The position numbers and the translations under genes are program-made. A model generated the notes under the pieces. It was not told the DNA's origin. It did no database searches and saw only the letters and a list, made by a program, of their open reading frames with translations. DNA of 19,759 nt from Pseudomonadota bacterium (GTDB taxonomy: Archaea > Thermoplasmatota > SW-10-69-26 > JACQPN01 > JAJPHT01): positions 1-19,759 of the forward strand of contig JAJPHT010000009.1 of assembly GCA_021325135.1 (NCBI GenBank), written 5' to 3'. This document shows positions 1-19,759 of the stretch, piece by piece. Each line of letters begins with the position of its first letter. Positions within the stretch are counted from its first letter, which is position 1.

Positions 1-35
1 CGCATCCCCGGGGTCGCTCCCCGGAGGTGTTCGCC

Positions 36-1691
36 ATGATGGGCAACAACCCGAACCAGCAGGTCATCATCCTCAAGGAAGGCACCCGCCGCGAGAAGGG
101 CCGCGGCGCGCAGAGCAACAACATCATGGCCGCCCGCGCGGTCGCCGAGGCGGTCCGCTCCACGCTGGGCCCCAAGGGCATGGACAAGATGCTCGTGGAC
201 AGCATGGGCGACGTCGTCATCACCAACGACGGCGTGACGATCCTCAAGGAGATCGACATCGAGCACCCCGCGGCGAAGATGATCGTCGAGGTCGCCAAGA
301 CCCAGGACCAGGAGGTCGGCGACGGCACGACGACCGCGGTCATCATCGCGGGCGAGCTTCTCCGCCGCGCCGAGGAGCTCATCGACGACGTCCACCCCAC
401 GCTCATCAACCAGGGCTACCGCAAGGCGCACCAGAAGGCCCTGGAGGTCCTTGACCAGATCGCGAAGCCCGTCAGCACGACGGACCGCGAGCTGCTCCAG
501 AAGATCGCGACCACCGCGATGACGGGCAAGAGCGCCGCGTTCCAGAACAGCCTCCTCTCCAAGATCGCGGTGGACGCGGTCAGCGCCATCGAGGAGAAGG
601 ACGGCAAGAAGGTCGTCGCGGACACGGACAACATCCAGGTCGTCAAGAAGAGCGGCGGCAGCGTCGACGACACGCAGCTCATCCAAGGCATCATCGTGGA
701 CAAGGAGCGCGTCCACGCCGGCATGCCCAAGAGCGTCAAGGGCGCGAAGATCGCCCTGCTCGACGTCGCGCTGGAGATCAAGAAGACCGAGATCGACGCC
801 AAGATCAAGATCACCAGCCCCGGCAGCTTCCAGAGCTTCCTCGACGAGGAGGAGAAGACCCTCCGCACGAAGGTCGACAAGGTCGTGAAGTCCGGCGCCA
901 ACGTCGTCTTCGTCCAGAAGGGCATCGACGACCTCGCCCAGCACTTCCTCGCCAAGGCCGGCATCTACGCCGTCCGCCGCGTGAAGAAGAGCGACATGGA
1001 AAAGATGGAGAAGGCGACCGGCGCCGTCATCGTCAGCAACCTCGACGACCTGCGCCCCACGGACCTGGGCAAGGCCGGCCTCGTGGAGGAGCGCAAGATC
1101 GGCGAGGACGAGATGACCTTCGTCACCGAGTGCCAGAACCCCCGCGCCGTGAGCGTGCTCCTGCGCGGCAGCACCGAGCACGTGGTGGACGAGATCGAGC
1201 GCGCCCTGGAGGACGCCCTGCGCGTCGTCGCGGTCGCGGTCGAGGACGGCAAGGTCGTCGCCGGCGGCGGCGCGCCCGAGGTCGAGCTCGCCCTCGCGCT
1301 GCGCAAGTACGCGGCCAGCGTCGGCGGCCGCAGCCAGCTGGCCATCGAGGCGTTCGCCAACGCGCTGGAGATCATCCCCCGCACCCTCGCGGAGAACGCG
1401 GGCCTCGACGCCATCAACATGCTCGTCGACCTGCGCCACGCCCACGAGCAGGGCAAGAAGACCTTCGGCCTCAACGTCTACAGCGGCAAGGTCGAGGACA
1501 TGCTGGCCGGCGGCGTCATCGAGCCCCTGCGCGTGAAGATCCAGGCGCTGGGCTCGGCCACCGAGGCGGCGACCATGATCCTGCGCATCGACGACGTCAT
1601 CGCCGCCAAGGAGCTCAAGGGCGCCCCCGGCGGCGCGGGCGGCCCCGGCGGCATGCCCCCCGGCATGGGCGGAATGCCTGGCATGATGTAA
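36..1691 (+). CDS. ths: Thermosome subunit (group II chaperonin), ~551 aa
   Basis: Motifs [30 protein letters not shown] and ILRIDDVI, plus a GGM-rich C-terminal tail. SD GGAGGTG at 23-29 favours ATG 36 over GTG 27. Alpha versus beta subunit cannot be decided. Confidence 0.97.
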
Positions 1692-1712
1692 GCGGGGCTG
1701 CGTGGCCCCCAC

Positions 1713-1744
1713 GCGGACGCATCGCGCGTCCGCCCTTCCTTTTT
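1713..1744 (+). terminator. Hairpin plus pyrimidine/T tract terminator after the thermosome gene
   Basis: GCGGACGC (1713-1720) pairs with GCGTCCGC (1726-1733), followed by CCTTCCTTTTT. Confidence 0.7.
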
Positions 1745-1781
1745 CTGATATCATCTTCTCTGGCTCAGCGTAGGCTGATCG

Positions 1782-1819
1782 CTCTGGTCTTGCGTCCGCT
1801 GGGGGCGGAGCCCCCAGCG
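1782..1819. repeat. REP-like palindrome, copy 1
   Basis: CGCTGGGGGC-GGA-GCCCCCAGCG forms a 10-bp stem at 1797-1819. Positions 1782-1806 match 12329-12353 at 23 of 25 nt. Confidence 0.7.
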
Positions 1820-1844
1820 AAAAGAACGGCGAGAAAGGTCCGGC

Positions 1845-2252
1845 TCACCGCGCGTCGTCGTTGGCATGCGGCTCGCGCGCCCGGCCCAGGAGGTCCGCGT
1901 GCTCGTCGCGGGCCCGCTGCGCGCGCTCCTTCGCGTCCTCCAGCGCGCGCAGGGCCGCCCCGTCGTGGGGCGTGCGCGCGGCGCGGGCCTCCGCCTCCTG
2001 GAGCCGCCGCAGCGCGCGCACGAGGCGGGCGCGGCTCGCGCGCACGGCCTCGCCCTCCGCCGCCTCGGCGGGGAGGCGCGGCGAGCGGGCGCGCTGCTTG
2101 GGGCGCGCGTCCATCCAGCGCGGGTGGCGGCGCATCGCGCGGGCGGCCTCGGCGGAGAGGCACGCCTCGTCCGCGTGGTAGCGCCGGTGCCGGTGGCAGT
2201 GCCGGCATACGTCCGGCAGCGCGGCGCTGGTGGCCTCGAAGCGGGACGGCAT
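1845..2252 (-). CDS. Hypothetical 135-aa protein with N-terminal Cys/His motif and C-terminal coiled coil
   Basis: 3' part of ORF 1845..3161 (MPSRFEATSAALPDVCRHCHRHRRYHADEAC...). TATA-like CCTAAG lies 24 nt before ATG 2252. The C-terminus is helical and A/E/R-rich. It fills the gap between the thermosome gene and the permease. Confidence 0.6.
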   Translation of the reverse strand: MPSRFEATSAALPDVCRHCHRHRRYHADEACLSAEAARAMRRHPRWMDARPKQRARSPRLPAEAAEGEAVRASRARLVRALRRLQEAEARAARTPHDGAALRALEDAKERAQRARDEHADLLGRAREPHANDDAR

Positions 2253-2305
2253 GCCCGTGGATTGCGCTCCGAGACGCTTAGGCTTGGCGAGAGGGCGGGT
2301 CGAAC

Positions 2306-3037
2306 CTAGTCCAGGATGAGCCGCGCGCGGCGGAAGCGCAGCAGGCAGAGCGCCAGGAGGACGAGGTCCACGGCCGCCAGGAGCGCGCCCGCGGCCAGGA
2401 GGACCCGCGTCTCGCCGGCCGTGGCCACGAACCGCAGCAGCGATCGGCGCCACTCCGCGGGGACGACGGCGCCGCCGCTGAAGACGAGGACCGTGACCAG
2501 GGCGACGCTCAGGGCAAGGACCTGCTGGGCCTGCTTCACCGTGGCCGCGCGCAGCGAGACGAGGACGCCCAGGGACGACATGAGGAGCGCCACCAGGAGG
2601 CCCAGCCCCAGCCCGCCCAGGAGCACCGTGGGCTCGTAGAGGAGCGTTCCTCCCGGGTGCGGGCGCAGGTTCACCGTGGCGAGGGCGAGGGCGGCGGAGA
2701 GGACGACGAGGCTCCAGCCGTAGGCGACGGCGGTGCCGATCTTCCCCGCGAGGATCGCGCGATCCGGCAGGCGCGTCGCGAGGAGCGACTCCAGCGTGTG
2801 GCGCTCGCGCTCGCCCGCGAAGGCGTCGGCGATGAACGCGACGATGGTCGCGAAGGGCACGACGAGGAAGCCCCCCAGCGAGCCCAGGGACGAGACGAAG
2901 CGCGGCCCGTCCTGCGCGGGGAGCACGACGCCGAAGATGGCCAGGAGCACCGCGGCGCTGGCCAGCGTGCTCTTCTGGCGGACCAGCTCGCGCATCTCCT
3001 TCCAGGCGACGGCGCCGGCATCCGCGGCGAAGCTCAC
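2306..3037 (-). CDS. ABC-2 type transporter permease
   Basis: AVAWKEMREL N-terminus, DAFAGERERHTLESLLAT...ILAGK motif, about 6 hydrophobic segments. Overlaps the ATPase stop codon by 4 nt. Confidence 0.92.
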   Translation of the reverse strand: MSFAADAGAVAWKEMRELVRQKSTLASAAVLLAIFGVVLPAQDGPRFVSSLGSLGGFLVVPFATIVAFIADAFAGERERHTLESLLATRLPDRAILAGKIGTAVAYGWSLVVLSAALALATVNLRPHPGGTLLYEPTVLLGGLGLGLLVALLMSSLGVLVSLRAATVKQAQQVLALSVALVTVLVFSGGAVVPAEWRRSLLRFVATAGETRVLLAAGALLAAVDLVLLALCLLRFRRARLILD

Positions 3038-3966
3038 TTGGGCTCCTCCTCCACGAGCTTGAGGAAGACCTCTTCGAGGGACGCGCCCTCGCGCCGCACC
3101 TCCTCCACCTCCGCGCCCGCCTCCACCGCGGCGCGCACGAGGGGGGCCGCGCTCGCGCCATCCGCGAGGGCGACCTCCAGGCGGTCGTCGCGCGTCGCGA
3201 TGGCGGCGACGCCGGGCAGCGCGCGCAGGCGCGCGACGGCGGGCGCGAGGTTGCGGCCCACGATCTCGACGCGGGGCGCGGCGCCCTGCTGGCGAAGCTC
3301 GGCCGGCGAGCCCACCGCGAGGAGGCGCCCCTGGCGGACCACCGCGACGCGGCCGCAGAGGCGCTCCGCCTCGCCGAGGTTGTGCGTGGTGAGGAAGATG
3401 GTCGTGCCCTCCTTTCTCGCGAGGCTCTCCAGGTCCGCGCGCAGCGCCGCGCTGGCGACGGCGTCGAGGCCCGCCGTGGGCTCGTCGAGGAAGACCAGCT
3501 CAGGGCGGTGCAGCAGCGTGCGCACGACGGCGAGCTTCTGCTTCATGCCGCGGCTCCACGTGCCCACCGGCTCGCCGCGCCGCTCCCAGAGGCCGATGTG
3601 CGTGAGAAGCTCGCGGATGCGCGCCTCGCGCTCGGCCTTGGGGAGGTGCCACGCGCGGGCGAAGAAGGAGAGGTTCTCCTCGGCGCTGAGGCGCTCGTAG
3701 AGCCCCGTGAACTCCAGGAGCGCGCCGCAGCGGGCCCGCACCTCGTTGGCCTCCCGCGCGACGTCCAGGCCCAGCACCTCGGCGCGGCCGCGGTCGGGCT
3801 CCAGGAGCCCCAGCAGGAGGCGGATCGTGGTCGTCTTGCCGCCGCCGTTGGGCGCGAGAAAGCCGAACACGACGCCGCGGGGCACCTCGAAGCTGAGGTC
3901 GTCCACCGCGCGCACGGCGCCGAAGCTCCGCGTCAGCCCCACGGCGCGGATGGCGGGCGTCGTCAC
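3034..3966 (-). CDS. ABC transporter ATP-binding protein (DrrA/CcmA-like exporter), ~310 aa
   Basis: Walker A APNGGGKTT, signature WSRGMKQK, Walker B VFLDEPTAGLD, H-loop LTTHN, C-terminal SLEEVFLKL. GTG 3966 lies 24 nt after the TATA-like CTTTTT. Confidence 0.95.
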   Translation of the reverse strand: MTTPAIRAVGLTRSFGAVRAVDDLSFEVPRGVVFGFLAPNGGGKTTTIRLLLGLLEPDRGRAEVLGLDVAREANEVRARCGALLEFTGLYERLSAEENLSFFARAWHLPKAEREARIRELLTHIGLWERRGEPVGTWSRGMKQKLAVVRTLLHRPELVFLDEPTAGLDAVASAALRADLESLARKEGTTIFLTTHNLGEAERLCGRVAVVRQGRLLAVGSPAELRQQGAAPRVEIVGRNLAPAVARLRALPGVAAIATRDDRLEVALADGASAAPLVRAAVEAGAEVEEVRREGASLEEVFLKLVEEEPK

Positions 3967-4070
3967 AGCCGGGCAGCACGGGGGGTCCGGAAAAAGGGTT
4001 GCGACCGTTGAAGGGCCTGACCGCAAACCCTAAGCCCCCCATCGCAGGCTCGCCGTCGTCCGGTGGCCCC

Positions 4071-5192
4071 GTGCTGCGTCCCCTGCTCCTCGTTGCGCTC
4101 CTGGCCGTCGCCTCCGTCGCGGCCGGCTGCACCGACAAGCTCTCCCTCAACAAGGCGACGCTGGACAACCCGTCCTTCGACCTCAGCCCCGAGACGGGCG
4201 ATGCCACGACCACGTTCCACGTGGACGCGGGCGCGCTCTCCAAGTACAACGTCACCTGGGACTTCGGCGACGGCACGCACGCCTACGGCGGCAGCGCGGA
4301 CCACCAGTACGGCTTCAGCAATGGCCGCATGACCGTCACGCTCATCGCCACCGACGCGACGGGCAAGCAGGGCATCGCGACGCGCGTCGTCGTCCTGGGC
4401 ACGGGCGTCAACCACCCGCCCAGCGTCCGCATCTCCTCCTCGCGCACGTGGGTCAAGGTGGGCGAGCCCGCCTCGTTCAACGCCTACGGCTACGACGCCG
4501 ACAGCGACCCCATGACCTACACGTGGACCGTGCAGCCCGCCAACGGCGCGGCGCGCAACGCGGCCGACGGCCCCAGCGCCGTCTCCACCACCTTCGACGC
4601 CGTGGGCTCCTACACGGTGAAGGTCCTCGCCAAGGACCCCAAGGGCGGCACCGCCACCGACACGCAGGTCGTGTGGGCCACCAAGGAGATCCCCGCCACC
4701 GTCTTCGACGCCACGTACCACGGCAACATCACCGTGGGCAACGGCGACGCGGGGATCAACGAGAAGGCCGAGAGCAAGCTGGGCTCCACGGCCCCCAACC
4801 AGACCGTGGACAGCGCGGTCTACCCCTTCACGCTGGACTACCCGGGCTACACGCTGGCGTTCCTCACGTGGAACGACAGCAGCACCGTGGGCGCGGTGGA
4901 CCTCGATCTGGAGGTGCGCTACGCCTCCAACGCCACGCCCGTGTGGACCTCGGCGCACCACCTCGTCAACGCGCCCGACCCCTCGAACCCGCCGCCCATC
5001 CCACCGCCCGTGCCCCCCGGTGTGCCCACACCTGTGGGACCCTACGAGTACAACGTCTCCATGCTGCCCCCGGGCAAGTACGAGGCCGTCGTGCGCGGCT
5101 ACGCCGGCGCCAACGTCGAGTACGCGCTCCTCCTCCACGCGAGCCTCCTCGTGAGCCCCGAGTCGGTGGCCAAGGCCGAGGGCGGCTCCTGA
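4071..5192 (+). CDS. PKD-domain lipoprotein, ~373 aa
   Basis: Signal peptide with lipobox VAAGC. PKD motif VTWDFGDG and a second PKD/Ig-like repeat (NHPP...DADSDPMTYTW...GSYTVKVLAKDPKGG). C-terminal beta domain (LTWND...DLDLEV) with a Pro-rich insert. Start GTG 4071 is inferred. Confidence 0.85.
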   Translation: MLRPLLLVALLAVASVAAGCTDKLSLNKATLDNPSFDLSPETGDATTTFHVDAGALSKYNVTWDFGDGTHAYGGSADHQYGFSNGRMTVTLIATDATGKQGIATRVVVLGTGVNHPPSVRISSSRTWVKVGEPASFNAYGYDADSDPMTYTWTVQPANGAARNAADGPSAVSTTFDAVGSYTVKVLAKDPKGGTATDTQVVWATKEIPATVFDATYHGNITVGNGDAGINEKAESKLGSTAPNQTVDSAVYPFTLDYPGYTLAFLTWNDSSTVGAVDLDLEVRYASNATPVWTSAHHLVNAPDPSNPPPIPPPVPPGVPTPVGPYEYNVSMLPPGKYEAVVRGYAGANVEYALLLHASLLVSPESVAKAEGGS

Positions 5193-5266
5193 GTTCGGCG
5201 CCCCGGACGAGGAAGCCACCCCGCGCTCACCTGAACCTTCATGCCCCGGGGCCGGCTCGGCCCAGC

Positions 5267-6226
5267 GTGAAGGCGAAGGCGCTCACCGGCGCGAACCTGG
5301 GCCTGCTCCTCCTCCTGGCGTGCCTGTGGGGCATCGCGTTCATGTTCATCCGGCTGGGCCTCGAAGGGCCCTCCTTCTCGCCGGTCCTCTTCGCCGCGCT
5401 GCGCTTCGACGTCGCGGGCGCCGTGGTCCTCGCCGTCGCGCTGGCGCGCAAGAGCCCGCTGCGCCCCCGGGGCCGCAAGCAGTGGATCGCCATCGGCGTC
5501 GCGGCCGTGTTCAACGTGACGCTCTACCACGCGCTCCTCTTCTGGGGCGAGGTCCACACCAGCGCCGCCGTGGGCGCGGTCATCGTGGGGCTCAACCCGT
5601 TGCTCACGACGCTGCTCTCGCGCTGGCTCCTCAGCGACGAGCGCGTGGGCCTGGGCGGCGTGCTGGGCCTGGGGCTCGGCCTCGCGGGCATCGTCATCCT
5701 GGCGCTCCTCAAGGGGGGCAGCCTCCTGGACGTGCGCGGCGTCGCGGAGCTGGCGTGCCTGGGCGCCATCCTGGCGTGGAGCACGGGCAGCATCCTCGTG
5801 CGGCGCACGCAGCACGGCATGGACGTCTTCGCGTTCACCGCGTGGCAGATGCTCGTGGGCGCCGCGATCCTGCACGTTTCCTCGCTGGTCTTCGACCCCC
5901 TCATCGACCCCGCGCGCGGCGCGTTCGCCGTGTGGGACCTCGACGGCGTCCTGAGCCTCCTCTACCTGGCCGTCGTGAGCAGCGCGGTGGGCTTCGTCAT
6001 CTACTTCACGCTCCTGGAGCGCGTCGGGCCCATCCGCGTGAACCTCGTGAGCAACGTCGCGCCCCTCTTCGCGGCGCTGGCGGGCTTCCTCATCCTGGGC
6101 GAGGCCTTCGAGCTTCGCACGCTCCTCGCCTTCGCCCTCATCCTCACGGGCTTCGTCCTCGTGGCCCGGCCCGCCAAGGCGCCGCCGCAGGAGCCCGCGC
6201 CCCCCATCCCCGCCGAAGAGGGATAG
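5267..6226 (+). CDS. EamA/DMT family transporter, ~319 aa
   Basis: LWGIAFMFIR, FAALRF, LNPLLT...LLSDER and a second repeat YFTLLERVG...PLFAALAGFLILGE; about 10 TM segments. GTG 5267 lies 24 nt after CTTCAT. Confidence 0.93.
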   Translation: MKAKALTGANLGLLLLLACLWGIAFMFIRLGLEGPSFSPVLFAALRFDVAGAVVLAVALARKSPLRPRGRKQWIAIGVAAVFNVTLYHALLFWGEVHTSAAVGAVIVGLNPLLTTLLSRWLLSDERVGLGGVLGLGLGLAGIVILALLKGGSLLDVRGVAELACLGAILAWSTGSILVRRTQHGMDVFAFTAWQMLVGAAILHVSSLVFDPLIDPARGAFAVWDLDGVLSLLYLAVVSSAVGFVIYFTLLERVGPIRVNLVSNVAPLFAALAGFLILGEAFELRTLLAFALILTGFVLVARPAKAPPQEPAPPIPAEEG

Positions 6227-6237
6227 CGCAAGGAGAA

Positions 6238-6339
6238 GCCCGGGCGGCGGCCAGATCGGGGGACGGATGCAATCCGGAGGATTGCGGGGGGTGGGAACCA
6301 ACGGATGAGCAGGACGCTCAGCCAAGGCCCCGCCCGGGC
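6238..6339 (-). ncRNA. Putative ~102-nt structured small RNA
   Basis: Promoter ACAACGCTTAAG on the minus strand (TATA 6363-6368) lies 23 nt before a 14-bp terminal stem with one bulge. Two internal hairpins and a TTCTCCTT tail. No credible ORF in this interval. Confidence 0.6.
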
Positions 6340-6362
6340 AAGGCCGGGTAACAGGAGCGCGG

Positions 6363-6374
6363 CTTAAGCGTTGT
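6363..6374 (-). promoter_or_regulatory. BRE/TATA promoter of the putative sRNA
   Basis: Minus-strand ACAACGCTTAAG resembles GCAACCCTTATT (13876-13887) and CCAACCTTAAT (15595-15605), both upstream of clear genes. Confidence 0.6.
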
Positions 6375-6389
6375 GGGAATGGTCTGGAT

Positions 6390-6416
6390 CGGTCCGGGCC
6401 TTGGGGGCCCGGACCG
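6390..6416 (-). terminator. 11-bp hairpin just downstream of the 113-aa ORF
   Basis: CGGTCCGGGCC-TTGGG-GGCCCGGACCG, 10 nt past the stop codon. There is no strong U tract, so it may be a stabilising or processing hairpin instead. Confidence 0.45.
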
Positions 6417-6426
6417 TGGGGGCGCC

Positions 6427-6768
6427 CTAGAGGTTGAGCCTTCGTTCCAGCTCGCTGGCGCGGGCCATGGGGATGGAGCCCCGCTCCAGCTGGTAGCGGA
6501 CGCGGCTCTTGTCGGCGGTGATCCAGTCCACGTGGGGGCGGCGCTCGCCCTCGAAGGAGACGCCGCCGCGGCCGTGGCCGCGGCTCACGTTGGCGCCCCG
6601 CCTCAGCTGGAGGTCCTGGTCCTTGGCGTCCAGGAAGATCTCCGGGTCGAAGGCGCGGACGCGCTTCCACGACTTCAGCGCCGAGGCGAACCGATTCCGC
6701 CGCTCGGTGCGGGCGCTGTGCCAGTGGTGCCTCTTGTAGGGCTCGTTGCTGCGTCGGGTCTTCGGCAT
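6427..6768 (-). CDS. Hypothetical basic protein, 113 aa
   Basis: MPKTRRSNEPYKRHHWHSAR... Nearly all codons end in G or C, as in neighbouring genes. SD-like GTGGTGA precedes ATG 6768 and a TATA lies upstream. No family recognised. Confidence 0.8.
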   Translation of the reverse strand: MPKTRRSNEPYKRHHWHSARTERRNRFASALKSWKRVRAFDPEIFLDAKDQDLQLRRGANVSRGHGRGGVSFEGERRPHVDWITADKSRVRYQLERGSIPMARASELERRLNL

Positions 6769-6870
6769 GTCACCACTTCCGTCGGATCGGCGGGGTGGTC
6801 CCGGCTGGGATGCCTTCGCGCCGTTCCGACTGGGATGACTTGGGCGCCTGAGTCGATATAATGCCTTCTT
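6769..6870 (-). promoter_or_regulatory. TATA promoter and structured 5' leader of the 113-aa ORF
   Basis: AAGAAGGCATTATAT on the minus strand (6870-6856). The leader stem GUCGGA-A-CGGCG...CGCCG-A-UCCGAC (6830-6781) starts at about the predicted transcription start. Confidence 0.55.
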
Positions 6871-6976
6871 TGGGGCCACCCGAAACGATGCCCACGCCCG
6901 GAAAAATGACAAGCCCGCGGGGGCGGTCCAGCGCCAGGCTTTTCCCTTCCGCGGGCCCTTCGCCGGGGGCCCCGGA

Positions 6977-8683
6977 TCAACTGGGGCCCGCCGTCACGCT
7001 GCCGGGGCCCCAGAGCGCGTGCCGGATGGACTGGTCCAGGGCCACCCAGGGGGTCATCTCGGGGCGCGGCTCGGGGGGTCCTCCCCCCAGGAGGGTGGCC
7101 TCGGCGCGGGCCAGCGCGGCGTCGTCCACAAGGCCGTACCCTTGGTCCAGGGTCGAGAGGGGGCTGAGGCTGGGGTCGCGGGCGAGGCCGGGCTGGAAGG
7201 CAGCCGGCGCGCTGGCGTTGAGGAGGTAGGGGAGCGCGGCCTGGGGTGCCACGTCGAGGCCGGCGCGGCGGGCGGCCTCCAGGAGGAGGGCGAAGTGGCC
7301 CGCGGCGTTGGGTGTGGACGCGCTGGTGCCGGTGAAGACGCGGGAGTCGTTGAGGGAGTCCTCCGTGGGGGCGAGGACGTTGGTGCGCGCGATGACCTCC
7401 ACGGGGACGCAGTGCCACCAGGTGGGGTTGCCCGTCGCGGGGTCGGCCGCGCCGACGCGCGTGATCCACGCGGGGCCCGCGAAGACGCTGGTGTAGGTCA
7501 CGCAGTGGTCGGGCGGCGTGCCCGTGTCGGAGGCGCCATTCCCGGAGGCCACGAAGATGGGCTTGCCCGAGAGGCTGGCCGCCAGAGTGGCCCAGTCGGG
7601 GTTCGCGCGGTCGTCCACGACGGGGGTCGAGGGGGTCAAGGGAGCGTCGGCGGCGATCTCGCGCGAGAGCACGACGGCGTCGATCCACGGCTGGTGGGCG
7701 ACCCAGTGGAAGGCGTCGCCCACGGTGAGCGAGGAGATCTCCACCATGACGACGAGGACGTTCCCGTCGGGGGCGGAGGCGTCGGCGCCCAGCGCCAGCG
7801 CGGCGACCTGCGTGCCGTGGCCCACCTCGTCGAGGATGGGCGTCGTGCCGCCCGGGGCCGTCGTGCTGCCGTCCTCGCCGAAGGAGATGGCGCCCACGAT
7901 GCGCGTGCCGGGGACGTAGTAGAGGTGCTCGTCGAAGGTGTCGGTGTCGGCGTGGTACACGCTGCGGGGGACGGCGTCGAACGTCGCGCGGTCCTGCGCC
8001 ACCGCCGTCGCGTAGTCGGGCGCGTCCAGGCTCAGCGCGAGGGGCTGCGCGGAGGAGGGGTAGCCCGGGAGCCACGTCGAGGGGGCGTCCACGAGCGCGG
8101 ACGCGCGGAAGAACTGGTGGTAGGGGTTGATGCCCGAGTCGAGGACCGCGACGACGGTGTGCGGGCCCTGCTCCGCGCTCTGCGTCGGCTCGACGCGCTG
8201 GCCGCCGTTGGGGACGAGCTCCAGGCTCACGGGGAGGACCTGCGCCGCGGCCTGGTTCACGCCCACGGAGAAGGCGTAGGACTGCGGCGTCGTGTTGGAC
8301 GCGATGGCCAGGGACCAGACGCCGCCCTCGCGCGCGACGAGGAAGGTCGCGACGGGCTGCACGTCGGCGACGACGCAGCGCGAGTCCGCCAGGGCGTCGG
8401 AGGGGTCGAAGAGGGCGAGGCAGGCCTGCGGGCCGGCGAGGCGGATGCTGATGGGGTCGCCCGCCTGGGCGCGGAAGGAGTAGACGTCTCTCACGTCCCG
8501 GGTGTCGGAGAGGTTGCCCTCGTAGGCGCGCCCCGACTCCACGAAGATGGGCGAGGGCGGCGCGTCGGGCGCGTCGCGGCCCGAGCCCGCGTCGTCGGGG
8601 CCGAAGGGCGCCGGCACGGAGGGTAACGCCCACGCCACGGGGAAAAGAAGGACAAGAATCAACGTCAGGCTCCTCGCACGCAT
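6977..8683 (-). CDS. Secreted S8 (subtilisin-like) serine peptidase with N-terminal PPC-like domain, ~568 aa
   Basis: Signal peptide MRARSLTLILVLLFPVAWA. Catalytic motifs VAVLDSGI (Asp), GHGTQVA (His), FTGTSASTP (Ser), oxyanion FVASGNG, C-terminal GYGLVD. ATG 8683 lies 24 nt after GTTTTT. Confidence 0.88.
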   Translation of the reverse strand: MRARSLTLILVLLFPVAWALPSVPAPFGPDDAGSGRDAPDAPPSPIFVESGRAYEGNLSDTRDVRDVYSFRAQAGDPISIRLAGPQACLALFDPSDALADSRCVVADVQPVATFLVAREGGVWSLAIASNTTPQSYAFSVGVNQAAAQVLPVSLELVPNGGQRVEPTQSAEQGPHTVVAVLDSGINPYHQFFRASALVDAPSTWLPGYPSSAQPLALSLDAPDYATAVAQDRATFDAVPRSVYHADTDTFDEHLYYVPGTRIVGAISFGEDGSTTAPGGTTPILDEVGHGTQVAALALGADASAPDGNVLVVMVEISSLTVGDAFHWVAHQPWIDAVVLSREIAADAPLTPSTPVVDDRANPDWATLAASLSGKPIFVASGNGASDTGTPPDHCVTYTSVFAGPAWITRVGAADPATGNPTWWHCVPVEVIARTNVLAPTEDSLNDSRVFTGTSASTPNAAGHFALLLEAARRAGLDVAPQAALPYLLNASAPAAFQPGLARDPSLSPLSTLDQGYGLVDDAALARAEATLLGGGPPEPRPEMTPWVALDQSIRHALWGPGSVTAGPS

Positions 8684-8790
8684 GGGGGCCGCACTGCCTT
8701 GCCCAGCAAAAACCATTCTTGCTCGATGCGCACGGTGACGGCACAGCCCCGAATTTCACAGGAATTCTCGCATGCGTTAGACTCTCTCAC

Positions 8791-8859
8791 CGAAAGCCTT
8801 TCACCGATGCGAGTGGGTGGCGACCGCTTGAGGCGAGAGCCTCAAACAGGAGGTTTCAG
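8791..8859 (+). promoter_or_regulatory. Promoter, 5'-terminal GNRA hairpin and SD of the 8864 gene
   Basis: CGAAAGCCTTTCA is BRE/TATA-like. 24 nt later comes TTGAGGC-GAGA-GCCTCAA (8828-8845), then SD AGGAGGT (8848-8854). Confidence 0.6.
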
Positions 8860-8863
8860 ACAC

Positions 8864-9592
8864 ATGAGAACCATCGTTAGCTTGCTGTTTGTCTCGATTC
8901 TGGCGGCGACCCCCCTCGCTGCCGCGTTCGCGATCCAGCACGTCCAGCCCCCGCCGGTCATCGACCCCACCCTTGGCCAGATCAGCAACCCCGTCAGCGT
9001 GAACCCCGTTGGCGGCGTCGGCGGAACGCTCCTCGACCAGGTCGGCGCCGTGCCCACCAGCCTGCCCAGCACGCAGGTCATCGACTGCGACCCCATGCCC
9101 ACGGACACCGTGGACGCGCTGGTCTGCACCTTCTACAACGCCATCGGCCCCACGGTCGCCGGCGTCGAGGGTCTGGTCGCCTCCGTGGTCGGCCAGGTCG
9201 TGCAGCTCGCCCAGCCCGTGACCAACGCCGTCGACGGCGCCGAGGGCATCGCCTTCGCCGAGGCCCAGCACGACGGCCAGACCGCGACCGACACGGCCAA
9301 CACCGCGCTGGGCGCGGGCCAGACCGTGGTGGACACGGCCTCCGGCGCCGCTGGCACCGCGGAGGGCATCGCCGTGGACGGCGTGAACCAGGCCATCGAC
9401 GTCGTGAACGGCGTCACCGGCGGCCTCGGCTCCACCGTCGTCGAGGCGGCCGGCTCCATCTACGGCACGGCCAACGGCGAGGTCTTCAGCCTCGAGGTCA
9501 CGGCGCACGACCAGTGCAACCGCGACCTCGGCCAGGACCGCTGCAACAACATCCCCTACGCCACGGGCCCCGCGTTCCCCCTGACGCCGTAG
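8864..9592 (+). CDS. Secreted acidic Ala/Gly/Val/Thr-rich hypothetical protein, 242 aa
   Basis: Strong SD, signal peptide MRTIVSLLFVSILAATPLAAA, high GC3, four Cys in two pairs, followed by a terminator. Confidence 0.85.
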   Translation: MRTIVSLLFVSILAATPLAAAFAIQHVQPPPVIDPTLGQISNPVSVNPVGGVGGTLLDQVGAVPTSLPSTQVIDCDPMPTDTVDALVCTFYNAIGPTVAGVEGLVASVVGQVVQLAQPVTNAVDGAEGIAFAEAQHDGQTATDTANTALGAGQTVVDTASGAAGTAEGIAVDGVNQAIDVVNGVTGGLGSTVVEAAGSIYGTANGEVFSLEVTAHDQCNRDLGQDRCNNIPYATGPAFPLTP

Positions 9593-9608
9593 GCGCATGA
9601 GCAGACCC

Positions 9609-9645
9609 GGGCGGCGGGCTTCCCCGCCGCCCTGGATTTTTTTTT
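9609..9645 (+). terminator. Intrinsic-type terminator
   Basis: GGGCGGCGGG-CTTC-CCCGCCGCCC (10-bp stem), then a run of nine T at 9637-9645. Confidence 0.85.
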
Positions 9646-9689
9646 CTAACACCCAAAAACCCCAAGACCAGGCCTGGCCTTGCGCGGGC

Positions 9690-10448
9690 GTGGTCCTCGG
9701 ATCGGGACGCCGCGTGGGCGGCTGGATGATGGCGACGGGGGCGTTCCTCGTCGCGGCCGGCGTCGCTGTCCTCGCGGCTGCCGCCGACGCCCTGCAGGCG
9801 CAGGCCGCCCAGCTCGACCCCAGCCAGCAGCGCCTGGAGGCGACGGGCGCCCAGGCCATCGCGGGCGGCGTCATCGCAGGCGTCGGGCTCCTCGTCTTCC
9901 TCGTGGCGTCCCTCGCCTTCCTCGTGGGCTCGCATCGCGTCCGGAAGCACGGCGCGCCCTTGGAGCGCCCGCCCGGCATCGCGGCGGGCGTCGCGGGCTT
10001 CGTCGTCCTGGGCATGCTCCTTTTCGCCCTCGTGGCGCCCCAGGGCCCCCTCGCCAAGTCGGTGCAGACCGCGGCGGGGGGCGGCCCCGGCGCCGTGGAG
10101 GTCCGCACCTTCGAAGGCGAATTGACGGCGGCCACCGTGGGCGGCCACGCCAGCGCGGAGGACGTCCACAGCATCGACCTCGTCGCCCGACGCGGCGCCA
10201 TCAACCTGCACCTGGGGTCCGGCGGACAGGGCGTGGGCGCTGCGTTCGCCATCGCCATCCTGGAGGCGCCCGACGGCTCGGGCGGCTGGAAGGAGATCGC
10301 GCGCACACCCCCCGGCGCGGACACGACGGCCTCCGTGCCCGTGGCCTCCTACTCGGGGAACCTGCGGGCCCGCGTCCAGATGGCCGACGGCTCCGCGGGG
10401 TCGGTCAAGTACGTGCTGGGCTTCTCCTTCGCCCCTGCGACAGAATGA
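9690..10448 (+). CDS. Hypothetical membrane protein (3 TM segments plus C-terminal beta-rich domain)
   Basis: Three hydrophobic segments followed by a soluble beta-like domain; high GC3. Start is uncertain (GTG 9690, or ATG 9726/9729). Confidence 0.7.
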   Translation: MVLGSGRRVGGWMMATGAFLVAAGVAVLAAAADALQAQAAQLDPSQQRLEATGAQAIAGGVIAGVGLLVFLVASLAFLVGSHRVRKHGAPLERPPGIAAGVAGFVVLGMLLFALVAPQGPLAKSVQTAAGGGPGAVEVRTFEGELTAATVGGHASAEDVHSIDLVARRGAINLHLGSGGQGVGAAFAIAILEAPDGSGGWKEIARTPPGADTTASVPVASYSGNLRARVQMADGSAGSVKYVLGFSFAPATE

Positions 10449-10457
10449 GGAGCGGCC

Positions 10458-12257
10458 TCACTCCTCGTCGCTTCCCACCTTGGTGTAGAAGTATTCCCCG
10501 AGGGAGCGTTGCTCGCGGTCCAGCCTGGAGCCGGGCTTGTTGACGCGGGGGCGCAGCGTCTCGCGGTCGCGGCGGAAGGTGATGTCCACGTCCTTGAGGA
10601 ACTGGTTCATGCCTTCGCGCAGGTCGTAGGGCCCGCTGCCGACGCCGGCCCGGCCGGGCTTGCCGCCGAACACCATGAGCGAGTCGCACAGCACGTCGAT
10701 GAAGTAGACGTCGTGGTCGACGACCAGCGCGCTGCGGCCCTTCTTCTCCATGGCGCGGCGGATGGTGCGCGCGGCGACCATGCGCTGGTCCACGTCGAGG
10801 TACGCCGAGGGCTCGTCGATGAGGTACAGCTCCGCGTCCTTGCCCAGGCAGAGCGCGATGGCGACGCGCTGCAGCTCGCCGCCCGAGAGCTCGCTGACGA
10901 CCTTCTGCTCCAGGCGCTTGAGCGCGAGGGGGCGCGCGATCTCGTTCTGGAAGAAGCTCGACTGGTACTCCTTGCCCAGCGCGGTGTAGAAGAGCGTCTC
11001 CACCGTGTCGGGGATGTCGGCCTTCACGTACTGCGGCTTGTACGCGACGCGCACCGACTCGGCCAGCTCGCCCACGGTGGGCTTCTCGGCGCCGGCGAGC
11101 ATCTTCACGAACGTCGTCTTGCCCGTGGCGTTGGGGCCCACGATGCCCACGACCTCGCCCTGCTTGATCTCGCCCGCGCCGGTCGCGAGGTGGAACTCGC
11201 CCTGCTGCTTCTCCAGGTGCGGGAACTGGATGAGGGAGGTGCCCGTCCACTGGTGGCGTGGCGGGTGCTCCTCGAACTCGATGACCGAGTCGCGGAAGCG
11301 GATGTTCTCCTCGCGCATCTCGCCCGAGAGGTAGACGTTGATGGCCGTGCGCACGGGGCGCGGCAGCGTGACGATGCCGTAGGCGCCCTCGCGGCCGTAG
11401 ACGAGGTGCACGTTGTCGGCGAGGAAGTCCAGGACCGCGAGGTCGTGCTCGATGACGACGACGGCCTTGCCGTCCTCCTCGGCCAGGTCGCGGATGGCGC
11501 GCGCGACCTTGAGGCGCTGGTGGATGTCGAGGTAGCTGCTGGGCTCGTCGATGAAGTAGACGTCGGCCTCGCGCGCGAGCGCGGCCGCGATGGCGAGGCG
11601 CTGAAGCTCGCCGCCCGAGAGGTGGCCGATCTCGCGGTCCACGACGCCGCCAAGCTCGAAGGTCTCCACGAGCTTGTCCGCGACCTTGCGCTCGTCGGCC
11701 TTGGCGAGGAGGTCGCGCACGGTGCCCTTGACGGCGCGGCCCAGCTTGTCGACGTACTGCGGCTTGACCACGGTCTTGACGCCGCCCTTGGAGACGCGCC
11801 CCAGGTAGTCGCCAAGCTCGGTGCCCGCGTATTTTGATAGCACCGCGTCCCACGTGGGCTTCTTCTCGAAGTCGCCCATGTTGGGGACCTCCTGCCCGCT
11901 GAGGATGCGGATGGTGGTCGTCTTCCCGATGCCGTTGGGGCCCAGGAGGCCGATGACGCGGCCCGCCTTGGGGACGGGGAGGCGGAAGAGCGTGAAGCCG
12001 TTCTCGCCGTAGCGGTGCATGAGGTCCTCCTCAAGCTGCTCGGGGAGGTTCGTGATGTGGATCGCGTCGAAGGGGCACTTGTTGATGCAGATGCCGCAGC
12101 CGATGCAGAGCTCCTCGCTGATGATGGCCTTGCCCTGGTCGGGCCCGGGCTGGATGCACTCGGTGATGCCCTGCCGCACAACCGGACAGAAGGTGACGCA
12201 CTCGTACTGGCACTTCTTCGGCTGGCAGCGGTCTTTCTCGACGACTGCGATCCTCAT
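10458..12257 (-). CDS. rli: Ribosome recycling factor ABCE1 (RLI)
   Basis: N-terminal Fe-S domain (CQPKKC...CP; CIGCGICINKCP), two ABC domains (GPNGIGKTT, GPNATGKTT, two LSGGELQR) and the C-terminal ITFRRD...RPRVNK.GS..DREQ motif. Confidence 0.98.
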   Translation of the reverse strand: MRIAVVEKDRCQPKKCQYECVTFCPVVRQGITECIQPGPDQGKAIISEELCIGCGICINKCPFDAIHITNLPEQLEEDLMHRYGENGFTLFRLPVPKAGRVIGLLGPNGIGKTTTIRILSGQEVPNMGDFEKKPTWDAVLSKYAGTELGDYLGRVSKGGVKTVVKPQYVDKLGRAVKGTVRDLLAKADERKVADKLVETFELGGVVDREIGHLSGGELQRLAIAAALAREADVYFIDEPSSYLDIHQRLKVARAIRDLAEEDGKAVVVIEHDLAVLDFLADNVHLVYGREGAYGIVTLPRPVRTAINVYLSGEMREENIRFRDSVIEFEEHPPRHQWTGTSLIQFPHLEKQQGEFHLATGAGEIKQGEVVGIVGPNATGKTTFVKMLAGAEKPTVGELAESVRVAYKPQYVKADIPDTVETLFYTALGKEYQSSFFQNEIARPLALKRLEQKVVSELSGGELQRVAIALCLGKDAELYLIDEPSAYLDVDQRMVAARTIRRAMEKKGRSALVVDHDVYFIDVLCDSLMVFGGKPGRAGVGSGPYDLREGMNQFLKDVDITFRRDRETLRPRVNKPGSRLDREQRSLGEYFYTKVGSDEE

Positions 12258-12328
12258 GGGATGCGCCGCCGAGCGGGGGCCTGGGTCAAATACCTATCCG
12301 GACGCGGGAGCCCGCTTCTTGCCTCGCT

Positions 12329-12476
12329 CTCTGGTCTCGCTTCCGCTGGGGGCTGCGCCCCCTTTCCCCCCGCCAAACCACCGGACCACGGGACCCCCGA
12401 ACCCACGCCGAAGATTCAGTGGTCCGGTGGTTCGTGGGTCCGGGTTGTGGCGGGGAAAGGGGGCGCAGCCCCCAGC
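12329..12476. repeat. REPIN/MITE-like inverted-repeat element, copy 2
   Basis: Perfect 25-bp inverted repeat (12345-12369 / 12452-12476), each arm containing GGGGGC-N3-GCCCCC. Inner 14-bp inverted repeat (12376-12389 / 12419-12432). Confidence 0.8.
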
Positions 12477-12492
12477 AAGGGGACATGGCAGT

Positions 12493-13800
12493 TCAGCCAT
12501 CAGCAAGGACCCGCGCGTACCACACCGTCTCGTCTTTGGTCGTGTCCTGGAACACGACGTGGACCGAGCCATCGAGGTCCGCGGCCACGCCCAGGTAGTC
12601 GCCCAGGTGCCGCTCGGGCGCGTTGCCCAGCGAGACGCACCCCGCCAGGGGCGCGCACTCGCGCTCGCAGTAGGGCGTGCCGCGCGTGCAGACCGCGCCG
12701 TGGTGGACCGGCTGCGCAACGACGCGCGCCTCGCGGGCGACGGGCGTCGCGGTGTCCGCGCCGTCCACCACCACGACGCGGAGGTACCAGTCCCCGTCCG
12801 CCGCGTCGGGCGTGCCGGTGCCGTTGGGGTTCTCATAGAACGCCAGGGCGAGGCGCCCCTTGGCTCCGGCCGCGCTCCACGGATGCACGTGGATGCCCGG
12901 CGCGGCGGTGGCCTCGCGGGGCGGGTCGAACGAGCGGCCCCCGTCGCGCGAGACGGCCCAGAGCACGCGCGTGCCGCTCTCCTTCTGCTCGGCGCTCGTC
13001 ACGTAGACGTTCCCCGCGGCGTCCACGGCCGCGGTGGTGAAGAGCCAGCCCACGGGGCCGGAGGCCTTCCAGGCGAGCGTGCGCTGGAACGTCTGCCCGC
13101 CGTCGCGCGAGACGAAGAGGGAAGGCCCCTCGGCGCCGTTGCGCGCCACGTAGAGCGCGCCGTCGGGCCCCACCGCGGGGACGCCGGGCACGACGAACTC
13201 ACCCGCGCCCATCTCGGTGCCCGGGAACATCGTCTGCGTGGGGAAGGTGCGCCCGCCGTCGTGGCTCGCCGCCACCCAGAAGCCCGTGGGGATCTGGTTC
13301 CACGCGAGATAGACGCTCCCGTTGGGCCCCGCCGCGAGCCAGGGGCGATCGCCGCCCGCGAGGCGCGTGCTCACGACGCTGCGAAGCTCCCACGTCTTGC
13401 CGTGGTCCGCGCTGGCCATGAGCGTGACGGAGCCCAGGTAGAGGTCCGCGGCGTAGACCGTCCCGTCGGGCGCCACGGCGGGCTGCCCCTCGGCGCCTGC
13501 GGGCAGGTCGCGCATGGAGGCCCCGTCCATGGCGGGGACCTCCGCGAACGAGGTGCCGTTGTCGTGGCTGGCCCACAAGTGCATCGCGTCGAAGGGGTGC
13601 GACGCGGTGACGAAGAGGTTCCCCGCGCCGTCGCTCGCCACGCTGGGCTCGAAGACCGGCGCCGTCGTGGGAAGCTGCACCGGGGGCAGCGCCCGCAGGG
13701 TGGGCTCGGCCGTGGAGGCGGGTGCCAGGGGGCCGCCCAGCATCGGCGCGGCGCACCCGGCGAAGGCGAGCGCGGCCAGGACCAGGAGGAGGCGGGTCAC
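12493..13800 (-). CDS. Asp-box (BNR) beta-propeller lipoprotein, sialidase-like fold, ~435 aa
   Basis: Lipobox LAFAGC. Five Asp boxes (SHDNGTSF, SADHGKTW, SHDGGRTF, SRDGGQTF, SRDGGRSF), a GGDRPW motif and C-terminal LGDY. GTG start is inferred. Confidence 0.88.
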   Translation of the reverse strand: MTRLLLVLAALAFAGCAAPMLGGPLAPASTAEPTLRALPPVQLPTTAPVFEPSVASDGAGNLFVTASHPFDAMHLWASHDNGTSFAEVPAMDGASMRDLPAGAEGQPAVAPDGTVYAADLYLGSVTLMASADHGKTWELRSVVSTRLAGGDRPWLAAGPNGSVYLAWNQIPTGFWVAASHDGGRTFPTQTMFPGTEMGAGEFVVPGVPAVGPDGALYVARNGAEGPSLFVSRDGGQTFQRTLAWKASGPVGWLFTTAAVDAAGNVYVTSAEQKESGTRVLWAVSRDGGRSFDPPREATAAPGIHVHPWSAAGAKGRLALAFYENPNGTGTPDAADGDWYLRVVVVDGADTATPVAREARVVAQPVHHGAVCTRGTPYCERECAPLAGCVSLGNAPERHLGDYLGVAADLDGSVHVVFQDTTKDETVWYARVLADG

Positions 13801-13911
13801 GCCCCTGGATCGCCCGCGGAGGAAAAGCCCGTCGCGCCCCTTCACAGGAAATCTCCAGCGCCCGGGGCCACCCGCGCAACCCTTATTCGCGGGCGGGCGG
13901 GCTCCCCCCGC

Positions 13912-14664
13912 GTGGCGTCGTCGGGACCCGATCCGCTCCAGGCCGCGCTCCGGCGCGCCATGGAGCGAGCCAGCGGCGCGATGCCCCCCGTCTCGCCCGC
14001 GATGCGCTTCGAGCTGCGCCGCAAGGTGCTGCACGTGATGGTGGCCGTCGTCGCGGTGCCCGCCATCCTCCTGCTGCCCTTCGGCCTCGTGGTCGCCGCC
14101 GCGCTGGCGGGCATCGTCGTCATCACCCTCGTCTGGGCCGTGGACCGGCGCTACATCAAGCCCGACGCGCGCCTGCCGCGCCTCCACGCGCCCCTCCAGA
14201 AGATCCTCCGCGCCACGCGCCGCCCCGGCGAGGACTTCCCCTGGTCGCCCGTCCTCTACACGGCGGCCCTCGTCCTCATCGGCCTCGCCCACGTCTGGTG
14301 GGGCCTCTCGTGGGCCATCGCGTTCGCGGCCTTCGCCATCCTGGGCCTGGGCGACGCGGCCAGCGCGCTCGTGGGCGTCGCCTACGGCCGCCGCCGCCTC
14401 CCGTGGAACCGCAAGAAGAGCTGGGAGGGCACGGGCGCGGGCTTCGTCGCCGGAGCCCTCGCGGGCCTCGTCATGGCCGCCATCCCCTTCGCGTTCAAGG
14501 GCGTCGTCGTCCCGCCCCCCTTCTTCGCCGTCGTCCTCGCCGGCGCGGCCGCGGGCGCCTTGGCCGAGACGATCCCCCGGGTGGAGGACAATCTCGTGGT
14601 GCCCCTCGCCTCCGCCGCGACGATGTTCGGCCTCGCCACGGCGCTGGGCCTCGCGCTGCCGTGA
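13912..14664 (+). CDS. Dolichol/phytol kinase family (SEC59/DGK1/VTE5-like) membrane protein, ~250 aa
   Basis: ELRRKVLH, LGLGDAASALVG..YG, NRKKSWEGT and EDNLVVP motifs. GTG 13912 lies 24 nt after CTTATT. Confidence 0.88.
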   Translation: MASSGPDPLQAALRRAMERASGAMPPVSPAMRFELRRKVLHVMVAVVAVPAILLLPFGLVVAAALAGIVVITLVWAVDRRYIKPDARLPRLHAPLQKILRATRRPGEDFPWSPVLYTAALVLIGLAHVWWGLSWAIAFAAFAILGLGDAASALVGVAYGRRRLPWNRKKSWEGTGAGFVAGALAGLVMAAIPFAFKGVVVPPPFFAVVLAGAAAGALAETIPRVEDNLVVPLASAATMFGLATALGLALP

Positions 14665-14715
14665 GCCGGCGTTCGTTCCACAACGCACGCGCACCGCGCC
14701 CCGCCTGCGCGCCGC

Positions 14716-15573
14716 ATGGCCGAGAAGCCGACGATGCCGCCGCAGCACCAGGAGCGCCAGCCGGGCCGCACGCGCGAGATGCATCCGCGGCCGCAGGACC
14801 GCATGGAGCGCTACAAGGCCGCGGGCAAGCTCCAGGGGCGCAAGGCAATCGTGACCGGCGGCGACTCGGGCATCGGGCGCGCGATCGCCATCGGCTTCGC
14901 CAAGGAGGGCGCGGACGTCGCCATCGTCTACCTCGAAGAGAAGGAGGACGCCCAGGAGACGAAGCGCCTCGTGGAGGCCGAGGGGCGCCGCTGCCTCGCC
15001 TTCGCGGGCGACGTGGGGCGCGAGGCCTTCTGCCGCGAGGTCGTCGCGCGCGCCGTCGAAGGGCTGGGCGGGCTTGACGTCCTCGTGAACAACGCGGCCG
15101 AGCAGCACGTCACCAAGAGCCTGGAGGAGCTTGGCGAGGAGCAGCTCGTCAAGACGTTCCGCACCAACCTCTTCGGCTACGTCTTCATGGCCAAGGCCGC
15201 GCTGCCGCACCTGCGCGAAGGCGCCGCCATCGTGAACACGGCCTCCATCACGGCCTACGAGGGCAACAAGCTCCTCCTGGACTACAGCAGCACCAAGGGC
15301 GCGGTCGTGAGCTTCACGCGCTCGCTGGCGACGCAGCTCGCCGAGCGCAAGATCCGCGTCAACGCCGTGGCGCCGGGACCCATCTGGACGCCGCTGATCC
15401 CCTCCTCCTACGACGAGGAGCACGTGAAGCGGTTCGGGTCGGACACGCTCCTGAAGCGCCCCGGCCAGCCCGACGAGGTGGCGCCCGCGTTCGTCTTCCT
15501 GGCGAGCGACGACGCCTCCTTCTTCACTGGGCAGGTGCTCCATCCCAATGGTGGAGAATTCTTGACGACCTGA
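14716..15573 (+). CDS. Classical SDR oxidoreductase (YdaD/YhdF-like general stress type)
   Basis: PPQHQERQPG N-terminus, TGGDSGIGRA, LVNNAAEQ, YSSTK and VAPGPIWTPLIP. Confidence 0.93.
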   Translation: MAEKPTMPPQHQERQPGRTREMHPRPQDRMERYKAAGKLQGRKAIVTGGDSGIGRAIAIGFAKEGADVAIVYLEEKEDAQETKRLVEAEGRRCLAFAGDVGREAFCREVVARAVEGLGGLDVLVNNAAEQHVTKSLEELGEEQLVKTFRTNLFGYVFMAKAALPHLREGAAIVNTASITAYEGNKLLLDYSSTKGAVVSFTRSLATQLAERKIRVNAVAPGPIWTPLIPSSYDEEHVKRFGSDTLLKRPGQPDEVAPAFVFLASDDASFFTGQVLHPNGGEFLTT

Positions 15574-15635
15574 CGGGACGTGAGCCCGCCGGGGCCAACC
15601 TTAATCAAGGGTTTCCCCATCGCGCGTCGGTTCGC

Positions 15636-16970
15636 ATGCCGGTGACGGTCGTCGTGGGCGCCCAGTGGGGCGACGAGGGGAAGGGCAAGGTCACCGACTT
15701 CCTGGCGGCGCAGGCCGACGTGGTCGCGCGATATCAGGGCGGCAACAACGCCGGGCACACCGTCGTCGCCAACGGCGTCGAGCACAAGCTCCACCTCCTC
15801 CCCAGCGGCGTCATCCACGAGGGCGTCACCAACGTCGTGGGCAACGGCCTCGTCGTCGACCCCGCGGTGCTCCTCTCCGAGCTGAAGGGGCTCCAGTCCA
15901 AGGGCATCCGCCCCAAGCTGGCCGTGAGCGACCGCGCCGCGGTCATCCTCCCCCTCCACCGCGCGCTGGACGGCGCCTCCGAGGACGCGGGCGCCGGCAT
16001 CGGCACCACGCGCCGCGGCATCGGGCCCGCGTATGTGGACAAGGTGGGCCGCGTGGGCGTCCGCATGGGCGACCTCGTCGACCCCCGCGCGCTGCGCGCC
16101 AGGCTGGAGGCGCTCGTCCCCGAGAAGCTGGCACTCCTCGCGCACCGCAAGGCGGGCCTCCCCGGCCACGACCTCCAGGCGCTCCTGCGCGACCCCGCGC
16201 CCTACGTCGAGGAATTGGCCAAGGAGTACGCGGGCCACGGCGAGGCGCTCGCCGACAAGATCACCGACACCGTGGCGCTCCTCCACGAGTCGCTGGAGCG
16301 CAACGAGGAGATCGTCCTCGAAGGCGCGCAGGGCACCTTCCTCGACGTGGACCACGGGACGTACCCCTACGTCACCAGCAGCAACACCACCGCGGGCGGC
16401 GCGTGCACCGGCACCGGCATCCCGCCCACCGTCATCGACAGCGTGTTCGGCATCGTGAAGGCCTACACCACGCGCGTCGGCGGCGGCCCCTTCGTCACCG
16501 AGCTGGACTGGCAGCAGGGCGCCGGCAAGCACCTCACCGACGTGGGCCACGAGTTCGGCACCACCACGGGCCGGCGCCGCCGCACGGGCTGGCTGGACCT
16601 CGTCCTCCTGCGCCGCGCTGCGCAGGTCAACGGCATGACCAGCATCGCCCTCACGAAGCTCGACGTGCTGGGCGGCCTCCCCGAGATCCAGGTCTGCGTC
16701 GCCTACAACGTCAACGGCATGGAGACCAACAAGCTCCCCGCGCGCACCGAGGACCTCGCCATCGCGAAGCCGGTCTACGAGACGTTCCCCGGCTTCGAGC
16801 CCCTCCCCAAGGCCACCATCAGCAAGGCCGCCCGCGAGGGCCTCTCCGCCCTGCCCACCGAGGCGCGCCGCTACGTCGAGGCCCTGGAGGACGCCCTGGA
16901 CGTGCCCATCGAGATCGTCGGTCTGGGCCCCGCCCGCGAGCAGACGGTCGACCGAAGGGTCCACGGGTGA
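15636..16970 (+). CDS. purA: Adenylosuccinate synthetase
   Basis: GAQWGDEGKGK, RYQGGNNAGHT, EGAQG..LDVDHGTYPYVTSS, EFGTTTGRRRRTGWLD and TKLDVL. Confidence 0.98.
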   Translation: MPVTVVVGAQWGDEGKGKVTDFLAAQADVVARYQGGNNAGHTVVANGVEHKLHLLPSGVIHEGVTNVVGNGLVVDPAVLLSELKGLQSKGIRPKLAVSDRAAVILPLHRALDGASEDAGAGIGTTRRGIGPAYVDKVGRVGVRMGDLVDPRALRARLEALVPEKLALLAHRKAGLPGHDLQALLRDPAPYVEELAKEYAGHGEALADKITDTVALLHESLERNEEIVLEGAQGTFLDVDHGTYPYVTSSNTTAGGACTGTGIPPTVIDSVFGIVKAYTTRVGGGPFVTELDWQQGAGKHLTDVGHEFGTTTGRRRRTGWLDLVLLRRAAQVNGMTSIALTKLDVLGGLPEIQVCVAYNVNGMETNKLPARTEDLAIAKPVYETFPGFEPLPKATISKAAREGLSALPTEARRYVEALEDALDVPIEIVGLGPAREQTVDRRVHG

Positions 16971-17035
16971 ACGGTGAGCAGGAAACCAGGTTCGCACGCC
17001 CAAAGATTATAGGGGAGAGCGAACTTCGGAGCATC

Positions 17036-17088
17036 AGGCCGGGGCCTGAAGCCTCCTCGCACAACCTTCTCCCCCGGCCTTCCTTTTC
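17036..17088 (+). ncRNA. Putative ~45-50-nt small RNA with anti-SD loop
   Basis: CAAAGATTATA promoter (hexamer 17006-17011) lies exactly 24 nt before a 9-bp stem, AGGCCGGGG / CCCCGGCCT. The 27-nt C/U-rich loop contains CCUCCU. TCCTTTT tail. No credible ORF. Confidence 0.55.
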
Positions 17089-17141
17089 CAACCCTTCAAT
17101 CGGCGCGGTGGTTCGTACCGGTCAAGGCTCTGCACGGGTGG

Positions 17142-17180
17142 GCCCGGGCGTGCACGCCCGGGCGCAGGCGTGCCCGCCTG
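17142..17180. repeat. Perfect 22-bp palindrome plus adjacent hairpin
   Basis: GCCCGGGCGTGCACGCCCGGGC (17142-17163) and CAGGCG-TGCC-CGCCTG (17165-17180), just past the stop of the 17190-17480 gene. Confidence 0.6.
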
Positions 17181-17189
17181 GCCGCGCCC

Positions 17190-17480
17190 TCACTCGCGCC
17201 CGCGGACAAGCTGCACGATCAGCACGACGAGCGCGATGAGCAGCGTCGTGTGGATGAGGATGTGGTCCGTCTCCTCAGGGGACCAGGGCAGGTCGATGAC
17301 GTCGCCCAGGAAGTGGAGGCTCGTTCCGGCGACGATGACGCCCAGGAAGGGGGCCCACGCGCCGTCGGCCTTGCCTTCGGCGGCGAGTCGGCGCAGCTTC
17401 ACGAAGGCGTAGAGGCTGGCGGCGAGGGCGCCCGCGTTGAGGTAGATGATGGGTCCCGAGAGCTCTTCGACGCCGGCCAT
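17190..17480 (-). CDS. Small 3-TM hypothetical membrane protein, 96 aa
   Basis: Three hydrophobic helices, high GC3, His residues at or in the helices (SLHFLGD, DHILIH). Confidence 0.75.
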   Translation of the reverse strand: MAGVEELSGPIIYLNAGALAASLYAFVKLRRLAAEGKADGAWAPFLGVIVAGTSLHFLGDVIDLPWSPEETDHILIHTTLLIALVVLIVQLVRGRE

Positions 17481-17590
17481 GGCGCGCGGCCAACGGCGAG
17501 CCGGTCATTTGGCGCTTTCCATGGCTCGCCGACGAACCGGCCAGGGGCTTCTTGGCCGCCGCGCTCCGAGGCGCGCGCGGTGAACTAGAC

Positions 17591-17890
17591 ATGGCCATTC
17601 CTTGGGGACTCGTGGTCTTCCTCGTGGGCATCGCATACGGCTGGCTCTCGCCTGGGCGCCAGAACAAGGGGCGCATCTTCCGCGACGGCCTCCTCTGGGG
17701 GCTCCTCGTCGCGGTGGTGGTCGCGCTCCTGGGGTTCTTCTTCAACGCGAACCCGCTGGGTCTCGGCGACGTGGGCTTCCTGAGCCTCTTCGTGAGCTTC
17801 GTCGTGCTGACGCTCGTCTTCATCCTGGGCGTCTGGATCGGCGACATGATCGAGGGGCGCGGCGCGACGCGGCGTATGCGGCGCGTCTAG
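17591..17890 (+). CDS. Small 3-TM hypothetical membrane protein, 99 aa
   Basis: SD GGTGA before ATG 17591. Hydrophobic segments with YGWLSPGRQNK and FILGVWIGDMIE; high GC3. Confidence 0.8.
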   Translation: MAIPWGLVVFLVGIAYGWLSPGRQNKGRIFRDGLLWGLLVAVVVALLGFFFNANPLGLGDVGFLSLFVSFVVLTLVFILGVWIGDMIEGRGATRRMRRV

Positions 17891-17891
17891 A

Positions 17892-17920
17892 AGCCGTTTC
17901 AGCCGTTTCGTAGCCGTTTC
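17892..17920 (+). repeat. Three direct copies of AGCCGTTTC
   Basis: Exact copies at 17892, 17901 and 17912. Confidence 0.75.
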
Positions 17921-17967
17921 GCGACCTTGCCTGTCGTCGTTGAAGTCGCCGCAGCGACTTCACACGC

Positions 17968-18055
17968 GGGGGTTTCAGGGGGCGGCAGCCCCCTGACGTT
18001 TCGGCTCTCTGATCAGCGATCAAAACGTCAGGGGGCTTCGCCCCCTGAAACCCCC
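17968..18055. repeat. REPIN-like doublet, copy 3
   Basis: GGGGGTTTCAGGGGGC-loop-GCCCCCTGACGTTT at 17968-18001 and its inverse at 18023-18055 are identical except for the loop; 21-nt spacer. Confidence 0.82.
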
Positions 18056-18933
18056 TAGGTGGGCCCGAACTTCAGCCCGTAGCGCGTGCGCCCCTCCTGA
18101 TCGAAGAGGCGGCGCACGACGGGCCGGAGCTTCGCTCCGATGGGCGGCGCGTCCTCGCCCACGTCCGCGAGGCGCGCGGTGACCTTGACACCCTGTCCGG
18201 GCCACGCGACGACGCCCACCCAGTAGGCGCCCACCTGCGCCTGCTCCAGGGCGAACTCGCTGGGCGCGCCGCCGCGGCCGATGCGCGTCGCGGCGTACAG
18301 CTCCGCCTCGTGGGGGAGCGTGACGTCGTCGAACGCGCGGTCGCGGCAGGCGGGGCACGCGCCGCGGGGCGGGTAGAGCGTCCTGCCGCACGAGCGGCAG
18401 CGCTGCGCGACGAGGCGGAGGCGCGCGGGGAGGTCCTCGACCCACGTCCCCTGGGGCACGTAGGCGCCCATGGGCGAGTCGGGGATCTCCTCCGCGGGCG
18501 GCACGCGGCGCGACTCCTGGAGCGCGCGCAGGGCGCTGACCATGCGCGGCCTGGGCGCGACGGAGCGCGGCGGGCCCGCCTGCTCGACGGGCCCGGGCGG
18601 GCCCTCCACGAGGCACGCGACGGCCCACGCCTCGTCGCCGCCCAGCAGCAGCGTGGGCCCGTCAAGGTCCGCGCTGGCTGCCATGGGGTCGGCGATGGTC
18701 CGGATGGGGATTTTGATGTCGAGCGCCGCGGCGAGGGTGGCGGCGTCCAGCTTGGGGGAGGCCAGGACGTGCCGGGCGTCGTGATATCGGAGGTGGGAGG
18801 CGGCCTCGATGGCCAGGGTCGTGAGGTCCTCGTCCCAGGCCAGGGCGCGCTCGGGCACGGGGTCGTCGCTCGTCTTGGGGTCGACGGACAGCGAGCCCAT
18901 GGCGCGCGCGGCGTCGACGATGCGGCGTGCCAT
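18055..18933 (-). CDS. Degenerate HMG-CoA-synthase-like N-terminal domain fused to DUF35 (Zn-ribbon plus OB-fold)
   Basis: N-terminal ERALAWDEDLTTLAIEAA; C-terminal CRSCG..YPPR..CPAC followed by an OB-fold ending RYGLKF. Starts 1 nt after the thiolase stop codon. Confidence 0.85.
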   Translation of the reverse strand: MARRIVDAARAMGSLSVDPKTSDDPVPERALAWDEDLTTLAIEAASHLRYHDARHVLASPKLDAATLAAALDIKIPIRTIADPMAASADLDGPTLLLGGDEAWAVACLVEGPPGPVEQAGPPRSVAPRPRMVSALRALQESRRVPPAEEIPDSPMGAYVPQGTWVEDLPARLRLVAQRCRSCGRTLYPPRGACPACRDRAFDDVTLPHEAELYAATRIGRGGAPSEFALEQAQVGAYWVGVVAWPGQGVKVTARLADVGEDAPPIGAKLRPVVRRLFDQEGRTRYGLKFGPT

Positions 18934-18934
18934 C

Positions 18935-19759
18935 TCAGCCCCTCCGGAAGACGTGGACCGCGCACGTCGCGCCGCTGCCGCCCACGTTGTGCGTGAGCGC
19001 GACCTCGGCGCCGCGCACCTGCCGCGCGCCGGCGTGCCCCTGGAGCTGCTCGAACGCCTCGACGGCCTGTCCCGCGCCGGTGGCGCCCAGGGGGTGGCCC
19101 TTGGCCTTGAGGCCGCCGCTGGGGTTGACCGTGATATCGTGCGCCTCCCGCGCGAAGCGGCCCCCCTCGCCCTTGGCGCAGAAGCCCAGGTCCTCCGTCG
19201 CGAGCACCTCCGCGATGGTGAAGCAGTCGTGGACCTCCGCCAGGTCGATATCGGAAGGACCGACGCCCGCCTCGGCGTAGGCCTGCCGCGACGCGCGCGC
19301 GGTGGCCTCCAGCGTCGTCATGCTGGGCCGGTCGTGGACGGCGAGGAAGTCGGTGGCCGCGCCCGAGCCGTCGATCCACACGGGCGTGTCGGTGTAGCGG
19401 CGCGCGACCTTCTCGGAGGCGACGAGGACGACCGCCGCGCCGTCCGTCGTGCTGCAGCAGTCGAACATGGAGAGCGGGCTGGCCACCATGGGGGACGCGA
19501 GCGCCTTCTCCAGCGTGATCGCCTTCTGGAACTGCGCCTTGGGGTTCTTCGCGCCGTTGGCGTGGTTCTTCACCGCGACGTGGGCGAGGTCCTCGCGGGT
19601 GGTGCCGAACTCGTGGAAGTGGCGCGCCGCCATCATGGCGTAGACGCCGGGGAACGTCGCGCCCGCCATGCGCTCCCAGGGCGTGTCGCCCGAGACGCCC
19701 AGCCAGTAGCGCTTGTGGATGCCGCCCACGTCGTTCATCTTCTCGAAGCCGCCCACGAG
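18935..19759 (-). CDS. Archaeal/SCP2-type thiolase (acetyl-CoA acetyltransferase), 5' end outside the window
   Basis: VKNHANGAKNPKAQ, DCCSTTDGAA, AEVHDCFT, VNPSGGLKAKGHPLGATG and HNVGG motifs. Confidence 0.95.
   Translation of the reverse strand, partial: LVGGFEKMNDVGGIHKRYWLGVSGDTPWERMAGATFPGVYAMMAARHFHEFGTTREDLAHVAVKNHANGAKNPKAQFQKAITLEKALASPMVASPLSMFDCCSTTDGAAVVLVASEKVARRYTDTPVWIDGSGAATDFLAVHDRPSMTTLEATARASRQAYAEAGVGPSDIDLAEVHDCFTIAEVLATEDLGFCAKGEGGRFAREAHDITVNPSGGLKAKGHPLGATGAGQAVEAFEQLQGHAGARQVRGAEVALTHNVGGSGATCAVHVFRRG

Follow-up and report, generated by a model that had tools for sequence, protein, structure and literature searches.

The window, meaning the whole stretch of 19,759 nucleotides that was analysed, is contig C41 of the genome of an uncultured Thermoplasmata archaeon (3.77 Mb, 71.6% GC, 94% complete), and the relatives of the genome's proteins carry the labels Thermoplasmata or Thermoplasmatota. 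The element considered here lies in a 200-bp gap between the minus-strand gene of a basic 113-aa protein (6427-6768) and the convergent plus-strand gene of an EamA/DMT transporter (5267-6226), whose stop codon is 12 nt from the 3' end of the predicted RNA. The sequence at the locus is as quoted in an earlier sequence-only reading of the window. An independent assembly from the same organism (Logan contig SRR5581483) is identical across the element, which argues against mis-assembly.

The 113-aa protein has an Arg/His-rich N-terminus and matches nothing in Pfam, NCBIfam or the ESM Atlas. It is restricted to the archaeon's family, in which 34 matches (itself included) share 44-100% identity and all eight genomes carry the gene, and it is possibly an RNA-binding protein. 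The leader of this gene (6769-6835, minus strand) forms conserved nested stems whose GAAG junction lies just 5' of the SD sequence, and it shows two-sided changes at eight of 15 named pairs in a rough alignment of seven loci; it is a candidate cis-regulatory RNA. A promoter-like site of 10.3 bits within the last codons (6432-6447, minus strand) is weak in the orthologues (2-5 bits) and probably incidental. On the 3' side of the gene, a 10-bp hairpin (6391-6415, minus strand) sits between the gene and the promoter of the RNA, outside the RNA itself, and the orthologous loci also have a hairpin after the gene.

The promoter of the element was scored with a BRE-TATA weight matrix trained on 540 of 1143 gene upstream regions of the same genome. 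The BRE and TATA box at 6362-6377 (CTTAAG at 6368-6363) reach 14.4 bits on the minus strand, which is higher than 94% of the training promoters, as against at most 4.0 bits on the plus strand. The rate of equally strong sites is 7.7e-7 per position in coding and 1.2e-4 per position in intergenic DNA, and the genome contains 137 sites with a score as high. The modal distance from TATA box to start is 29 for genes (28-30), which places the predicted start at 6337-6339; G6339, the first base of the closing stem, lies at a distance of 28. Non-coding DNA lies downstream of 1409 promoter-like sites; in seven of these cases it holds a closed stem and tail (3.1 expected; chance rate per site 0.22%), and the element ranks first among the seven. 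The independent transcription unit proposed in the sequence-only reading is supported by promoter strength, spacing and tail. Judged from these signals, the element is likely to be really transcribed, and it is very probably a real, separate RNA gene with a product of 102 nt (6238-6339, minus strand).

The minus strand of 6231-6345 folds with an MFE of -55.7 kcal/mol (z -3.99; none of 200 shuffles was as good). As the earlier reading had described, the two ends pair over 14 bp with one bulge and enclose two hairpins. The closing helix is formed by a 5' arm at 6326-6339 and a 3' arm at 6238-6252, the latter with one bulged G. Hairpin 1 (6306-6320) has a GUCCU loop and hairpin 2 (6269-6285) has 7 bp and a UCC loop; every pair in both long helices and both hairpins is Watson-Crick. 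The hairpins are linked by a C-rich tract (6286-6300) that is largely open in the ensemble, and 88% of the unpaired bases of the RNA are pyrimidines. Each hairpin runs into a CAUCCGU motif, a repeated 7-mer that is borderline when taken alone (5.8% of shuffles). Both copies are present, and their accessibility differs in the ensemble: copy 1 (6301-6307) is mostly paired, whereas copy 2 with the adjoining C5 tract (6257-6269) is largely open. The RNA is followed by the pyrimidine tail TTCTCCTT (6230-6237), a probable terminator or 3' end of a kind also seen in the trailers of many tRNA genes in this genome; a similar tract precedes the EamA stop in a related locus (L181). The plus-strand fold is no less stable (-60.1 versus -52.9 for the minus strand), so the strand assignment rests on promoter and tail and not on the fold.

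A scan of 6231-6374 against Rfam 15 returned no match even at E values up to 5, consistent with an uncatalogued RNA, and given this result the catalogued 5S, C/D and H/ACA families are excluded. The exclusions made in the sequence-only reading hold in other respects as well. ARAGORN finds no tRNA in the window and the fold differs, so that a tRNA or tRNA-like RNA is ruled out; by eye, the element resembles neither tRNA-Trp nor tRNA-Tyr, both of which are missing from the tRNA set of the genome. The genes for SRP RNA and RNase P RNA sit elsewhere (contigs C5 and C34). C/D guides carry a C box (RUGAUGA) and a 3' D box (CUGA) or a K-turn, and H/ACA guides end in a 3' ACA; the minus strand of the element has one CUGA close to the 5' end and lacks both a C box and a terminal ACA. 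Inspection by eye also set aside an HDV-like ribozyme and a K-turn, for which required helices or tandem GA pairs are missing, and two plus-strand mini-ORFs of 13 and 20 codons, the first with atypical codons. The many dispersed copies that would indicate a MITE were not seen: BLAST and nhmmer find a single copy in the genome, and the pair of ends was not found in a homologous form in five relatives. Among the tRNA loci of this genome, the pre-tRNA-Glu(CTC) at C24:101377 (minus strand) is enclosed by a leader-trailer helix of 11-12 bp. At C2:26436-26592 (plus strand), an apparent interrupted copy of the 5' part of tRNA-Met (beginning with AGCGGGGT) with a REP-like insert, recognized by eye, lies directly upstream of the intact gene and shares one promoter with it.

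Homologues of the element were sought in 20 genomes of the archaeon's class by BLAST, a single-sequence covariance model and a pattern. Only chance matches were obtained, a result to be read as 'not found' because the class genomes are incomplete and a one-sequence covariance model is weak. The chance matches inspected were coding DNA, opposite-strand gene starts or local hairpins. No homologue turned up when G002, the closest GTDB relative, was scanned directly over 1.7 Mb, about half of its genome. A pattern scan of GTDB gave one match, in Prevotellaceae, and scans of viral contigs and phages gave none; in metagenomes, where the pattern was too loose, unrelated hairpins were retrieved.

The sequence-only reading had suggested looking for the element downstream of the 113-aa gene in related genomes. 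At the orthologous loci that were read, hairpins and usually a pyrimidine tract come after the gene, or else another gene does; the element is at none of them. The closest syntenic locus, L181 (94% identity in the 113-aa protein, 88% in DNA), has the same two genes separated by a gap of 89 bp, in place of the 200 bp here, with no promoter and no RNA. The element is likewise absent from L387, where the arrangement is similar with one gene in between, and it does not follow the EamA orthologues. At its own locus, a possible target duplication flanking the element would consist only of TT on each side. Recent gain in this lineage is the simplest reading of these comparisons, and loss in the relatives would be the alternative. 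Behind the closest EamA orthologue lies an array of short GGCACATG/CACGTGCC repeats (L184:3362-3560). In L174, a 12-bp stem with a 28-nt C/A-rich loop, which resembles the loop of a second unit of the window described below, follows the orthologous 113-aa gene (1861-1912), and a 24-nt stretch at 1935-1958 resembles the 5' end of the RNA (p about 0.009) and has no partner arm, tail or correctly spaced promoter.

The element heads a class of about ten units in the intergenic DNA of the genome, which are 36-114 nt long and each have a closing helix, a G-poor interior and a tail. Intergenic closed stems of at least 9 bp with G-poor loops have a promoter at an offset of 27-32 some 8-15 fold more often than at other offsets (p 2e-5 to 2e-3, with thresholds chosen after seeing the data and the element itself in the set). 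The set of G-rich stems shows no significant promoter enrichment, and a partial scan of G002 gave the same promoter-offset trend in small numbers. The sibling units sit in varied gene orientations and show no significant sequence similarity to the element (p 0.07-0.63). The closest in design are C40:94962(+) and C42:101410(+), both of which expose CAU in C-rich loops. C42:101410 is conserved in G002, as is C37:54328(+). The further candidates with promoter, closed stem and tail are C16:29696(-), C46:157833(-), C15:244872(-) and C42:114937(-), and loops in this set are mostly C-rich.

One sibling lies in the window itself (16997-17088, plus strand). It has a 45-nt closed-stem unit at 17036-17080 with an anti-SD loop and a tail, and a 9.8-bit promoter whose TATA-like site is at the same offset as that of the element. 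It occurs in three dispersed copies with an invariant loop core (the others at C7:25263 and C26:13821), the copy at C26:13821 adjoins an ORF that by eye resembles a tyrosine recombinase, and the unit is absent after purA in four relatives. Nearby, a long near-perfect GC hairpin at 17966-18057, with similar elements elsewhere (e.g. C26:51231) and spurious miRNA matches, is probably a REP/MITE-like repeat.

One group of such closed-stem RNAs carries two to four tandem AGCCUCC motifs and was found in this genome (C44:58626, C44:60024, C48:6900 and C42:100882) and elsewhere across the archaeon's class (L297, L301-L303, L306, L308, L316, L323 and L339). The tandem pattern occurs in all 21 class genomes, with 121 matches as against 21 for a reversed control; of the loci inspected, about a dozen are closed-stem units and the others coding. 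Among 121 genomes of the phylum searched, the strict form occurs only inside the class. Four orthologues carry an invariant loop in a conserved helix with one two-sided change, and across the archaeon's class the siblings with this motif have invariant loops and varying stems. These RNAs match nothing in Rfam, and nothing relevant on AGCCUCC in archaea was found in the literature searched. The element shares their scaffold, which consists of an own promoter, a closing GC helix often starting with (G)CCCG, a G-poor open interior and a pyrimidine tail. Unlike them, it lacks tandem AGCCUCC in an open loop, which excludes membership by motif, has two firm internal hairpins and is not conserved.

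Read as the reverse complement, the second CAUCCGU copy together with its C-tract gives a G-rich SD and then AUG, and in G002 a related motif was found as the complement of an apparent SD and AUG of a gene start. The 3' open segment of the RNA forms duplexes below -22 kcal/mol with 32 start regions as against four coding-interior windows. Pairing of start regions with shuffled segments is equally good, so composition explains this preference. The best target is an ABC permease gene (C20:32284) whose start overlaps the upstream stop and whose SD and AUG are covered by a perfect match of 12 nt; this match is not significant, as it is equalled by 29 of 400 shuffles in length and nine of 60 in energy. 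The start contexts at C22:2777 and C44:28640 are similar, and no candidate target beats the shuffled controls. Pairing with SD regions, as put forward in the sequence-only reading, is plausible, with indirect support from the anti-SD repeats of the siblings, and no significant specific target accompanies it. About a fifth of the genes in this genome have an SD-like motif (669 of 3146), and about a third look leaderless (1071 of 3146).

The promoter signal, its spacing, the fold, the tail, the shared architecture and the lineage restriction of the element are computed results. The element has sequence signals for an intergenic promoter and terminator of its own and a C-rich motif predicted to be unpaired, and conservation of motif or structure was not found in the relatives searched. 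From these features we infer an RNA that would be transcribed and stable and would repress targets by base pairing. Tentatively, and at somewhat less than even odds, the element is taken to be a young sRNA acting in trans to mask translation starts; the analogy with RsaE, the cuckoo RNAs and sRNA154 and sRNA41 of Methanosarcina mazei makes such masking of initiation regions its most likely action. With TBP and TFB, minus-strand transcription would begin at G6339, and it would end in the pyrimidine tail near 6230-6237. The 14-bp GC helix would join and protect both ends and hold the pyrimidine-rich multiloop open. The open segments, namely the central C-rich tract and CAUCCGUCCCCC, would then base-pair in trans with the G-rich ribosome-binding site and neighbouring AUG of SD-led cistrons or of internal cistrons of polycistronic mRNAs, and initiation would be blocked there.

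The absence of the element from the syntenic L181 and from all genomes searched, and the longer interval here, are also what would be expected of a young near-neutral unit. Such a unit could have formed when a promoter arose or inserted before a hairpin-rich terminator region, or when a small mobile or duplicated RNA cassette landed, and it might be transcribed and do nothing useful. The three dispersed copies of the 17036 sibling, one of them beside the recombinase-like ORF, indicate that such cassettes can spread. The element, however, is single copy with only TT as a possible duplication, it has the strongest promoter of its class in exact register with the stem, and other members of the class are conserved between species; this origin is considered rather unlikely. 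The RNA might instead be a protein decoy whose two equivalent hairpin-CAUCCGU sites would be presented to a C-rich RNA-binding protein or to a factor that normally handles the 16S 3' end or pre-tRNA leaders. The two modules are near-equivalent, and the siblings with several motifs have a design like that of sponge RNAs. Several pre-tRNA leaders terminate in (G)CAUCC, and hairpin 1 shares 13 nt with the leader-tRNA junction of tRNA-Glu(CTC). Matches of 13 nt are common in this genome, though, the modules are unequally accessible, the neighbouring basic 113-aa protein is unlinked to the RNA in relatives, and neither Ro60 nor CsrA was found in the 94% complete genome. A decoy of this kind is unlikely, and the sponge with two equivalent protein sites suggested in the sequence-only reading gained no supporting evidence.

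The convergent arrangement raises the question of an effect in cis. The 3' end of the RNA lies 12 nt from the EamA stop, and the plus strand lacks a U-tract ahead of the TATA region, so the EamA mRNA probably extends through the element; the RNA or its transcription, overlapping the EamA 3' UTR, could limit or end that transcript. Against this stand the absence of the element after EamA orthologues, the varied gene orientations of the siblings and the closed multiloop, which a cis-antisense RNA would not need, and a cis role is regarded as distinctly improbable. The plus strand might instead be functional, either as a structured EamA 3' UTR or as a processed RNA exposing GGA loops in the manner of CsrB/RsmZ; it folds as well as the minus strand and shows AGGAC and GGA loops. 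This strand, however, has neither promoter nor tail, and CsrA (PF02599) was not found in the 94% complete genome, which argues against a CsrB/RsmZ-type sponge and leaves the plus-strand reading very unlikely.

A trans-acting sRNA thus remains the preferred reading, and the element is probably a new small RNA built like C-rich anti-SD sRNAs and belonging to no catalogued family, as judged from sequence. Its weight is limited by the fact that, taken alone, it is a well-formed orphan that is not conserved. More speculatively, and doubtfully at present, the archaeon's class may run an Hfq-independent regulatory layer of a dozen or so closed-stem sRNAs per genome, built on one scaffold with exchangeable seeds. 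Conserved members of this layer would carry general anti-SD repeats, whereas fast-turnover members such as the element would carry anti-(SD + AUG) seeds for particular internal or SD-led cistrons, and would tip the balance of translation between leadered and leaderless mRNAs. A mechanism is known for few archaeal trans-acting sRNAs, and no such sRNA has been described for this lineage in the literature searched. In one genome, some ten sRNA genes with one scaffold and differing C-rich seeds, beside leaderless and SD-led mRNAs, would form a clean system, suited to asking how archaea regulate two modes of initiation and how new sRNAs arise.

Several known RNAs resemble the element in part. Y RNAs, the partners of Ro60, are also about 100 nt long, with paired ends interrupted by a single bulge and a pyrimidine-rich interior. 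The bulge of the element is a G, however, there is no YrlA match, and the Ro60/TROVE partner protein (PF05731) was not found in the 94% complete genome, which argues against a Y RNA. In size the element is presumably similar to RsaE. The UCCC-box sRNAs RsaE and RNAIII of Staphylococcus likewise have unpaired UCCC or C-rich segments, two per RNA (PMC2790875), whereas the element has an archaeal promoter, ends closed by a helix and no Rfam match, and the searches made found neither conservation nor a significant target.

The cuckoo RNAs of Alphaproteobacteria (alpha-r14/NfeR1 and RSs0680/CcsR) are small, have repeated hairpins that expose pyrimidine anti-SD-like loops, and occur as several paralogous units per genome (PMC4615179), as do the element and its siblings. 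They consist of two to four adjacent hairpins with CCUCCUCCC in each and form no multiloop (PMC4615179). In contrast, the element is an archaeal closed multiloop with GUCCU and UCC loops and CAUCCGU, and it has no CCUCCUCCC; it is therefore not a cuckoo RNA. Among archaea, sRNA154 and sRNA41 of Methanosarcina mazei are both experimentally supported, and sRNA154 is conserved across Methanosarcina (PMC5867862), whereas the element is an orphan with no Rfam match. Both are, like the element, intergenic archaeal sRNAs with a loop-borne anti-RBS sequence. On polycistronic mRNAs, sRNA41 masks internal sites (PMC5867862), an action that resembles the one predicted for the element at its best candidate target, C20:32284.
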